Shown here: positions 1 through 64,000 of the stretch, piece after piece
Position numbering within the stretch: position 1 is the stretch's first letter
Layout: each line of letters starts with the position of its first letter
Assembly (NCBI GenBank): GCA_012646185.1
Contig: GCA_012646185.1_4706.1
DNA length: 64,000 nucleotides
Strand: one strand, 5' to 3'
Origin: a phage
Program-made: the position numbers and the translations under genes
The notes under the pieces: generated by a model
Seen by the model: the letters and a program-made list of their open reading frames with translations, nothing else
Told to the model about the DNA's origin: nothing
Databases searched by the model: none

Positions 1-193
1 CCTCTAAGTGTTTCAAGTAGTTCCTGAAATTTATAACGATATTTAGGATTGCTTAACGTGTAGCAGCAGCCATGTACCACGTTATACGCGTAATCAACTT
101 GTAAACCACGAACCTTCGGATCCAATGATAGATTCAACGGCGCATCATCAAAAATCCACGCTTCAATGTTCTTCTTGGATTCCTTCGTTAACA
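1..193 (-). CDS. hypothetical protein, 5' portion only (gene continues beyond window start)
   Basis: Minus-strand reading frame runs off the window edge; ATG at 191-193 (plus-strand cat). Confidence 0.35.
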
Positions 194-326
194 TCGTTTT
201 TCACCTCGTCGTAAAAGTAAATAGAGTTTTGTCGAGACGCCCTAATTACTTACAACGTCGGTTCTCCCGGCTTCAGAGAATTCTTAAAATCCGTTAGTTT
301 TGATAGATAGGGTAAGACGGCATAAG

Positions 327-347
327 AGCCTCCCATTACGGGAGGCT
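327..347 (-). terminator. GC-rich stem-loop downstream of gene 360-908
   Basis: Inverted repeat agcctccc / gggaggct with 5-nt loop. Confidence 0.4.
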
Positions 348-359
348 TCATTAATCGGC

Positions 360-908
360 TTATTTCACAAGAACAGCGAATTCGAGAACATAAATAGCTT
401 CATCGTCCATCGGATTTGTTGTGGTATAACCAGCGAAGCAATAGCCCATATCCACGATAAACTCGCTAAGTTTATCGATGACTGATGCCCCGATACGATC
501 GTCAACAGACAGGCGACATTTACGGGTTATGTTTTGCCCGCGAGGAACGCCAGCTAACACGGATAGGAAATGTACGATCCGGTTATTGGTTGCGAACTGC
601 ATGTAATCATCGTAGTACTTAAGGTCTTTCATCGCAGACTCTACCGTCATACGACGACCAGGTGACACATACTCAGAATAAGAATAAGCTGCGATCGTAC
701 GACGATCTTCAGTAAGGTAAGTATTCCCTTCGGGATGATAACTCTCGACTGTTCCGTCTTCATGGGTGACGGTCACAACAGGTGCGCCGTACTCATCGCG
801 ACCGAAATCAATTTTACATTTATCCGAAAGCGGTAGAACCGTACAAGGCTTTGCACTGTTCTCATCAGGGAGATCGTAACCACTCATCATTTTCAAGAAC
901 ATAGACAT
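360..908 (-). CDS. hypothetical protein, paralog of 993-1526
   Basis: 182-aa ORF; N-terminal half shares NAKP, VTH.D, GN.Y, IA.Y.YS with the neighbouring ORF. Confidence 0.5.
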   Translation of the reverse strand: MSMFLKMMSGYDLPDENSAKPCTVLPLSDKCKIDFGRDEYGAPVVTVTHEDGTVESYHPEGNTYLTEDRRTIAAYSYSEYVSPGRRMTVESAMKDLKYYDDYMQFATNNRIVHFLSVLAGVPRGQNITRKCRLSVDDRIGASVIDKLSEFIVDMGYCFAGYTTTNPMDDEAIYVLEFAVLVK

Positions 909-992
909 AATAGAACCTCATGATAATAGATAATAGAAATGATAGATAGTACAACAAATTGAGGGGTATTATCCCACCCCTCGTAGGGATTA

Positions 993-1526
993 CTACTTAA
1001 CGATCGCGATGATTTTGCCACCCGCACCGGCGTAATATGCCGTTAACTTACCAGTAAACAACTCTTGTAAAAGACGATTTACGTTACTAACAAAATTAGG
1101 ATTGTCCGATTTTACAAAATCGATGTTTCGCGTTTGTTTTATATCACGATCGATTAAACGGATTTCCAACAACGCACAAATAAGGCGATCGTCGAGTTTA
1201 CCACTCGCATCCAGCACTTCCCCATACTTCGTAGCACGGACGTCCGCATACATACGGTCAACATCATCCTTCCCAAAACCACAGGAATAGGCATACGTTG
1301 CGATGGTGTTACCATTGTCCATCACATAAACGTTACCACCTGGGTAATCGATAAATCGTTGATCCTTATCACCATGAGTGACGAACTCCAGTGTCGGTCT
1401 ACCTAGTGAATCACGATTGAATTCGATAGTTGTCAAACGGTCAGGCACCACATGTAACGTAAACGGTTTTGCATTGTTACGATCGCTAGTATCGCAGTTA
1501 CCCATTACTTTTACGATAACACTCAT
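993..1526 (-). CDS. hypothetical protein, paralog of 360-908
   Basis: 177-aa ORF; tandem paralog, stem-loop gaggggt/acccctc downstream at 961-981. Confidence 0.5.
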   Translation of the reverse strand: MSVIVKVMGNCDTSDRNNAKPFTLHVVPDRLTTIEFNRDSLGRPTLEFVTHGDKDQRFIDYPGGNVYVMDNGNTIATYAYSCGFGKDDVDRMYADVRATKYGEVLDASGKLDDRLICALLEIRLIDRDIKQTRNIDFVKSDNPNFVSNVNRLLQELFTGKLTAYYAGAGGKIIAIVK

Positions 1527-1600
1527 GTTTTATTCCTTAGTAGTCCTAGTAGTAGTATTGAGGAATTTCACCTCATTAGATAGTCTATTTTGGTAATGTT

Positions 1601-1900
1601 TTACTGAAACAAGACATTAAATTCGACAAGATACCCATCGGATCTATCGCCCCGATAACGGTTGCAGAAAACACCGAATTTCATCAAGAACTCACATAGC
1701 TCTTCGGCTTTGTATAACGGAATACGATTTTCGTCGAGCAGAGGGCAACTATGGCTAACCCGCTCCGACGAATCAACGCAACACAAATAAAGAAGGAACC
1801 GAACAATAGCTCGGTTCTTAGTAAAGCTCTCGAATTCACCCACAGTTCTGAACTCATCGAGGAGCTTTGTCGTTTTCTTCAATCGTTCACGATCGAGCAT
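1601..1900 (-). CDS. hypothetical protein
   Basis: 99-aa ORF. Confidence 0.4.
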   Translation of the reverse strand: MLDRERLKKTTKLLDEFRTVGEFESFTKNRAIVRFLLYLCCVDSSERVSHSCPLLDENRIPLYKAEELCEFLMKFGVFCNRYRGDRSDGYLVEFNVLFQ

Positions 1901-1922
1901 GTTAACCTCAATACGAACATAA

Positions 1923-1954
1923 CCCTCCTCCTTCCCTTACGGGTTGGAGGAGGG
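1923..1954 (-). terminator. GC-rich stem-loop (ccctcctcc...ggaggaggg)
   Basis: Long inverted repeat immediately downstream of gene 1964-2278. Confidence 0.45.
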
Positions 1955-1963
1955 GATATACTG

Positions 1964-2278
1964 TTATTCTGTTTTCGGTGTTGAACCGTTCTTCTTGAAG
2001 TCGGATTCGTATTTCACGTTAGAATCGAGAACCTCACGAACGGTTTTATCTGTACAACCACGGGCGACGTATGCATTAAGATCGTCGCGTAATTTACGCA
2101 TCGTTGTTTTATCCGCATCAGAAACATCTGACTTGGTAAGACGGAATGCAATTGCATCACGAACTTTATTCAGCGTTGCTGGATTATTACGCTGCTCTGC
2201 AAATACCGCTTTGATGAATGTACCGCTATCTTTCGAAGCGATGGCTGCATCAAGAATTTCAATATGCTTTTCAGACAT
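1964..2278 (-). CDS. hypothetical protein
   Basis: 104-aa ORF. Confidence 0.45.
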   Translation of the reverse strand: MSEKHIEILDAAIASKDSGTFIKAVFAEQRNNPATLNKVRDAIAFRLTKSDVSDADKTTMRKLRDDLNAYVARGCTDKTVREVLDSNVKYESDFKKNGSTPKTE

Positions 2279-2329
2279 CTTCTTTCCTTTAATAAACGAT
2301 CATCGTCATATTCATTGCGCAGGATGCTA

Positions 2330-3655
2330 TCACTTCAAAAGCTTAGACACCGCCATGCTTCGCGCCATCGCAACGTCATACGCATCCATGATCGCGTCAC
2401 CGATAGCGGTATGACGGATCAACGGAATACCCATATCTGGATACTCTTTGGTGCCTAAGATGGATACCGGTTTGTCTTGATACGCGGCAACCATCGAACG
2501 AATATCCTGAACCTGGTTATAACGGCAGATTGGTTTGAAGCCCGCTTTACGGAACCAATGCTCTAATTGCGGCCAATCTGTTTCACCACGAGCAAGATAA
2601 TAGAAGGTATCTTTACCGTAGTATTCGGTCATTTTGTCACGAATACTGTTGACGAACGCATTTACTTCGGCGATGGCTTCTTTATAACCCATTGCCTTAC
2701 AATGTTGAAAACAATAGTCGCGCGCTTCCTTTGGTGCTTTGGTTTGCCACCATTCTACTGTTGATTCACTGATACGACCACCGTCAGCGATTTGACCATG
2801 AACGTCAGGGAAGATATCTATACGCGGACCGTTAACAATGGATTCTGGATTAGCCAGATCGAAGAACACGATACCGATTTCCAGCAATACTCCATTCTTT
2901 TCCAGACTAAGGTTTTCAACATCTAAACAAAATGCGGGCTTCTCTACCGCTAACGGCTCGAACGAATGGTTGCTGGTATCCGATTCGGTTTTAAGTTCGA
3001 CGACAGCCGGATCGGTATCCGTAGGTTTCAGTTCTACTACAGCATCATCGAGTCCCGATAACGAAAAATAGTCTTCGAAGAAATCGGATATCGTCATACC
3101 ATGCAAATTGATATCGCAATCTTCCAACCATTGCTTCAACTGGTGCTCACCGGCATGAATCGCTAAACGGCACGGTCCGGAACGATCATCTAGCGCTGCA
3201 TCGATCCAGAAGAAAGCGCGTATAAGTAAGTAAGGATTATACTCCGCGATGATTTCTTGGCTAGCCGAGAAATCGTACACCATTAGTTGTATTATTCCCT
3301 TACGCGTGTTATACGGATCAACTTTCAATCGACGCACTATTTCTTCTACGAATTCCAACGCGCGCGTGTACGAGGTGGACCCACCTTGTTCATACGAACA
3401 TATACCCGTCAAAAGTTCCTTATAGGACGCATATGGAACCATAGGCGATAATTTGTACGACAGTTCAGTATTGTAATTATCGCATAATTTCTTCGGGGCG
3501 ATAGCATCCTGTATCGCTGTAATAAACGCCGGTCCATCAATATCAAACAACCATCCTTGACGCCGGTATGCAGTGTACCGTAATAACGCACCGATAACTG
3601 CCTGGGGCGGTGTATATTCTTTCCCGTTAATTTCAAACAGTAGTTTGCTCATCAT
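2330..3655 (-). CDS. protein with C-terminal DEDDh-type 3'-5' exonuclease domain
   Basis: 441-aa ORF; Exo I-like FCLDVENLS, Exo III-like RHTAIGDAIMDAYD (H-x-A-x-x-D-A); internal repeat AVVELK x2. Confidence 0.55.
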   Translation of the reverse strand: MMSKLLFEINGKEYTPPQAVIGALLRYTAYRRQGWLFDIDGPAFITAIQDAIAPKKLCDNYNTELSYKLSPMVPYASYKELLTGICSYEQGGSTSYTRALEFVEEIVRRLKVDPYNTRKGIIQLMVYDFSASQEIIAEYNPYLLIRAFFWIDAALDDRSGPCRLAIHAGEHQLKQWLEDCDINLHGMTISDFFEDYFSLSGLDDAVVELKPTDTDPAVVELKTESDTSNHSFEPLAVEKPAFCLDVENLSLEKNGVLLEIGIVFFDLANPESIVNGPRIDIFPDVHGQIADGGRISESTVEWWQTKAPKEARDYCFQHCKAMGYKEAIAEVNAFVNSIRDKMTEYYGKDTFYYLARGETDWPQLEHWFRKAGFKPICRYNQVQDIRSMVAAYQDKPVSILGTKEYPDMGIPLIRHTAIGDAIMDAYDVAMARSMAVSKLLK

Positions 3656-3667
3656 AACACCTTTTCA

Positions 3668-4003
3668 TTATTCTGGTTTATCTGTTGTCAGGCCGAGTCC
3701 GGTCAATATCACGTAATCATACCACGCTTTTACTTCTGCTTTCGCTTCATCTAAACTGAATGCGTTGATGTGCGGAAACTCATCGTTGACTGGGAAAGGT
3801 AAATCGCAGTCGTAGCTTGTATCGTCTTTCCAACCTTTCCATTCGATCGTTAGGGAACCAAAAACGGTCTCAGCGACAACATGATTATAGCGACAGTTTT
3901 CACACGGTGCGTGCTCTTCCGACCACACAAGCTCATGCTGCGCTAAAAGTTGTTGTACAACCGATAATGGTTGCTCTTCATTAAGTTCGATACTGTCTAT
4001 CAT
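3668..4003 (-). CDS. hypothetical protein
   Basis: 111-aa ORF, 4-nt overlap with next gene. Confidence 0.45.
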   Translation of the reverse strand: MIDSIELNEEQPLSVVQQLLAQHELVWSEEHAPCENCRYNHVVAETVFGSLTIEWKGWKDDTSYDCDLPFPVNDEFPHINAFSLDEAKAEVKAWYDYVILTGLGLTTDKPE

Positions 4004-4596
4004 CGCATACCCTCCTTTTCCTTATCGTAATCGCTGCAAATATTGACAAACGCAGTATTATCAGACAGCGTGGCGACCATCTGACGGATTGCGACCAATG
4101 GTTCAAGTTTAGGATTGATTGATTCACCGGTCAACGCGCTTATTGCTCGTGTGATCTCAACCAAATCAACGTTCGGGTCTTTGTCATCAATAATGAGTAA
4201 ACTCTTCGCCGGTTTCTGACGACGTTTGATGATCAACAAATACGTGATGAGGTTCTCACGCCAAGCATCAGAATCCAGATTGCGTATCAGGGTTAACGCG
4301 CGACGCTCTTCCGCCCATGATGGTTTCTCACGGATAACAGGCATGTAAGATAATTGCTCAGCAAGCCCTTTCAAACTGACACGGTTGGTGCCACCGGGAT
4401 GCTCACTAATCCGCAACATCTCGGTTAACAGACGGACATAGGCGGCTGTTGTCGAAACACCCCTCAGCGGCAGGAACACATTATGTCCTGGAACCCCATC
4501 GTGACTCAGCGGTGCGATATACGCCATGAATCGCCGAATATCATCATCGGTCTGTTCTCCAGCAACGAACTTAAACGCTTCACGTAAAACGCTCAC
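4000..4596 (-). CDS. hypothetical protein
   Basis: 198-aa ORF. Confidence 0.45.
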   Translation of the reverse strand: MSVLREAFKFVAGEQTDDDIRRFMAYIAPLSHDGVPGHNVFLPLRGVSTTAAYVRLLTEMLRISEHPGGTNRVSLKGLAEQLSYMPVIREKPSWAEERRALTLIRNLDSDAWRENLITYLLIIKRRQKPAKSLLIIDDKDPNVDLVEITRAISALTGESINPKLEPLVAIRQMVATLSDNTAFVNICSDYDKEKEGMR

Positions 4597-4882
4597 TATG
4601 AAGTCTCCTTAATGTTTCTTGCATGCGTAGTCTCTTCGGCAGAAATAGACGTTTGTATAGATCGATTAACAGATAACGCATAACGGAAGCAACCACCAGG
4701 TATTCGCCTTCGGCTTCCGAGTAGCGTATCATGTTAATCGGATAGTTCAAATAAGAATAAGAAAAGAGATCATCGTTGGTGAGGTGATGATCTTCAAGAT
4801 ACTGACGAAACAATTCTGCTAAGGCATCGTACTCCATTCCGTAGTAACACAACGATACCTGTCTTACCGACAGTCGTTTCAT
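4580..4882 (-). CDS. hypothetical protein
   Basis: 100-aa ORF. Confidence 0.4.
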   Translation of the reverse strand: MKRLSVRQVSLCYYGMEYDALAELFRQYLEDHHLTNDDLFSYSYLNYPINMIRYSEAEGEYLVVASVMRYLLIDLYKRLFLPKRLRMQETLRRLHSERFT

Positions 4883-5721
4883 GCTGGGTTACCTTTTAGT
4901 TTTCCGCGTATCATGTCAACAACGCGTGAGGGATCAGAAATAACATTGGCGATAAGATGATCGATAGGTAGGTCGAGAATGATATTCTTCAGCTGGAAAG
5001 CCGTATCTTTACGACGCACGCCATAGAACACACCATCTTTAAACACAACCTCGTACGAAATGGGGAGCTGGCTAATAACCGTGTTAGCGTAATCACCCAA
5101 CCACATCGACCCCGCCATCAGATGCGCACAAACCGCATGACTAATACGCACATCTTTGTTCTTCCGGCTAACGTCTTTGGTTTTCGACATGGTGACCAGA
5201 AGCTCGCTGATCTTACTCAACATATCGTCGTATACCCCAAAGAACTTAATCAGTTGTCGGGCACCTAACGATATATATGTTTCCCGTGGTAAGACACAAC
5301 ACACCTGCGGTAACGTTCCAACCCCATAAACACAACTGTGTGGCGATAATGGGAGCAAATCAGCAACCGCGTTTTTGATGTTGTTATACTCAACGATATC
5401 ATTGAACGGTGAAAGGCCTTTCGTAATCGGTTTATCAATCGCCACATCGAACTCCGCGAACGTCCATGCTGCTTTACGTGGTTCCGCTTTCTGGTACGGT
5501 GGAGCCAGTACCGCGACAACGCGAAGCCGATGTTCATGGGTATCACGCAGCTTAAGTTGGATACCCTCATCGTCACCCTCACGCACAAGTGAGTAGCGGC
5601 TTGCGCAGTCATCACATACCACCGTTGGTTCGTGTTGACCGTATGCTGCAAGCATCGGTTTACTAAGATCTTTATCACAGTGTTTACAGCGATGATCCTG
5701 TTCCTGATAACTAATTTTCAC
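4879..5721 (-). CDS. hypothetical protein with N-terminal zinc ribbon
   Basis: 280-aa ORF; CKHCD...CDDC. Confidence 0.45.
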   Translation of the reverse strand: MKISYQEQDHRCKHCDKDLSKPMLAAYGQHEPTVVCDDCASRYSLVREGDDEGIQLKLRDTHEHRLRVVAVLAPPYQKAEPRKAAWTFAEFDVAIDKPITKGLSPFNDIVEYNNIKNAVADLLPLSPHSCVYGVGTLPQVCCVLPRETYISLGARQLIKFFGVYDDMLSKISELLVTMSKTKDVSRKNKDVRISHAVCAHLMAGSMWLGDYANTVISQLPISYEVVFKDGVFYGVRRKDTAFQLKNIILDLPIDHLIANVISDPSRVVDMIRGKLKGNPA

Positions 5722-5736
5722 ACCGAGACCCCTTTG

Positions 5737-6693
5737 TTAATGCAAGACACGATCTGCTGGAATTATCGAAGCATTGCTGTCGGACAGATTCGTCGCTTTA
5801 CGATCAGGACTGAATCGACGAGCGTTCTCTTCATGGTAGTTGACAGGGTTATCCTGTTTTAACAGTTCCATTGCCTCATCAAACGTTAGTTCCCGAAATC
5901 CTCTTGGATAGAGGAACAGGGGTTCATCAACATCCAGCCCTTTAACAAACCCGTGCGACAACCAGACACTACCATCAGCACTGTAAAGAACCGGCTCAAC
6001 GTCATAATCCAAGACGTATTGATACCAATAATTAAACAGTTGAGCAATCCACCGATTACGTAATAAGTAATCGATCGTAACCGCACTACGCACGCTGTGG
6101 CACCAGCCGATCTTACCATCAACTTTCTGCAGCAACGTACCCTCATTTGCTTGATGAATAACCGCATTAAATAACCACGCGAGATCGGTTGCGAAAAGTG
6201 CGGCTTCTTGAATATCGCTAATGTAACGCATGGGTATCGTCAGATGCGTGCGGTAATGTGACATTGCCTCTTCGTAGTTGTCTCCTTCGATGCAGAGAGT
6301 CCCGTTTGGCGACAGATGTCCCTGATTCAACGACTGACCAATATAAAGATCAGCGATCGCGTTAATATATTCGACGGTGCCCAAGGTTAACTCAGACATA
6401 AAACAATCGACATCAACAGCCATCGATGTGCTGGAAACAAACGGATTGGTTGGGCGAGTTGTATTAGAGAAAATAATCGACCAAATCGCTTCGTGTTTTT
6501 CATCCGATGGCAAAAACGAAATATGGCGTTCTGCGCTATTATCGACAACAAATACCTTAACGGTTTTCAAACAGCTAGTACAAACATAGCACGTGTTCGG
6601 CAACGGCATATCCGAAAACATATCGTAACGAATCGATGCCAACGAAATGTCATGTCCGCAATGAGGGCATGTCGTATCAATAAGCGTTTTCAT
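5737..6693 (-). CDS. hypothetical protein with N-terminal zinc ribbon
   Basis: 318-aa ORF; CPHCG...CYVCTSC. Confidence 0.45.
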   Translation of the reverse strand: MKTLIDTTCPHCGHDISLASIRYDMFSDMPLPNTCYVCTSCLKTVKVFVVDNSAERHISFLPSDEKHEAIWSIIFSNTTRPTNPFVSSTSMAVDVDCFMSELTLGTVEYINAIADLYIGQSLNQGHLSPNGTLCIEGDNYEEAMSHYRTHLTIPMRYISDIQEAALFATDLAWLFNAVIHQANEGTLLQKVDGKIGWCHSVRSAVTIDYLLRNRWIAQLFNYWYQYVLDYDVEPVLYSADGSVWLSHGFVKGLDVDEPLFLYPRGFRELTFDEAMELLKQDNPVNYHEENARRFSPDRKATNLSDSNASIIPADRVLH

Positions 6694-6956
6694 TATTGAA
6701 TTCCTTTTGATAAGAATAACTGAATATCGGTAAACTGTTCTTCAGGAACATCGTCAGCAGCCGTTAGAACCTTAGAGCCATGTTCATTGAGGTAAGCTTC
6801 CCGTAGACAACGATGACGTCGATTGGCTTCCTGGAACTCAGTGTCCGTCATGTAAACCAGCGTAAACTTCGAACGTTTATTCGGATTGTATCTCTTATTA
6901 CGTTTCTTTGGTTTCTTCGCCATAATAGCCTCGTGAAGGTGGATGGGCACACCCAT
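6693..6956 (-). CDS. small basic protein (start uncertain)
   Basis: 87-aa ORF; lysine/arginine-rich N-terminus MAKKPKKRNKRYNPNKR. Confidence 0.3.
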   Translation of the reverse strand: MGVPIHLHEAIMAKKPKKRNKRYNPNKRSKFTLVYMTDTEFQEANRRHRCLREAYLNEHGSKVLTAADDVPEEQFTDIQLFLSKGIQ

Positions 6957-6986
6957 CCACCTTCCTCCATGTTAAAGTGCGTTCAT

Positions 6987-7493
6987 TTATTCAGGTGTAC
7001 GTACGGTACGCGTGTTGGGATCAACCATTGCTGGCACACCCGCTGGACATTTACGGACATCGATCCGCATCTCCGGCTCGATCGGACGAACGCGATACGT
7101 TTTGCCGTCATCGGTTAACACCGAAATGGTCAACGCTTGGTTCAATTCACTAACGAAGCTCACCAAACGCTGTTGTCCGCCCTTCGACCAGAAGTTAAGA
7201 TCGGTTTCTCCATTGAAATAACTGATTCCATCAGCGGTTCCAATCGTGATTTTAACGATACCTGGATAGTCACGAAGAAGAGGTGCCTGATAACCTTCAT
7301 CTTCCGTATCCAGTTTTACCCACGCGCCTCCCGTAGACAAGCAGTTAACTTCCAAGGCGGTTGGTGCACTGACTTCTGCTGATGACCAGGTATACATCGT
7401 GCCTAGTTTAGCGTGTCCAGTTTCCAGTTCGCTATAATCCCAAGCATGTGCTGAAGCCGCAATAAACAAAGTCGCAAGAAACAACTTTTTCAT
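6987..7493 (-). CDS. secreted/periplasmic protein with Sec-type signal peptide
   Basis: 168-aa ORF; N-terminus MKKLFLATLFIAASAHA followed by W (n-h-c organisation, AHA cleavage motif). Confidence 0.55.
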   Translation of the reverse strand: MKKLFLATLFIAASAHAWDYSELETGHAKLGTMYTWSSAEVSAPTALEVNCLSTGGAWVKLDTEDEGYQAPLLRDYPGIVKITIGTADGISYFNGETDLNFWSKGGQQRLVSFVSELNQALTISVLTDDGKTYRVRPIEPEMRIDVRKCPAGVPAMVDPNTRTVRTPE

Positions 7494-7547
7494 TCTTTCG
7501 ATTCCTATTAAAAGTGACCGATTTCTGTGGTCGAGATTGCTAATAAA

Positions 7548-8009
7548 TTAATTCCGGTTTTGTTTCCGTATTGCACGGTTACGTTTACGTTCTTGGTCTT
7601 TGACTGTACCAAGAAACTTCTTTAATTCTGACGGTTCGAGCGTACCCTCACGTACCACACCGTTTTGTTCGATATGGTACGACCAATAACCAACTTCAGC
7701 CGTTAAGGATAACGTTGTCGGTTGTTCGTCAGGTAACGATCGGGGTGAGAAAATAAAGAGTAATTCAAAAGGCGTTTCTCGGCTGATGGTGGGGCGGATA
7801 CTCACATCAAGTCCCTCCCATCGCTGAGGTTTAAATATTCCTCCGGCGGCGATGATTGTCTCCGAGCGCTGGTCTACAAGCTCAGCTAATTCACGATCAT
7901 CGTTGAAATAAATATCGTGAAGGATATCCGTATCGATAAAAAACCCGCGATCCGAATCGTGACGAACAATGGAATTCTTCATTCTAACGCCTTTATTGTT
8001 TGTTTTCAT
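7548..8009 (-). CDS. hypothetical protein
   Basis: 153-aa ORF. Confidence 0.4.
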   Translation of the reverse strand: MKTNNKGVRMKNSIVRHDSDRGFFIDTDILHDIYFNDDRELAELVDQRSETIIAAGGIFKPQRWEGLDVSIRPTISRETPFELLFIFSPRSLPDEQPTTLSLTAEVGYWSYHIEQNGVVREGTLEPSELKKFLGTVKDQERKRNRAIRKQNRN

Positions 8010-8056
8010 GTCCTATACGAACATGAAAAACCGTTAATTTTTACCGTAGTCGTGTG

Positions 8057-8332
8057 TTAAAAATCCACGCCGCGACCCGTCATCGACGAAGGAACCGCGC
8101 GATAATAGAAGTAGATGTAATGGTCACGATGGCTAAAACAGTTTTTGCAAGCATAGAACTCTCCAGATCCAATGAATGATTTAATACGTGTAACTTGAGG
8201 GTGTCGTGTGAGTAACGCCTGTAGAACGATTTCCATTTGGTGTGCGCTCAAACCAGGTCGAGCTGCAACATGATAATGAAGCTCCTTAAGAAATCGCTTC
8301 CAGGGGTCAGGTTGTGTCGATGATCGAGACAT
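8057..8332 (-). CDS. hypothetical protein
   Basis: 91-aa ORF. Confidence 0.35.
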   Translation of the reverse strand: MSRSSTQPDPWKRFLKELHYHVAARPGLSAHQMEIVLQALLTRHPQVTRIKSFIGSGEFYACKNCFSHRDHYIYFYYRAVPSSMTGRGVDF

Positions 8333-8370
8333 CTTTATCTCCTTAACGGGTGCTGGTAACGCAGCATAAA

Positions 8371-8388
8371 CCCTCCCCGAAGGGAGGG
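8371..8388 (-). terminator. GC-rich stem-loop ccctccc-gaa-gggaggg
   Basis: Perfect 7-bp inverted repeat downstream of gene 8399-8956. Confidence 0.45.
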
Positions 8389-8398
8389 CGGTTAACGT

Positions 8399-8956
8399 TT
8401 ACTCCATCCATACTTCTTCGTCGTAATGATTTTCTATCGCATTACGCCAAAAACGTACGGTGTCCAAACTAATCGGTGCGTAAAAGTGTTGGTCAACGCC
8501 GACGTTAAGTCCGTTGGCCTTCGCTAACATACAGCGATGAATATGACCGAATAAATTAAAGTAGCCTGGGTTTCTTTCGCTGGGCTTATGGCATAGCCAG
8601 TAGGATTCGTCATTGCTAATCGGCAATACCAGCGGGTGCTCATAAACAGCAGCAAACCCCATACCGAGCAGTTTATCACGCCACGCTTCGAAGCTTAATC
8701 CTGTCGCTTTGTATGCGTCTTCGTCCCAATTCCCCATTACCAATTGAACCTGGATATCAGAACGAATGGCTTCCACGAACTCGAACTTACCCCAATCACC
8801 TAAATGCCATAACACACTGTTCTTTGGAAGGTTGTTGATGGCTTTCAGCATATGCTGGTTCATATCGGCGACGCTTGCGAACGGACGGCGTGAATACGTC
8901 CATGTACGCTCGCTATCAAAATGGGTATCCGACATAAAGAAGATGGGTGGGGTCAT
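8399..8956 (-). CDS. calcineurin-like metallophosphoesterase
   Basis: 185-aa ORF; motifs SDTHFD (D-x-H), HLGDW (GD), GNWD (GNHD-like), GHIH (GH-x-H). Confidence 0.7.
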   Translation of the reverse strand: MTPPIFFMSDTHFDSERTWTYSRRPFASVADMNQHMLKAINNLPKNSVLWHLGDWGKFEFVEAIRSDIQVQLVMGNWDEDAYKATGLSFEAWRDKLLGMGFAAVYEHPLVLPISNDESYWLCHKPSERNPGYFNLFGHIHRCMLAKANGLNVGVDQHFYAPISLDTVRFWRNAIENHYDEEVWME

Positions 8957-9435
8957 TGATTTAATTGCTCCAGAAATGCGCGACCCGATTTACTTGCTTT
9001 TAAATGCTGTTCTGCGGAAGTAAGCAGAAGATCGGTTGGCGTATATGCAGCGCTACCTTTCCACGCTGTTTTCAGTTTACCCTTTTCGATACTGAACTGA
9101 ATCAGTTGTTGGGTACCGAAGTTAAGCGTGTTCGTCGCGGCGCTAAATACACCGCCCATCATGCTGTAACCAAAGACTTTCACGTTTTCCGTGTAGAAGT
9201 CGTTATCGATCAATTTGTTCTGGAGCTCGAGTTGGTCGGACGGCAGCAATCCCCCATCAAAGACGCTTAAAATACCAGCCAGGCGATACATGCTCACCTT
9301 TCCTGAAACGCCCACCACGTAGTTGCCGTACAGGGTTTCTTCCAGTTTAGCAACAACGGTGCGATCGTCGGAGGTTTTCATCGAAACCTCAATACCATCA
9401 CCAACTTCTGTTAACGTTAAATCAACGATACTCAT
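8953..9435 (-). CDS. hypothetical protein
   Basis: 160-aa ORF. Confidence 0.45.
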   Translation of the reverse strand: MSIVDLTLTEVGDGIEVSMKTSDDRTVVAKLEETLYGNYVVGVSGKVSMYRLAGILSVFDGGLLPSDQLELQNKLIDNDFYTENVKVFGYSMMGGVFSAATNTLNFGTQQLIQFSIEKGKLKTAWKGSAAYTPTDLLLTSAEQHLKASKSGRAFLEQLNQ

Positions 9436-9456
9436 TCATTATTCTCCGCTTTCATG

Positions 9457-10143
9457 TTAACACATGATTTCACCATGTTTCTTTTCAACATACGTATAAA
9501 CGTCATCCAAATAAGCAATGAGTTTATCACGATCCGCACAGAGCGATTTAATCACCGCAATCTCTTTCATATAAAGCTGCTGACCTAACGCCGGATACGT
9601 AATCCATGCGTAGCCGTCAGGCGCAAATTTAGAAATAAGATAATCAGCGGTTTCCTGTAATGCGAACTCTTTACTCATCTGGCCGTAACGATGTTCGATT
9701 GCACGGATACCAAAACGTTCGTTATCAAGACGACCCATATCCGCCAAACGAAGCACCTGAGAAGCAACCGAGCTACGTGGACCAGAGTACGAGGCACGAT
9801 GTTCAGCAATAAGTACGCGTATCTCCTCGATGTCCTCCGGTGTGAAAATATGCTGCTCGTTACGAAGCAGGATAACCGATGCACGAATACCCCCGATAAG
9901 GTGGTGGTATGTTCTGTTTTCGTGGCAAGCGATATCATGCATAAAAGCAGCGGTTAATAGACGACGACGTTCCGTGGGTCTGATGATCCCAACCACATCA
10001 GCAAGTTCATTTGCCAGTTCAACAACAGCAAGCACATGTTCTTCTTGATGTGCAAGATCGTTCTTCCGAATATTTTCAATTACTTCAGCGCGTGTTTCCT
10101 GAGATAAGAAATTTAAACAATCCAACGAATATAAAGATTTCAT
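9457..10143 (-). CDS. putative HD-domain phosphohydrolase
   Basis: 228-aa ORF; H...HD signature (HQEEHVLAV...AAFMHDIACHE). Confidence 0.5.
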   Translation of the reverse strand: MKSLYSLDCLNFLSQETRAEVIENIRKNDLAHQEEHVLAVVELANELADVVGIIRPTERRRLLTAAFMHDIACHENRTYHHLIGGIRASVILLRNEQHIFTPEDIEEIRVLIAEHRASYSGPRSSVASQVLRLADMGRLDNERFGIRAIEHRYGQMSKEFALQETADYLISKFAPDGYAWITYPALGQQLYMKEIAVIKSLCADRDKLIAYLDDVYTYVEKKHGEIMC

Positions 10144-10184
10144 CGCACGTACCTCTTTGAATCTATTAATAAATTTTCTTTACT

Positions 10185-10208
10185 CACGTAAGTAATATAG
10201 CCGTGAAA
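10185..10208 (-). promoter_or_regulatory. early-promoter-like motif (minus-strand TTTCACGGCTATATTACTTACGTG)
   Basis: Contains TATATTAC; about 45 nt upstream of gene 9457-10143; one of four near-identical copies. Confidence 0.5.
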
Positions 10209-10287
10209 GGATTTGTGTTGGTCCGTCTCGATGCCCATCGTATTTTATGGATTGTCGAATGACGTCATTTTAAGGGACATCCCCGGC

Positions 10288-10316
10288 CTCCTCCCCAGGA
10301 AAGGTGTGGGGAGGAG
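10288..10316 (+). terminator. GC-rich stem-loop followed by T-run
   Basis: ctcctcccca...tggggaggag then ttttt on the plus strand. Confidence 0.35.
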
Positions 10317-10351
10317 TTTTTATCATACATTCTATTAAATCGAGCGCGATT

Positions 10352-12433
10352 ATGTTGGATAGAATCAATCGTTTAATGAACCGAATAACGGTTAAAAATC
10401 AGAGTAACAACACCGTGCATATCGGGGGTATCGATGCCTGGCGTCTTTCAGATGACATTCAGCGAATATGGGGTACCTCCCGATTTATGAAACATATGTT
10501 TCGTAATTTCTCTTCTAGTGGACTCAGTCTCCACAACTTTTACCTTCCCGATTTCGTTTATATTCTCGAAACGATCATCGAAGCAAAGAATACCCGTAGC
10601 AACAAACGCATGCTGAAACACCTTATTGAGGTACTGCTACAGGAAACCTGGCTGCAAAATACCACAATCGAGCAACCTGCAATCCTCGATAAAGCACGCA
10701 TGAACAAAATGCTAACGCTCTCTTTGTTCGATTATCAAGATGAGTTTATCGACATCTATAACCGTAACGTACCTAAATACCGACTGAAAGGATACGTGTG
10801 CGCGATGGGTGCTGGTGCGGGTAAAACAATCACCGCATTGGCTTTAAGCGCCGCAATGAACGTCGACGTATTTGTGGTCTGCTGTCCTAAGAACACCATG
10901 CGTTCAGCATGGCAATCCGATGTAAACAAAGCCATCGTTGACCCCGCAACAGAAACCGCGTTCTGGTCAGACACAATGCCACCATCACAGCTGCAGAAAA
11001 GCGATAAGTATTATTTTCTGCATTACGAATCGATGGGTTTATTAAACGATGTAATGATCAAGCATAAACGCACAGCGAAGCGCGTTCTTATTGTTGTTGA
11101 CGAAAGCCATAACTTCAACGACAAGAACAGCCAACGTTCCCAACGACTGGTTGATCTTGTACAGACAATGCGTCAAACCATGAATGCGGATGTGCACGTC
11201 TTGTTTATGTCGGGTACGCCTGTTAAACAAATGGGTTCTGAGATGATCCCCTGTTTAGGTTGTATCGACCCGATGTTCCAAGGACAGGTGGTCGATAGCT
11301 TCAAATCAATTTACGGTTTAACCAGCAGTCGCGCTAACGATATCCTCAGACATCGTCTTGGGTTCATGATGCATGTCGTACCTAAAGAGGCTTATCGTAA
11401 AACCCGTCCGGAAGTTCAGGACGTTTACGTGAAGCTCCCTAACGGTAGCGATTATACCATCTCAAGTATCCGCGACGACATGGCGGTATTTGTACGCGAT
11501 CGGGCGAAGTATTACAAGGATAACTGGGGGCATTACAGAAAGATTTTTGATGACGCCTTGGACTACTATCGTAAGACTATTCGTACCGATGGTGAACGTA
11601 AAGAGCTATCTCGATACGAATCGATTGTTACTCGTTTCCAGAAAGGTTACGATCCCGTCAGAGACAAAGAAGATGCGATGTTCTGCAATACGTTTGAAAA
11701 ACGAGCGATCATGCCGGTTCTTCCTTCCGATTTAAGGATCGCTTTCAAAGACGCCAAGAGCGTCATCAAGTACGTTGGGTTGAAAATTCAGGGTGAAGCG
11801 TTAGCGCGCGTTCTCGGTGCAGCCCGCATTCGGTGTCATGTCGACATGGTGGAGTACATCGACTTCGAAGGGTACATCAACAACGCTGAAGCCAAAGTGT
11901 TGATCTTCACGTCGTACGTTCAGGTGGTTGAGCGCGTCGACAACCTGCTTCGTGATGCGGGTTTCTTACCGGAACCCATTTACGGGAAGACCAACAAAAA
12001 CATCAACCAAATACTTGCTCGTCTACGCGATGATCCTGACAGCGGTCCCGCTATTGCAACATTTGATAGCTTAGCTGAAGGGGTTCCGATGCTGATGTGT
12101 AATGTCGGCCTTTTCCTGAACAACCCGTGGCGTTCATCCGATGAAATCCAAGCCATCAGCCGTCTCGATCGCGTAGGACAAACGCAGCCTGTTCGGATTT
12201 ATCGTTTCATGTTGGATACAGGAAGCGAGGGTAACGTTTCTACACGTAGCCACGAAATCATGGAGTTAAGTCGACAGCTTGTTGAAGAAATCACGGGTGT
12301 CAAATATGTTGTGAACAAGCAAGATGATGTTAACTTGCAAGAAACGTTGGCAATGGAAGGATACGACCAATACGTTACCGTAAACACCACGGAATACGAT
12401 ATTAAACCACGACCTGCGTTCTTGGAATGGTGA
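10352..12433 (+). CDS. SNF2-family SF2 helicase/ATPase
   Basis: Walker A GAGAGKT, motif II VVDESH, motif VI QAISRLDRVGQ; start placed at first ATG after the stem-loop (track ORF begins at 10304 with GTG inside the hairpin). Confidence 0.65.
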   Translation: MLDRINRLMNRITVKNQSNNTVHIGGIDAWRLSDDIQRIWGTSRFMKHMFRNFSSSGLSLHNFYLPDFVYILETIIEAKNTRSNKRMLKHLIEVLLQETWLQNTTIEQPAILDKARMNKMLTLSLFDYQDEFIDIYNRNVPKYRLKGYVCAMGAGAGKTITALALSAAMNVDVFVVCCPKNTMRSAWQSDVNKAIVDPATETAFWSDTMPPSQLQKSDKYYFLHYESMGLLNDVMIKHKRTAKRVLIVVDESHNFNDKNSQRSQRLVDLVQTMRQTMNADVHVLFMSGTPVKQMGSEMIPCLGCIDPMFQGQVVDSFKSIYGLTSSRANDILRHRLGFMMHVVPKEAYRKTRPEVQDVYVKLPNGSDYTISSIRDDMAVFVRDRAKYYKDNWGHYRKIFDDALDYYRKTIRTDGERKELSRYESIVTRFQKGYDPVRDKEDAMFCNTFEKRAIMPVLPSDLRIAFKDAKSVIKYVGLKIQGEALARVLGAARIRCHVDMVEYIDFEGYINNAEAKVLIFTSYVQVVERVDNLLRDAGFLPEPIYGKTNKNINQILARLRDDPDSGPAIATFDSLAEGVPMLMCNVGLFLNNPWRSSDEIQAISRLDRVGQTQPVRIYRFMLDTGSEGNVSTRSHEIMELSRQLVEEITGVKYVVNKQDDVNLQETLAMEGYDQYVTVNTTEYDIKPRPAFLEW

Positions 12434-12440
12434 TTAAGAA

Positions 12441-12464
12441 GCTCTGCATGATGTCAGGCAGAGC
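12441..12464 (+). terminator. stem-loop gctctgc...gcagagc
   Basis: Inverted repeat then TTTATA immediately after helicase stop. Confidence 0.4.
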
Positions 12465-12534
12465 TTTATACTTGCATTTGTTGCAACAATCGTATGACGT
12501 ATACGCGTTGTACTTATTTAATAAGGCAGAATAA

Positions 12535-13986
12535 ATGAAACTTAAACAAAGCTGGAAAGACGAACTTCTCGCGTTAGTAAATAGCAAAAACAGCTTACAG
12601 CTGACATTAGCCGACGTAAAATTTGAACTAACTGAACCGGTAAGCGAAGTGCCCGGAACGGTTGTCGTTACGATCAAACCGAACGATGATAGCCGTTACT
12701 TTAACGAGCAGTCTCTGACCTACATCCGTCGAGACATCGCTAAAAACTTCACCGGGATCCCGTTACGGGTTATCGTTAAAAATGATACCGCCGTAAGGGA
12801 TATCATCAATACGATTGCTGAACGTTACGGATTGGTATTTGACACAACCATCGACTTCCTCGAATCCGAGCTGAATAAGCAGATTACGTTCGAAGACACC
12901 GGTATTAAAGACATTACGGTTCCGGTTGCAAACACGTCTTATGTTTGGGCTGGTAATCTTCAGTTCAATATCGCTAACGATACGTTGAGCTTGATTACGA
13001 TCATCAAGCAAACCAATCTTACGAATCTGGTTTATCTGGATGGTGTTGAATCTAACACATCGGGTTCGTTACTATTAGCAACGACCTCGGTTATCGGCGA
13101 AAACGGAAATGCCGAAACAACTGAAGGTGTCCTTGACGCCGCGTACTTCCAGAATATCCTGAACGTCATGGTTCGTTATGGTGATATTACCAGCGAACAA
13201 ATGCAACAAGCAATGCAGACAATTAACGGAAGCGAAGACGCTCGTAGAGTAGAGGTGCGGTCATACGGTGACGCCGAATTACTGGTAACCACCAAGAAAG
13301 ATTGGGTTATCGGTAGCCTTAAGGGTGCTATGGTTGTTGGTCACGCTTCACCTAAACCAATCCAATACGTTCTTAAAACAAAAGGCGGCACCATTATATT
13401 GTCATTAGATGGTTGGACAAATGTCAATATCGATTGGGGTGATGGGAATAAGACGACGCAGGACTCAGGCGATAATGAATATCAGCACAATTATGCGGAC
13501 ACTACAGAACGTACGATCGTCGCTACGGGTACCCCTACCAACGTTGGAGATACAGACGTACAGCAAAGCTTCACCGGTGGTAACATCACTGAAATCGTTG
13601 ACTGGAACAACGGATTACCTAAGGCCCCATCATTACTTGCAGCGAACAGTTTAACTAAGGTTCCCGATTATATCCCGGCATACTGGACATCGTTAGAAGG
13701 TATGTTTACGCGATGCAGCGCTATTAACGACGTGAACATCACCAAATGGAACACCCGCAACGTTACTTCAATGAAGGACCTCTTCTACGGTTGCGCTACG
13801 TTCAACCAACCGATCGGTTCGTGGGATGTTTCGTCTGTTAAGAATGCAGACAATATGTTGTCTGGGTGCTTCGCGTTCAATCAGGATCTGAGTGGTTGGA
13901 CATTCCCGGCAGGCACTTCACACATCAACTACGACGCCATGACCGCCGCATGGCAGGCTGGTTATAAACCACACTTCACCGAGTAA
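12535..13986 (+). CDS. DUF285/BspA-like repeat protein (possible surface or host-interaction protein)
   Basis: 483-aa ORF; C-terminal tandem repeats MF.RC..N..I.KW.T.NVT.M..LF.GC..FNQ.I..WDVS.V.N...M..GC..FNQDLS.W. Confidence 0.6.
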   Translation: MKLKQSWKDELLALVNSKNSLQLTLADVKFELTEPVSEVPGTVVVTIKPNDDSRYFNEQSLTYIRRDIAKNFTGIPLRVIVKNDTAVRDIINTIAERYGLVFDTTIDFLESELNKQITFEDTGIKDITVPVANTSYVWAGNLQFNIANDTLSLITIIKQTNLTNLVYLDGVESNTSGSLLLATTSVIGENGNAETTEGVLDAAYFQNILNVMVRYGDITSEQMQQAMQTINGSEDARRVEVRSYGDAELLVTTKKDWVIGSLKGAMVVGHASPKPIQYVLKTKGGTIILSLDGWTNVNIDWGDGNKTTQDSGDNEYQHNYADTTERTIVATGTPTNVGDTDVQQSFTGGNITEIVDWNNGLPKAPSLLAANSLTKVPDYIPAYWTSLEGMFTRCSAINDVNITKWNTRNVTSMKDLFYGCATFNQPIGSWDVSSVKNADNMLSGCFAFNQDLSGWTFPAGTSHINYDAMTAAWQAGYKPHFTE

Positions 13987-13999
13987 AAAAAAAAAAAAA
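13985..13999. repeat. A15 homopolymer tract
   Basis: 15 consecutive A overlapping the stop codon of 12535-13986. Confidence 0.9.
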
Positions 14000-14011
14000 T
14001 AGATAGCATAT

Positions 14012-14045
14012 CTTCCTCCCTACCCATAACGGGCGGGGAGGAAGG
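14012..14045. terminator. GC-rich stem-loop between convergent genes
   Basis: cttcctccc...ggggaggaagg followed by ttt. Confidence 0.4.
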
Positions 14046-14061
14046 TTTATGTCAATTTAAC

Positions 14062-14400
14062 TTAGAACCAGAGTTCTTTCATGAAGTAGGCTTCCATATC
14101 GTAGATAAGCCACTCGTCAGGGATTTCTAAAGGATCGTCTTCGGTTAAGGTCAGCATGTGCAGGGCGAACGCACGCTTAATATCGTTCAGCAGTTTCTCG
14201 TCGTCGTAACCTTCGGGTAGTTTACGGTCTACCAGCTGGGTTTGTTTATAGACGTCGCGGAATGCTTCAGGGCTGTGTTTGTCCATCGGAAATTGTTCAG
14301 CAGCCTGAACCATAGAAAGCGTCCAGCTTACAACATTGTAACGCTCACCATTAATTTCACTGAACTGATCATCGATTAAACAGATTTGTTGTACGTTCAT
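14062..14400 (-). CDS. hypothetical protein
   Basis: 112-aa ORF. Confidence 0.45.
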   Translation of the reverse strand: MNVQQICLIDDQFSEINGERYNVVSWTLSMVQAAEQFPMDKHSPEAFRDVYKQTQLVDRKLPEGYDDEKLLNDIKRAFALHMLTLTEDDPLEIPDEWLIYDMEAYFMKELWF

Positions 14401-15290
14401 TCATTTTCTCCATTCTTATCTTGGTCGCAATCACACTCTTCGACGTCTTTCTTACTTAAACGTAAGACACCGAGTGCGGCATGCTTGAGTTCTTGCAACG
14501 CGCTTTTCAGCTGACCTTCTTCATCGAAATCAAAATACTTCTCGTTGTAGCTTAATGCTGGAATCATATTTACGAGAGGTTCGATGGCGGGCATCAGCAT
14601 TTCAATGACGACCTTAGGATCAACAAAGCGTTCAAACCCTTCAGGAAGTTTGCTCGCTACAACCTTATCGTTTTTGATGTAGAATTTGTTCTTGAACAGA
14701 TCGTCAAGAATAGCGTTCTCTTCATCCGTACGTTTTGCGTGAGGACGATCGATCATCTGTACAAACACACCATTCAACGCTTCAGGCAACGTCGGATTTT
14801 CACGAAGATAAGTTCCAGCCGGAATTTCAATATCGATCTTCGTCCACTCAACAACCTGGTGGTCTCGTGTGTAGATGACGTCAACTTCCCACGCCAGGCC
14901 ATCAGCGCTTTCTACGGTGTAACGTGTTTTCGCCTGGCCTTCAGGAGCCATGCGTTCGATCGCGTCAAACATCTCGACTGGAATTTCGACTTCGCTTTCC
15001 GTTGCATCACCTGGACCACGATACACCTTCGTGGTCATGATGTATTTCGGCTCTTCGTTATCGATCTGGATCGCACGTGCGCGCACCTGACCTTTCACAC
15101 CACCAACGGCTGTGTTATCAAACAACCATTGATGTTGCACCATATGTTCGATTTTTGATGCGACTTGACGAAGACGTTCAACACCGTCTTCAGCCAGTTT
15201 ACCAAAGAAGACCAGCTCACGTTCCTGCTGTGTCTCACCACTTAACATCATTAAATTGGCGATTTGTTTCACGCCTCTTACTTGTGACAT
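14397..15290 (-). CDS. hypothetical protein
   Basis: 297-aa ORF. Confidence 0.5.
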   Translation of the reverse strand: MSQVRGVKQIANLMMLSGETQQERELVFFGKLAEDGVERLRQVASKIEHMVQHQWLFDNTAVGGVKGQVRARAIQIDNEEPKYIMTTKVYRGPGDATESEVEIPVEMFDAIERMAPEGQAKTRYTVESADGLAWEVDVIYTRDHQVVEWTKIDIEIPAGTYLRENPTLPEALNGVFVQMIDRPHAKRTDEENAILDDLFKNKFYIKNDKVVASKLPEGFERFVDPKVVIEMLMPAIEPLVNMIPALSYNEKYFDFDEEGQLKSALQELKHAALGVLRLSKKDVEECDCDQDKNGENE

Positions 15291-15358
15291 ACATGCTCCG
15301 GTTATAAGGGCCTACATCGAGGCCCCTCATTGATTTTTGATTCCACCAAACGCTATCG

Positions 15359-16933
15359 TTACAATTCAAAATCTTCATCGATAACACGCTGGGTAAGCAC
15401 TTTGTCGCTGAAGAACTCCACCTTGCGCTGATGGTATTTACGGTGCGCTTCGATAGAAGTACATACCAGATACCAGAACGTTGGCGTCATTCCTTCAAAC
15501 TTCCCTTTCAGCTGACGCAGTCGCCCCAACACCTGAATGTTGCCGGTTCGTGACCCCATCGCTAACGTCATGAACGTCATCACCAAGTCAGGGAGGTCGA
15601 TACCTGTACCTGCCGATTTCACCGTCGTAACGCTAATATCGTTATCCAGCAAGACCATGAAATCTTCTTCAGCAGTATAAGGACCGATCTCTAGCTCAGG
15701 AATACGCTCACTGAGATAGTGCGACAACGACTTACACATATCAACGGTTGCACAATACACCAGCATCTTCATGCCTTCCTGATACTGGTTCATGAAACCT
15801 TTGATGATAACGGTATAGATGAAGTTAAAATACGCGAGTTTGAGTTGCTTGTTCTTCATGATAGACTGTTCGAATATCGTGTGTGAATAAGCTCCGCCAA
15901 ACCCTTTGTATCTGACTTTATCTGTACTGCGTAGTCGATATGTTACCGCATTTACCGCAATATATTTCTTGTATTCGCCTTTTGCATAACGGGCTTCTTT
16001 CGGATACATCAAATACAACATCTGTTCGATAAACGGATCATCGGACACCGCCGTTGCCGACAGATAAATGATTTCCGGAATACTGGCGTAACACTTGACC
16101 TTAAACAAGAAATGCAATGCTTCGTGACACTCGTCATGAATCAGCAAACCTATGCCGGTCTTTTCCCAAAACTCAGCGGGATGAAAGGCATATGGCGCAA
16201 CGCAGTTATTCTTCTCGTAGTCCGCAATATAACGTTGGAACATGTTCAAGGAGAACAATGCGATTTTGAAGTCGAGCTCACCTTGTTCAACCAAGGTTTG
16301 AAACTCCAGCATGCTGTAACGAGGAATGTCGGGATGTGGTGGATCCTCCTTAGCGTTCCCGCGTATCTCAATAACGTCCCCTGGTTCCATCCCGAAGAAG
16401 TTCAGCAGTGAGCTTCGCCAACCTGGCATGTATCTCGGCGACAGAATGATACCCGTCCGTACACCACGTCGGAAGGTAATCTCCTGCGACATGGCCGTTT
16501 TTCCTGACCCCGTTTGAGCGGTGTTTAGGCTCATTCTGAAGGGGGTATCCTTACCCCCGTCCATGTACTCCAACCATTCTTGCTGATCTTGACGCCATGG
16601 AAACTTCCATTTCTTTACGAACTCCACTTCTTTACCTGGTACCGGATCGTGATAGACGATTTCCAACCACTCTTTTCGTATCCCTCGGGAAAAGATAAAA
16701 TCCAAAAACGATTTCAACTGTTCACGGAGTAAGTATACCTCGCTATAATCGCTTCTCGCCGCGGCATACGTGTTTATGGTATCGGTAACCATTCTCCGTG
16801 TACGAGGGTCACGCCGTTTCCTCAGATGCAAACAACGGTCTCGAAGGTAATGGCCTATCAAATGGGCAAATCGAAGTCCGTATCCGCTCAGCCTCATGCC
16901 ATGCGAGAAGACGTCGATACGAGCTAACTTCAT
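15359..16933 (-). CDS. SF2 DExH-box helicase
   Basis: 524-aa ORF; Walker A AQTGSGKT, motif II IHDECHE, SAT, motif VI QVLGRLRQ. Confidence 0.65.
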   Translation of the reverse strand: MKLARIDVFSHGMRLSGYGLRFAHLIGHYLRDRCLHLRKRRDPRTRRMVTDTINTYAAARSDYSEVYLLREQLKSFLDFIFSRGIRKEWLEIVYHDPVPGKEVEFVKKWKFPWRQDQQEWLEYMDGGKDTPFRMSLNTAQTGSGKTAMSQEITFRRGVRTGIILSPRYMPGWRSSLLNFFGMEPGDVIEIRGNAKEDPPHPDIPRYSMLEFQTLVEQGELDFKIALFSLNMFQRYIADYEKNNCVAPYAFHPAEFWEKTGIGLLIHDECHEALHFLFKVKCYASIPEIIYLSATAVSDDPFIEQMLYLMYPKEARYAKGEYKKYIAVNAVTYRLRSTDKVRYKGFGGAYSHTIFEQSIMKNKQLKLAYFNFIYTVIIKGFMNQYQEGMKMLVYCATVDMCKSLSHYLSERIPELEIGPYTAEEDFMVLLDNDISVTTVKSAGTGIDLPDLVMTFMTLAMGSRTGNIQVLGRLRQLKGKFEGMTPTFWYLVCTSIEAHRKYHQRKVEFFSDKVLTQRVIDEDFEL

Positions 16934-18936
16934 AACGTGATTACATCCTCCGGTTTAGGTTCTTTACGCGGTAACAGCATGTAGTCGATCGGATGATCTG
17001 GCTTCATGGTTGGGATATAACTGTTCGGGTTTTGGAACGCATCCAGTTGCTCTTGGTGAGCGAACTTCATACTCAAGGAGCGCATGTTCATGTTCTTCTT
17101 GAAGGTACTGAAGTATCGTGTTGTTCCCTGTTTCGGCATGCGATAATCTTTCGTGTGCGGCGAACGAATCATGCTGGCGTAGAGAATAACATCGAGATGC
17201 GAAAGGTTCATTCGCAGACGCTGAGCGCACAGACGATGCCAATAGTACAGCACGTTTGCAACTTCTTCCGGCGTTGCTTCGTCTTCCGAGAGGAATCCGG
17301 CACTGAAAGAACCTTTCCCGAATTTGAACTCACGTTCGATTTCTTTTGCGTATTCCATCATGTTTTTGTGGATTAACGGCATCTGGAATAACGTACGTGA
17401 ATTGTCCCAATGTTTCAAGTCGAAAATCACAATCCCGTCAGGCGTCACTTCCCAGCTATGGCGTTTAAGATAACGGATAAACGCTTTACTCGGTACAACA
17501 GGACGACCGCAGAAATCGAAATTGACTTTGAGCTTACGATAGCTTTCATCTTTCCTGTCGTAAATCTCCATATCGCAAAGCGTCATGTTGAACAGACGCT
17601 GTGGTATCAGCGAACTGATTTCTTCCGCTTCGGCTACGTCGTACAACATGTTAGCAAGACCTAACTTCATCTTAATCAACACGTGTTTACCTTTCAGCTC
17701 ACGTGCGAGTTTGATGTCGTTCATGTTCTGGCTGTAGCGAAGGATATGCTGATATTCCGGTGGGATTGGTGCTGTAGAGACCGTTGACGAACCATCGTGG
17801 TGTTTGGTAGAAAGAATGTTCTGCGTTACCTGTTGCGAGCAGGTACGCGCTGCACCATCGCCGACATTATCAGTCAATGCGAAGTTATGACTTAATTCAC
17901 CGTAACACGTTGTACATACCCCAGCAGGATCGGGATGATGACAATAGTTAACGGAGCGCATGCGTACCGTCGTGCCGATCAATTCTTTCATGTGTGGTTG
18001 TATCGCTACCAACGAACCGTCGTCACGAATAATGAATCGACCGTGGAAACCACGCAGGTCGGTCTCATCGCGGATTGGCATCGGGATGGTCTCTTTACTA
18101 CCACAATCACCAGGATGAAGTCGTTGTACAACCGCTGTCGCTATCTGAAGTTCACGACCGAAATATTCAGACTTTTTAATCTGCTCTTTGTTGAACAGCA
18201 ACGATTTCGCCGCAGAACGACTTTCTTTCAAGCTGTCAGGAAGAGAGATCAAACCGGCTGCGTACGACCGCATTACCGGATCGCGGAATATCTCGGAGTT
18301 AATATCAGTCAAGAATCCACGCATCCCAATACACTGTAGCACCTGCCCAATCGAAACGTGTTCGGTTCTTACCGCACGTGCGATAGGGTTTGCATGTAAC
18401 GTTTTATCGGTGCTCAGTACCTTCGTCAGTTTCTTGTATGCGCTTTCAATGCCTTCGCGGGTGGGTTCCGCTTCGGCGATGATTTTCTTAACTTCGGGGT
18501 GTACAGTAATCTGATAAAAATCATCCGCGCAAATCGTTGTTACGTATTCCTCCAACGCATACGTAAAGAAGTTATATACATTGTTAAACATATCGAACAG
18601 TGCTTTCCAGAGAACCTCACGATTCTCTTGTGGATAAGCATACATGCATTGACGATACGCTGCGCTTTGCAACGCAACCGATGAACCCGCTGTGAACTTG
18701 CGTTTATCGACCAGGTTCTCTTTTGTCAATGGTGTCTCAGGATACATGCGATGTACAGACCAGTGCATGTAACTAAAGAAAATGCGTCGCGCACGTAATT
18801 CATGAACGCCATCGTCCATCTCGATATATACACGGTCATTAGGCTGTGCCCATTCGAACACCTCATCAACCGGCCAATGCATAAGCTCGCGTGCCCTCAC
18901 ACGACGTTTCGTGGTGGTTGTCTGTGTTGTAATCAT
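16930..18936 (-). CDS. multisubunit RNA polymerase beta-prime, C-terminal fragment
   Basis: 668-aa ORF; VRMRSVNYCHHPDPAGVCTTCYGEL...GDGAARTCSQQVTQNILSTKHHDGS matches the conserved beta-prime region RS...C...GVC..CYG...GEA.G..AAQSIGEPGTQ.TMRTFH.GG. Confidence 0.6.
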   Translation of the reverse strand: MITTQTTTTKRRVRARELMHWPVDEVFEWAQPNDRVYIEMDDGVHELRARRIFFSYMHWSVHRMYPETPLTKENLVDKRKFTAGSSVALQSAAYRQCMYAYPQENREVLWKALFDMFNNVYNFFTYALEEYVTTICADDFYQITVHPEVKKIIAEAEPTREGIESAYKKLTKVLSTDKTLHANPIARAVRTEHVSIGQVLQCIGMRGFLTDINSEIFRDPVMRSYAAGLISLPDSLKESRSAAKSLLFNKEQIKKSEYFGRELQIATAVVQRLHPGDCGSKETIPMPIRDETDLRGFHGRFIIRDDGSLVAIQPHMKELIGTTVRMRSVNYCHHPDPAGVCTTCYGELSHNFALTDNVGDGAARTCSQQVTQNILSTKHHDGSSTVSTAPIPPEYQHILRYSQNMNDIKLARELKGKHVLIKMKLGLANMLYDVAEAEEISSLIPQRLFNMTLCDMEIYDRKDESYRKLKVNFDFCGRPVVPSKAFIRYLKRHSWEVTPDGIVIFDLKHWDNSRTLFQMPLIHKNMMEYAKEIEREFKFGKGSFSAGFLSEDEATPEEVANVLYYWHRLCAQRLRMNLSHLDVILYASMIRSPHTKDYRMPKQGTTRYFSTFKKNMNMRSLSMKFAHQEQLDAFQNPNSYIPTMKPDHPIDYMLLPRKEPKPEDVITL

Positions 18937-19081
18937 TATTACTTTCCGATTTAAATGGTTTTATCATACGGTTTACCAATTCCGTTGGAATTTACTATCA
19001 TCATGATAGCATCGGGAATCCCTTCTCTTAGGTTATGTAGGTGTTAATATATCTCCACTGCCGGAGTAAAAGTCGGCAACA

Positions 19082-19567
19082 TTACCCGGCTTTCTGTCGT
19101 AGAGCGTACGGATCCATAGCGTCTGATATATCCGAAACAACCGTGAGAATGAAGCCCTTTATCTGTCTCACTTCGGTCACACGCAATCCTTTATCGTTAC
19201 GGTATACGTTTTCTTCACCAACCAACTTTGGTCGGATAACATAAACGCCATCAACATACGGGAATGTCGAATACGGATAAACACCAATAGAAATGATGTT
19301 TGGATAATCGCCTCGAAGGTCGCGTCCGAACTTATCAACTCGACCATAAATCGTTCCATCCGCACCTTCCACCTCAATGAGATCATTTCGAATATCCTGA
19401 AATAGCTGTTCTAAGGTGTCGGCGGGGTACGCGTATGCGACGCCTAACGCACGATCCTCGATCGTTTTGACATTGAATCCGTTAAGCCAAACAATCCGTT
19501 CATTCGCCCATGTTTCTTCATATACCGTTAACCCATCGCCGTATATGTTGGCGTGTGCTATCTCCAT
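19082..19567 (-). CDS. hypothetical protein
   Basis: 161-aa ORF. Confidence 0.45.
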   Translation of the reverse strand: MEIAHANIYGDGLTVYEETWANERIVWLNGFNVKTIEDRALGVAYAYPADTLEQLFQDIRNDLIEVEGADGTIYGRVDKFGRDLRGDYPNIISIGVYPYSTFPYVDGVYVIRPKLVGEENVYRNDKGLRVTEVRQIKGFILTVVSDISDAMDPYALRQKAG

Positions 19568-19681
19568 AATCTCATTTCCTCTTCTACGTAGAAATAGATG
19601 ACATGTTGGATATACGTTGCCTTTGCATATATTGCTTTATTTCCGTCAGAAATAACGGAAAATAAAAACAACGACATAATT

Positions 19682-19711
19682 CCCTCCCACCTCCACATGG
19701 GAGAGGGAGGG
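19682..19711 (-). terminator. GC-rich stem-loop ccctccc...gggaggg
   Basis: Inverted repeat downstream of gene 19725-20087. Confidence 0.4.
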
Positions 19712-19724
19712 TTATTCGTGTTTA

Positions 19725-20087
19725 TTATTCTACGCTGTCTTCTTCCGTATCTTCCTCTTCAGAACCATCGAATGTTTTCATTGTGACGGTGGTATCCCAG
19801 TTAGCCGCGTAATCGGCCATCGCTTCACGCAGCGCTTCTTCACCAGCATCACCAGCCAGGTCAAGTACAACCAAACCTTGTGCGACGTTTTGAGCAACGG
19901 TATCAATAACGGTTGCATCTTCTTCAAAACTACGTACGGGTTCAATGGTACCTACATCAACAGCATAGTTCGTGGTTGCTGTAAACACGGCGACTTGTAG
20001 CGCATTGCTATCTTCATCATGCAGTGCTGCTTCAATACCGATTGGACGAGCCAGTTCTTGCAGTGTTAATTTGCGAATTAAGTTCAT
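19725..20087 (-). CDS. hypothetical acidic protein
   Basis: 120-aa ORF, D/E-rich C-terminus. Confidence 0.45.
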   Translation of the reverse strand: MNLIRKLTLQELARPIGIEAALHDEDSNALQVAVFTATTNYAVDVGTIEPVRSFEEDATVIDTVAQNVAQGLVVLDLAGDAGEEALREAMADYAANWDTTVTMKTFDGSEEEDTEEDSVE

Positions 20088-20119
20088 TATGTTTTCCTCA
20101 GGTGAATGTTAGCAATCGT

Positions 20120-20545
20120 TTAAAACTTTAAAACTTTTTCGATACGATGGTTGACGAGTTCATTGAACGACTCTTCAGCTTGTTCGATGATTTCATCAAC
20201 GTCGATATCTAATTGTTGGGGTTGGATAACATGCTCTTTCATGGTTTCCAGCCAGTATTCGGCTTTAATCATGACGTTAGCGACGTGTTCGACCTGGCTG
20301 CGTATGTCGACGATCTGGCAGTCAGGATTGTTAATATCGATGATGTGTCCGTGGTGGTTGATAAAACCTAGCTTATTTGATGCCCTTACCGCATCGCGGG
20401 TAAGTTCTTGCAAGATTAAATTATTAACGTAGTTCACTGCTACGGAACGATTTTCGTTATCACTCATACCAGGGATCCTCTTTAAGTCATCACATTCTAG
20501 TGTTAAGCAGTTAAAATAAACCGTTCCTTTTATCAGCATAAACAT
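20120..20545 (-). CDS. hypothetical protein
   Basis: 141-aa ORF. Confidence 0.45.
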   Translation of the reverse strand: MFMLIKGTVYFNCLTLECDDLKRIPGMSDNENRSVAVNYVNNLILQELTRDAVRASNKLGFINHHGHIIDINNPDCQIVDIRSQVEHVANVMIKAEYWLETMKEHVIQPQQLDIDVDEIIEQAEESFNELVNHRIEKVLKF

Positions 20546-20585
20546 CCTCCTCCCACCACATGGGCAGGAGGAGGCGTAATATGCA

Positions 20586-20996
20586 TCAGAAAGGAGGACG
20601 ATCTTTAAATTCTAGCAACGTGTCTTCGAAGCAAGCGATAAGTTCAGACTGCAATTCGGTACGGCCTTGTTCACCGAAGAGTTCCAGCAACATTAACCCC
20701 CGAGCGGTCTTCGTAGCAACCTCTTCGCAGATGCGGAGATCGTGAACTTCATCATCGCCGACATCTTTACGTAACTGCGCTGCAATGGGCTTAAGATTGC
20801 CGTTTTCATCGTGTTCGTCACGAAATGCATCATAAGCCGCATCGATGTTCGCGATCCGTGTCAACCCTTCAGAATCCCGCCAGTCTCGATATAATCCAAG
20901 AAGACGGTTATGATTCTTCGTTTTGACGTTCGGTGCCGGAAGGTTGCGCAACAGATGTGGTGTAATCATTGCTATCACGCTATCCGAATGATCCAT
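20586..20996 (-). CDS. hypothetical protein
   Basis: 136-aa ORF. Confidence 0.45.
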   Translation of the reverse strand: MDHSDSVIAMITPHLLRNLPAPNVKTKNHNRLLGLYRDWRDSEGLTRIANIDAAYDAFRDEHDENGNLKPIAAQLRKDVGDDEVHDLRICEEVATKTARGLMLLELFGEQGRTELQSELIACFEDTLLEFKDRPPF

Positions 20997-21007
20997 CGTA
21001 TACCTCG

Positions 21008-23176
21008 TTAGCTTTCGCAGTCATCTGCGTCGATGATTTGTCCGCCAGCAACGTTCAGTTGATGATACAGAATCCTCAACGCACGGTTGCCGCCAATGGG
21101 ATACTTCTCGAAGTTGGTTGCAATAGGAATCGCTGACGGTTTATCGGTCGCATAGATGCTTTCAGTGATGCTATCCACCTGTTTTGGATTGTTCGCATAA
21201 TCCATAAAGACGCTCGCGAACCATCCGCCAGCAAAGGCGGTAACTTCGCGATGTTCAGATTCACCACAGTAACGAGTTGGTTGCTCTTTACCCGGAGAAC
21301 TGTATTTATCGCTATTACTGAGTTTCGACGGTAGTCCATGCGCTTGCAGTTTAGGGATGCCCACCGCTGACCAGTCGTTCGCCGTCTTCTCCAACATCAT
21401 GATGTACGTGTCACCGATCGCAATATCGTTCTTGGTTGTCCGCCACTGCCCAGAACGCCCACGATACCGTACAGGACCTTTCTTCAACGGGAACTCACGA
21501 ATCAGATTCTCCATACGTTCTGAACCTGCTGCGATACTGTCTGTCGGGATATAAACTTCCGTACCGTGGCGTTGTACGTACCGTAAATGATCCCATTTAT
21601 CCTCATCCGTGATACAGTATTTTTCAACAACCTGTTCCACGAATTCAGGACTGACGATATAGTAGTAGCGCATCAGTGTGTTCCAAGCGGTCTCCAGATC
21701 GCCTGCATCCATCACCGGTTTCAGTTCACGCATGATCTGATCACCAACGCCGTTGATGTAAGGTGCGTTAACACGACTTAAACTCATCCTTTTGATTACC
21801 GTACTATCGTCGAACATGAAGTCCGCAACGTTACCCCATTGGTCAACCGGCATTTCATCGTCTTCCATGATGTCGGTTACGACGAATTTATCACCCGCCA
21901 TACCGGTGAATTTAAACCCGATACCTGGAACAACGTCGTACGTGTACGTGATGGTCACACGCCAATCATCGAGATTCTCTTTACGATAATCGCGGGTCGG
22001 TAACACATGACGTAGCTGTCCGTTGGGATTGCGGATATCAATACCGTGTTCAGCATCAGCCAGGTTCAACCACCACATCACCGTTTGATGATGACGTATC
22101 GGCGTACCAACGCGTTCACGTTCGTACTTACGAACAGCATCCTGAATTCGGGTGTAAAGCAAACCAATCGCGTTCTCGTATTTCAGGAATTGACGATACG
22201 GAGGACGCATCTTCTCTTCCATCATAATCGCACGCTCGCGGGCTTGACGTCCAGAACGACGATGCCGGTCGCTGACAACATCGATATCCGTTACACGCGC
22301 ATTCGGTTCCGCGTAAGTGAGGTCGTCGTAAACATAATCCACGCGCTGAAGATTACACGTCATCATGTCAACAACGCTGAGGATAGGATCGATTTCGCGT
22401 GTTGCTGCAAGTAACCCATCCTTACGAATACGCTCACCGTTCTCGGGTATTGCTTGATATACCTCATCGTCACCGTAGAGATTGATTGGGTATCGTGATT
22501 TACCTGATGTGATCGTCCGCTTCTCAATGCCGGTACTGGTGAAATGCTTCAATACACCACGACGGGCAACACCACCATCCTCGATACACTGATAGAAGCT
22601 ACCGAAACACACTTTGCAATCGCGACCGTAACCCCACTCGCGCGTTTCTTGATTGATCGCTGGGCTTTCCATCAAACGAGAATATCGCGGTACGATCTGG
22701 CCTCGACGAAGGGAATGGAACAAGTTGGTTGGTCGAAAACGGAAACCGTACTGCTGATGCATGATGTGATGCTCAGGCACTTCAAGCAAGCGTAGCTCGT
22801 GACGGTTACCATCCTCTTGGTTTTCATACAGCACGTAATGCATCGTGTTTGTTTTGATGCTGTTTGCTGTATGCCCCGGTTGGAAACGTGGGATGATATC
22901 TATGATGCGAGATTCGACTGGAAACTCTACTGACCACGTGTTCTGTCCGTACTGGTATTCGATCCCCGTCGTCAGTCGGGACGGTTTCGCATCTTTGATA
23001 ACCAACGCTTGGCTAAGATGTCCACCAAACATCGCAGCGCGCTGTGCTGAGTTATAATGCAGTAGCCCGTTAAGTCCAGTCCCTACGCCAGTATACTCCT
23101 GTTTAATGGGAATGATTTTACCTTCAGCGATTGCCTGCTTCACAGATTCATAAAGAGGTTTTTCTTTATAATGCAT
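21008..23176 (-). CDS. multisubunit RNA polymerase beta, C-terminal fragment
   Basis: GMAGDKFVV...EDDEMPVDQWGNVADFMFD...IKRMSLSRV resembles the beta catalytic region GDK.AGRHGNKGV...EDMP...VD.V.NP..VPSRMN; start moved to internal ATG (MHYKEK) preceded by aggaag. Confidence 0.55.
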   Translation of the reverse strand: MHYKEKPLYESVKQAIAEGKIIPIKQEYTGVGTGLNGLLHYNSAQRAAMFGGHLSQALVIKDAKPSRLTTGIEYQYGQNTWSVEFPVESRIIDIIPRFQPGHTANSIKTNTMHYVLYENQEDGNRHELRLLEVPEHHIMHQQYGFRFRPTNLFHSLRRGQIVPRYSRLMESPAINQETREWGYGRDCKVCFGSFYQCIEDGGVARRGVLKHFTSTGIEKRTITSGKSRYPINLYGDDEVYQAIPENGERIRKDGLLAATREIDPILSVVDMMTCNLQRVDYVYDDLTYAEPNARVTDIDVVSDRHRRSGRQARERAIMMEEKMRPPYRQFLKYENAIGLLYTRIQDAVRKYERERVGTPIRHHQTVMWWLNLADAEHGIDIRNPNGQLRHVLPTRDYRKENLDDWRVTITYTYDVVPGIGFKFTGMAGDKFVVTDIMEDDEMPVDQWGNVADFMFDDSTVIKRMSLSRVNAPYINGVGDQIMRELKPVMDAGDLETAWNTLMRYYYIVSPEFVEQVVEKYCITDEDKWDHLRYVQRHGTEVYIPTDSIAAGSERMENLIREFPLKKGPVRYRGRSGQWRTTKNDIAIGDTYIMMLEKTANDWSAVGIPKLQAHGLPSKLSNSDKYSSPGKEQPTRYCGESEHREVTAFAGGWFASVFMDYANNPKQVDSITESIYATDKPSAIPIATNFEKYPIGGNRALRILYHQLNVAGGQIIDADDCES

Positions 23177-23207
23177 AGGACTTCCTATTATCGAATTGAG
23201 GTACGTC

Positions 23208-23561
23208 ATGTCTAACACGCCCCTGAACGACTTTCTTAAGACAAACCCCGATGACCTCATCCACGATCTTGATTTCAGGAACGTTGTTGAGATGCATCTG
23301 GAATATTTCAAAAATGCCGGACTGGTCTCTACGATAGACATACCACCCGAACGCGCCTACGAATTCGATGGTAACTTTTATGGATTGTGTCGTGTTCTGC
23401 TCGGCGAGGGTAGCGAACCAATGCACTGGATAACCATGAGACTCAATGGTTATCGCGACCCTACGGAATACACCGCCGATGTTCTAACCATGAAGATTGT
23501 CGATACAAGCGCAATCAACACATTAAAACAACAGTACCGCACAATCCACTACAGCGCTTAA
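23208..23561 (+). CDS. hypothetical protein (plus-strand gene embedded in minus-strand block)
   Basis: ORF with gaggt RBS-like sequence before ATG (MSNTPLND); stem-loop 23568-23595 follows. Confidence 0.4.
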   Translation: MSNTPLNDFLKTNPDDLIHDLDFRNVVEMHLEYFKNAGLVSTIDIPPERAYEFDGNFYGLCRVLLGEGSEPMHWITMRLNGYRDPTEYTADVLTMKIVDTSAINTLKQQYRTIHYSA

Positions 23562-23626
23562 GATAACCCTCCCACAGCGTAAAGCGTAGGGAGGGCATTT
23601 ATGCCGTCGTTCGATGACTTAATACA

Positions 23627-24907
23627 TCAGAAACGATTCACAGTACGTCCTGTCCACGCGCTCAGGATGTTGTTACGTTCCATCTCAGCCCGACGACGTA
23701 AACCGTTTGGCGACTGCGGTGCTTGCGGCATCCCCCATCCAGCCGGTTGCATACCCATGCCCGGCCAAGCAGCGTTATTGAACATCGTACCGTTACGTTC
23801 CGCAACACGGTTCATCAGCGCATCAAACGTGCTATTACCTGCCGGTTGGTTACCGCCGCTTTCCCACTGATTAGGTTGGACAGGTGCGGTTTTACCCAAC
23901 AGGTTATCGATCACACTGCCTGTTGAAGCAGGACGCGGTTGCATACCTTCATGTGCAGCTGCTGATGGATTTGGCTTAACCGTCGGCTGTGGACGACTGT
24001 TCAGCGTTACACCCATGTTGTATTTCGCTGGCGGAATCTGACCACGATGTTGATTGATCGGTTCAAAATCCTCAACCCAGGTAACATCACAGTAGCCGTT
24101 CTCTTTACCGTCGTACTTATCACCAAACAGTTTGATGAGATTGTTCAGCGGTTCCATCAGCTTAGCGAAGCTGTGGATAAGACAATCGAAATACGGAGCA
24201 TGAGGATCGCTTGACCCAGCGTTGTACGTTTCACTTACCTCACCCGCGTGCGGGATAACGTACTCAACCAGGTTTCTCAGCATGTTAAGATCTTTCTTGG
24301 AAATCTCAACACCACACCAGTACGTTTTCTTATCTTTCGTGCTGATGTGTTCTTCTTCCATGAACGGGAAAGTAACGACCGCAACGCGGGTCATCTTCTT
24401 ACCCATGTAGGTTGCGCCGGTACGACGAAGATAAATTTTGGACAGCGTATACGGTGTGTCGCGTTTCAGCCAAACGGTGACCAGTTTGCCCAGGGTCGTT
24501 AGTGTTTTATCGCTGGCGTCCGCAAGGATGTTGAAGAACTCTTTTTGCTTCGGTCCGAAACGTTTTGCTTCTTTAGGATTGATTGCGGTTTCAACCATCC
24601 AAATCAGCATGGAGCATAGCGTGGCGTTAAAACGAACAACCATCGCACGACGCAGGAACTGAAGTACTTCCGATTCGCCGTTCATCACGTCTTCACTTAG
24701 CGGATGGAACAGCACACGTTCAGCCAGCTGATTTCCGGTACGAACTTCAGAAACCGGCATCAGCAACGGCATGCTTTCCACGGTAGCGGCAACTGCAACA
24801 ACTTTACCATCCCCATCCGTAAAACGATATTCTAATTCGTGGGCGTCATTCTCAAAATAGTTAACGCTCTGTAGTGCTTTGCGATAAGCTTCGATAAGCT
24901 TCGACAT
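23627..24907 (-). CDS. hypothetical protein with P/G/Q-rich C-terminal region
   Basis: 426-aa ORF. Confidence 0.5.
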   Translation of the reverse strand: MSKLIEAYRKALQSVNYFENDAHELEYRFTDGDGKVVAVAATVESMPLLMPVSEVRTGNQLAERVLFHPLSEDVMNGESEVLQFLRRAMVVRFNATLCSMLIWMVETAINPKEAKRFGPKQKEFFNILADASDKTLTTLGKLVTVWLKRDTPYTLSKIYLRRTGATYMGKKMTRVAVVTFPFMEEEHISTKDKKTYWCGVEISKKDLNMLRNLVEYVIPHAGEVSETYNAGSSDPHAPYFDCLIHSFAKLMEPLNNLIKLFGDKYDGKENGYCDVTWVEDFEPINQHRGQIPPAKYNMGVTLNSRPQPTVKPNPSAAAHEGMQPRPASTGSVIDNLLGKTAPVQPNQWESGGNQPAGNSTFDALMNRVAERNGTMFNNAAWPGMGMQPAGWGMPQAPQSPNGLRRRAEMERNNILSAWTGRTVNRF

Positions 24908-24962
24908 ATTGTATTTCCTTTTCTTTACGTCAACGGTCCCCCTACAACAGGGGACCTATGGA

Positions 24963-26549
24963 TTAGAAGTTGCCTTTGGTAGTTACCGCATCCACCAGGT
25001 TAAACAAATCAACGCTCAGCTTATACACCTCCTGCTGGCTACGGTTGAGCAGCGGGCTGTATGCAGATGGGTTGATGTTCGGCATGGTGTACGGAATCGG
25101 TGCAGAACCGTCAACGCTGATCTTGAACTGGCTGTCCAGGAACAGGTTAATCGCGCCGCTCACCATAACCGCATTCGGGTTGTTGCCCAACATGGAGGGT
25201 AGGATATTGGTAATCATGTCAGAACGCATTTGTTCAGCAGCACGGTTACAATCGTATCCTTTAATGAACGGTACTGCGTCGGTAACCGCAACCGCCCACT
25301 GACCAGGCATGATACCGAGTTCTGGGTGACCATGGTTGTCAGCAATGAAACGGAACGATTCCAACATGCGGTATGTCATCGCAGCAGGCATCATTGCAGC
25401 AAGCGATGAGCAATACAGCGTTGGATAATCGATCACGTCCCAGCTCTGACTATCGGTCGGCATCCAACCAAACTCGGTGGTTGCTGATGTACCACGACGA
25501 GCTTCCACATACGGGAATAACGTTAAGACATCACGGATATGTTCACCGAACATCCGTTTCATGTCCGCCCAACTCAGGCTGCCGCTGAACGCGAATCCTT
25601 CATCACGCATAATCGCACCGAATACCGGATGCGCAACCAACGGTTCTTCGCGAACAGCTTGAGCGGCTTCTACGTAAATATCCTCGTTCTCTGCGCTACC
25701 TGGATGAGACCCGCTTTCGTACGTCTGACGAATAGCCCCAACATTATCGAAGGCTTTTCTTAGATAAATGGTTGGGATGTTCGTATCGGCACTAGCGGGT
25801 TTGATTTTCTCTGTTGCGAAACACATTGCTGCTTCCACACCACGGAAAACCGGTTCCGGTTGCGGTGGATAGGATGTACGATGAACCACATCAGCGTAGG
25901 CGGGATCGAACTGTTGCATTACGTTCTGCATGGCTGGGTCCATGAACTGGTTATCAAAACCACCATTGCCCACCCAACGCGCTGTTGATGCATAGGTCAG
26001 CGTATCCTGAACACGAGTACTGAACTGAACATCACGATTAACCGGGTCGTATGCGCCGGTCAACAGGTTCGTTGCGTCCATCGGGGTTGCACGAACGATT
26101 TGCTTACCGAACATATCCGTTGTGGTTGTTTCGGTTACCTGGATTACGTTCGTGAAGAAGAACACCAGTTCGTTCGGCAGATCGATAGCGCGCGTTGTAA
26201 ACGCATCGAGGCTTACAGAATGGTCGGTGTATCCAGAAATGTAATGGACACGCTTGGTTCCTGGTGCGAGGGTCAAGGATTCTTCTACCGCCATCATGAA
26301 ATGGAAACGACGTGTGCCCCAACCATTCGCAATCTCCGAAACCCCCTCAGGTTCTGCAGACTGCTGCAACAAACCGGTTGCAAGCTTATTGATTGCTGAT
26401 GGTGTTGTTGCCGTACCGAACTTCGTCGTGTTAATGAAGTCTTCGATGCTACGCATGCTATCTGCGTGGAATCGTAGTGGGCGACGTTGTACGTTGTTGT
26501 ACGGTGCGGTTTCAACCATCAGTATTTCACGAACATTCATCGGGATCAT
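24963..26549 (-). CDS. hypothetical protein
   Basis: 528-aa ORF; no motif recognised. Confidence 0.5.
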   Translation of the reverse strand: MIPMNVREILMVETAPYNNVQRRPLRFHADSMRSIEDFINTTKFGTATTPSAINKLATGLLQQSAEPEGVSEIANGWGTRRFHFMMAVEESLTLAPGTKRVHYISGYTDHSVSLDAFTTRAIDLPNELVFFFTNVIQVTETTTTDMFGKQIVRATPMDATNLLTGAYDPVNRDVQFSTRVQDTLTYASTARWVGNGGFDNQFMDPAMQNVMQQFDPAYADVVHRTSYPPQPEPVFRGVEAAMCFATEKIKPASADTNIPTIYLRKAFDNVGAIRQTYESGSHPGSAENEDIYVEAAQAVREEPLVAHPVFGAIMRDEGFAFSGSLSWADMKRMFGEHIRDVLTLFPYVEARRGTSATTEFGWMPTDSQSWDVIDYPTLYCSSLAAMMPAAMTYRMLESFRFIADNHGHPELGIMPGQWAVAVTDAVPFIKGYDCNRAAEQMRSDMITNILPSMLGNNPNAVMVSGAINLFLDSQFKISVDGSAPIPYTMPNINPSAYSPLLNRSQQEVYKLSVDLFNLVDAVTTKGNF

Positions 26550-26550
26550 T

Positions 26551-28137
26551 TTATTTTTTTCCTCTTAAATTTACTACGTGTTCATTTAATCGAACAACTA
26601 ATTGCACAAGCTGCTGACGGATATCTGCTGGACAAAGCATCAATCCTTTACGGTCAGCTGGGACTTTCTCAAGGATTTCCGGGCCTGCTGCTGAAACATC
26701 CCAGTCCCATTCACAAAACGCATCGGCCACCATGTTAATACCGACAACCGGTAAAGTTGTACGTTCATCTTCATACATGGCGTGTGGATACAATTTATTG
26801 ACAGTAATGATCTCCTGTGGTTTTAATTGGTGGATAATCTGATAAACATCGTCGCGTTTGACCTGGATACCTACGGTCAGCGCTGCCAGTTGAGGAAAAC
26901 CCCAATGGTCTAATAAGCAAGCTGCAATCGCTAACGCTTTTGCTTGATGCACGGCTTCAATCGGTGCCAGACTTCTCGCCGGAAGATGGCTATCAAGCAA
27001 CCATTGTGCCAGTGCTCGGCATCCACGGTTGATTGGTTTTAACTCAACGGTGTCATCATGTTTAGCGTACGTGTATCCGTCGTAACGTTTTGCGATACGC
27101 GCATACATGTCTTCAACTTTACCGTAAGGTGCCGTTTCGTCGACGTCGTGCAACACACGTTCCATCTGGGTAAGATACGCGATATCAAGAATGAGTACAC
27201 GCGGTGAACGTTTATCTTTCACCATCAACGCATCAATCACGCCTTGACTGTCTTCATCTTGCGCGTTCCCTCGTGGGGTTTTCTCACGAATCGGTCCGCT
27301 GAAACGTCGTTCCGTACAAAGGTTATTCACATAGCTAAAGATCAGTGTTACCAGATGCGTACAACTCACCAACACCCCATCTTTAACGACAGGCTGTACG
27401 GCTTGGTCCAAGTCGCGTACGGCGAGACGGCGGACGATGGCTTGTGAACGCAACCAGCCGGGCACTTTCTCCGTCGACATGTAATCCACGGTCATCGACA
27501 GCGTGATCTTTTTATCACCCGTCTGTGCGCGGATATAGTCTTCCAGTCGGTCGTAAGCGGCGATATCGTGAATGCGTGTTTTATACATCAACGACATAGC
27601 CACTTCTTCTTTACGAACCGTTCCGTACGTTTTCCCTGCGTCAATCAGAAACTCTGCCCAAATCGGCACCATCAGACGGACGTAGATCGCTAACGCCGTT
27701 AACTCAACGTAATCATTTCGTAAATAGGTTTTCTCAGGAATATCATCCTCACCTAATGTTGTTTTCATGTCCGGCGGTAATTTTACCCAACCCGGGGTAT
27801 TACACAACGCCAGAATCTCTTCGTACACAACCGGTTTGTAAATTTCACCAACAGCGCGACTCAACTCCTCCATTTGTTGTTGTGGAGCAATGTAGTTATC
27901 CATCGCTTCACGTGCTTTAACGAACCCTTCGAAGATGTCGTCAATTCGACGTGGGTTCTTTTGTTCTATCCAGGCGAGATACTTGTTAATCTCCCGCATC
28001 TGATTGCTAGCCATATCCCCATCAATCTTGATGTAACCCTGACCTGAAAATTCCACAGTACGTCCATCACGGTGTTTGATGAGATAGTGATCCAGCTTTT
28101 CTTTTCCTTGCGTCGTAATGACGGGCACTATGTGCAT
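26551..28137 (-). CDS. hypothetical protein
   Basis: Start moved to internal ATG (MHIVPVITTQ); the Arg-rich N-terminal extension in the track looks non-coding; early-promoter-like motif about 60 nt upstream. Confidence 0.5.
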   Translation of the reverse strand: MHIVPVITTQGKEKLDHYLIKHRDGRTVEFSGQGYIKIDGDMASNQMREINKYLAWIEQKNPRRIDDIFEGFVKAREAMDNYIAPQQQMEELSRAVGEIYKPVVYEEILALCNTPGWVKLPPDMKTTLGEDDIPEKTYLRNDYVELTALAIYVRLMVPIWAEFLIDAGKTYGTVRKEEVAMSLMYKTRIHDIAAYDRLEDYIRAQTGDKKITLSMTVDYMSTEKVPGWLRSQAIVRRLAVRDLDQAVQPVVKDGVLVSCTHLVTLIFSYVNNLCTERRFSGPIREKTPRGNAQDEDSQGVIDALMVKDKRSPRVLILDIAYLTQMERVLHDVDETAPYGKVEDMYARIAKRYDGYTYAKHDDTVELKPINRGCRALAQWLLDSHLPARSLAPIEAVHQAKALAIAACLLDHWGFPQLAALTVGIQVKRDDVYQIIHQLKPQEIITVNKLYPHAMYEDERTTLPVVGINMVADAFCEWDWDVSAAGPEILEKVPADRKGLMLCPADIRQQLVQLVVRLNEHVVNLRGKK

Positions 28138-28186
28138 AACAACCTCTTTTCGCGGTTCCCTGTTAAAACGTCTTCTGTGACGTCTA

Positions 28187-28213
28187 CCACAAAGGTAATA
28201 TAAGCGTGAATAA
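28187..28213 (-). promoter_or_regulatory. early-promoter-like motif (minus-strand ...TTATTCACGCTTATATTACCTTTGTGG)
   Basis: Contains TATATTAC; upstream of gene 26551-28137. Confidence 0.5.
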
Positions 28214-28341
28214 TTTTGGATTCCGGCTGAGTTATCGCTCAGCATGCAAGGCATCCCGCCGAAGCGAGACACCTTGCACTAACGGAAAATATTCGCGTTA
28301 CCTTCTGAATCGAAGACTCAGAATGCGATGCTAAAGCGTTA

Positions 28342-29130
28342 TTAGAACGCTAAGCCATCAAAGGCTATGGACGGATCGTCGTCGTCATTTGCGCTTGGCG
28401 CATCCCAACGGGTATCAGGGGCCGCTGAAGCCGAACTTGATGCGTTAGAGTTACCGTTGTACTGGCCATTACCAGCATTACGGTTACCGCCGCCGTTGTT
28501 ATTGTTACGGTTATAGCTATTGTTGCCATTACTTACGCTACGGCTTTCACCGTCGAAATTGGTTGCGAGGATGCTCGGCAACACTGCGCGATGAATACGT
28601 ACAAATTCCAACGCACAAAGCGGAGAAACAACCCCGATCTGTAAAGGTTGCCCAGACTCATCAACCAGAGCGTGGAAACGCGGCGGCTTGAATACGAATT
28701 GGATGTTCGGTTTTTGGTACGCTGTTACAGCGATATATACCGAACCATCATCGTTCTTACCAACCCATGTTGTACTTTCGGTAATCTGTTTCTTCTTACC
28801 TGGGTTATTGCGATCGTCGATAACCTTTTCGTTCTTCATCGCAAAACGTTGGCCTGGTTTACCCTTAGCAACCTGCTCGAGGATCGCAAGCAGGTTATAG
28901 AACGCGTATGAACTCATGCGCGCCCAAATGCTTTCAGCGCGACCCTGCTGGTCTTTACGACCGGTGTAAACCGTGATACGCGGTTGATTCTTAGCAACGC
29001 TAATTTTCAATGAGGGGATTGAATTACCGCCCTCAACCTTTTCGTCCGCCCACAGTTTCCAGTTGTTGTCGTCATACGCTGTAGGAATAATGTTTCCTTG
29101 TGGTTTACTGCCCGAATTCCAATTGCTCAT
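28342..29130 (-). CDS. hypothetical protein with SSB-like architecture
   Basis: 262-aa ORF; N/G-rich low-complexity linker then acidic tail ...NDDDDPSIAFDGLAF. Confidence 0.35.
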   Translation of the reverse strand: MSNWNSGSKPQGNIIPTAYDDNNWKLWADEKVEGGNSIPSLKISVAKNQPRITVYTGRKDQQGRAESIWARMSSYAFYNLLAILEQVAKGKPGQRFAMKNEKVIDDRNNPGKKKQITESTTWVGKNDDGSVYIAVTAYQKPNIQFVFKPPRFHALVDESGQPLQIGVVSPLCALEFVRIHRAVLPSILATNFDGESRSVSNGNNSYNRNNNNGGGNRNAGNGQYNGNSNASSSASAAPDTRWDAPSANDDDDPSIAFDGLAF

Positions 29131-29203
29131 TTTCAGCCTCGTTACGTAGTGTGAATCAATTTCTGGTTCAGATGATAGTCAATATTAGTTAAAAATTACA
29201 GCC

Positions 29204-30037
29204 TCAGCGGAACATGTCCAACAGAAAACGTTTTGCGAAGGGGTCACGTAACTGGTTGACACCAAAGCGTGTACGGTCTTCTGTTGTTAATGGATTCCAT
29301 TGACTCTGTTTCGCAAGATCTAACAGCATCCTTTTTATTTTCACCGGCCCACTGTTGAACTGTACGGCTTGGTCACCGAACGTTCCCAACGTCATCTTTG
29401 TAAATGGAAGATTCGCAACCTCTGGACGATCCCCACCAGTAAGTTTGGTCGACCACTGATGTTTTCGTTTCAAGGTTCCAGTATGGCTTTCTACCAAAAT
29501 AAGTTCACCAAAACCGGTTCTTGCCAACAAGTCAGAAACATAGTGCGTGGTGATATACGATGTCTTGGTTATCGTGGGTAATTTACAATCCATCGATTCG
29601 ATATTAGGGAGTCGATCTACAGACGCCATCAACCCACGATAAAGTGTAGCGAGTCCTTTTTGTTTTTCGGTGTGTGGCTCCTTATGTATAGCGTGCGGAT
29701 AAACACGCTTTATTGACGCATAGGTTGGCGCATATATCCGCAAACGAATATGGGGAACGAGTTCATTCACCAACTGCCTTAGCTGCAGTAACTCGTTTTG
29801 AAAATCCCCTGTTATCATCGATAACGGTAATTTATGTTGTTCAACGTCTTCAAAGCTTTCAACGAAATTGCGTGCTAAAGTACGCAGGTTGAACAACCAA
29901 TCCATCGGTGTTTCTGGCTGTTGCTGTACTGCTGATAGTGTTGCTGACGTCCCTACCGATAAAGGATAATCACCTAACGTGCGGGCGTACATATTGCTCA
30001 TACCCCACAACTCCTTCTTATCATGGCAACGTATCAA
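29204..30037 (-). CDS. hypothetical protein
   Basis: 277-aa ORF. Confidence 0.5.
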   Translation of the reverse strand: MIRCHDKKELWGMSNMYARTLGDYPLSVGTSATLSAVQQQPETPMDWLFNLRTLARNFVESFEDVEQHKLPLSMITGDFQNELLQLRQLVNELVPHIRLRIYAPTYASIKRVYPHAIHKEPHTEKQKGLATLYRGLMASVDRLPNIESMDCKLPTITKTSYITTHYVSDLLARTGFGELILVESHTGTLKRKHQWSTKLTGGDRPEVANLPFTKMTLGTFGDQAVQFNSGPVKIKRMLLDLAKQSQWNPLTTEDRTRFGVNQLRDPFAKRFLLDMFR

Positions 30038-31163
30038 GCCAAGCAGAAACCTTTAAGGCATCAACGTTCGGGTATTTATTACGAATGCGTTCGACCAACA
30101 AACGCTTAACGTTGTCCTTTGTCAAGTCCCCACCTTTCTCGATAACGTTATTGACAAAACTGTTCTTTAATAGCGACTGGTTGTTCTTGGCATCCGTTTT
30201 AATTGACCAGACAAAACCTGGATACAAAGAAGGGATAGAACGAAACGTTTTCGCCGCATCGTCTTCCTTATCGCAGCGTATTCGGATATGATCACCCTTC
30301 TTCAATGGAGCCAATTCCCGTTCCAACACACGGACAATTTCATCTCCAACAAGACCATGCAGTTTTATCGTCTTGTAGACATCTGCTTTCTTGTTTTCAA
30401 CAAATTCCCACTGGTCGTTAAACGTTTCCGTTAACATATAACGGAGATACCCTTTTGGACCTTCTTCACCGTGCGCCAAGCGACCGAACGAACCGCCAAC
30501 CATGATACGTCCTTTCTGGGATTGTAAGTGGATGTGCCCGCTCACGACCCACCCTTGGGTCTTCTCCACCATTGCGTTATACGCATCGCTGCTATGAACA
30601 CATGTTGCTTTTAACGCTTCTGGTGGAAGCTGATATTCAAACGCGCCATGCATCAGAATGAAGTCCGGCGATCCCTTCTCATCAATAAGTCGGTTCACAG
30701 CCGACAACGTCACATCCGGATCGTGGCTGTAGTTATCTGGAAGATAGAGCACTTTTAAACCAAAGTCTTCATCAACCATGCAGAGATCATCGTAATAACG
30801 AACTTTCGCTCCTATCTCCATGACCTCGTTCTGTTCAACGAACCACTGGCTTTGCTTCTGGTCGTGTAAATTGGTACCCTCAAGAAAGATCAACGTAATA
30901 TCGTGTTTTCTTGCATACCGTAACAACCAGGTGCCCCAGGCACGAACAGCAACCACGTCACTCGTCACAAACGTCGTGATACGATCGAAGACATCACCGC
31001 TGAACGTAATCACATCAAGCAGCGCAGGATCTTCTTTTGTAATGTAATAACGCAGTTGGCTAATCAGGTTTACTGTCGGTGTTTGACGATGGATAAAGTG
31101 AATATCCGACAAATTGATTCCACGTAATACCCCAGGCGTTTTATTTCGACTGAAGTCTCGCAT
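30021..31163 (-). CDS. Mre11/SbcD-like metallophosphoesterase nuclease
   Basis: 380-aa ORF; motifs LSDIHF (D-x-H), FSGDVFD (GD), LEGTNLHD (GNHD), LMHGAF, VSGHIH (GH-x-H). Confidence 0.6.
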   Translation of the reverse strand: MRDFSRNKTPGVLRGINLSDIHFIHRQTPTVNLISQLRYYITKEDPALLDVITFSGDVFDRITTFVTSDVVAVRAWGTWLLRYARKHDITLIFLEGTNLHDQKQSQWFVEQNEVMEIGAKVRYYDDLCMVDEDFGLKVLYLPDNYSHDPDVTLSAVNRLIDEKGSPDFILMHGAFEYQLPPEALKATCVHSSDAYNAMVEKTQGWVVSGHIHLQSQKGRIMVGGSFGRLAHGEEGPKGYLRYMLTETFNDQWEFVENKKADVYKTIKLHGLVGDEIVRVLERELAPLKKGDHIRIRCDKEDDAAKTFRSIPSLYPGFVWSIKTDAKNNQSLLKNSFVNNVIEKGGDLTKDNVKRLLVERIRNKYPNVDALKVSAWLDTLP

Positions 31164-31945
31164 CAGAATTCCTCTAGGTTGCTGCTGCTAATAGTCCCCG
31201 TCGTAGACGGCATGTTTCTACTACCCACCGACGCAGTTGTTGAAGAGGTTCTGGCTAGATTCAATCCATTTAATAACCCACGCTCTTTTACCGTACGACG
31301 TGAACCATCACGAACATCGTAAAGGGGTACGTTATAATGGTCAAAAATCCGAAGCCATTGCACGTAATCAGCAACAACATGGTCTTTGCTTTCATTCGGG
31401 GCAAAGCGATCAAGCTGATGGTCGACGTAAGCTTTAGCGCTTTCAGGATTGAAGTTATACTGTCGACGTGCTTTGTCCACCATCGCGAGGAAACATGTGT
31501 TGGGGTCACGATTGATGTATGAACGTGTCCGGATAAAGATAGCCGGTACCGTAAACAGAACCTTGTTGTTATTCCCATCAGCAACGATGTTAACCGCACG
31601 ATGCGGTTGGCCTGCTATCTTACACCAATCGTGAACAATGGTGCTATTACTCAGCATCTCCGCGTATTCAGGATCCTGCGAAAACATTCCTGCGAACGGA
31701 TACAAGAAATGTTTAACGAACAGCGATTCAGGCAGGATGTTGGGACGCGTCATCTCCTGTAAACCTTTTCGTAGAAGCTCGCTATTGTCTACCAGCTCCT
31801 GCCACATGTCCGGTCGTGTTTTCGGGATGGACGGATCCTGAGCGCGGCGAATGCGCTCTTCCTCATTTACAACCACTACCCCAGCCGGATACCCCAATAA
31901 ATCCGTTCCTTCGCTAACGTTGCTGTTAGTTTGGCGCGCCTTCAT
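31163..31945 (-). CDS. hypothetical protein
   Basis: 260-aa ORF. Confidence 0.5.
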   Translation of the reverse strand: MKARQTNSNVSEGTDLLGYPAGVVVVNEEERIRRAQDPSIPKTRPDMWQELVDNSELLRKGLQEMTRPNILPESLFVKHFLYPFAGMFSQDPEYAEMLSNSTIVHDWCKIAGQPHRAVNIVADGNNNKVLFTVPAIFIRTRSYINRDPNTCFLAMVDKARRQYNFNPESAKAYVDHQLDRFAPNESKDHVVADYVQWLRIFDHYNVPLYDVRDGSRRTVKERGLLNGLNLARTSSTTASVGSRNMPSTTGTISSSNLEEF

Positions 31946-32333
31946 TTACTTCCTCCTGCCACTTGATAAAATTACCACGCTCGGATCGCAGAACACCGCC
32001 CAAATCGTACGATATACCTTTCTCTGTGACAATCCCACCAATCTGGAGATCGACACGTTCCGTCGTCGGATCGATATACTTGACACGGACTTTCAATTCC
32101 ACGCGATCGTAATAACGCATTAAATAATCATACAACATCCGGTATGTCGCATCTTCCAATTTGGGTGCGCTATACTGCGACGTTGCAATGAGGTACGGTA
32201 GTGAAACGATGGAACCTTGATAGCAATACGACTGGGAATAATTCGATATTGCGAAATTGGTCATTAACCCATCCAGCTTTTTACCCGACGCGGTTAAAAA
32301 GCTCGACAGTCCCGGTAACGGATTCGATGCCAT
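31926..32333 (-). CDS. hypothetical protein
   Basis: 135-aa ORF. Confidence 0.45.
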   Translation of the reverse strand: MASNPLPGLSSFLTASGKKLDGLMTNFAISNYSQSYCYQGSIVSLPYLIATSQYSAPKLEDATYRMLYDYLMRYYDRVELKVRVKYIDPTTERVDLQIGGIVTEKGISYDLGGVLRSERGNFIKWQEEVNEGAPN

Positions 32334-32346
32334 GAGGAACTCCTCT

Positions 32347-32796
32347 TTAAGCGTAATTCATTCCAACCAATCTATCGTAGTTAGGCATATGTCCTAACTC
32401 CAGTTCGACGGGCATGGATACATTGGTGCGCGGTGCGTAAAATGTTCGCGTATGCATATCGATATACCCACAGTCCAAATAAACAATATCGGACAACTCC
32501 GCTGGATGTTTAGGTGCGGGAATCTTTAAGCGATTGTAACACTCAAGCTGCCACCAGGCATGAAAAAAGTTATTGTAGGCGTACGATTTACTGTTGGCAA
32601 CTTTAAGTCCGTAGATCACCCATAACGCCGCCATGAAGTTGGTTGCGTTAATTCGCATCGGTTGTTCATTATTGAGCATGTACGTGTAGGTAAACAACGG
32701 TGTGTTACCATCACCGAAACGTCCGACTAAGGTATTGTTCGTGTGTTCGACCTCAAAGGAAAAATGCTGGCTGCTATTGCCATCAAAATGGATCAT
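32347..32796 (-). CDS. hypothetical protein
   Basis: 149-aa ORF. Confidence 0.45.
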   Translation of the reverse strand: MIHFDGNSSQHFSFEVEHTNNTLVGRFGDGNTPLFTYTYMLNNEQPMRINATNFMAALWVIYGLKVANSKSYAYNNFFHAWWQLECYNRLKIPAPKHPAELSDIVYLDCGYIDMHTRTFYAPRTNVSMPVELELGHMPNYDRLVGMNYA

Positions 32797-32914
32797 CCCG
32801 TTCTCCTCAAGCTTTTCATTTCATAGAGTGGTGGAAATTCGTAGAAAGTTACAAAAATAAAAAAGAATGGGCAGCCCCTCCCCACCCGAAGGTAGGGAGA
32901 GACCGCAAATATAC

Positions 32915-33379
32915 TTAAACCAAAGCTGCGATAACGTCGTTAACATTACGGCCTCGCAACTCTGCCGCTAAACGAATAACTTCATCCAGGGAACGGTTTG
33001 TACGAATCTTGGCCACTTTCCAATTTTCAGGATACTGTTCGAAGTTAAGCAACCAAGTCATTACCTTTGCTTGTTCCATACCGTTGAGTTTGATTGTCGT
33101 GCGCGGATTGGCTTTGAACCACTTCTTGCTCAGCTGCGCCATACGGCGAACAGGGTAAGCGTAAGCGCGAGTCCAGTCTTTGGACAGATTGTCGAGTAAT
33201 TCACAGTAGCTGTTGTCGTAGTCTTTGTTGATACGACGTAATAACCAGTTGGCGGTCATCTGATAAAGTTTATCATCTTCACGTAACCGCATACCTGCTA
33301 CTGCTAAATAAATGATAAGACCTGCGCCCAGGATGAGAGACAGGATAAACAGAATTTGGGTTTCTTGTGCTAAAGTCAT
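32915..33379 (-). CDS. membrane-anchored protein (single N-terminal TM helix)
   Basis: 154-aa ORF; hydrophobic stretch ILFILSLILGAGLIIYLAVAG; early-promoter-like motif about 90 nt upstream. Confidence 0.5.
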   Translation of the reverse strand: MTLAQETQILFILSLILGAGLIIYLAVAGMRLREDDKLYQMTANWLLRRINKDYDNSYCELLDNLSKDWTRAYAYPVRRMAQLSKKWFKANPRTTIKLNGMEQAKVMTWLLNFEQYPENWKVAKIRTNRSLDEVIRLAAELRGRNVNDVIAALV

Positions 33380-33463
33380 TTTACTATCCTCGGATTTCGT
33401 TAGGATTTAATTTCCAATATAAGGACAATGTGATATGCCTTATACAGTCGATTGATGTTGTAC

Positions 33464-33490
33464 ATCACTTAAGTAATATAGCCGTGAAAA
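33464..33490 (-). promoter_or_regulatory. early-promoter-like motif (minus-strand TTTTTCACGGCTATATTACTTAAGTG)
   Basis: Contains TATATTAC; near-identical to the copy at 10185-10208. Confidence 0.5.
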
Positions 33491-33498
33491 ATGTTGGA

Positions 33499-34335
33499 TT
33501 AACGTGTTCTCCTATCACGATGCGTATACGACTGAAGACCGATGTCCATATGCGGTAACGTCAGCGTCTGCCAGATCTGTCGTGCGTAGCGATCGAGCGT
33601 ATGATCGTCAGTAACACAATCGACGGGTTCGATGAGGTGGGTCGTATACTGGCTTTTCTCGGAGAAAGGTTCGAGGTTAGCTGTATCGCCTAATCCGCTT
33701 TTCACTGTGAAGACAAGACGTGTGACTATCATCGCTTTATGTTGCTGTTCATTATAACGAAGGCTGCGGTATACGGCATAGCTCCCTCCTTTTAGGCTTC
33801 GGGTATAACGAAGGTCGGAGGTCGTCTCGGAAATCTGATACAGCATCCAGTCCAACGTATCACGCCAGTACGCATCATCCACATCAGGAACCGTGATACC
33901 GTATCGCGTAGGCAGCAATTCTAAAAGCAATTTATAAAGTCCGCGACGCAGACCATGCTCTTCTGTTTCCGATAAACCGTTTCCAACGTAACGTGAAATA
34001 CGTGTACGTAAATACGTACGGATGAACATATTCGCCATCAAGGTCTTCACTCTGCTACTGGTATCCTCAAAGCGATCAACGCTGAAACTCGTTTCAATCA
34101 GTCGTCCATTAAAATACAATGCGGCAACATACATCGCGTTATTACTATCACGTTCAATGTTTAAACGTCCGCAGATATTGGCTGCGTCGTTCATGGTGAA
34201 TTCTAATTTATCGTGTTCGATACGATAGATAATATCCTCTTGGGTTGCCAGGCTCGCAATGCGACGGTAGCCCGGAGAAGTACGTTTTACACTCATGATT
34301 GTCCTCGTTTTCAATTTTAAGATTGCATGCGGCAT
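33499..34335 (-). CDS. hypothetical protein
   Basis: 278-aa ORF. Confidence 0.5.
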   Translation of the reverse strand: MPHAILKLKTRTIMSVKRTSPGYRRIASLATQEDIIYRIEHDKLEFTMNDAANICGRLNIERDSNNAMYVAALYFNGRLIETSFSVDRFEDTSSRVKTLMANMFIRTYLRTRISRYVGNGLSETEEHGLRRGLYKLLLELLPTRYGITVPDVDDAYWRDTLDWMLYQISETTSDLRYTRSLKGGSYAVYRSLRYNEQQHKAMIVTRLVFTVKSGLGDTANLEPFSEKSQYTTHLIEPVDCVTDDHTLDRYARQIWQTLTLPHMDIGLQSYTHRDRRTR

Positions 34336-34378
34336 AAACCCTCCCCGCCTTATGCAGGGAGGGCAGCCATTAAATGGA

Positions 34379-35017
34379 TTAACCTAATTTACCACCGGCA
34401 ATGTTGGTGAAATCTTCGCCATCAGGAACTTGCAGTAGGATACGTGCCATGTCCCAGTTGGTTAATGTAATTGCTTTATCATCGATACTCAGTTCTGGTA
34501 GGTCGAGTTCATGATCATCAAACTCGTAGGAAATACTCCACGTTTCATCTGTTTTAGGATCGGTTATCAACACACCGTCTGTTACACGCATGTAGTCCGG
34601 ATGCAATTCATTACTGAATGTGCTGAACGGATCGGTGTAACATTCAGCATACCCCTCGATCTGCTGACGTTGCGCCTTCGTACGTAATTCAGGGCACGCC
34701 ATAATCAGTTGTCGAGATATGCCGTTTGCAGCACGGAAGTCTTCCACGGTGTTGCATGGCATAACCACATCGTCATGGAAGATGTTCTCCGATTGTCTCA
34801 ACAGCGTCTTACGGAGTTCAGCATAGTTTATCTGATTGAATGCGTCGAACGTTGCTAACGATTCAGCGTAAAAATGCTTTACGTGTTCGCTTGCACTGCC
34901 GAGGCTATTCATCAGCTTGTGGCCGTACTCCATAAAGCTTTTATCGAGACCGGAGGACATTTCTCCGAACCTCAGTGCACGATAACTGTCTCGTCCACCT
35001 GTAAATATTTGCGCCAT
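34379..35017 (-). CDS. hypothetical protein
   Basis: 212-aa ORF directly downstream of the beta-prime exons. Confidence 0.5.
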   Translation of the reverse strand: MAQIFTGGRDSYRALRFGEMSSGLDKSFMEYGHKLMNSLGSASEHVKHFYAESLATFDAFNQINYAELRKTLLRQSENIFHDDVVMPCNTVEDFRAANGISRQLIMACPELRTKAQRQQIEGYAECYTDPFSTFSNELHPDYMRVTDGVLITDPKTDETWSISYEFDDHELDLPELSIDDKAITLTNWDMARILLQVPDGEDFTNIAGGKLG

Positions 35018-35032
35018 TACAGGCGTCCTCCT

Positions 35033-35257
35033 TTAGCAATGGTTGTTAGTTGCTTCTATTTCATCAAGATACGGTTCTACGTCATCGCCCTCCACGAATT
35101 CGTTGAACCAACAGTCAATGGTAGAAATAACCGGTGACTGGTGTTCACATTTCTTAGATACCTTAAAAGGCACGTTATTATCCATCATACCGAGTTCGGG
35201 TCGAAAACGCCCGAAATGTTTCGCAGTCCAAATGTCTGGGACGATATGGTTGTTCAT
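35033..35257 (-). CDS. RNA polymerase beta-prime N-terminal subunit, exon 3 (proposed)
   Basis: Encodes MNNHIVPD...GMMDNN, matching the beta-prime sequence that follows NADFDGD (MAVHVP / MNLHVP, then LMMSTNN); exact 5' boundary uncertain. Confidence 0.5.
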   Translation of the reverse strand: MNNHIVPDIWTAKHFGRFRPELGMMDNNVPFKVSKKCEHQSPVISTIDCWFNEFVEGDDVEPYLDEIEATNNHC

Positions 35258-35617
35258 CAAAATCTTCAGTATGAATCGCTACTTCATACCCGCAGCATTA
35301 CCTGCAGCTCCTGGTGTTACCAGGATGTTGAGAGTATATCATGCCCATATTCCAAATGGAACGTAGGACTTCCGCGCTGGATCTCGCTTGAGACCACTTA
35401 CTCGTTGAACGTTCTCCTAAACGGAGCTTCGCTGCTGATTGGACATTGTTACGTACGGTAGGCGTCCCATTAAAGGGATTTTCATTGAAGCCGCGTACAT
35501 CCGTTACCTTGTTTCTACCTTATCGGTTCCTCTTACGAGGCGTAACGGCTTTAGCCTATTCCAGCAATTCACGGAATGCATATTCTCCTTTTCAGGAGAT
35601 AAGGCCATGGCTCTGGC
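35258..35617 (-). ncRNA. putative self-splicing intron 1 (ORF-less, group I-like), boundaries approximate
   Basis: About 360-nt hairpin-rich sequence between DFDGD codons and resumption of beta-prime homology; tandem relative of intron 2. Confidence 0.5.
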
Positions 35618-35632
35618 ATCACCGTCAAAGTC
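35618..35632 (-). CDS. RNA polymerase beta-prime micro-exon encoding DFDGD (proposed)
   Basis: Minus-strand codons GAC TTT GAC GGT GAT; flanked by the two intron copies; exon 1 ends ...GYNA. Confidence 0.5.
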
Positions 35633-35982
35633 CACATATCTTCAGTATGAATCGCTACTTCATACCCGCAGCATTACCTGCAGCTCCTGGTGTTACCAGG
35701 ACGGAGAGATCATCTCATCACCCACGAAGGGTGTTCCGCGCTACCCTCAGCGAATTCGAGGGACATGATCGTTGAACCTTCCACCGATAATCGGTGGCTA
35801 GGCTGCTGATTAAACATTGTACGTTGGGGTGGCATCCTGGTTCAGGACTGTCGTTGAAGCCTCCCAACATCCACTCACTTATTTCCGCCTTATCGGCTCC
35901 CATAAGGGCAGAGTGGCTTTAGCCCGTCTCAGCAATTCACGGAATTCAAGCTCTTCCTTTCAGAAGGCAGGGCCTCATCTGA
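35633..35982 (-). ncRNA. putative self-splicing intron 2 (ORF-less, group I-like), boundaries approximate
   Basis: Follows the codon for Ala of ...KGYNA (exon ends in U); RNA ends in G just before GAC of DFDGD; track ORF reads 17 codons into it then stops. Confidence 0.5.
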
Positions 35983-37233
35983 AGCATTGTATCCCTTAAG
36001 GATCATCACGCTTAACCCGATGGTGTTATCCTGCGGATCGCGTTTAACCTTGGTGATTTCAAGACATTGGTTACTGCTTCGGTCAAGTGATGGGTTTCGA
36101 ACAAAGCCGCACACAATCCCATCGAACGGCGTATCAGCAATAAGCTCATCGTGCAGCTCGCTCATCATCGGATGATAATTACGGACATGTTCCGCAACGA
36201 ACGCACGCGCTGCTCTCGGTGAGTAACCACGATGGAATAACTTGGATTGGATATGTTCTTTATTGGTTAAAGTAAATGGTGCGTATGGGAAATGCAGATG
36301 ATAATAACGATGGTTCGCTGTTATCGAACTGATTACGGTACGCGTGGTGAATGGATGTAATGTACCTAATATGTTTTTACGTGTAATACCTTTCTTCTTA
36401 CCGATGAACTCATCGAAAATCGCTGCGTGGTATTGCAGTAGCTTCAATTGCACTTTCGCCATCCAGTTTTCTTTCTTTCTGGCGCTCAAAGGTGTTGTTG
36501 GATGATAGATACTGTTCAACGTACCAATAGCATCGATCGCACCTTCCATTTTGCTATCCGCATAACGACCGGTCGGCGTATTTTCGATAACGAACATCAT
36601 GGCTGCAGGAAAGCTGATATACTGACTGAAGAACTTATCACGATGGATACGGATGAATTCTCGTAGCGTGTCAACTTTCTCCATGTTCTTCGGTCCACGT
36701 AACGTCGGTCCTTTATACAAGATCTCCATGATGCGATCGAAGTTCTGTATAAAGCTATTTACGCCACGCCGTATCCCGAATACATCGAATTGCTGCTCCA
36801 GATAGTTCTTGAGTTCGATGGGTCGTTTTACATTTGGACGGTAACTGGCATCAATGAGCCACGTCATCGTTTCAAAGCTTTTGATATTCAACTCGCTTGC
36901 CAGCACGAGATGGACCAACGGGTTAATGAACGCATCGATTCCTTCAGGAACGCGCGCCCAAACCGTCGAACGAATCTCTTGTTCTGCTGGGTAGGTTACA
37001 ACCGTTTTACAGTTTGGACACACCGTGCCGAGTAGCTCACCACGATTGTAGAAACCACAACCACATTGTGGTGTGATATCCAACGTATCGCTGGAGTAAA
37101 CACGGGTGATAAAACTGTTTAATTTCTTCTTCTCTTCGACGACTTTTGTATCGTAATCATTCAACAAAATCGGCGTGAAAGGAAGTTCTGCGAGCTGTCT
37201 ATCGAAACTCACGATATCGAGCATGATGGCCAT
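35983..37233 (-). CDS. RNA polymerase beta-prime N-terminal subunit, exon 1
   Basis: Zn-finger CGCGFYNRGELLGTVCPNCKTVV (compare CxCGKY...C..CGVEV); NPSLDRSS (compare NRQPSLHK / NRAPTLHR); IGLSVMILKGYNA (compare LNLSVTSPYNA) immediately before the missing DFDGD. Confidence 0.65.
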
Positions 37234-37275
37234 GGGGTATCTCCTACAAATGAAAAAGAACGTTAGGACGTATAA

Positions 37276-37299
37276 GGGAGGGAGGTTGCCCTCCCTCCC
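37276..37299 (-). terminator. GC-rich stem-loop gggagggagg-ttgc-cctccctccc between chimallin candidate and beta-prime gene
   Basis: Perfect 10-bp inverted repeat. Confidence 0.45.
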
Positions 37300-37325
37300 G
37301 TCAGATTACATCGAACGTTCTTCCA

Positions 37326-39221
37326 TTAGAACAGGTTGAATGCCCCACCCATGTTGTTAACGCCAACATTCGGACGATCGCTACGTGCGTAGATGTTACC
37401 GGAGATGTTACCCAGACCACGAGCACGTGCTGCCATGTTACCACGAACAGCGGTACCTGCCAGATGCTGGATGTTCTCAGGACGGATGGTGAAGCCAGCA
37501 TCAGCCGCAGCTTCGATCAGCGCCTGCAGTGCTAACGGATCGAAGTCGTAACGCATTGCCCAGCCGGTTTGTTCCCAGCTACCAGACAGAACACGATCGA
37601 TGATTTCGTGACGAGCGACAACACGCTGAGACATCGTCATATCGGTACGGTCGAAGCTGTCTTCCCAAGCTTCTACGGTATCCGGGTTAGTGATGTTCAT
37701 CATGTACAGATCGTCCATATCACGAATATCGTGACGGTGACCATCCTGGTGGTTGTAGTAACCCAGCGGGATACGGTTACCGGTAGCGTAGACCAGCGGT
37801 TGGCCGTATTGATATTTCTTGCTGAAGCAACCCAGGGTAGTATCATCGAAGGCACGGTAAAGTGCTTTGTAGCCTTCAGAGACTTCCTGAACTTTACCTT
37901 CAACATTACCCGTATAGATCTTCTCAGCCGCCGGGATCATACGCAGCAGCCAGCTGTATTCGCCTTCTTCCGGTACGTCGATAGAAATCAGCAGAGACGG
38001 ATACAGAACCTGTTGCAGGAACTTGTAAATCTGCTCGTTGGTTTGCGTAGACAGATCCAGCGGTGCAGTCACTTCAGGATCCAGCACCATCGCCAGAGCA
38101 CCTGGGTTATGCGGACCAATACCACGAGCCGCGTTGCTGATTAAAGACTGTGCCCATGCCATGCCGCTGTTCAGCGTAGCGATGGTACCAATCAGACCCA
38201 GCACGAAGCTGTTCGGTGTGAACGCATCCAGCTCCAGCGGGTAAGCGCTGGTCATCACGTAACGCGGCTGGTATTGTACAGTCGGCGGTACCGGATAGCC
38301 GTTAACCAGAACAGGGCCTTGGTTGAAGGTCGGGTTCTGCGGGCTGTAGGTCAGGTCGATGTAACCGGTGGTGGCGACCAGACGCTGTTGACTATCGTAA
38401 TCGCTCATCGCTTGACGGATGCGGTTAGAGATAGTTACAGTGATGTCAGAACGCACAGGGTTACCAACAATATCACTGTCCTGCATACCGCTGGTGTTGT
38501 ACTGAACGCTGCTGATTGGCTGATCGCTTGCCATCATGCCCAGGTTGAACTGCGGCAGACCCAGTTTATCACCGAGACGGATTTCGATTGCGGTCTGGAT
38601 TGCGTTATCTGCAGCAGACAGCAGGGTGGTTGCCAGATGCGCAGATTCAGCGGTGATTTCATTGGTCACCACAGCCAGACCAGCGATACGAACAGTACCG
38701 TTAGACTTACCGCCAATAGCTGAATACATTGCCGCCATGACTTCGTTGATGAACGTACCGTTCAGGTTATCAACCCAGGTACGCGGTACCAGAATGTTAC
38801 CATGCGGACCTTGTTCTTCACGACGCGGCAGCGGAGCCAGACCAGCAACCAGCGGCAGGACGTAACCGAAGAAGTGGTTATGATCACCAACTTTTGCACC
38901 GCTCATAACAACCAGGGTCGGATACGGTACGCTGTACTGGTTCGGGTCAACCGCAACAAAGATGAAGTCGTCTTTGAACTGGGTATCTTCCAGATATTTC
39001 TCCATCAGACGACGGAGATTCAGTACCTGCTCGGAGCCGGTATTACGGCTGATACGACGGCTCAGTGTACGGTTGATCGTACGCATCGTATGAGTTACTT
39101 TAGGACGGTCGGCAAAATCTGCAGCGGTTTCCAGCGCCTCATCAGCACGTTGTGCGGTGCGGGTTTCAGCTGCACGAATTTCTACATTATCGTTACCGTT
39201 ATTACGTACGTCTAAGCCCAT
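37326..39221 (-). CDS. chmA: candidate phage-nucleus shell protein (chimallin); alternative is a major virion structural protein
   Basis: 631-aa ORF directly upstream of the beta-prime N-terminal gene (same order as phiKZ gp54-gp55); early-promoter motif 70 nt upstream; extended charged N-terminal tail. Confidence 0.45.
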   Translation of the reverse strand: MGLDVRNNGNDNVEIRAAETRTAQRADEALETAADFADRPKVTHTMRTINRTLSRRISRNTGSEQVLNLRRLMEKYLEDTQFKDDFIFVAVDPNQYSVPYPTLVVMSGAKVGDHNHFFGYVLPLVAGLAPLPRREEQGPHGNILVPRTWVDNLNGTFINEVMAAMYSAIGGKSNGTVRIAGLAVVTNEITAESAHLATTLLSAADNAIQTAIEIRLGDKLGLPQFNLGMMASDQPISSVQYNTSGMQDSDIVGNPVRSDITVTISNRIRQAMSDYDSQQRLVATTGYIDLTYSPQNPTFNQGPVLVNGYPVPPTVQYQPRYVMTSAYPLELDAFTPNSFVLGLIGTIATLNSGMAWAQSLISNAARGIGPHNPGALAMVLDPEVTAPLDLSTQTNEQIYKFLQQVLYPSLLISIDVPEEGEYSWLLRMIPAAEKIYTGNVEGKVQEVSEGYKALYRAFDDTTLGCFSKKYQYGQPLVYATGNRIPLGYYNHQDGHRHDIRDMDDLYMMNITNPDTVEAWEDSFDRTDMTMSQRVVARHEIIDRVLSGSWEQTGWAMRYDFDPLALQALIEAAADAGFTIRPENIQHLAGTAVRGNMAARARGLGNISGNIYARSDRPNVGVNNMGGAFNLF

Positions 39222-39283
39222 TTGGGATTCCTCTTTTCTTAAACTTTATTAAATGACGTCATTGAATCAGCTTCTACTCGCTC

Positions 39284-39311
39284 ATTCACCTAGGTAATAT
39301 AACCCTGAAAT
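39284..39311 (-). promoter_or_regulatory. early-promoter-like motif (minus-strand ATTTCAGGGTTATATTACCTAGGTG)
   Basis: Contains TATATTAC; upstream of 37326-39221; palindrome AATGACGTCATT at 39252-39263 in the leader. Confidence 0.5.
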
Positions 39312-39475
39312 TTTTTTCAATATTGGTGTAACCACATTGAACGATATAAACCCCCAGGCGAACGCTGCCGAGAAGCAACATTCTTTCTACATATAATCAG
39401 GATATGTCTGTAAACTTTTACTTCTCTTATTGAGAGTAATGTCATATCCGTTTACTACCTTCTTACGGAGTTCGT

Positions 39476-40570
39476 ATGTTTCGTGTTTTAAATAACCTCC
39501 CGCGAACATCATCGGGTGTGCAACCCGTCCCTCAGAAAGACTATCTAATACGCGAAGTTCAAAGAAACCTACAGACAATCCAGAACCACTATCAAGGTTT
39601 TACCTTCGCGGTTCAGAGCGATCACATCCTTGCGTTGCTGCTCGCACAGCTCCCTATGAGATACGACATCTCAGTACAAACTTACTACGACATGATTCTC
39701 GATCTTACCCCAGAATTGGGTAATCGTGTCAAGTTGACAACATCAAGATACGCGGGTAAGTTATTCGACGGTGCTTTCTATCCGGGATTGCACGAAGCTA
39801 TTATCGCAACCGGTGAAAGTCGTCTTATTTCACGTGACGTTCTTGACAACTGGCGTAATTGGTCACCAGTTAGAATCGTGACGCACCCATACGCAAATCT
39901 TCGTTACATTCCTCTTCACCGAAAGCAGGTTGAAGATGGGCGAGGTTTTGCAGTCATTATGGTTGACGTACCTTTATTAGCGCTACAGTATCGAATGTGG
40001 TCTTTGATCATGGGTCATAACGTCGACGGTAAATGGGTGGTTAAAGAACCGGTTACAAGCTTCCTTGCGAGTTTTCCGTTGGTTAACGCATTATACTCAC
40101 ACAACGATGTTGTTATACGTAATCGTTGTTTGTGGGTATCTCCGGCTAAGAATCCACTCAAATCACCCATTTACGTTAACGACCTTGATAACGTATTCAG
40201 CCAAGTCGTTCTGTCCGTACAGCATCATTTATTACGAAGAAGACGAAGCTACACCGATATGCTTAAACAGATACCGAGTTTATACGGAGATCAGTACCAA
40301 GCAACCCGAATGGGTTACACCGTCGATCTTCGACAAACACGATGGGCAAGGGATCTGGGTTGTCTGTCATTATGGCAACAACTCGTCACATTGCAAAACG
40401 TATCTGAAAGCGTCGGGTTCAGCAGTCAAATCGATAACGACCTGTACCGTGCTGCCGACCGGAGTCTAAAAGAAGGTAACTGGGAATCCTCTCCGTTACC
40501 TGGCGATTTAAGACGTGAAGTTATCGCACAGGTTGCCGACCTCTTAAAAATTCTTCCCGCTGGTGCATAA
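39476..40570 (+). CDS. hypothetical protein
   Basis: 364-aa plus-strand ORF. Confidence 0.5.
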   Translation: MFRVLNNLPRTSSGVQPVPQKDYLIREVQRNLQTIQNHYQGFTFAVQSDHILALLLAQLPMRYDISVQTYYDMILDLTPELGNRVKLTTSRYAGKLFDGAFYPGLHEAIIATGESRLISRDVLDNWRNWSPVRIVTHPYANLRYIPLHRKQVEDGRGFAVIMVDVPLLALQYRMWSLIMGHNVDGKWVVKEPVTSFLASFPLVNALYSHNDVVIRNRCLWVSPAKNPLKSPIYVNDLDNVFSQVVLSVQHHLLRRRRSYTDMLKQIPSLYGDQYQATRMGYTVDLRQTRWARDLGCLSLWQQLVTLQNVSESVGFSSQIDNDLYRAADRSLKEGNWESSPLPGDLRREVIAQVADLLKILPAGA

Positions 40571-40591
40571 TCACCTCCCTCTTCCCTTGCA

Positions 40592-40620
40592 TCCTCCCAA
40601 CCCGTAAGGGAAGGGAGGAT
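40592..40620. terminator. GC-rich stem-loop between convergent genes
   Basis: tcctcccaaccc-gtaa-gggaagggagga. Confidence 0.4.
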
Positions 40621-40636
40621 GGGGTGGTGGATTATG

Positions 40637-42790
40637 TTACTCTGCGGTTTCTTGCTTCGGTAAATAACTTGCTGCAATGTCTTGGGCTAACAATGTATTG
40701 TTTTTATTCGAGATGAAAATACCGTAACTTTCCATTAACGCGTAATACGAACGCACGAGCGTAGAGATCAATCGACGAATATCCATACCTTGAATAAAGA
40801 TATCGGGAAGCCCGGAGGCTTCGATCACCGGTAATGGTATCGTTAAGTTGCTTATCGTTTTCTTATCGTTACGTACAATCCAATCACGGAAACGTTGTTG
40901 TAACCCTTTATCCTCCCAGGAATCAATCCAATCGTTAAGAAGCGTTTTGTTCTTCGTCGCCAACGGCACACGAACCCCAACATAGGGTGGTTCCTGGCAA
41001 TGGCCGTACGATTGAGCAAACACCTCTTCCCACATATCGTAAGACTGTTTCGTTACTGCAACATGCGGTTTCACTTTAACACGTGTTAAGAAATCGGGAT
41101 CACCTCGTTTCATGGACTCAACGATTTCGTTTTCTAACGAGATAATATCATCAAGAACCAATCGAATGCTGATCTTCTCATTACGTAACAGCTTATCCAT
41201 GATACCACACATCATGCGTTCAACACGTTTGACGATCATTTTTGGTGCTGACGCATCACGCATAACAGGACCTTTCAATTCCAGCTTCGGTGGATTGATA
41301 GGAACCCCTTCACGCATGGTCATGTAACCGTAATAGTTTTTACCCATCGAGGTTAACGACAGAATCAAGAACATATATTCGTTCTTCATTTCCATTACGT
41401 ACATATGCTCTTTCGCTACACCGATATTACCAGAACACATCGCCATCAGATGAACCGTAATCTGCGTAACCAGATAGATAAGCGTATTTGCTAAGCGCGT
41501 CGAAACTGGATTGATCTCCATATTTCCAAATCGCCACTGAACCCACTCCTGGCAGGTAAACACCGTCGAGTCGGTATCAGACAACACACCCACTTCACGG
41601 ATTGCTGATGGGAAAGCATAAACGCCAGCCGGTTGGTTCTCGGTACGCCAGAACGCCATAATCAAATCAGCATAGCTTTGAATACGCTGTAGCATTAATT
41701 TTGTCGTTGCTGCAGTAAGACGATAACCAAGCTCATTTCCTTTTTCTAGCGCTACGTAAATCGCTTCCCCGTTCAAGAACTCCGTGCATTGTGCTGTAAT
41801 CCAAGCGACCGTGTTGTTATCCATGGAAGCAATAATGGCTTTAGCCTCTTCCATCGTTTCAACCGGTTCGGATGCCAGTTCACATAACGAGTCAAGAAAA
41901 TCTCGAACAAATTCAGGATTAAGCTCACGTAACGAGTACAGGTTATTGCTGTACATGTAGCAGGCACGTTCCAGTGGGGTTAAACCAGTAATTAACTCCC
42001 GGATAATCAGTTCTTTCTCTGGGTCGAAAGTATATCGATGCAAGCATTTCGATACGTTAGCCCAAACCTCTTCCGGTGTAGGGTAATGTAATTTGTATTT
42101 TACCATTACCTGTTCAATGGCTTTACGATCGCTGTTACGGACAATACTTACGATGTTTTCGATTGCGATATCACAATCGTAATAATGGAAATTGCCCGCA
42201 AGGAAGCGTTCGTTGTTCGCATTGGCTGAACCTGAAGCACAGCGACATGTTGTCGTTAAACTTGGATGCGCGATCGGATTATAAAAAGGGTTAAACTTGG
42301 ACGCCTGGGTTCCTGACAAACTGTTGTTATCTAACTTGGTGTTGGTTTGTCGTTTATCGTGTAACTCAGCTTCATCTTTACGTCCGTGTGCTTGTGCTAT
42401 CGACATTTGTTTCTTTTGTTTCTTACGCAACTTACCGTTTTCAACCGCGAAGTCGCTTAGCACACTGGAGCGTGTCTCACGTGGGTAACAGTTAGCCCAC
42501 ACCGGCGTGATAATTAAATTATTTTCTTTAATATCGTTGAAGTATTGGCTGAACTTGATGACTTCTTTTTCTCGATTTCCTTCGGTACGCTGTGTTAATA
42601 CAAGACAGTCGGGATCAACCATCCCGTATTTTCCACCAGGACGAACCGTTTCAAGAACAAACTGCAACGCTTCCTGCTGTGATATCCCACGCATGCGCAT
42701 TAAGAACAGGGTATAATCCTGTACCGCTTCTTTGGTCATATCCAACGTACGACCATATCCGTTTTCATCGTAAAAGAACGGATTTTCCAT
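40637..42790 (-). CDS. hypothetical large protein
   Basis: 717-aa ORF; contains SDTDS but no ordered polymerase motif set. Confidence 0.5.
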   Translation of the reverse strand: MENPFFYDENGYGRTLDMTKEAVQDYTLFLMRMRGISQQEALQFVLETVRPGGKYGMVDPDCLVLTQRTEGNREKEVIKFSQYFNDIKENNLIITPVWANCYPRETRSSVLSDFAVENGKLRKKQKKQMSIAQAHGRKDEAELHDKRQTNTKLDNNSLSGTQASKFNPFYNPIAHPSLTTTCRCASGSANANNERFLAGNFHYYDCDIAIENIVSIVRNSDRKAIEQVMVKYKLHYPTPEEVWANVSKCLHRYTFDPEKELIIRELITGLTPLERACYMYSNNLYSLRELNPEFVRDFLDSLCELASEPVETMEEAKAIIASMDNNTVAWITAQCTEFLNGEAIYVALEKGNELGYRLTAATTKLMLQRIQSYADLIMAFWRTENQPAGVYAFPSAIREVGVLSDTDSTVFTCQEWVQWRFGNMEINPVSTRLANTLIYLVTQITVHLMAMCSGNIGVAKEHMYVMEMKNEYMFLILSLTSMGKNYYGYMTMREGVPINPPKLELKGPVMRDASAPKMIVKRVERMMCGIMDKLLRNEKISIRLVLDDIISLENEIVESMKRGDPDFLTRVKVKPHVAVTKQSYDMWEEVFAQSYGHCQEPPYVGVRVPLATKNKTLLNDWIDSWEDKGLQQRFRDWIVRNDKKTISNLTIPLPVIEASGLPDIFIQGMDIRRLISTLVRSYYALMESYGIFISNKNNTLLAQDIAASYLPKQETAE

Positions 42791-42865
42791 AAATCCTCCA
42801 AAAGTTATTTAGTCTGTCTACATCATCTCGTATATCTGTTAAAAAAGAAGGACGGCATAAAAAAG

Positions 42866-42893
42866 AACCGATCCAGCCGAAGCCAGATCGGTT
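42866..42893 (-). terminator. rho-independent-type terminator (minus strand)
   Basis: aaccgatc...gatcggtt 8-bp stem followed on the minus strand by a U-run (plus-strand aaaaaag at 42855-42861). Confidence 0.5.
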
Positions 42894-43088
42894 AAAAAGG
42901 ATAATAACTGACAGAAAGATATCGATGATGTTCGTGAAACAAGATCTTCTCTCGTGTACAATGATGCTAGATCAGAGGGAGGTTGTAACACGAGAGGTGG
43001 TCCGCCAAAGAAGGAATAAAAACACGAACCTATCTTATTTCACTGATGGCACTAACCACTCAAAATATATAGTACTGTATGTAAAAGT

Positions 43089-43502
43089 TTACTGATTAAT
43101 CAAGTCGTTAGCAACAATCTTGGTGTAACCCGCCTGATTAAGAATTTGATTAATTTTCGTCACGTCGGTCGCATCCTCAATAACGATGCTGGGTTTATAG
43201 ATCAGCGTCTTGGTAACGACGATTGTACTCTCCTTAATCCAAGGAATCCCTAGAATCACATACTCGCCGTCGGCTGTAATGACCTCGACGTAATTGTATT
43301 TCGTCGGATCGTTCGGTACACTAGACGGGAGCCGGGAATAAATCTGTTGGTGAATGGCATCTACATCACGACCGTTACGTACAGCTGTGCGATAATTGTA
43401 CACAGCGCTAATTTCTACTCCGTTGAAGTTAACCCCAAGTTCTGGGGCGTACACATCAAAACTCACAACAGAGCCAATCTTTTCTAAATCAGAAGCTGGC
43501 AT
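43089..43502 (-). CDS. hypothetical protein
   Basis: 137-aa ORF. Confidence 0.45.
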   Translation of the reverse strand: MPASDLEKIGSVVSFDVYAPELGVNFNGVEISAVYNYRTAVRNGRDVDAIHQQIYSRLPSSVPNDPTKYNYVEVITADGEYVILGIPWIKESTIVVTKTLIYKPSIVIEDATDVTKINQILNQAGYTKIVANDLINQ

Positions 43503-43513
43503 AATAGCATCCT

Positions 43514-43912
43514 TTATTTAAAAATGTATTCATATCCGAAAGTCGTCGCTGACCAGACCCGGATAGATGATAGTGTTCCGCCACGATAAAACGTTTTTGT
43601 GAATTCCATATCCTGGACAACACGATAATAAACACGTCCGATAATACGCACGATAAGGTTTCGTGATAACGATCTCTCCTCGCAGTATTCATCGATAAAG
43701 TCATCGTCGATATCCGATAAGACAACATCCGCAATTTCTTGCAGTAGATTCCTCATCAGCATCTGCCTTCCTTCGGTACCCCACCCAGACAAACAGTAAT
43801 CGTCTTCTGCCTGACTATAGATGTCGTTAACCGCCTGTTCGAGCAGTTGCTCAAGATAGTAGTCATCGCGTTTTATAACGTGGCGACGGCGCTCAGTGGC
43901 GTATTTTTCCAT
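43514..43912 (-). CDS. hypothetical protein (start uncertain; track ORF extends to 44035)
   Basis: Internal ATG (MEKYATERRR) chosen to limit overlap with 43873-44361. Confidence 0.35.
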   Translation of the reverse strand: MEKYATERRRHVIKRDDYYLEQLLEQAVNDIYSQAEDDYCLSGWGTEGRQMLMRNLLQEIADVVLSDIDDDFIDEYCEERSLSRNLIVRIIGRVYYRVVQDMEFTKTFYRGGTLSSIRVWSATTFGYEYIFK

Positions 43913-44361
43913 CCTGTGTTTCTCTTGTTCGGCGTATGTATTAACGACGCCACAGTCTTTTCTGGATCGTCCCACAATGCACGACGAAAACTGGATACTA
44001 CCATAACGGTAGGATAGATTTGTACAACCTCCCATCCGTAACGATGTGCGTTAGTCGTACGTCCGACATTGAACAGACATAGCTGATTTAAGAAACAGAG
44101 CTGCATCTTCGTAAACAACACCATGTCTTCACGTTTAACGTATCCGAGGATATACGCATTCTCGAACGCCTCGCGTGACAAGACGGGACGATTAAGATAC
44201 CGTAACGCTAATACCAACAACGTTGTTATGCGCAACGGATCTTCTGGGTCATTCATGGTACTCAGCTCTGCTTGTAACCAGTCAGGGATAGTAACCGTCA
44301 GACGATAGGTATCTGTTCCACGATCAACCACATTCAATGTTGAAAAAGGCAACATATCCAT
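43873..44361 (-). CDS. hypothetical protein
   Basis: 162-aa ORF. Confidence 0.4.
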   Translation of the reverse strand: MDMLPFSTLNVVDRGTDTYRLTVTIPDWLQAELSTMNDPEDPLRITTLLVLALRYLNRPVLSREAFENAYILGYVKREDMVLFTKMQLCFLNQLCLFNVGRTTNAHRYGWEVVQIYPTVMVVSSFRRALWDDPEKTVASLIHTPNKRNTGWKNTPLSAVATL

Positions 44362-44899
44362 GAATTCCTTCTAGCTCGAGGTTGTTCTCGCCGGTCTTCG
44401 GTAATAACCCACTGGCCGTTAACATCTGTGTCATCGAGTAGTCAAAGCACGGGAATATCAGGTTAACGGTTTCCTGGATCGCGTCAACATAACTATAAAT
44501 GGCTTCATAATACTCACCGTCATGATCTACGCTAACCAGTTCCTGACACAGTTCTTCGCTTATCATTTCATATACCGGTGGATACCACGATTGAAATGGT
44601 CGCTGCATACGTAACGACCAGTACTCGTACGTTGTATACTGAAGCACGTCATAAGCCGATACGTTAATGCGGTCGAAGAAAGCATACTTGTCCATATGCT
44701 GGTACAACATCGCCAACACGGTTTCCAAGCACACCGATATCCGCACGCCGTCATCTTTCCCGTTAAGAAAATTAGGTTTCTGCCGATAACGCACAAATGC
44801 CGACGGCCTTGATTGCATTATTCCACCACCAACCATAACGTCATACTCGTATCTAACGTAAAATTGAAATGCCACCAATCTTCTACACGTGGAATCCAC
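44324..44899 (-). CDS. hypothetical protein (start uncertain, possibly ATG at 44818)
   Basis: 191-aa ORF. Confidence 0.4.
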   Translation of the reverse strand: MDSTCRRLVAFQFYVRYEYDVMVGGGIMQSRPSAFVRYRQKPNFLNGKDDGVRISVCLETVLAMLYQHMDKYAFFDRINVSAYDVLQYTTYEYWSLRMQRPFQSWYPPVYEMISEELCQELVSVDHDGEYYEAIYSYVDAIQETVNLIFPCFDYSMTQMLTASGLLPKTGENNLELEGIHGYVAFFNIECG

Positions 44900-45501
44900 G
44901 TACGAAGGATTTGGTTAACTTCGCTTCGCATCACCGATAAACGACAACGAAAATCGAACTTCTCATCGTGGCCGTAGTCTTCATGCATGAAAACTTCATC
45001 CAAAACGAACTCAAGTTGCATGTCGACATCGCGGCCAGAGATATTCCGTTTGTACAAATACAGTTCAATCGTGTCGTAAAGCAACGTATGAATATCATAA
45101 TTTCCGTTCGGTGAGAAATAAGGTAATCGCTCATCGAGCATCGAAAACAGATATTCACTGTAGTTTAATAACGGGATGATGTATCGACGCCCTGTCTGTG
45201 GTGTGCGAATATGTATCGAAACCTGACTTGGGCGCGGAATAACCGACGGCTTAGAATCGTCTCTCTGAAATTGCTCTAAAGATCGCAACAAAGGTGGCCG
45301 CATTGTAACTCTCCAACGCCCAATTGTAAGGCCCTTCCAACATGTGTTCCCATACGTGAATAAACTCACTACCGAAGACAGGCTCCAGCGCCATGGTGAG
45401 ATTCGTAAGTTCTGACGCAGCCGCATGGTAAGCATCAACATGTCTTTCCATTGACGGATCGTCTTCATTGAAAATACGTTCTGTGTCGCCAGCCCGCTCA
45501 A
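44818..45501 (-). CDS. hypothetical protein (N-terminal third likely non-coding)
   Basis: 227-aa ORF; R/W-rich N-terminus, plausible start at MLDERLPYF. Confidence 0.35.
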   Translation of the reverse strand: MSGLATQNVFSMKTIRQWKDMLMLTMRLRQNLRISPWRWSLSSVVSLFTYGNTCWKGLTIGRWRVTMRPPLLRSLEQFQRDDSKPSVIPRPSQVSIHIRTPQTGRRYIIPLLNYSEYLFSMLDERLPYFSPNGNYDIHTLLYDTIELYLYKRNISGRDVDMQLEFVLDEVFMHEDYGHDEKFDFRCRLSVMRSEVNQILRTWIPRVEDWWHFNFTLDTSMTLWLVVE

Positions 45502-45712
45502 TAAGTTCGGTAATGAGATCTGTCCATGTCTCGTGACACGTCATCATTTCCTGTTCTCGACTTAGTATGCCGATGTCTGCGTGGACGCTGGACTCGAACC
45601 GGTCTAAAAGGACCCGAAGAACGTGCACCTTGTCGATGTATTTCACCGTTATCCAGGAAAGCGGTTGCCACCGACTCAGCATCCATCCGGTACTCGGGAA
45701 CCCCAAACTCAT
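45251..45712 (-). CDS. hypothetical protein, possibly the frameshifted continuation of 45498-46475
   Basis: Track ORF 45251-45880 overlaps the upstream ORF by 383 nt in another frame. Confidence 0.3.
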   Translation of the reverse strand: MSLGFPSTGWMLSRWQPLSWITVKYIDKVHVLRVLLDRFESSVHADIGILSREQEMMTCHETWTDLITELIERAGDTERIFNEDDPSMERHVDAYHAAASELTNLTMALEPVFGSEFIHVWEHMLEGPYNWALESYNAATFVAIFRAISERRF

Positions 45713-46475
45713 ATAGTACGGGTTGCACCGGACCGAAGACGGAGCGACGTTGTTTAAATCGTTCCTTAAGGGCAAGGCCTTGTTTAATATAAACGGGTTC
45801 ATTGGCGAGCTGTTCCGCTTTTCGTTTTGCGTGAGCCAATCGAAGTTCTTCCAATTGCCCAAGCCATTCAAATTGTTCATCTGTTAGCTCCTGGGGACGT
45901 TCAACAATCGCGCCAGACGGGCAGATATTGATCGTAATGTTAATTGACGGCATCGCCATCACTCGAGGATTACTATTACGTACGCGGACAACATGTTCGG
46001 TTGCTGATTTACGATCGACGCAATACTCTGTTTCTTGGAACTCAAATGCTTTTAACGGCGTTGGTTTTGTTTGATGTTTAGGAACGCGGCCAAGATCAAC
46101 AATATAGGCATAATCGCACACACGTTCTATTCCGTAAATACGGTTATCCGACCAGTTCTTACCAAACAGCTTGTTGTGATGATAAGACAGATATTCGGTT
46201 ACCATACCCTGGACAACATCGAAGTCTTCTCGAAATTCAGGTTGGTACCAAATCGGACCGAGAATATCTGCGAACGATTCATGACGATATCGAGGATCAT
46301 GTCGAGTCCAGGTCATTCTCTGATTAAGATCGAAATCCACCAACAACTCGGTTAATTGCAATTTTTCCTTCGGAGAAAGCTGGCGTTGATGATGCAAACT
46401 CAGACAATCGATAAGCGGTAATGAAACCCACGATGCTAATGTGTACAAATCGATCCTGGCTAATCTCTTGGTCAT
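45498..46475 (-). CDS. hypothetical protein (C-terminal tail Arg-rich, probably out of frame)
   Basis: 325-aa ORF. Confidence 0.4.
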   Translation of the reverse strand: MTKRLARIDLYTLASWVSLPLIDCLSLHHQRQLSPKEKLQLTELLVDFDLNQRMTWTRHDPRYRHESFADILGPIWYQPEFREDFDVVQGMVTEYLSYHHNKLFGKNWSDNRIYGIERVCDYAYIVDLGRVPKHQTKPTPLKAFEFQETEYCVDRKSATEHVVRVRNSNPRVMAMPSINITINICPSGAIVERPQELTDEQFEWLGQLEELRLAHAKRKAEQLANEPVYIKQGLALKERFKQRRSVFGPVQPVLYEFGVPEYRMDAESVATAFLDNGEIHRQGARSSGPFRPVRVQRPRRHRHTKSRTGNDDVSRDMDRSHYRTY

Positions 46476-46566
46476 ACTCTTTTCCTAAGTCCCCATTGTT
46501 TATACACACGATATCTGGGAATAGTTAAAATATACGGCGTAAAACGAAGCAGGAGAGTTTCTGACG

Positions 46567-46887
46567 TCATTTTCTCCCTCTTCGAATACTACCGATACCT
46601 CTTTCGTCTAAGACGTCCCAGGCACGCTTTATTTCATCCTCCGTTGCTCTGGTATCTGGAGGGACAACCATAACACAGTCATGGAATGGCCAATGTGTAG
46701 GTCTGGGGTTAGCGAACAAATCATCCCATTCAAATGTCCATTCTTTCTTTGAGCGATTGTAGTAGAGCGTAAGGTACGTGTTGGTATACGCTGGATAACC
46801 ATGCATCACTTCAATATCCTTACGATCTTGCCGTTCCTGATTCCAATCGTTAAACCGCTTTCTTATTTTCTCCCACCACTTTCCCAT
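46567..46887 (-). CDS. hypothetical protein
   Basis: 106-aa ORF. Confidence 0.45.
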   Translation of the reverse strand: MGKWWEKIRKRFNDWNQERQDRKDIEVMHGYPAYTNTYLTLYYNRSKKEWTFEWDDLFANPRPTHWPFHDCVMVVPPDTRATEDEIKRAWDVLDERGIGSIRRGRK

Positions 46888-46940
46888 GCTTTCTCCTACA
46901 CGGCATAAAAGCCTGCCCCGAAGGACAGGCTCGATAGAAC

Positions 46941-47141
46941 TTAACGACCATCCAATTTCAATGAAGGATGGTTGACGATATGTGCGTGTTTTGCTGGGTC
47001 ATATAGCTGATATGGAAAATAGCCATGCCATTGACGGCCTTGGCATTTCGTACACAGGAACTGACCAACACCTTGTCGATTCTCGTAAGCGAGTTCGGTA
47101 CTATCAACATGACCGCAACGTTCGCAGATAAACAGCGACAT
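46941..47141 (-). CDS. small zinc-ribbon protein
   Basis: 66-aa ORF; CERCG...CTKCQ. Confidence 0.45.
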   Translation of the reverse strand: MSLFICERCGHVDSTELAYENRQGVGQFLCTKCQGRQWHGYFPYQLYDPAKHAHIVNHPSLKLDGR

Positions 47142-47178
47142 AGCGCATCCCCATTCACTTGAACCTTTTGGTTCGGCA

Positions 47179-48159
47179 TTAGAAAAGCAAGAAACCGCTA
47201 TTCTTCGCTTCCGCTACAGTTTCGTCACCAACTTTCGGTGCCTGTTGACGTGCGTTACGATGTTCGATGTAACGTTTCGCTTCGTCAGCGATTTGTTTGA
47301 TAATACCCCCTAAACGATCGGTACTTAAAACAAACGACGTCGCTTCACGAATCGGGCTGCTTTCAGGCACAAAACCATCACAGCTGTAAATAGCGCTAAC
47401 ACCCATGACTTTTGTCGCGTCTTTCGGATAAAGCGTACAGAAAGCAATCGGGCTATCGTTCTCTTTCGTCCAATCGTATCCCATGAACGTATTCAGTTCG
47501 GTGATCGTTGGTTCCAAACCGGTAACACGTGGATGGTTTAAGAAGTTTTCCAGGTCGGCGCTGTCAAGACGACGGTTCTCGCCAGAAAACAGAACACAAA
47601 GCTGGCTAATAACAACCTGCACGTCCAGGTTGACATCCTGCTCCGATTTCCCATTTTCGCCATTCATGTGATAGCTAACAATCACTGGACGTTTCAACCC
47701 TTCTGCAGCCGCCATCAGTCCCTTGAAGGTGCGATCGGCGTTGATCGTCTGGCGCTCATCATCGAACGAGGCAACGATACAACACACCACACGTTCACCG
47801 CGTTCCAGCAGGTTAGCAACCAACGCAGGACCGGCAACAGAACCTGAACCACCGCTCAAACTAAAGACCACGATATTAAATTTACCGGGCGTACGCTTAT
47901 TCAGAATACCCGGGATTTGTGAACAGATCAGTTCAGCGTTCTCATCACGCTTCTTACCAGAACCGTCTAACTCACGACCGGCTGCATCTTTAAAGATGTA
48001 AATATGATCGTCACCCAGTGTGCTATCGCGTAGGTTAGCGCGGCTGGTATCGACATACGTCATGCTGTGTAATCCTTTCGCGACTTCGCCTTCAAATGCT
48101 GAGCCGATTTCGCCACCACAACCACCGACAGCCCAAATATGTACTTGGTTCTCTTGCAT
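47179..48159 (-). CDS. phuZ: tubulin/FtsZ-like GTPase PhuZ
   Basis: 326-aa ORF; N-terminal AVGGCGGEIG (T1 loop) and SLSGGSGSVAGP (tubulin signature GGGTGSG-like). Confidence 0.8.
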   Translation of the reverse strand: MQENQVHIWAVGGCGGEIGSAFEGEVAKGLHSMTYVDTSRANLRDSTLGDDHIYIFKDAAGRELDGSGKKRDENAELICSQIPGILNKRTPGKFNIVVFSLSGGSGSVAGPALVANLLERGERVVCCIVASFDDERQTINADRTFKGLMAAAEGLKRPVIVSYHMNGENGKSEQDVNLDVQVVISQLCVLFSGENRRLDSADLENFLNHPRVTGLEPTITELNTFMGYDWTKENDSPIAFCTLYPKDATKVMGVSAIYSCDGFVPESSPIREATSFVLSTDRLGGIIKQIADEAKRYIEHRNARQQAPKVGDETVAEAKNSGFLLF

Positions 48160-48223
48160 GTGAACTCCTAATTTAATATGTATTTAACGCACAATGAATC
48201 TTTCTTTGCTAAAGGGGTGACCC

Positions 48224-49066
48224 ATGGGTGCTATTGACTACAGTGTAGATCGTATCTGTCGTACAATACCGGCAGATATCCTACAGTATTGCTATATCGA
48301 TCGTTACGACTGGCGTAATCGCTATCCTCGTTCCGTAGAAGACATCATTACCGATTGGGTAATCCGTAAACGGGTTATCGGCGACATCGATATCTACGGG
48401 GGGCTACAAACCGTTATCCCCCTTGATGATGCCGGTGTCACTATCGAAGAAGTCACCATTAACTGTTATGTTTTCCACATTCCGTTGGAAGCCACACAGG
48501 GACGTTATATCACGTCCGCATTATCCATTATTTCAGGGAGCGTGAACAACTACGGAATAAACTATAACGGGCAATGGGGTGCTTTCAACCAAACCCAGTT
48601 TCAACGTCAGCTTTGTGGGTGGAACCCCGCAAGCAACACGTTACAGCAAGGGATGAACGCGTTCGGTCCCATGAACGTTCTTAGTACAGCCAACGTTGAT
48701 ATCATCGCCCCTAACACCATCATGGTGAACAACGTCACGCCTGTACAATTTCCCCTGAGCCTACGCTGTTTCCTTGCCCACGATCCGGAACTTACCAACC
48801 TCAGCATGGAGGTTTGGAACGACTTCTACAAACTCTGTTTATACGCCACGCAAAGTGACATCTACAACAGAACCGTTATCCGTCTCGATAGAGGTGTTAC
48901 AGCACAAGGACAAGAAGTCGGTGCATTCAAGGAATACATCGATCGCTTTGCCGATGCTGAAAACACATATCAGGAATTCCTGAACGAAACGTGGGCTGGC
49001 GTTGCCGCCTGGAACGATCCGCAAACTAAACGTCGCGCCATTCGACTACAAACCGGTTACTTCTGA
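48224..49066 (+). CDS. hypothetical protein
   Basis: 280-aa plus-strand ORF. Confidence 0.5.
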   Translation: MGAIDYSVDRICRTIPADILQYCYIDRYDWRNRYPRSVEDIITDWVIRKRVIGDIDIYGGLQTVIPLDDAGVTIEEVTINCYVFHIPLEATQGRYITSALSIISGSVNNYGINYNGQWGAFNQTQFQRQLCGWNPASNTLQQGMNAFGPMNVLSTANVDIIAPNTIMVNNVTPVQFPLSLRCFLAHDPELTNLSMEVWNDFYKLCLYATQSDIYNRTVIRLDRGVTAQGQEVGAFKEYIDRFADAENTYQEFLNETWAGVAAWNDPQTKRRAIRLQTGYF

Positions 49067-49593
49067 TTAACGACAGCTTCCTCCCTCGGAGTTTTCGAGG
49101 GAGGTATTTGCCGTTTGAACACTTTCAGCATGTTCGCAAAATCAGCAGCAATAATACAGGCCGAGGTTGATAGCTTATTACTGAAAATGAGATCGTCCGG
49201 TAAACAATCGAACTGAATACCGTATTGCGTCTTTGTCTCATCAACGATCAATGACGGTGTCGATCTTGTCTTCGCGATGTCGGTGATATACAAACGTAGA
49301 AATAATTCACCGTCTTCGCTATCCATAAAACGATAAGCGTTACCAGAAAACGCAACATGCGGCGTAACGATAAATTGAACACGATCGTCGGTCGGATGGA
49401 TATTTAACCAACGTTCGATATCATTACTACTCACATTTCGCATATTTACTACGGTAAAAGCAAATAGCGTATCGTGATGTTTGGAATAATGCAGCACGTA
49501 CGCCGCACCTTTCTTTTTGTGAATCCCTTCAATGTATTCTATTGTCGTATAGCCAGATTTATATAGCTTTACTTGCGGTTTATCACTCATCAT
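49057..49593 (-). CDS. hypothetical protein
   Basis: Start moved to ATG (MMSDKPQ) that overlaps the stop of the upstream ORF (ATGATGA arrangement). Confidence 0.45.
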   Translation of the reverse strand: MMSDKPQVKLYKSGYTTIEYIEGIHKKKGAAYVLHYSKHHDTLFAFTVVNMRNVSSNDIERWLNIHPTDDRVQFIVTPHVAFSGNAYRFMDSEDGELFLRLYITDIAKTRSTPSLIVDETKTQYGIQFDCLPDDLIFSNKLSTSACIIAADFANMLKVFKRQIPPSKTPREEAVVNQK

Positions 49594-49889
49594 AACAACC
49601 CTTCCCGTTTCATCGCAGCACGCATACTTGCGTAAAGCGCATTCTTCATCGCACCTGGACGCAACGGATAACAAATCTCATATCGACGTCCTTGTTTTAC
49701 AGCAATTTTCCTTCCGTTCAGAAACAACGCACCATTATCCAGCAACAACTCACCTTGTAGTATCATGAGTCCTGCTTTAACATGACGTCCTTCTTCTTTC
49801 GTTAAGACCTTATAGCCGTGTTTATCCAATAACCACAATTCGTAGATACCATGCGCAGCCTTCGGCATTACTTTCTTCTTCGTCGTCAT
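49590..49889 (-). CDS. hypothetical protein
   Basis: 99-aa ORF. Confidence 0.45.
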   Translation of the reverse strand: MTTKKKVMPKAAHGIYELWLLDKHGYKVLTKEEGRHVKAGLMILQGELLLDNGALFLNGRKIAVKQGRRYEICYPLRPGAMKNALYASMRAAMKREGLL

Positions 49890-49901
49890 GGAAGATCCTC
49901 C

Positions 49902-50276
49902 TTAAACTCCTTGTCGGATCATCACCAACCGGAGCATGTTGTATTCCAATGTAGCGCTTTCTAATTCGAATTCATATCGATACCAGAAATTCGGCTCTAA
50001 TTGACCTACAACACATTTACGAACATCTGTCTGCACCTTCCTCGACAACACCTGTAACAGTTGTGTTATCTCCGGCTTGAAGTAATGCGCCAAACCTAAC
50101 TGATCAGAATAAAACAGGCCACAATCAAAGATGGCCTGTAAAATAACATATTCAACCATCAGGTGACGCGCATCGGGGTCAGGGAATGGCGAACGTAAAG
50201 CGAGATCTAACACATCGACGATTGGGCCGACATAAATGGCGGCACGGTACTCACGAATAACACTGATGTTATCCAT
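49902..50276 (-). CDS. hypothetical protein
   Basis: 124-aa ORF. Confidence 0.45.
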   Translation of the reverse strand: MDNISVIREYRAAIYVGPIVDVLDLALRSPFPDPDARHLMVEYVILQAIFDCGLFYSDQLGLAHYFKPEITQLLQVLSRKVQTDVRKCVVGQLEPNFWYRYEFELESATLEYNMLRLVMIRQGV

Positions 50277-50289
50277 GATAACCTATTCG

Positions 50290-51114
50290 TTAACTATCGC
50301 TTTCTGACGTATCGACGTAGTTGAAAATACGATCCCGTAAACACTCGTAACGAGGCAACGCGCTAAGAATGATCATCTTCAACTGCATCGCGATCGATAC
50401 ACGTTCTTCATCCGACGCATCGTCTCCCCATTTACCCGGCTTAACCTGAATGGGTTCATGCGGATCCTGCGGGAATATAAAACTTAACAACAGATAATCC
50501 GTACGGAACTCCCACACTTCTCGACCGTCGTTATCGGTTTCCTTACGCAACGTGAAGAGTTGGCGTTCGGTGGTTGGATCCAGCATCAGCGGTCGGCCAC
50601 GAACAATCTCCAGTTTACGTGGGCTGACGAACGTCGTACGTTCAGGAAGGTATTTTTCAACATCATCCGTATCCAACAAGAACAAAATGATGTCGTCAAA
50701 ATACTTCGGTGCGTACGTGTGTATCGGTTCACCGTCGCTATACGAAGAGATCTCCTGGAGTATTGGCGTCTTAGACGAAAAGTTCTGGCACGAACCACGG
50801 GTGATCGGTAAGGTGGTCCATTGATGTTCTGTAGACAATTCGACAGGCACCAACGGATAATCATCGATGAAGACCACGCACGTTGTACTAATGGGTATTC
50901 TTCCATCATTACCCGGTTCAAAAACCAAACGTATCTTACCTGTAATCAACGCCATCTCATCTGGCATTAAATGGCTTGCTGAACGGGCAAGCCTGAAACC
51001 GCTCGCCTGTTTATAAGGTTCGGGTTTATAGCCACGGACAATAAGAGACACATCCGCAAGTTCAACGCTCACAAATGCATCTTTGGTGTCTTCATTGTTC
51101 GTCGTTAACGTCAT
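50290..51114 (-). CDS. hypothetical protein
   Basis: 274-aa ORF. Confidence 0.5.
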   Translation of the reverse strand: MTLTTNNEDTKDAFVSVELADVSLIVRGYKPEPYKQASGFRLARSASHLMPDEMALITGKIRLVFEPGNDGRIPISTTCVVFIDDYPLVPVELSTEHQWTTLPITRGSCQNFSSKTPILQEISSYSDGEPIHTYAPKYFDDIILFLLDTDDVEKYLPERTTFVSPRKLEIVRGRPLMLDPTTERQLFTLRKETDNDGREVWEFRTDYLLLSFIFPQDPHEPIQVKPGKWGDDASDEERVSIAMQLKMIILSALPRYECLRDRIFNYVDTSESDS

Positions 51115-52129
51115 TGTTCATTTTCTCCATTGCAACAAATCGTTCAAGCTCGCGTAATAAACGCTCTTTTAACGCAGTATCAACTTCCGGAGCATGTTTA
51201 TCACGATACCATTCTGTCCCGTTGTATTGCAGGCTAACATGCCATGTTCCTAACGGGCTTTCCTCTGCAGCGGCGATGAAATTCTTAACGCCGGTTTTGG
51301 TAGGATACTCCATGATAGGAACAGCCTGCTTCAGATCCATCACGGTAAGATCCTGGAAGTTATAATCCAGAAGCGTTAATGCACGTTTGTCGCGTAGCAG
51401 TAACCCGCAATCCAAGATGGTGAAATCAATACCCCAGAAACGTAACTTACCTCCAACCCCAACAGGAGTATGGCCACGATAAACTGCAAGATAAATCTCA
51501 CCTTTATCGGTTTCTTTGTTGTATCCAGCAATAAAAGCGGCTGTGATTAATGGTTGGTGTCCTTTCGCTAAGAAGACAGGGTGGTTATGATACAACCAGT
51601 CACTACGAATCAGATCGGTAACCTGACCTAAACGTGCGGTTGGTACCATCACCGATCCCAGAGTTTCATCAACAGGAACCTGGTAATATTCAAACAGAAC
51701 ACCATCGATTTCTTCGGTAGCGTAAGGTGTACGTGTGGGATCGTTAAGGAGTTTACGGAGTTTTGTGTTGATTTCATTAACACGACTATCCTGTTCTTTC
51801 TCACGGCTACCGATAACAAAAGCAACAAGATTGCGTACGCTAACAAAAACATCATCTTTCTCGGTGTCGCTGAGATCAGCTTCATCCGGCATTGTTGTCC
51901 AATGTAACGGACCTTCAACGACCTTAAGCCATTTATCTTCGCGTTCAGGATAAACAAAAGGCTTATGCACAGGAACACTGGTATGCTGAACACGTAATAA
52001 CAGATTGCATAACGACGGTAATGTTTTCTCTAGAGGAGGGACAATACCTGAGGTAACGGAAATAACATAGCGGTTAAGAACAAGAGAAGCTGAATAAGTA
52101 ATGTTATCTAATCCTGGTAATTGATCCAT
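51092..52129 (-). CDS. hypothetical protein
   Basis: 345-aa ORF. Confidence 0.5.
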   Translation of the reverse strand: MDQLPGLDNITYSASLVLNRYVISVTSGIVPPLEKTLPSLCNLLLRVQHTSVPVHKPFVYPEREDKWLKVVEGPLHWTTMPDEADLSDTEKDDVFVSVRNLVAFVIGSREKEQDSRVNEINTKLRKLLNDPTRTPYATEEIDGVLFEYYQVPVDETLGSVMVPTARLGQVTDLIRSDWLYHNHPVFLAKGHQPLITAAFIAGYNKETDKGEIYLAVYRGHTPVGVGGKLRFWGIDFTILDCGLLLRDKRALTLLDYNFQDLTVMDLKQAVPIMEYPTKTGVKNFIAAAEESPLGTWHVSLQYNGTEWYRDKHAPEVDTALKERLLRELERFVAMEKMNNDVNDEQ

Positions 52130-52384
52130 GATAGGAATCCTTAGTATGTTTGATATGTTGTTTAATTGACATATTAAGTTTAAAAGAGGTTATGTTTTAC
52201 GTATTGTTAATAACGTATTCTTATCTCTATTAAGTTATGTTCTATCTAAAGATAGTAAACAGATATAATGCTCCCCACCTCCCCATTCTCCCAAGTAATA
52301 CTGGCCTACCGGCCCTCTCCTTTTTAAGGGAGAGAGTAAGCATTCAGTATTGCTCAAATGAATAAGCAAAACAGTATAAACTTA

Positions 52385-52408
52385 CCGTCTCGAGTTATCT
52401 CGAGACGG
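52385..52408 (-). terminator. perfect 10-bp stem-loop ccgtctcgag-ttat-ctcgagacgg
   Basis: Downstream of gene 52438-52791. Confidence 0.5.
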
Positions 52409-52437
52409 CGTAGTAGTATCTGTTTATCTCTTTTATG

Positions 52438-52791
52438 CTAACAGCCTATTTCTGCATGAACCTTTAACGATTCGAATACATCTTGCTTCTTTGTCATCGT
52501 CTTGTATAAACGTGATTGAGCAATGATCTTTATCCATTGTTGTGGATCGCGTAAATTCACATTTTCAAAACGGGGTGGGGTATTAGCTCCGTCGAGTCGG
52601 ATATACCCTAAGAGCAATCCTTCATGGTCTCCTCGACGGATTTCGATATGCGGTTTGAGGAAGACACGATTGTCTGGTGGATACCAGCTTACGGTGTAGT
52701 AATGGTTTCCTGAAACAACGAATTCGTGAACGGTTTTTGTCTCATCGTCAATGACCGCATTTACGTTGGGAATCATTAATTTTTGAAGCAT
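52438..52791 (-). CDS. hypothetical protein
   Basis: 117-aa ORF. Confidence 0.45.
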   Translation of the reverse strand: MLQKLMIPNVNAVIDDETKTVHEFVVSGNHYYTVSWYPPDNRVFLKPHIEIRRGDHEGLLLGYIRLDGANTPPRFENVNLRDPQQWIKIIAQSRLYKTMTKKQDVFESLKVHAEIGC

Positions 52792-53375
52792 GGGACATAA
52801 ACCTCCATCAACATCGCATAAAGCGCACCAAGCCCGTGTAGGACTTGGTTAGGTGCAAAGGTTGGTGTGTAACATACTTGTTCGGTTGGTGTTTGTTGAC
52901 GTAAGTCTAACGGATCCCCGTTGATAAGCATCTGCAGGAGATCAGCATCATCTTGCAATGTGTCTTCATCGATATACGCATCAACACAAAGCAGTCGGTG
53001 TAACTGTTCGGGTTTAATTGAAATACCTACAACCATGCAGTTGTTGTAGGTGGCGTTGTCCAGAAAGAAGTGGATGACGCCCGCTTGAGGATCGCCACCG
53101 TAGTGAAGCCAGCGCGTAAAACCAGCCGACATCATCCATAGCGGGTTGTGTTGTAACGCACTGACGACGCGGGTCTCGAAATCCAAACCAAACTTCTGGA
53201 AGATCGCACCCATCTGGAAACGATCTTCATCGAGACGGTAGCGGAATATACAAGCATCCGATCCCGATGAGTTATCATACACCGAAAGATACCCACGATG
53301 GATTTCCACGGTAACATTGTTGTCGTCAAGCGTGGCGCTCGCAACGCCGTTAGAAAAGGTTGGAACAAAGCTCAT
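52776..53375 (-). CDS. hypothetical protein
   Basis: 199-aa ORF. Confidence 0.45.
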   Translation of the reverse strand: MSFVPTFSNGVASATLDDNNVTVEIHRGYLSVYDNSSGSDACIFRYRLDEDRFQMGAIFQKFGLDFETRVVSALQHNPLWMMSAGFTRWLHYGGDPQAGVIHFFLDNATYNNCMVVGISIKPEQLHRLLCVDAYIDEDTLQDDADLLQMLINGDPLDLRQQTPTEQVCYTPTFAPNQVLHGLGALYAMLMEVYVPCFKN

Positions 53376-53923
53376 CTTGTAATCCTTAATTTACCTGAAT
53401 GAATTATCGTTGATGGGTCCACGACGCGACCGTATTTCGCGTTACGTAATACACGATGCCCAAAGAAGTCAGCGGTTTCCAAAACAACCGTGTAACAACC
53501 CAGCTGATGTTGGTGTCCCCAAAACCGTTCAATGGGAATCCAGCAGGGCGACATGCCTTTGTGTCGCCAATCCGTAACACAACCGAATTCAGCAAACTGT
53601 TCAGTAAACCACTCGTCAATGTCGGTATCCGTAAAGAGAAATACGTGGTTTTTAACCAGATAAGCGAACCCAGGATAAAAAAGCTGAGGGTCATCCGGGT
53701 CACGGAGATAAACACGAAGTTTGTCTAGCGTACCCTCGATAACGATCGTATCGGGTAATCCTGGCGGCGTGAACCGAAGTTGGAAGTTATCCTCGTTTGC
53801 CGAGGCGTTAACCAAATACCCCAATTGAAGGGGCCGATGCAATTCGAAAAGGTTGAACGTTAATGCATATTCGATATACTCTAATCCTATATTCATGTCT
53901 GACCTATGTGGTATGGACGGCAT
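53372..53923 (-). CDS. hypothetical protein
   Basis: 183-aa ORF. Confidence 0.45.
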   Translation of the reverse strand: MPSIPHRSDMNIGLEYIEYALTFNLFELHRPLQLGYLVNASANEDNFQLRFTPPGLPDTIVIEGTLDKLRVYLRDPDDPQLFYPGFAYLVKNHVFLFTDTDIDEWFTEQFAEFGCVTDWRHKGMSPCWIPIERFWGHQHQLGCYTVVLETADFFGHRVLRNAKYGRVVDPSTIIHSGKLRITR

Positions 53924-54028
53924 TGCATTGCCTTCCGCGAGTGTAATCAGGAAGGTAATGTAGGTTTATTTTAATCTCCATTTCGCGATGATATGACAGT
54001 CTTTATTACGTTTACCATCTGAGGGAGC

Positions 54029-55273
54029 ATGCTCATGTCTTCTATTTTACAGGTGTTTAATGCGCATGCGGAAGGCATTGACATCGACGAGTATTTTGTT
54101 AATCAGGTTATCCGTTACGCGACACGCTTCCGTACGCAAGACCAAGAACACATGCGTTTTTTCGGTGGGGTTCTGTTAGGTGTACAGAAAATCCGATTCA
54201 CAACAAGACATAACGATACATGGTTTTCCGACGTCTTGATGATGGATGAAGAAAGCTTACGGCGCGATTTGAGTAAACTGCCCTTCTACAATACGCAGAC
54301 CAACCGTGTTGCCTCAAACGCCTTTAACCTAAGTTGCTGTTGGTTGCTTTATGCGATCTTCCACAGCAAACAAATCAAAAAAGAAAAGGTTCGTGAAGCC
54401 GGGATGCTTGCAGCAATGCAAGTCCTCCATTATAAATTCATTTGCGGTCTGGTAGCACGACGTTATCCTTATAACGCCGATCCGGCTATCGCCATTAAAG
54501 CGTACGATGAGTTAACACTCAAATCAGGCATCAAGCGCATGAATAGCTGGAATGAGTACATCGACGAACGCTGTAATGCCATCATTGCGCGTAATAGTAC
54601 ACATTTCAGTCGTTGGTCAACCCTGGAACCTGATAGCGTCGCCGAACGTTTTGTGCGTGATGTGAATACCGGAATCCGTAAGGTTATCAACCGTATCACC
54701 GATACGTACTACGCGATGTACGAAGAAGGTAAGAAGATAGGCACGTCTTCTCAAACTGTAGAGTTAGACGATGGTCTCGCTGTTCGCGATATTAAACGCA
54801 ACGAAACCACTTATCGTCAATATCTGTTCGAAATCGCTTATGACCGAACAAGTTTCGTTAAACGTGAACTCATGGTCGTCATCCTCGACGTGCATCATAC
54901 TACCAATCTTTTATCCCTTGAGCGAGCGTTAAGCTATATCAGCGCTAACGTAGAACGACCGACAAGAGACGGAAAACAGGTCTCTCAGATGTTGCGGCTT
55001 GTAATGGAGCATGCTATCGAGTATATCATCTTGAATAAGGTCGATATGCGCGATCTTACGTTCTTATTCTACATGCGTAACGTGTACACGTCCAACCGTA
55101 CCAGCAACCCGAAACTGTTAGAACTGCGTAAAATTGGCTCTGAAGTCATTAAGAAAGCAACCAATGCGAGAAACGACGCTGAAGCTGCGGCGACACGCAC
55201 CGGTGTCTTTCTGTATATCCTGCTTCGTGTGTTTAGCCGTAACTATTACGTTCGACGTGCGATGTCACGTTAA
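54029..55273 (+). CDS. hypothetical protein
   Basis: 414-aa plus-strand ORF; gagggag before ATG. Confidence 0.5.
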   Translation: MLMSSILQVFNAHAEGIDIDEYFVNQVIRYATRFRTQDQEHMRFFGGVLLGVQKIRFTTRHNDTWFSDVLMMDEESLRRDLSKLPFYNTQTNRVASNAFNLSCCWLLYAIFHSKQIKKEKVREAGMLAAMQVLHYKFICGLVARRYPYNADPAIAIKAYDELTLKSGIKRMNSWNEYIDERCNAIIARNSTHFSRWSTLEPDSVAERFVRDVNTGIRKVINRITDTYYAMYEEGKKIGTSSQTVELDDGLAVRDIKRNETTYRQYLFEIAYDRTSFVKRELMVVILDVHHTTNLLSLERALSYISANVERPTRDGKQVSQMLRLVMEHAIEYIILNKVDMRDLTFLFYMRNVYTSNRTSNPKLLELRKIGSEVIKKATNARNDAEAAATRTGVFLYILLRVFSRNYYVRRAMSR

Positions 55274-55425
55274 CAATGTAACGGTAAAACTTTACTGACG
55301 TTGGTTATTATTTGAAGCATAGGGCTTCACCCAGGAGTACCATCCCTTTAAGTCGTTTGTCCTCTCCTGGTTAACTGTCGTTCTCTCACAGTGCTCGACA
55401 GACCAAAAATGCTCAGGCCTCATAG

Positions 55426-55454
55426 CCTCCTCTGGGAATGGAACCCAGAGGAGG
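55426..55454. terminator. perfect 11-bp stem-loop cctcctctggg-aatggaa-cccagaggagg between convergent genes
   Basis: Inverted repeat in the 190-nt non-coding region. Confidence 0.5.
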
Positions 55455-55466
55455 ACTATGTTTGCC

Positions 55467-55787
55467 TTAAAATTCAATGCGACCTTTTGTCGTAAACAAT
55501 ACACCTCTTTGCCAACAGAAAAGATCCTCCGATTGAGCGCAAACACGAATACCCGCATCGAATAGATGTTTTGTTCTGGCGCTTAAACAATCAGGATCTT
55601 CTACATACAACAGAAGACGTTGGCATTTATTTTGAATGCGTTCGACAAGGATGTTCTTATCGCTTAAAATAAAATGCGCGTTATCTGTTAAGTTATCGTC
55701 GGTTTCCAGCTGCCCGACAAGTTTGATTAAAATACGCAATTGCTCAAGTGTGTCATGATCAAGTGAATCACCCATGGCGTACCTCAA
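55467..55787 (-). CDS. hypothetical protein
   Basis: 106-aa ORF. Confidence 0.4.
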   Translation of the reverse strand: MRYAMGDSLDHDTLEQLRILIKLVGQLETDDNLTDNAHFILSDKNILVERIQNKCQRLLLYVEDPDCLSARTKHLFDAGIRVCAQSEDLFCWQRGVLFTTKGRIEF

Positions 55788-55860
55788 CGTTATACGTCGT
55801 TTGTATTATAATACGCTATCGTCTCCCCGCCTGTATTAACGGGGAGTCTGCAAACTACTC

Positions 55861-58092
55861 TTAGAAAAAACCGCCCGGACGGTATTGACCCATCGTCATC
55901 CACGCATTACGAGAAATATTCCGTTCATTCGAAGAGCGGCTTATTTGACGATAAGTATTCGCTCGTTCCTCCCTTGCTTTCGTGATCATCGCATCAATAG
56001 AAACAGCCGCTGAATCCTCCCCACGTATTTTTCCTTTATACGTAAGAAGCTCTGCCTCCAATCGATCCAAGATAAGGCCGTTGGTTTCGGTCTTAAGCAA
56101 CTCATAGATTTCAGCAACGCGTTGACGTAGCTTCGCCTGCTGTTGGTTAAGATACGCTTCATACGGATCGATTTCACCCGTTACAGATGCTGGTAAACGA
56201 CTCATGACTTTAAGTGGATCGATACCGTAATGGATCTGTTTCTTAGCACGCTTGATGAACCACATCGCTAACATCCATGCGAACGTCATGTCATCGTGCA
56301 TTCCATCCTGGTGATCAACACGCCCATCTTTGATAACCAATCCAAGGATCTCGGAACACAACATCTTATCACGTAATTGCCCGCGGGTTTCTACAATACC
56401 TTCCATCAAGATGTCGGAATACAACTCCATACGTTTGCGTGCATCCGTTGTGAAGCCTAAATGCCGTTTACGTTGAGCATACCAACTTTCATCACGCATA
56501 CTCAATGGTAATTTCAGGTCTTCGAACATCGCTGGGTTATCAGCATGTCTGTCCACAATCGTGTTGTATACGCGTTTGAACACGTCGATGCCCGCTTGCC
56601 GCAAGAACTCTTCAATCGCATCTAACAACATGATTGCGCTGCTTTTACGTTCAGGAATCAACGTAACGTTCTTAAAACGCATCATGAAGTTGGCCATCCA
56701 ACGAGCAAAAGAAAGCAGGCTCAGTTTATTAAAACGTCCCGTCGCGACAACTTCTGCTGTTTCCACATCCACCATCACCAAACCGATAGCGTCACGACCG
56801 ATCGCGTCACTGGTGTCTAAACCAGCAACCACCTTATTGTTCTGCATGTATGTCTCGATTTGACCTCGAGGTATATACCAGTTGATGCAGTAGCCTTCAG
56901 GTGAGATCTCGATATGGTCGATTTCACGTTGTCCTGCCATGATCATCTCAACCATCTCAGCGGTTAACGGGCTTTCTGCTGAACCGTTGGTCCAGATGTT
57001 CATGTAGTCGCGGTCTTTCTGAAGTTTATCACCTTCCGTTTCGTTCATGGTTTTTGCTAACCATTCATCACTGAATCCCAATTGGGCATGGTTCCATTGT
57101 GCCCCGATCCTGACGGTCGCTTTGCTGAGCTCGCACGGTACGTTGTTCAATACCGTCTGATGCAGATGCTTTTCGTTACGGCAGTCAAAGAAACTTTCAG
57201 AGAACGGCGCTGAACGCATGAAAACTTCATAAGCCCATTTGCCTTCGCGTTTATCCAATTCACCTGCTGTTGTCGTATAGATGATACTTGTCAGGTCGCC
57301 GTTGCTTAATGCTTCATCGCGTGCCGCACCCATCGCACCGATACCAGCAGGAACAATAATTTCGATGTATTTCGTAAACGCGGTTTCGTCGCTATGGAAT
57401 AGCGGGGTTGTTAGACCACGACCGATGTTTGTTGCTTGTTTCTTATCCGAACGTGGAATCTTTACCGATAACTTGTTCTTAAACCGCGTGTAGGTCACGT
57501 TCTCTTTGTTCGATGAATCGCGACTATCCAGCGTCCAGAGATATGCAGGCAACAGATCGCGTATACTACGCACGTCTTCTACCGTTTTCGTACGGGCATC
57601 ACCGTCTTTTGTTAACTGAATAACCTCGGTGTTTCGACTACGAACATAGGTTAGATAACAGAACAACCCTAACATGGTCATGGATTTACCCGTCTGACGT
57701 ATCTGTATCTGATACCAGTTCGTTCGGGTAAATATCCCCCAGAGCATCGGAATGTTACCACGGTTAGCACGGAATGAAATTTTGTTATCACCCGCTTTAG
57801 CCGGAACGCGCATCACTTCACGGAAGAAGTACCATGGATTAAGATAGCATTCCGCACTGATCATCTGAATCTGTTCTGACGTCAAATTCGGTGCGTGGGG
57901 ATCAACACCAATCAATCTTGGGTTTAATAACGCCATGAAAAACGCAGAGTTCCGGACACCGAATTCACGACGATACAAGATCGCTAAATCACGCCAACTT
58001 GTGTTTGTTGTTTCCCAGTGTGGAACAGCCTGAGGAAAATAATCCCAATCTTCCTCAAACAGGATGATTTTCTTCGGATCGACAATCGACAT
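55861..58092 (-). CDS. terminase large subunit (ATPase plus nuclease)
   Basis: 743-aa ORF; Walker A-like IRQTGKSMT, nuclease-like GLDTSDAIGRDAIGLVMVD and C-terminal VDHQDGMHDD. Confidence 0.6.
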   Translation of the reverse strand: MSIVDPKKIILFEEDWDYFPQAVPHWETTNTSWRDLAILYRREFGVRNSAFFMALLNPRLIGVDPHAPNLTSEQIQMISAECYLNPWYFFREVMRVPAKAGDNKISFRANRGNIPMLWGIFTRTNWYQIQIRQTGKSMTMLGLFCYLTYVRSRNTEVIQLTKDGDARTKTVEDVRSIRDLLPAYLWTLDSRDSSNKENVTYTRFKNKLSVKIPRSDKKQATNIGRGLTTPLFHSDETAFTKYIEIIVPAGIGAMGAARDEALSNGDLTSIIYTTTAGELDKREGKWAYEVFMRSAPFSESFFDCRNEKHLHQTVLNNVPCELSKATVRIGAQWNHAQLGFSDEWLAKTMNETEGDKLQKDRDYMNIWTNGSAESPLTAEMVEMIMAGQREIDHIEISPEGYCINWYIPRGQIETYMQNNKVVAGLDTSDAIGRDAIGLVMVDVETAEVVATGRFNKLSLLSFARWMANFMMRFKNVTLIPERKSSAIMLLDAIEEFLRQAGIDVFKRVYNTIVDRHADNPAMFEDLKLPLSMRDESWYAQRKRHLGFTTDARKRMELYSDILMEGIVETRGQLRDKMLCSEILGLVIKDGRVDHQDGMHDDMTFAWMLAMWFIKRAKKQIHYGIDPLKVMSRLPASVTGEIDPYEAYLNQQQAKLRQRVAEIYELLKTETNGLILDRLEAELLTYKGKIRGEDSAAVSIDAMITKAREERANTYRQISRSSNERNISRNAWMTMGQYRPGGFF

Positions 58093-58142
58093 ATAAACTC
58101 CTCCGATGGAGGGTGCCGGGCACCCTCCATCGTTGTATTACC

Positions 58143-59882
58143 TTATGCGACTTTACTAATAACGACTGCTGTGATACCGAGATGTAGGTCGACGCCATTC
58201 TGTACTTTAATCCAGCGGATATACAGGTTAGCGTTATCCTGTCCCGTACCACCTGGGACGTTATTGTTCCTATTCCATTGCGAGATTTCGAAACGTTTCT
58301 GCACGTTAGGACCAACCATGATTTCAAAGTGGGTCGGTTCTGGTGCTTTCGATTCCGTTTTCTCAAGATAGAGCGGATGTGTCGTGTAGTAAAGCTGCTT
58401 CAACCATTCACCCAGATCTGAGTGTTTGTTCGTCAAGTCAACATACGCGTTACCAGCAACATCGTAAGTAAACAACGCTTTCGTGTTACGACCGTACACA
58501 TCCGTTGTCGTCGGCGTTGTTTGCGAGCTGAACGTTACTGTCCAGTAATCACCGGATGTTGCCGAACCTGCTTGCAGTAACGTCATTCGAATAGTCTGCG
58601 TATGACGTACGCGTTTGTAAACGGTAGGATCGACTTCATCTAACCAGATGTTGTACGCAAATTCCTGAGGTTGTCCGTATTTCTTCGGATTAAACTCAGG
58701 GCTGTTCAGCGCCAATTGTACTTTATCGGTTACGTTGTAGTATCGCTCACGGTCAACGTTGTACAACCAGAACACCAGCTCATATCCCACTGCATCAGAT
58801 ACCCATTGTGGATAGCAGAACAGTTTAACACTGTATGCCCCTTTCGCTTCTTTAGAAACGACGGTATAAGGTACGCTGATGTGTTTCACTGCGCCAGGTA
58901 ACGCGTAGGATGTGTCCTCATCATCGTCCAGGTAGTAGTGTAACGCCAGCGGGTGTTTGCTGTTGATAACCTGGGACGTGAAGACGTTAAGGCCGTCCAA
59001 CACAACCTTGTTACCAGTAACCGGCCAATGTTTAATGGAACCATCACTGTAGGTGACTTCAGCCTGAAGGTCGACGGAATCCAGGTTGACGTTAATCGGC
59101 AACTCGAGTAGTTTGGTATCGCTGCTGCTCAGCCACGTTGACTTCAGTCGTACCCCGTCTTCCAGAATATATTTAATACCCCGGTCTGGTGTGCGTACAT
59201 AGTCGGTGATACGAACAATCATACGTTTCATGGATAGTGGCTGTGGACCGTCACCATAACCTACTACCATCACCTGCTCAAAATCTTCGACAGGCTTAAT
59301 GCAGTAACCTTCACGAGGTGCCCAGATAGCTTTATTCGTTCCGTCTTTGTAAGCGATAAGCTGACACGGAATGAAATCACTGATCTTATTCCCGCTGTTG
59401 TCATACATCGCACTGATGATTTCGCCTTTGGCGCTGATATCAGAACCGCGGAACACTGCGATACGTCGAATATCCGAGCCATGCAGATGGAAACGACGAT
59501 CGATGTTCATTGTAGCAGGGATCGTGTTCGTATTAATCAATACACGCCATGTATCGTACGACCACGTCGGGTCAATACCTTCAAAGGTTGTCGTCTCATC
59601 ACCCTGGCCGTCGAATGGAGCAGACAGCTGACCGATAAGTTTAAGGGTACTTAGTTTTGTGCGATCGTCTACGGCGATAACACGGTACACCGCATTCGTA
59701 TCCCAGTCTTCAACTTTATCGTCCACGTTGGGGACGTAAAGTTTCCAGTCTTCTTCAACGCCATTATAGATCTCTTTATACGCATAGGTGGTATAGCGTC
59801 TGTCGAGATCCTGAATAGCGAGTTTATCCGGATGCTGTTGTGCATAAAGCACCGGATTGGTAATCTCTCTTCCCATTATCAC
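58143..59882 (-). CDS. hypothetical protein, possibly virion structural
   Basis: 579-aa ORF upstream of terminase. Confidence 0.45.
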   Translation of the reverse strand: MIMGREITNPVLYAQQHPDKLAIQDLDRRYTTYAYKEIYNGVEEDWKLYVPNVDDKVEDWDTNAVYRVIAVDDRTKLSTLKLIGQLSAPFDGQGDETTTFEGIDPTWSYDTWRVLINTNTIPATMNIDRRFHLHGSDIRRIAVFRGSDISAKGEIISAMYDNSGNKISDFIPCQLIAYKDGTNKAIWAPREGYCIKPVEDFEQVMVVGYGDGPQPLSMKRMIVRITDYVRTPDRGIKYILEDGVRLKSTWLSSSDTKLLELPINVNLDSVDLQAEVTYSDGSIKHWPVTGNKVVLDGLNVFTSQVINSKHPLALHYYLDDDEDTSYALPGAVKHISVPYTVVSKEAKGAYSVKLFCYPQWVSDAVGYELVFWLYNVDRERYYNVTDKVQLALNSPEFNPKKYGQPQEFAYNIWLDEVDPTVYKRVRHTQTIRMTLLQAGSATSGDYWTVTFSSQTTPTTTDVYGRNTKALFTYDVAGNAYVDLTNKHSDLGEWLKQLYYTTHPLYLEKTESKAPEPTHFEIMVGPNVQKRFEISQWNRNNNVPGGTGQDNANLYIRWIKVQNGVDLHLGITAVVISKVA

Positions 59883-62473
59883 TCACCTTTGATTGTGTAA
59901 AACTTCGTGAAGTCCACGCGATCTTTCAAGAACTCACGACTGACGCGTTCTAAGAACCGCAGTTGTTTAACCGTAACTTCAAGCGGCGTCCAACTGTCGT
60001 GTGGATGAATAGAGACCATCCGCCAATCGTAATTACGTAACGCAGGATCGTAGTCATAGAACCATTTATACGGCTCCATGAAATCCATCAGTTTAACGTC
60101 CTGCATATCAGGATCGGGATCGATAACACCATTGATAAGATCGTACGTTACCGCCATCAACGTTGGGCTGATAAGCTGGTATTTGTTTTCAATCGTTACC
60201 GGCGTATCGTACTTCACACGAGGGAAATACAAGGACATATAGTCTTCAACGCGTTTATCGGTTTCAAGACTTTTGTCGCGTAGATAATACGTGTCTGTGT
60301 TCACGAGACCACGGATAGGGGCAATAACGTGGTAAATCGCATAAGGCACCCCATCGTTGACTTTGATGTCAGCAGGGTATTGTGTGTCCTCAGCTGTAAC
60401 CACTTCGCTACGATCGTAAATACGTCCACCAACCACAATACGAACAACATGGTCGTCACGAACATTAAACACGTCGTCGTAAGAAAGCTGATTATGCATC
60501 GTCCAACCGGTATCGTAAACGGTTTCACTGGTTAAGTCCGTACGTGGAAAACCGGTGCATCTCACGGTAACCGTGTGTGTGTTCCCCTCACTGAAATACC
60601 GTTTCGCGTTGATCATGATCGTTGGCCATTTTACGATATAATCGATATCGCGTACCAAGCTGTAGCTTTTGGTTGCTCGCTCGTCACCTAACCATACTTC
60701 GATTTGACCAGGTTCGAAAGGCAGCGGGTATTCAACATCAATACCCGTCGTAACATCCAACCATACGGTGTGATTACGATGTTGTATCGTGGTCTTATAC
60801 GCTAAGAAGTAGGTGTCGAACAATACTAAACCGGTTTGCTTTCTTCCGTCCAACGACCATTTTATTACCCCGTTCTCTTCCGTTACCACAGAAGCATCAT
60901 CGGTAACATCCTTCCATGTGTTCGCAACAGGTTGTCCGTTACGAAGGTTTACGCTGTAGCAGCGGTAACTTGCCCACTCACGGATTGGGACGTCGGCAAC
61001 ACCCATCACGTAATCAAGCGTTCTCCCACCAACACCCGATCGGCCCTCAACATAGGACGTGGTTTCATATTGCGGATAAAAATGTCGGCCTGCCGGATGT
61101 TGCGTGATACCCAATAATAGACCGTCACTGTCGTACTCGAAGAACGTCGCATTTGCACGCAAACCCCACGGTACTTCAGCGGTAGGGGTACCCATATCGT
61201 CAGTAACGCGTTGTGGACTATCTGCAACCAGTTTTGCCATCGCGTTATACCCGTAAGCGGAGGTCACCATGTCGATCGTGATATTGCTTTCCTTATTACG
61301 CATGATGCGTGTATAATCACTGGCTTCAAGCGTACGTGCAAAGAACTCGGGTATATTAGCGTTCTGTTCTAACATCGCACCGACGATGACGTCGTCTGGA
61401 AGTTTATACAATTCGTGGATGCGGTTATGTTCGAAGGTTAACTGCGTTTTCAAACCGCTATCACGGACAACCACTTCCAGGGTTAAATCACGAAGCGATT
61501 CTGCTCCATCAACCCGTTCAACGAAGTAACTGACATAATCAACAGGAATCCCGTAATCACGATGCGTGAGCATGCGGATACTATTTTCCTGGTTGGTATG
61601 GTAATAACGTCCTTTTCCGTTAGGTCCTTTCACGTAGATATCAACGTCATCACGATACCGGATTTTAGTATCCGCTTCATCTTTCGGCGGATGAATAAGA
61701 TACTTCACTTTTTTGTCCAGATCGCTGTTGTACGTTCTAAGATCTTCTACACGGAAGCTGTACCGATGAACAACTGTGCCATCATAGATGACCTGAATGC
61801 TATCGCCGATCTTAAAACTTGACGGTGGGATGTCTTCAACCGCTTCACCATTGATACTACAGTGCGTCCAACCGATTCCGGTTTCCTGGATCTTTTTACG
61901 CCAGGCGTATAGCTGACGCTGCCACTGTAGAACCTGTGTCGAGCTGGTTACAATCCCCCCAAGGACATGCACTTCACGCCCCGCCGGTTTCGTGTATGAT
62001 GGATAGCCTTCCGCGAAGTCAGCGTTGAGATAGGTGCGCCAGTAATAATCACCAACGCCAAGGTCAGCGATATTCGGTTGGTCGAGCACACAGACCAGCA
62101 TCGTTTCGTTTTCCAGATTACCCGTCCACGTTAATGTCAACGGGAATTCTTTACCGTCCTCGGTATAGATATTGTAATACGATCCCTTCACCTCACAGAA
62201 CTTGCTGAGTTCTCGCCACCACAACCGACCCGCCCCGACATTAAAATCCTCTCCCATGTGTCGTCCAATAACAAACACATGGAACGTATTGGTATCATCA
62301 GGAAGATTGAATGTACGATGCCAAGCCGTAAAGTTTTTTACTGCGCCGGTCTTTCCGGTAATACGACGCATCTTGATACGATGCTGGTTGTCCATTAATG
62401 GACGGCAGTTCACGTTCAGCGCAGCATGATTTATCAAGTATTGCGCTGTAGGATTAGAAGCGTTCAACACCAC
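59879..62473 (-). CDS. hypothetical large protein, possibly virion structural
   Basis: 864-aa ORF. Confidence 0.45.
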   Translation of the reverse strand: MVLNASNPTAQYLINHAALNVNCRPLMDNQHRIKMRRITGKTGAVKNFTAWHRTFNLPDDTNTFHVFVIGRHMGEDFNVGAGRLWWRELSKFCEVKGSYYNIYTEDGKEFPLTLTWTGNLENETMLVCVLDQPNIADLGVGDYYWRTYLNADFAEGYPSYTKPAGREVHVLGGIVTSSTQVLQWQRQLYAWRKKIQETGIGWTHCSINGEAVEDIPPSSFKIGDSIQVIYDGTVVHRYSFRVEDLRTYNSDLDKKVKYLIHPPKDEADTKIRYRDDVDIYVKGPNGKGRYYHTNQENSIRMLTHRDYGIPVDYVSYFVERVDGAESLRDLTLEVVVRDSGLKTQLTFEHNRIHELYKLPDDVIVGAMLEQNANIPEFFARTLEASDYTRIMRNKESNITIDMVTSAYGYNAMAKLVADSPQRVTDDMGTPTAEVPWGLRANATFFEYDSDGLLLGITQHPAGRHFYPQYETTSYVEGRSGVGGRTLDYVMGVADVPIREWASYRCYSVNLRNGQPVANTWKDVTDDASVVTEENGVIKWSLDGRKQTGLVLFDTYFLAYKTTIQHRNHTVWLDVTTGIDVEYPLPFEPGQIEVWLGDERATKSYSLVRDIDYIVKWPTIMINAKRYFSEGNTHTVTVRCTGFPRTDLTSETVYDTGWTMHNQLSYDDVFNVRDDHVVRIVVGGRIYDRSEVVTAEDTQYPADIKVNDGVPYAIYHVIAPIRGLVNTDTYYLRDKSLETDKRVEDYMSLYFPRVKYDTPVTIENKYQLISPTLMAVTYDLINGVIDPDPDMQDVKLMDFMEPYKWFYDYDPALRNYDWRMVSIHPHDSWTPLEVTVKQLRFLERVSREFLKDRVDFTKFYTIKGE

Positions 62474-63446
62474 GGCATGCCTCCAGGAGGTATTTCATGT
62501 TGGCTTGGAAATCATTGACGTCACGCGCCATACGACGCTGATCCGCCATGAGACGAGCCAACACGGTATCACGGTAACCACGATCGTGGTCGGCAGCAGA
62601 GCATAAAAGAATAAATGTTGGTGGATGCTCTAAAGCAATCCCAGCAACTTCTTTGCTATAACCCCCAACCCAGCTGTAAGCGGTGATTTCAAACAACAAC
62701 GCTTGGGTTAACGTGTTCAAACGGGGACTAATATTACTTTCTTTTAGTGCGGTTACAAAAGCTGCCATGTTAGGGATATAACCCAGGTTTTCGGTTACGA
62801 TACCGATGCTCGCAAAATCGTAACGAAGCGTTGTCTGGATGGTGCGCACCATAGTTAGTCTTTCATTATTTGTAAGGCTATCTTTAAATAAGCAAAGATA
62901 GTACCACGCTGTTATGATGGCAACGTCACGACGTTGTTGGAGATCCAGACCTAAACGTTGAGTAATTTGTCCACTGATCCAATCGCAGAAGACACGCATC
63001 GGGATAGGGCCAAGACGTTCAAAAGGACGTGTGCCCAAGGATTCCCATCCTACCTGAAGATACGCACGTGATTGAAGAAAGTTATATTCACGTTCGTTAA
63101 CGACGGTAGTACGCGATCCTGGGCGTGAAGTGTCGGTTGGTGTGCGAGCATAGGCACGCTGGTCGATGACGACGCGTTGTCCATCCATCACCGTTTTAAT
63201 CACCAGCGGATGACCGAAGGAAGGAATATCGTCTAACGTGTTTTTGTTACCGATAACTTCTAAGACGGGGGTGTTTACACCATTTTCTTCTCCTGGTGCG
63301 CTTAACAACCCACCGACATAAGCAACCTCGATTGCGGTGCGAATACGGTCAATCCCTTTGAGTTTTGTTCCAACAGTTGTGTCGTAAGGAGAGATGAACA
63401 TAGATAATTCCTTTATTACGGCATAGTAAGAAAACGGGTTACGCAC
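62454..63446 (-). CDS. hypothetical protein
   Basis: 330-aa ORF. Confidence 0.45.
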   Translation of the reverse strand: MRNPFSYYAVIKELSMFISPYDTTVGTKLKGIDRIRTAIEVAYVGGLLSAPGEENGVNTPVLEVIGNKNTLDDIPSFGHPLVIKTVMDGQRVVIDQRAYARTPTDTSRPGSRTTVVNEREYNFLQSRAYLQVGWESLGTRPFERLGPIPMRVFCDWISGQITQRLGLDLQQRRDVAIITAWYYLCLFKDSLTNNERLTMVRTIQTTLRYDFASIGIVTENLGYIPNMAAFVTALKESNISPRLNTLTQALLFEITAYSWVGGYSKEVAGIALEHPPTFILLCSAADHDRGYRDTVLARLMADQRRMARDVNDFQANMKYLLEACRGVERF

Positions 63447-63546
63447 ACAGATTTAAGCATAATGGTAATATTTTACGTAATGCCTATGACATTGTGTCAC
63501 GTGTGCAATTATGTCATACAATTTCCTTAATTTAAGGAGAGTTATA

Positions 63547-64000
63547 ATGAGGCTCAAAAACAGTACGCCTCGCGCGATTTTCACGGGCTTTAAAGAGGGT
63601 CTCACTACGGATCCGGTAACCGCCCCTGAGATCACGCCCATTCACCTCCCGTATGTCTACATTCAGGGTGGTCGTGGTAAAGAGGATACCTTGCTTTTAA
63701 CAGGGGACGCCCTGTCCACCGTTTACGGTGACGAAATGTTGAATTACCGTAGTAAGTATGCTTCTCCTGCAACACTGATTGCACGTCAAGCGGCTTCAAC
63801 CGGTAGCGCAATTTTCACCAAACGTTTGGTGTCACCCGATGCAAAATACGCCCGTATTCGTATCGGTGTAGAAGTGGTTGACGATGTTCTTCCGGTTTGG
63901 CAGCGTAACCCTGACGGTTCCTATAAAAAGGATCAGGACGGCAACCGTATTCAGGACGGCGACAAAGTCACCAATAAAATCAAAATGCGTTGGGTCGTTA
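63547..64000 (+). CDS. hypothetical protein, 5' portion only (gene continues beyond window end)
   Basis: ATG at 63547 preceded by aaggag; reading frame open to the window edge. Confidence 0.45.
   Translation, partial: MRLKNSTPRAIFTGFKEGLTTDPVTAPEITPIHLPYVYIQGGRGKEDTLLLTGDALSTVYGDEMLNYRSKYASPATLIARQAASTGSAIFTKRLVSPDAKYARIRIGVEVVDDVLPVWQRNPDGSYKKDQDGNRIQDGDKVTNKIKMRWVV

Follow-up and report, generated by a model that had tools for sequence, protein, structure and literature searches.

Among the Chimalliviridae, the phages phiKZ and 201phi2-1 carry short structured RNAs that lie between genes or in 5' untranslated regions and are bounded by terminators, as mapped by ONT-cappable-seq (PMC10914365, PMC11512511). 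The late promoter of phiKZ is a TATG with its G at +1, the middle motif is AAanTTACc at about -24, and the TATG is necessary but not sufficient (PMC4666361). Intrinsic terminators of chimalliviruses consist of a GC-rich hairpin, usually with a CCCUCC/GGAGGG stem, and a U-rich tail, often followed directly by a TATG start. At the module boundaries of T4-type phages, promoter-stem-loop (PeSL) cassettes are found in multiple copies.

The locus described here is a gap of 308 nt between two minus-strand ORFs (52130-52437) in a stretch of 64,000 nucleotides of phage DNA, hereafter the window, and it resembles each of these systems in part. Like the RNAs of phiKZ and 201phi2-1 it belongs to the Chimalliviridae and holds, on the gene strand and between a terminator-class hairpin and the downstream gene, a structured non-coding segment in the range of ~70-250 nt; unlike those RNAs, which have mapped 5' and 3' ends, this segment is known from sequence and is limited to Goslar-like phages. 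The candidate promoter of the gap has a gene-strand TATG, which would give a leader of 41 nt, and, centred ~23 nt upstream, an A-rich ..ACC box; in these features it is like the middle and late promoters of phiKZ (PMC4666361), and the same box family precedes other genes in the window. The hairpin shares with chimallivirus terminators a perfect stem 29 nt past a stop codon, a U-rich tail with the UUUAUAC found at other gene ends of the window, and compensatory changes in relatives, but its stem is mixed CG/AT and stands four bases away from the U-rich tail, and one clade has no such hairpin. As with PeSL, we see a conserved regulatory cassette among ORFan genes, beside a gene with mosaic replacement; unlike the multi-copy PeSL cassettes, this element is single-copy. 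The region is an ordinary terminator-promoter gap to which a conserved, structured and uncharacterised non-coding element has been added.

The locus and its relatives

The window is ~97-99% related to Escherichia phage vB_EcoM_Goslar (MK327938/NC_048170, Goslarvirus), a nucleus-forming jumbo phage, and encodes both PhuZ and chimallin. The stretch 50000-54500 aligns to Goslar end to end, and the gap corresponds to Goslar 185807-186114, which is unannotated there. Upstream lies a minus-strand ORF of 117 aa (52438-52791; Goslar_00208, RefSeq gp227) and downstream a minus-strand ORF of 345 aa (51092-52129; Goslar_00207, RefSeq gp228). For a given gene, the GenBank tag number and the RefSeq gp number add up to 435, and the gp207 and gp208 of the Goslar cryo-EM preprint are other genes. 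Homologues of both flanking proteins occur in Goslar-like phages only, Pfam, PHROG and PADLOC gave no match for six neighbouring genes including the one for the 345-aa protein, and the AlphaFold2 model of the latter (pLDDT 34) is unusable. The literature that we searched contained no transcript map and no transcription start sites for Goslar.

The sequence-only reading of this DNA had singled out the gap as the longest non-coding stretch of the window, and in a greedy ORF map it is, the runner-up having 285 nt; its placement upstream of gene 51092-52129 was likewise right, with both flanking ORFs on the minus strand. The two hairpins named in that reading are present as well, a perfect 10-bp stem (CCGTCTCGAG/CTCGAGACGG) with a 4-nt loop at 52385-52408 and a ctctcc/ggagag hairpin at 52313-52336. 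Its description of the gap as AT-rich is correct on average (34.7% GC, the window having 46.0%), but applies in full only to the half 52130-52255, with 24.6% GC; 52256-52437 has 41.8% GC. The gap folds far more strongly than its shuffles on both strands, with z-scores of -6.8 and -6.4 in one run and of -7.2 (minus) and -5.6 (plus) in another, and it is the most extreme among the 12 longest gaps of the window, the next best having a z-score of -4.6.

The comparison set comprised ~20 Goslar-like genomes and sampled two deep clades. It drew on IMG/VR contigs (L005, L006), on contigs L007-L017, which have genes for variants of the 117-aa protein, on contigs from metagenomes (L034, L035, L045, L049) and on a distant syntenic clade (L070-L076), to which a homologue of the 345-aa protein with 35% identity (P0012, P0013) had led. 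Scans of metagenome and genome collections with 18-mers returned mostly chance matches, along with five true Goslar-like contigs. From alignments A3 and A5, supplemented by comparing it directly to L070 and L076, the gap appears to be built of four modules, which are, in the order in which they would be read on the minus (gene) strand, hairpin 1, a core, a spacer and a proximal block.

An apparent excess of conservation in the gap over its flanks at the distance of Goslar (99% against 93.9% around it) did not survive, as the low figure comes from one mosaic gene. In a per-feature profile, identity to Goslar near the gap is 97-100% throughout, except for ORF 51092-52129 at 79%. Since nearby features are as close to Goslar as this, the gap is unremarkable at that distance and more distant genomes are required; judged on these alignments, the conservation argument for the gap is valid only against the distant clades. 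Within ORF 51092-52129, a divergent block at ~51400-52100 covers the N-terminal two-thirds of the 345-aa ORFan, differs from Goslar by ~25-30% at the nucleotide level and has sharp edges, with flanks that are 98-99% identical. Its upstream breakpoint lies ~30 nt inside the ORF, adjoining the conserved gap, and the block looks like an allelic replacement by recombination.

Several observations on the wider neighbourhood stand apart from the gap itself. Some Goslar-like copies of the flanking proteins (P0004, P0007) are filed under Salmonella enterica assemblies of serovars Typhimurium and Newport, one Salmonella-filed copy sitting on a 236-kb contig, which suggests that Goslar-like phages are carried along with Salmonella isolates. 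Window positions ~33500-38500 (5.0 kb) map to Goslar 166089-172175 (6.1 kb) in two pieces, which span the annotated group I intron and the NUMOD1/HNH endonuclease gene in an RNAP subunit gene of Goslar. No group I intron is detected by Rfam in the window, and together with the two-piece mapping this indicates that the window phage appears to be without Goslar's insertion in that gene. At positions 1768-2412, a few genes upstream of the gap, L070 has an additional gene of 214 aa whose DNA-binding domain is of the I-TevI type (a faint NUMOD3 match), a gene that its sibling L076 lacks in an otherwise identical gene order; on this evidence it is a homing-endonuclease-like insertion. The Logan contigs L009, L010 (both at A3 column 277) and L011 (column 152) terminate within the gap, two of them at the same last base. 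These independent contigs stop 1-2 nt before a SNP that separates L007 from L008, a position that fits assembly bubbles, and their ends are likely assembly-graph bubbles in mixed populations rather than genome ends.

Terminator-class hairpin and candidate promoter

Hairpin 1 (52385-52408, minus strand) is a perfect 10-bp stem with a 4-nt loop and lies 29 nt past the stop codon of ORF 52438-52791. Perfect hairpins of at least 10 bp occur at 5 loci in the window, against 0.3 expected from shuffles, and all 5 lie 11-29 nt past the stop codons of minus-strand genes, the chimallin gene among them; the others, which are GC-rich, are at 6936-6963, 37276-37299, 55427-55453 and 58105-58131. Hairpins at gene ends often run straight into UUUAUG(C) or UUAUAC, and the next start codon then comes after 20-75 nt. 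Hairpin and motif together form a recurrent unit, by its sequence a putative terminator plus restart, that could serve to annotate Goslar transcription units.

Relatives retain hairpin 1 to differing degrees. In L017 and L034 a C-G pair of the stem has changed to T-A, which is compensatory, L012 and L013-16 have weakened inner pairs, and the L007 clade is without the hairpin. The distant L070 and L076 have at the same position, just past the stop codon, a canonical hairpin that is GC-rich and leads into UUCUUAUG, and the two differ there by a compensatory U-A to C-G change. A simple scan and the terminator tool used by the Goslar annotators both make no terminator call on hairpin 1, whose tail UAAGUUUAUACUGUUUU is U-rich but detached from the stem by four bases. 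Its membership in the class of gene-end hairpins, the compensatory changes in two independent lineages and the canonical terminator of the L070 clade nevertheless make hairpin 1 a terminator-class element, and we infer that it acts on the transcript of the upstream three-gene operon.

The tail of hairpin 1 (52374-52384, minus strand; UAAGUUUAUAC) holds TATAC, a variant of TATG, and the L070 clade has UUCUUAUGC in its place, with a perfect TATG directly upstream of the core. The tail is thus a possible start site for a transcript over the core. In phiKZ, every substitution in the TATG strongly lowers transcription (PMC4666361), and this intolerance makes TATAC doubtful as a start site.

Two further features of these hairpins were noticed at the DNA level. 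The 9-mer CCGTCTCGA, part of a hairpin 1 arm, occurs 6 times in the window (10223, 12160, 48880, 52385, 52400(-) and 53230(-)) against 0.62 expected, and 0 of 100 shuffles got to 6. Its four sites outside hairpin 1 all read CCGTCTCGAT, and the sites are kept in Goslar and relatives. Separately, three independent flips of a hairpin loop to its exact reverse complement distinguish close relatives, namely ACAA/TTGT and AATC/GATT in hairpin 1 (52395-52398) and TTTA/TAAA in a small hairpin at the other edge of the core (52247-52250); they were seen in L006 against Goslar, L017 against L034, and L017 against the remaining genomes. Such flips point to hairpin- or cruciform-mediated inversion or template switching of the DNA.

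At the other end of the gap, the AT-rich spacer (52203-52238, minus strand) is variable. It is poorly conserved, its direct repeats are not kept among relatives, and the genomes L007, L008 and L045 carry a 58-nt insertion in it. The proximal block (52130-52202, minus strand), a candidate promoter and 5' UTR for gene 51092-52129, matches the L007 clade at 76/84 positions, and its TATG and the subsequent.C.A.TTAAACAA are still present in L070. This TATG (52173-52170), the sole copy on the gene strand, is conserved in all lineages, and its G would be the +1 of a transcript with a 41-nt UTR, in which a Shine-Dalgarno AAGGA (52142-52138) stands 8 nt before the ATG. The box AAAACATAACC (52198-52188) is centred ~23 nt upstream of that G and has one mismatch to the TTAC core of phiKZ, reading TAACC where the phiKZ middle promoter has TTACC (PMC4666361). 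Exact copies of AAANNTTACC number 6 in the window, 3 of which fall within the intergenic 6.7% of the sequence, at distances of 18-66 nt before a start on the same strand; two intergenic copies (ACGTAAAATATTACC, CAGTAAAACATTACC) closely resemble the proximal-block ACGTAAAACATAACC. Because the box-to-TATG geometry is that of phiKZ, the motif is enriched between genes and the block is conserved in all lineages, the proximal ~73 nt are, by analogy, a plausible promoter for gene 51092-52129.

A second promoter type can be proposed from the window itself. The consensus TTTCAcGGyTATATTACyTnnGTGa, with A/T-rich sequence before it, has four copies on the minus strand (10192, 28195, 33473 and 39294), of which two are inside ORFs and the one at 39294 is directly upstream of the chimallin gene. 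They are candidate early promoters of Goslar, of the kind that the virion RNAP would use. An early promoter in the gap can be discarded, since the extended consensus is missing from it and just TATTACTT is shared, in a GC-rich context.

The conserved non-coding core

Between hairpin 1 and the spacer, the tail of the hairpin included, lies a conserved non-coding core of 146 nt (52239-52384, minus strand). Over 52239-52370 it is identical to the L007 clade at 120 of 132 positions (91%), with flanking genes at 75-91%, and in the same comparison neither the spacer nor the sequence that separates hairpin 1 from the stop codon can be aligned. Indels in the core are of 1-2 nt. The core is still partly recognisable in the L070 clade, in which a flanking protein is 35% identical, and that clade also keeps UUUGAG...CUGAA.GC.

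Coding does not account for this conservation. The core holds no conserved ORF, the 42-aa (plus) and 33/44-aa (minus) ORFs losing start or frame in the L007, L017 and L070 clades, and a small protein-coding gene is rejected on the same ground, that candidate ORFs are not kept in frame across clades. Membership in an Rfam RNA family, tRNA or tmRNA is likewise rejected, with 0 matches at gathering thresholds and a best sub-threshold score of 22.7 bits against 88 required.

On the gene-sense strand, a rod-like hairpin (52282-52366) is predicted alike in three Goslar-type lineages, with four stems, A to D (CUUAUUC/GAAUGGG, UUUGAG/CUUGGG, AAUACUG/CAGUAUU and GCUUAC/GUAGGC), below an apical hairpin. 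Every Goslar-type variant is compatible with this rod, the share of paired cells being 98% where slid controls give 42-55%; the shuffle control is uninformative. Covariation gives no support, as compensatory pairs number 0 in the Goslar-type rod, and for that reason the covariation test is itself uninformative. The sole stem substitutions, two C-to-U changes, form G.U pairs on the sense strand and A.C mismatches on the opposite strand, which is weak evidence on the strand that is read. Folding z-scores of Goslar-type genomes are similar for both strands, and rod stems A to C were not reproduced in L070.

The apical hairpin (52313-52336, minus strand), the ctctcc/ggagag element of the sequence-only reading, is the part of the core in which structure and sequence come apart. 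With its closing stem GCUUAC/GUAGGC it forms a 38-nt module, of which the ends are identical at 12 of 16 positions between the two deep clades and the middle at only 5 of 22. Since MAFFT column-pair counting across deep clades put the helices out of register, we compared the folds directly. Both clades form a two-level hairpin on the sense strand (-16.4 with z -3.2 in the window, -10.5 with z -1.4 in L070), and the antisense strand of the L070 module is unfolded (z +0.5). Variants of the apical hairpin include a loop insertion in L076 and a 1-nt shift in the L007 clade. That a structure is kept while its sequence is not is the best evidence for selection on a hairpin, most simply in sense RNA.

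Besides the apical hairpin, the core has two further features. The G-run tract (52271-52295, minus strand; CUUGGGAGAAUGGGGAGGUGGGGAG) follows the pattern CUUGGGA(GA)AUGGG(G)NGG(U/C)GGG(G) across clades; its G runs are retained in all lineages, and the only things to vary are the letters between runs (A/C/U, U/C) and whether a run is GGGG or GGG. A small hairpin, CUAUC-UUUA-GAUAG (52242-52255, minus strand), stands at the 3' edge of the core and has an invariant stem in Goslar-type genomes and a loop of TTTA, TTTG or TAAA, the TAAA of L017 being the exact reverse complement of TTTA. We infer that the core may act as RNA.

Several more specific identities were tried for the region and given up. 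A closed RNA domain of 170 nt would need a long-range 10-bp stem (52256-65/52417-26) that is broken in L017/L034, L049 and the L007 clade; a retron fails on the same broken stem and on a 345-aa protein with no match in Pfam, PHROG or PADLOC. A riboswitch or a leader coupled to the ribosome-binding site is discounted by the absence of an Rfam aptamer match and by the 58-nt insertion and candidate promoter that come between core and ribosome-binding site. Masking of the downstream start by the G-run tract was dropped because the cognate gene ranks only 56 of 76 in the window and 5 of 14 in L070, and because the partner is altered in L076 with no change to compensate for it. As a canonical G-quadruplex, the tract has only three runs of three or more Gs and one GG, and G4-aware folding picks none in the window and only a weak two-tier quadruplex in L070. 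An iteron-type origin falls on unconserved direct repeats, a variable spacer and the absence of a GC-skew inflection, and a MITE or dispersed repeat on the core being single-copy in Goslar, without a second copy in the window and absent from 5,426 E. coli genomes.

A proposed composite control region and competing readings

If these modules are read together on the minus strand, they would make up a composite intercistronic control region consisting of a terminator, a transcribed core and a proximal promoter, a reading of which we are about half persuaded. Hairpin 1 and its U-rich tail would terminate the upstream three-gene operon. A second transcript would then probably start at or near the tail, at TATAC here and at TATG in the distant clade, or the terminator would be read through, and in this transcript the 146-nt core would be a structured leader or a short non-coding RNA. 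Selection on the core would bear on the closing stem with its apical hairpin and on the G-run tract. Beyond the AT-rich spacer, which appears dispensable, a phiKZ-type middle/late promoter, with its A-rich ..AACC box ~23 nt upstream of TATG, would yield a short-leader mRNA of the 345-aa ORFan gene with a normal ribosome-binding site. A bolder version, which we put forward as a tentative possibility, would make the core a new functional ncRNA of Goslar-like phages that starts at the terminator tail and binds a phage or host factor through the apical hairpin and G-runs, or else a seed for R-loops in replication within the phage nucleus.

On the other hand, the core might work as DNA, as a protein-binding platform (an operator or enhancer of the gp228 promoter), as a replication or R-loop priming element, in which an AT-rich unwinding region would come after a G-rich non-template strand, or as a recombination boundary beside the mosaic gene. 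We consider a role of this kind rather unlikely, yet it stays a serious rival because covariation in the Goslar-type clade is nil and the loops flip as DNA, which points to extrusion or template switching of these inverted repeats in that form. The conservation of sequence without covariation in Goslar-type genomes, the like z-scores of their two strands and the absence of a recognised promoter upstream of their core all speak for a DNA element. A recombination boundary would also agree with the sharp divergent block that starts ~30 nt into the downstream gene, and the over-represented 9-mer of the hairpin arm speaks on the same side. What such a role explains poorly is an apical hairpin kept with a different sequence, of which only the sense strand folds in L070, together with stem substitutions that are wobble-compatible on the sense strand only. 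Also against it are AT-rich direct repeats that are unconserved, a spacer that tolerates 58 additional nucleotides and a GC skew that does not turn, and the window, Goslar and the E. coli genomes hold no second copy of the core.

If the core does act as RNA, it may do so in trans, as an independent sRNA gene whose product would, for example, be a protein sponge, through its GGA/GGGAGG repeats, or pair with C-rich segments of mRNAs. Intergenic sRNAs are produced by phiKZ-like phages, and the core has the look of an autonomous conserved module, with variable spacing to the downstream gene, a G-run tract kept across deep clades and, in the L070 clade, a canonical TATG directly upstream. Against this reading, the core is followed by no convincing terminator, the 64-kb window has no antisense match of at least 11 nt, other genes pair no less well than the cognate start region does, and the partners that give the best duplexes are simply terminator hairpins with their C-rich arms. 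The lack of an Rfam family match counts against it too, and we regard a trans-acting sRNA as distinctly unlikely.

The weakest reading takes the entire gap, after the promoter hub proposed from the sequence alone, for a cluster of several promoters of the late (TATG) type, with incidental hairpins. It starts from five plus-strand TATGs (52145, 52154, 52191, 52236 and 52434) and one on the minus strand, from the TATG core of phiKZ late promoters (PMC4666361) and from the AT-rich proximal half, but is very improbable, in that the plus-strand copies face away from the gene, 52145, 52154 and 52236 are missing in relatives and only 52191, inside the proximal block, is conserved, the plus-strand excess over composition is marginal (P ~0.03-0.04), conservation peaks in the GC-richer structured core rather than in the TATG-rich part, the phage's own early-promoter consensus is missing from the gap, the perfect hairpin is a terminator-class element and not a promoter feature, and the second hairpin belongs to the conserved core, which promoters leave unexplained. 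What stands of the proposal is one plausible promoter for 51092-52129 in the proximal ~73 nt.

If the core proves inert, the region is merely an ordinary terminator-promoter gap. Goslar serves as the nucleus-forming model phage of E. coli, and the locus offers a compact test case for carrying the transcription rules of phiKZ over to it, with a terminator, a candidate middle/late promoter and an early consensus derived from the window. The core is more constrained than the ORFan genes that surround it, and the locus shows regulatory modules being retained while the adjacent gene is swapped by recombination.

Follow-up and report, generated by a model that had tools for sequence, protein, structure and literature searches.

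The gap between gp224 and gp223

Positions 55274-55466 of the window (the whole 64,000-nt stretch of phage DNA that was analysed) form a 193-nt gap separating the stops of two convergent ORFs, 54029..55273 (+) and 55467..55775 (-). Over 2.5 kb around the gap the sequence shares 98.6% identity with that of Escherichia phage vB_EcoM_Goslar, a jumbo phage of the Chimalliviridae that forms a nucleus and has a genome of 237 kb, and the 341 nt centred on the gap, gap included, are 100% identical to Goslar. Window positions 55305-55466 are Goslar 188,982-189,143. The features of the locus are listed below in window coordinates; hairpins A, C, D and E are the four that the minimum free energy (MFE) fold places before the terminator.

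54029..55273, + strand: homologue of Goslar gp224, the upstream gene and presumed source of the parental mRNA
55274..55303, + strand: hairpin A, a palindrome directly after the gp224 stop codon
55284-55295: promoter-like palindrome GTAAAACTTTAC, a GTAA-N4-TTAC copy forming the inner stem of hairpin A
55313..55329, + strand: hairpin C, stem TGAAGC/GCTTCA, 5-nt loop
55331..55370, + strand: hairpin D, 7-bp stem CCAGGAG/CTCCTGG, 26-nt loop with a conserved UAAG
55375..55401, + strand: hairpin E, stem CTGTCG/CGACAG, 15-nt loop
55386..55397, + strand: 12-nt motif TCACAGTGCTCG, lying partly in the loop of hairpin E and partly in its 3' arm, a candidate recognition surface or seed; as RNA UCACAGUGCUCG, with the E-loop written UCACAGUGCU or TCACAGTGCT
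55415..55467, both strands: predicted terminator T, a perfect 11-bp stem at 55426-55454 (inverted repeat I1) plus outer helices
55421-55460: family hairpin within T, with outer helix CATAG/CTATG
55415-55418 with 55464-55467: outermost 4-bp helix of T (A55415-U55467, G55416-C55466, G55417-C55465, C55418-G55464), abutting the gp223 stop codon
55467..55775, - strand: gp223, the converging gene, 102 aa
55861..58092, - strand: large terminase gene gp222, upstream of gp223

Both flanking genes are hypothetical in the Goslar annotation and neither matched Pfam. The gp224 product is conserved among chimalliviruses: a tblastn search brings up 291 jumbo-phage records with homologues about 30% identical to it, some records annotate its relatives as virion or head structural proteins, and it matches PHROG 2921. 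The gp223 product had no PHROG match and occurs in the phage database in Goslar alone, with 98-aa homologues in sister lineages; its gene is the last of a leftward block that starts with the large terminase gene.

A sequence-only reading of this DNA had described the region as structured, non-coding and longer than a terminator needs. This was borne out. ORF stops close the gap on either side, and 12 other convergent gaps in Goslar measure 51-83 nt, each consisting of a single long hairpin. Only three Goslar convergent gaps exceed 193 nt (279, 295 and 819 nt). The excess over the 51-83-nt norm, some 125 nt, lies before T and holds hairpins C, D and E, referred to below as the module. The covariance-model scan that the same reading proposed as a check drew a blank, no Rfam family matching the gap: searches of 54000-57000 with the Rfam 15 models gave no match even at E ≤ 10, and in the whole window there was none at gathering score. 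ARAGORN found no tRNA or tmRNA.

Predicted bidirectional terminators at convergent gene ends

T adjoins the gp223 stop codon and lies 142 nt downstream of the gp224 stop. Its sequence is CATAG-CCTCCTCTGGG-AATGGAA-CCCAGAGGAGG-A-CTATG, and the perfect 11-bp stem claimed for it is present (55426-55436 paired with 55444-55454 around a 7-nt loop). Inspection of the Goslar genome yielded a family signature to which this hairpin belongs: CATA, a polypyrimidine arm (for example CCCTCCTCC), a loop that is often AACCCGTAAGGGAA, a polypurine arm and TATG. A strict pattern scan of Goslar returned 12 copies including T, of which 11 scored as intergenic, mostly at convergent gene ends; the twelfth follows the last gene at the genome end. 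Words of this family are the most intergenic-enriched k-mers in the genome. The inner part of T, TGGG-AATGGAA-CCCA, is atypical for the family.

Variation among close relatives bears on how T may work. In relative L004 the outermost helix carries the compensatory pair G55416A and C55466T, while the T loop is inverted in L026 and the entire hairpin in L024; these inversions fit an element that works in either orientation. On the + strand the tail ACUAUGUUUG passes a simple terminator scan with a weak U-tract (UUUG); on the - strand there is a U5 run, but only behind a second short hairpin. A U-run behind the stem on each transcribed strand is a feature of canonical intrinsic terminators. By its place and its family signature T would be a standard bidirectional hairpin terminator of Goslar-type phages, of a known kind and not part of a special RNA. 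It occupies the 3' third of the gap, where it would stop transcription arriving from gp224 on the + strand as well as from the terminase-gp223 unit on the - strand.

This assignment has parallels in related phages. Experimental mapping in 201phi2-1 gave 132 terminators, of which 15 are bidirectional, and phiKZ has motifs in common with them (PMC11512511). Like these, T is a GC-rich stem-loop at convergent units and a member of a recurrent, sequence-conserved family in its own genome; the Goslar signature, however, was derived here and is set beside the Pseudomonas phage motifs by description, and termination at T is predicted.

How much of the gap's folding signal belongs to T? The whole gap folds on the + strand to -66.8 kcal/mol (z = -4.45, with 0/200 dinucleotide shuffles as good) and on the - strand with z = -3.38 against dinucleotide shuffles. 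The terminator hairpin alone gives z = -5.4 (+) and -6.5 (-) and bears most of the signal, whereas the middle three hairpins C-D-E (96 nt) give -2.0 (+) and -1.7 (-) in Goslar; hairpin A gives -2.6. The sequence-only reading had named two strong hairpins, and this description holds for T but not, thermodynamically, for the ccaggag/ctcctgg hairpin. The latter does exist (hairpin D, arms 55331-55337 and 55364-55370), but, with the three middle hairpins folding at an unremarkable z-score, its reality rests on conservation and covariation.

Conservation, covariation and strand of the C-D-E module

Close Goslar-like genomes (L003, L004, L022-L026) were collected from IMG/VR and metagenomes. A protein search with gp224 added three further clusters at 67-69% identity, whose contigs represent two more lineages. 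The better sampled of these, here called the L008 type, is a sister lineage with 10 distinct variants and a gp224 product 69% identical in amino acids to that of the Goslar type. Its gene order is: gp224 homologue, two hairpins, equivalents of C, D and E, a U-tract terminator, a 65-aa ORF, a predicted bidirectional terminator of the family type and the gp223 homologue. The 65-aa ORF is conserved and has two transmembrane segments; family searches with it were uninformative. The third lineage, a single contig (L019), has a 65-nt gap with the terminator only and no module, so that the module is dispensable for this phage type.

The module was sought more widely. A terminase search gave only the Goslar cluster and one cluster at 67%, then fell to ≤41%, with no lineages between; no distant DNA homologues beyond Goslar were present among 50,697 phage records, and a metagenome scan added close Goslar relatives only. 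Syntenic DNA comparison with other chimalliviruses was impossible because their proteins are only about 30% identical. Pattern scans of viral contigs returned only Goslar-like genomes and two chance matches in coding sequence, and E. coli genomes and plasmids showed no similarity to the module. TCACAGTGCTCG and the other module motifs are single-copy in the Goslar genome, on which ground a REP/MITE-like repeat or mobile element was rejected. The module is, on this survey, a putative new RNA motif restricted to the Goslar clade and lacking an Rfam match.

In both lineages the diversity of this non-coding stretch is below that of the flanking coding DNA. Among seven Goslar-type genomes 87/168 four-fold sites of gp224 are segregating (π 0.22), against 5/111 sites in the core at 55305-55415 (π 0.016; Fisher p = 1e-18). 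In the L008 type the corresponding counts are 119/149 four-fold sites (π 0.28) and 12/78 sites in C-D-E (Fisher p = 3e-21), with π of 0.02-0.05 in 60-nt windows of the 3' UTR; 8/12 of the variable C-D-E sites are unpaired positions. These data indicate purifying selection and hence that the module is functional and not spacer.

The comparison between lineages is a deep one: at four-fold sites of conserved gp224 codons Goslar and the L008 type are 31% identical, which means that synonymous sites are saturated. Hairpins C, D and E nevertheless follow the gp224 stop in the same order in both. The C stem GAAGC/GCTTC is identical in the two lineages, with the loop ATAGG in one and AAGACC or AAGGCC in the other. 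The D stem, CCAGGAG/CTCCTGG in Goslar, is replaced at the same position in the L008 type by CAGTAGG/CCTGCTG with an 11-nt loop; in 5/7 of its pairs both partners have changed, and pairing is kept in 100% of cells. The D stem also varies among L008-type variants, with one change from A-U to G-C and another from U·G to U-A; loop positions vary freely. Because loop lengths differ (26 versus 11 nt), strict homology of D is not proven. The E stem, CTGTCG/CGACAG in Goslar and GTCAC/GTGAC in the L008 type, encloses an identical 12-nt motif: TCACAGTGCTCG is invariant in 6/6 Goslar-type and 10/10 sister-lineage variants, that is, in 16 variants of two lineages.

A structure-fitted alignment, so called because an L008-type covariance model was used to make it, has 95% of its cells paired, compared with 79% for column shuffles and 26-48% for slid partners, and seven pairs change on both sides. 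RNAalifold recovers the C, D and E helices with a covariation term of -3.57. The comparative basis is essentially two deep lineages plus shallow variants, most both-side changes tracing to a single split. When a covariance model built from the L008 type only was run against the Goslar genome, the syntenic site ranked first with 14.4 bits, a score that is not significant (E about 1.8; an unrelated site scored 14.0).

Several observations bear on the strand. Substitutions that remain paired only as + strand G·U occur in L004, L009, L018 and L025 and, as the U·G pair already mentioned, in the L008-type D stem; in hairpin E of L025, for example, U-A has become U·G and pairing is kept only on the + strand. 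Just one substitution keeps pairing only as a - strand G·U. The folding of the L008-type module is asymmetric (z = -3.1 on the + strand versus -0.4 on the - strand), and on the - strand the module falls behind the terminator of the terminase-gp223 unit. Together the G·U bias, the folding asymmetry and the position past the - strand terminator point to a + strand RNA, which means in turn that the module would form at least the 3' tail of the gp224 mRNA.

It is in this light that the small-RNA suggestion of the sequence-only reading has to be seen. A conserved and constrained + strand structure does exist beyond the terminator, but the 11-bp stem on which the suggestion partly leaned belongs to a standard terminator and not to a special RNA; the ccaggag hairpin is conserved, though merely as one among three conserved hairpins.

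A promoter-like motif and the possible roles of the RNA

The inner stem of hairpin A is a copy of GTAA-N4-TTAC, a motif derived by comparing the upstream regions of Goslar structural genes and typically reading (T/G)GTAAA-NN-TTTACT. Goslar has 16 copies, 12 of them intergenic, though intergenic DNA makes up 10% of the genome. Nine intergenic copies lie 17-150 nt upstream of start codons. Copies precede the major capsid gene, gp030, gp069, gp145, gp213 and gp103, and others lie in the divergent junctions gp022/023, gp245/chmA and gp219/sheath; the L008 lineage has kept the copy that precedes the sheath gene, together with the whole leader. We accordingly treat GTAA-N4-TTAC as a candidate promoter-like motif. 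The flanks of the copy at 55284-55295 (AACGGTAA....TTTACTGA) match those of the capsid-gene copy in the sense orientation. Its half-sites are invariant in six Goslar-like variants, the flanks varying in a partly compensating way. No early-type TATATTAC promoter is present inside the gap.

A second orphan copy of the motif lies at window 43081-43092, where it is followed on the - strand by a structured RNA of about 190 nt, a strong terminator and then the DNA polymerase gene; the layout of promoter, short RNA and terminator therefore recurs.

In the L008 type GTAA-N4-TTAC is absent before the module. An internal promoter is therefore not an ancestral or obligatory feature of that lineage, whose module has the look of an ordinary 3' UTR.

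The reading that we prefer, at a probability of roughly one half, is that the module is a small RNA embedded in the gp224 3' UTR or else a functional tail of the gp224 mRNA, in either case placed before a standard terminator. The approximately 125 nt before T would encode a + strand RNA comprising C, D and E, with the 12-nt motif displayed in the E loop, and this RNA would form the 3' tail of the gp224 mRNA. In the Goslar types the module is probably also transcribed alone from the palindrome at 55284-55295, about 17 nt before hairpin C. Such a separate transcript, if the palindrome is a promoter that fires rightwards, would run from a few nucleotides ahead of C as far as T, giving an RNA of about 160 nt that shares its terminator with the mRNA; as the module is preceded by a promoter-like motif and followed by a terminator, an RNA of this size is a reasonable hypothesis. 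The module may act through the exposed E-loop motif, pairing with an RNA or binding a protein, the hairpins serving as a scaffold. Rightward firing of the 55284-55295 motif, accumulation of a discrete RNA and the identity of what that RNA acts on are the parts of this model that we infer.

Precedents for such an arrangement are available. [quoted passage not shown] As in these cases, the module sits on the sense strand between the gp224 stop codon and the gp224 terminator and would share that terminator with the mRNA, one short stretch is far more conserved than the rest, and there may be a dedicated promoter near the stop. Unlike them, the module is known from sequence alone, its conserved motif lies in a hairpin loop and not in a single-stranded 5' seed, its U-tail is weak, and its producer is a nucleus-forming phage that uses its own RNA polymerases and not the host's.

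Small RNAs have also been mapped in chimalliviruses. In 201phi2-1 and phiKZ they arise from intergenic regions and 5' UTRs; ONT-cappable-seq identified 11 in 201phi2-1, including sRNA005, which is conserved upstream of the phiKZ gp182 tail-gene family, and units with a terminator closely behind the start site were linked to small RNAs in that study (PMC11512511). The Goslar module resembles these in being a short structured chimallivirus unit with a promoter-like motif and a nearby terminator, and in its conserved position relative to a putative structural gene. It differs in that the 201phi2-1 RNAs are mostly 5'-UTR premature-termination products of other loci, whereas the module lies at a 3' end, occurs in the Goslar clade only and was defined by comparative analysis only.

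Hairpins at the 3' ends of phage mRNAs are a further point of comparison. The RNase III sites of T7 and the sib retroregulation element of lambda are long, near-continuous duplexes that RNase III cuts. They share with the module the placing of structured RNA downstream of a phage gene, where it could set the fate of the mRNA. Since its stems are of 5-7 bp with large loops, the module is not an RNase III-type substrate.

Does the module act within the gp224 mRNA only, or also in trans? The main rival to our reading is that it is a purely cis-acting 3' UTR, which would block exonucleases, set the half-life or processing of the gp224 mRNA or insulate it from terminase transcription. This is plausible, though less likely than not. 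The module comes after the gp224 stop, on the sense strand, in every case and in both lineages; a promoter motif is missing from the sister lineage, where the module ends at a classical U-tract terminator; and the phage encodes a 3'-5' exoribonuclease of its own (Goslar gp147). Simple protection, however, could do without a loop in which 12 nt are invariant, a terminator alone is enough for the phage's other convergent genes, the L019 lineage has the gene without the module, and the promoter-like motif is conserved in the Goslar types.

A stronger claim lies within the preferred reading, namely that C-D-E is a trans-acting non-coding RNA expressed from its own phage-polymerase promoter and acting through the E-loop UCACAGUGCU. 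We regard this as doubtful. Its partner would be an RNA or a protein of either phage or host (among proteins, for instance, one that serves in host defence or in RNA decay), or else the machinery for RNAs leaving the phage nucleus. A search for complementary targets in the Goslar genome gave chance-level matches only, and the gp224 mRNA offered no convincing site either, with no shared place in its leader or ORF for 5'-3' pairing with the E loop. The published Goslar RNA-seq and ChmC papers, supplementary tables aside, do not mention the locus. If the trans-acting reading is true, no regulatory RNA under functional constraint would have been defined in Goslar before this one, and it would be a new RNA family; if the module is an mRNA tail only, the finding is a modest one, still of use for annotation and for supplying genetic parts.

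Among E. coli phages Goslar serves as the model for those that build a nucleus-like compartment and have their own polymerases, a system in which non-coding RNAs and mRNA 3' ends are almost uncharted. What the analysis adds is an RNA module that is small, under strong constraint and easy to mutate, with a clear candidate recognition motif, together with working definitions of a bidirectional terminator family and a palindromic promoter-like motif. These are handles for transcript mapping, for Cas13- or ASO-based knock-down and for the capture of RNA partners.

It is unlikely that the locus works as a DNA element whose palindromes and TCACAGTGCTCG are sites for a phage DNA-binding protein in regulation, replication or packaging initiation. 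TCACAGTGCTCG does hold the near-palindrome CACAGTG, the large terminase gene is only about 400 nt away, palindrome A clearly belongs to a DNA motif that promoter regions also carry, and the inverted hairpins of relatives point to cruciform formation or template switching at the DNA level. Yet the stems change sequence while pairing is kept, several G·U-type changes are tolerated on one strand only, folding in the sister lineage is strand-asymmetric, TCACAGTGCTCG is single-copy, and L019 retains the terminase and gp223 genes but not the module.

Slightly less probable again is a relic, in which the module would be the leader or attenuator of the 65-aa membrane-protein gene of the sister lineage, retained in Goslar after the gene was lost. 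In the L008 contigs the module, the U-tract terminator, some 20 nt and the start of the two-TM ORF follow one another, leaving no room for a separate promoter; but the Goslar types have no downstream gene and the module is nevertheless under strong purifying selection, and no alternative antiterminator pairing is common to the lineages. A terminator/antiterminator switch was considered separately, as the 3' arm of D resembles the 5' arm of T in Goslar (repeat I2), and was rejected, this resemblance having no counterpart in the sister lineage.

Least credible of all is that nothing but neutral spacer accompanies the terminator, or that the gap contains a small protein gene missed by annotation: the thermodynamic signal of its middle part is weak and it has short ORFs of 20 aa (TTG start, +), 34 aa (GTG start, +) and 88 aa (-), but small protein genes were rejected as none of the three is conserved in the sister lineage, diversity is about 13-fold under that of synonymous sites, in two lineages, and variation in the gap follows the pattern of stems and loops and not that of codons.

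Repeated hairpins and a palindromic motif

The terminator downstream of gp224 is one of a family of near-identical bidirectional terminator hairpins with at least 12 copies across the Goslar genome (the example in the window lies at 55421-55460). The signature of the family is CATA, a CCCTCCTCC-like arm, a AACCCGTAAGGGAA loop, a GGAGGAGGG arm and TATG. Eleven of these copies were scored intergenic, most of them where convergent genes end; the twelfth is at the genome end, past the last gene. Words of this hairpin are the most intergenic-enriched k-mers in the Goslar genome, and just part of the copies are marked in the published annotation.

Two Goslar-type relatives differ here by inversion. 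L026 has the reverse complement of the terminator loop, and in L024 the entire hairpin is inverted, bulge included. Both also have an inverted centre (AACT to AGTT, equivalent to window 55288-55291) in palindrome A, the hairpin that follows the gp224 stop. At the gp224 stop, L024 is also missing 14 nt; the window carries an imperfect 14-nt tandem repeat at this point.

The inner part of palindrome A is a copy of GTAA-N4-TTAC.

GTAA-N4-TTAC copies
Window 1593
Window 39410
Window 43081
Window 55284, inner part of palindrome A
Window 63465
Goslar, 11 more

This palindrome is strongly enriched in intergenic DNA, precedes the capsid and sheath genes among others, and is found in divergent promoter regions including that of chmA/gp245. 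A lineage whose proteins are 67-69% identical retains the sheath copy. GTAA-N4-TTAC is likely to be a promoter or regulator site for the phage transcription system.

Candidate leaders and possible further non-coding RNAs

Long or structured intergenic regions
Window 42868-43092, minus strand: promoter-like motif copy, structured RNA and terminator between gp243 and gp244
Goslar 17405-17699, outside the window: unusually long convergent gap, 295 nt, after the virion gene gp023
Goslar 14972-15825, outside the window: unusually long gap, 854 nt, between gp021 and gp022

Between gp243 and the DNA polymerase gene gp244, the motif copy is followed by about 190 nt of RNA predicted to fold well (folding z = -3.4 for a 321-nt stretch at this locus) and then by a strong terminator with a U-tract, which leaves about 60 nt to the polymerase start. 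The element looks like a leader, an attenuator or a 5'-UTR small RNA. The gap 3' of gp023 has many predicted hairpins (-112.6 kcal/mol) and then a terminator of the family type, and the gp021-gp022 gap holds an orphan promoter-like motif copy; both gaps may contain additional non-coding RNAs.

Window 53969-54118 has zero diversity across seven Goslar-like genomes, with pi of 0.03-0.09 in the other 60-nt windows around it. This stretch takes in the last part of the intergenic region separating the divergent genes gp225 and gp224, plus the initial ~90 nt of gp224. Such conservation may mark a promoter, a leader or some other RNA or DNA element under constraint.

Gene content in relatives

The sister lineage (L008 type) has further genes near the RNA module, the hairpins C-D-E between gp224 and gp223.

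Sister-lineage genes
L008 5419-5616, plus strand: extra conserved two-transmembrane ORF, 65 aa; equivalents in L009-L018 and L033-L037
L014 2951-3595, minus strand: GIY-YIG / I-TevI-like homing endonuclease gene
L015 3213-3857, minus strand: the same
L033 717-1409, minus strand: the same

The two-transmembrane ORF (62 aa in L018) is flanked by the RNA module on one side and the gp223 homologue on the other, its start codon just ~20 nt beyond a U-tract terminator; Goslar types lack it. The endonuclease gene is inserted directly upstream of the gp224 homologue in part of the sister-lineage contigs and is absent from the others.

A comparison with Goslar also showed that at window 35310-36001 (minus strand) about 1.09 kb of Goslar 168113-169678 is missing. 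The missing stretch encodes the HNH endonuclease gp186, which in Goslar adjoins an annotated group I intron within an RNA polymerase beta gene. Two group I intron Rfam matches are left in the window, at 27.4 and 23.1 bits (below the gathering score of 50 bits), and the window phage seems to have the intron region but to lack the homing endonuclease that belongs to it.
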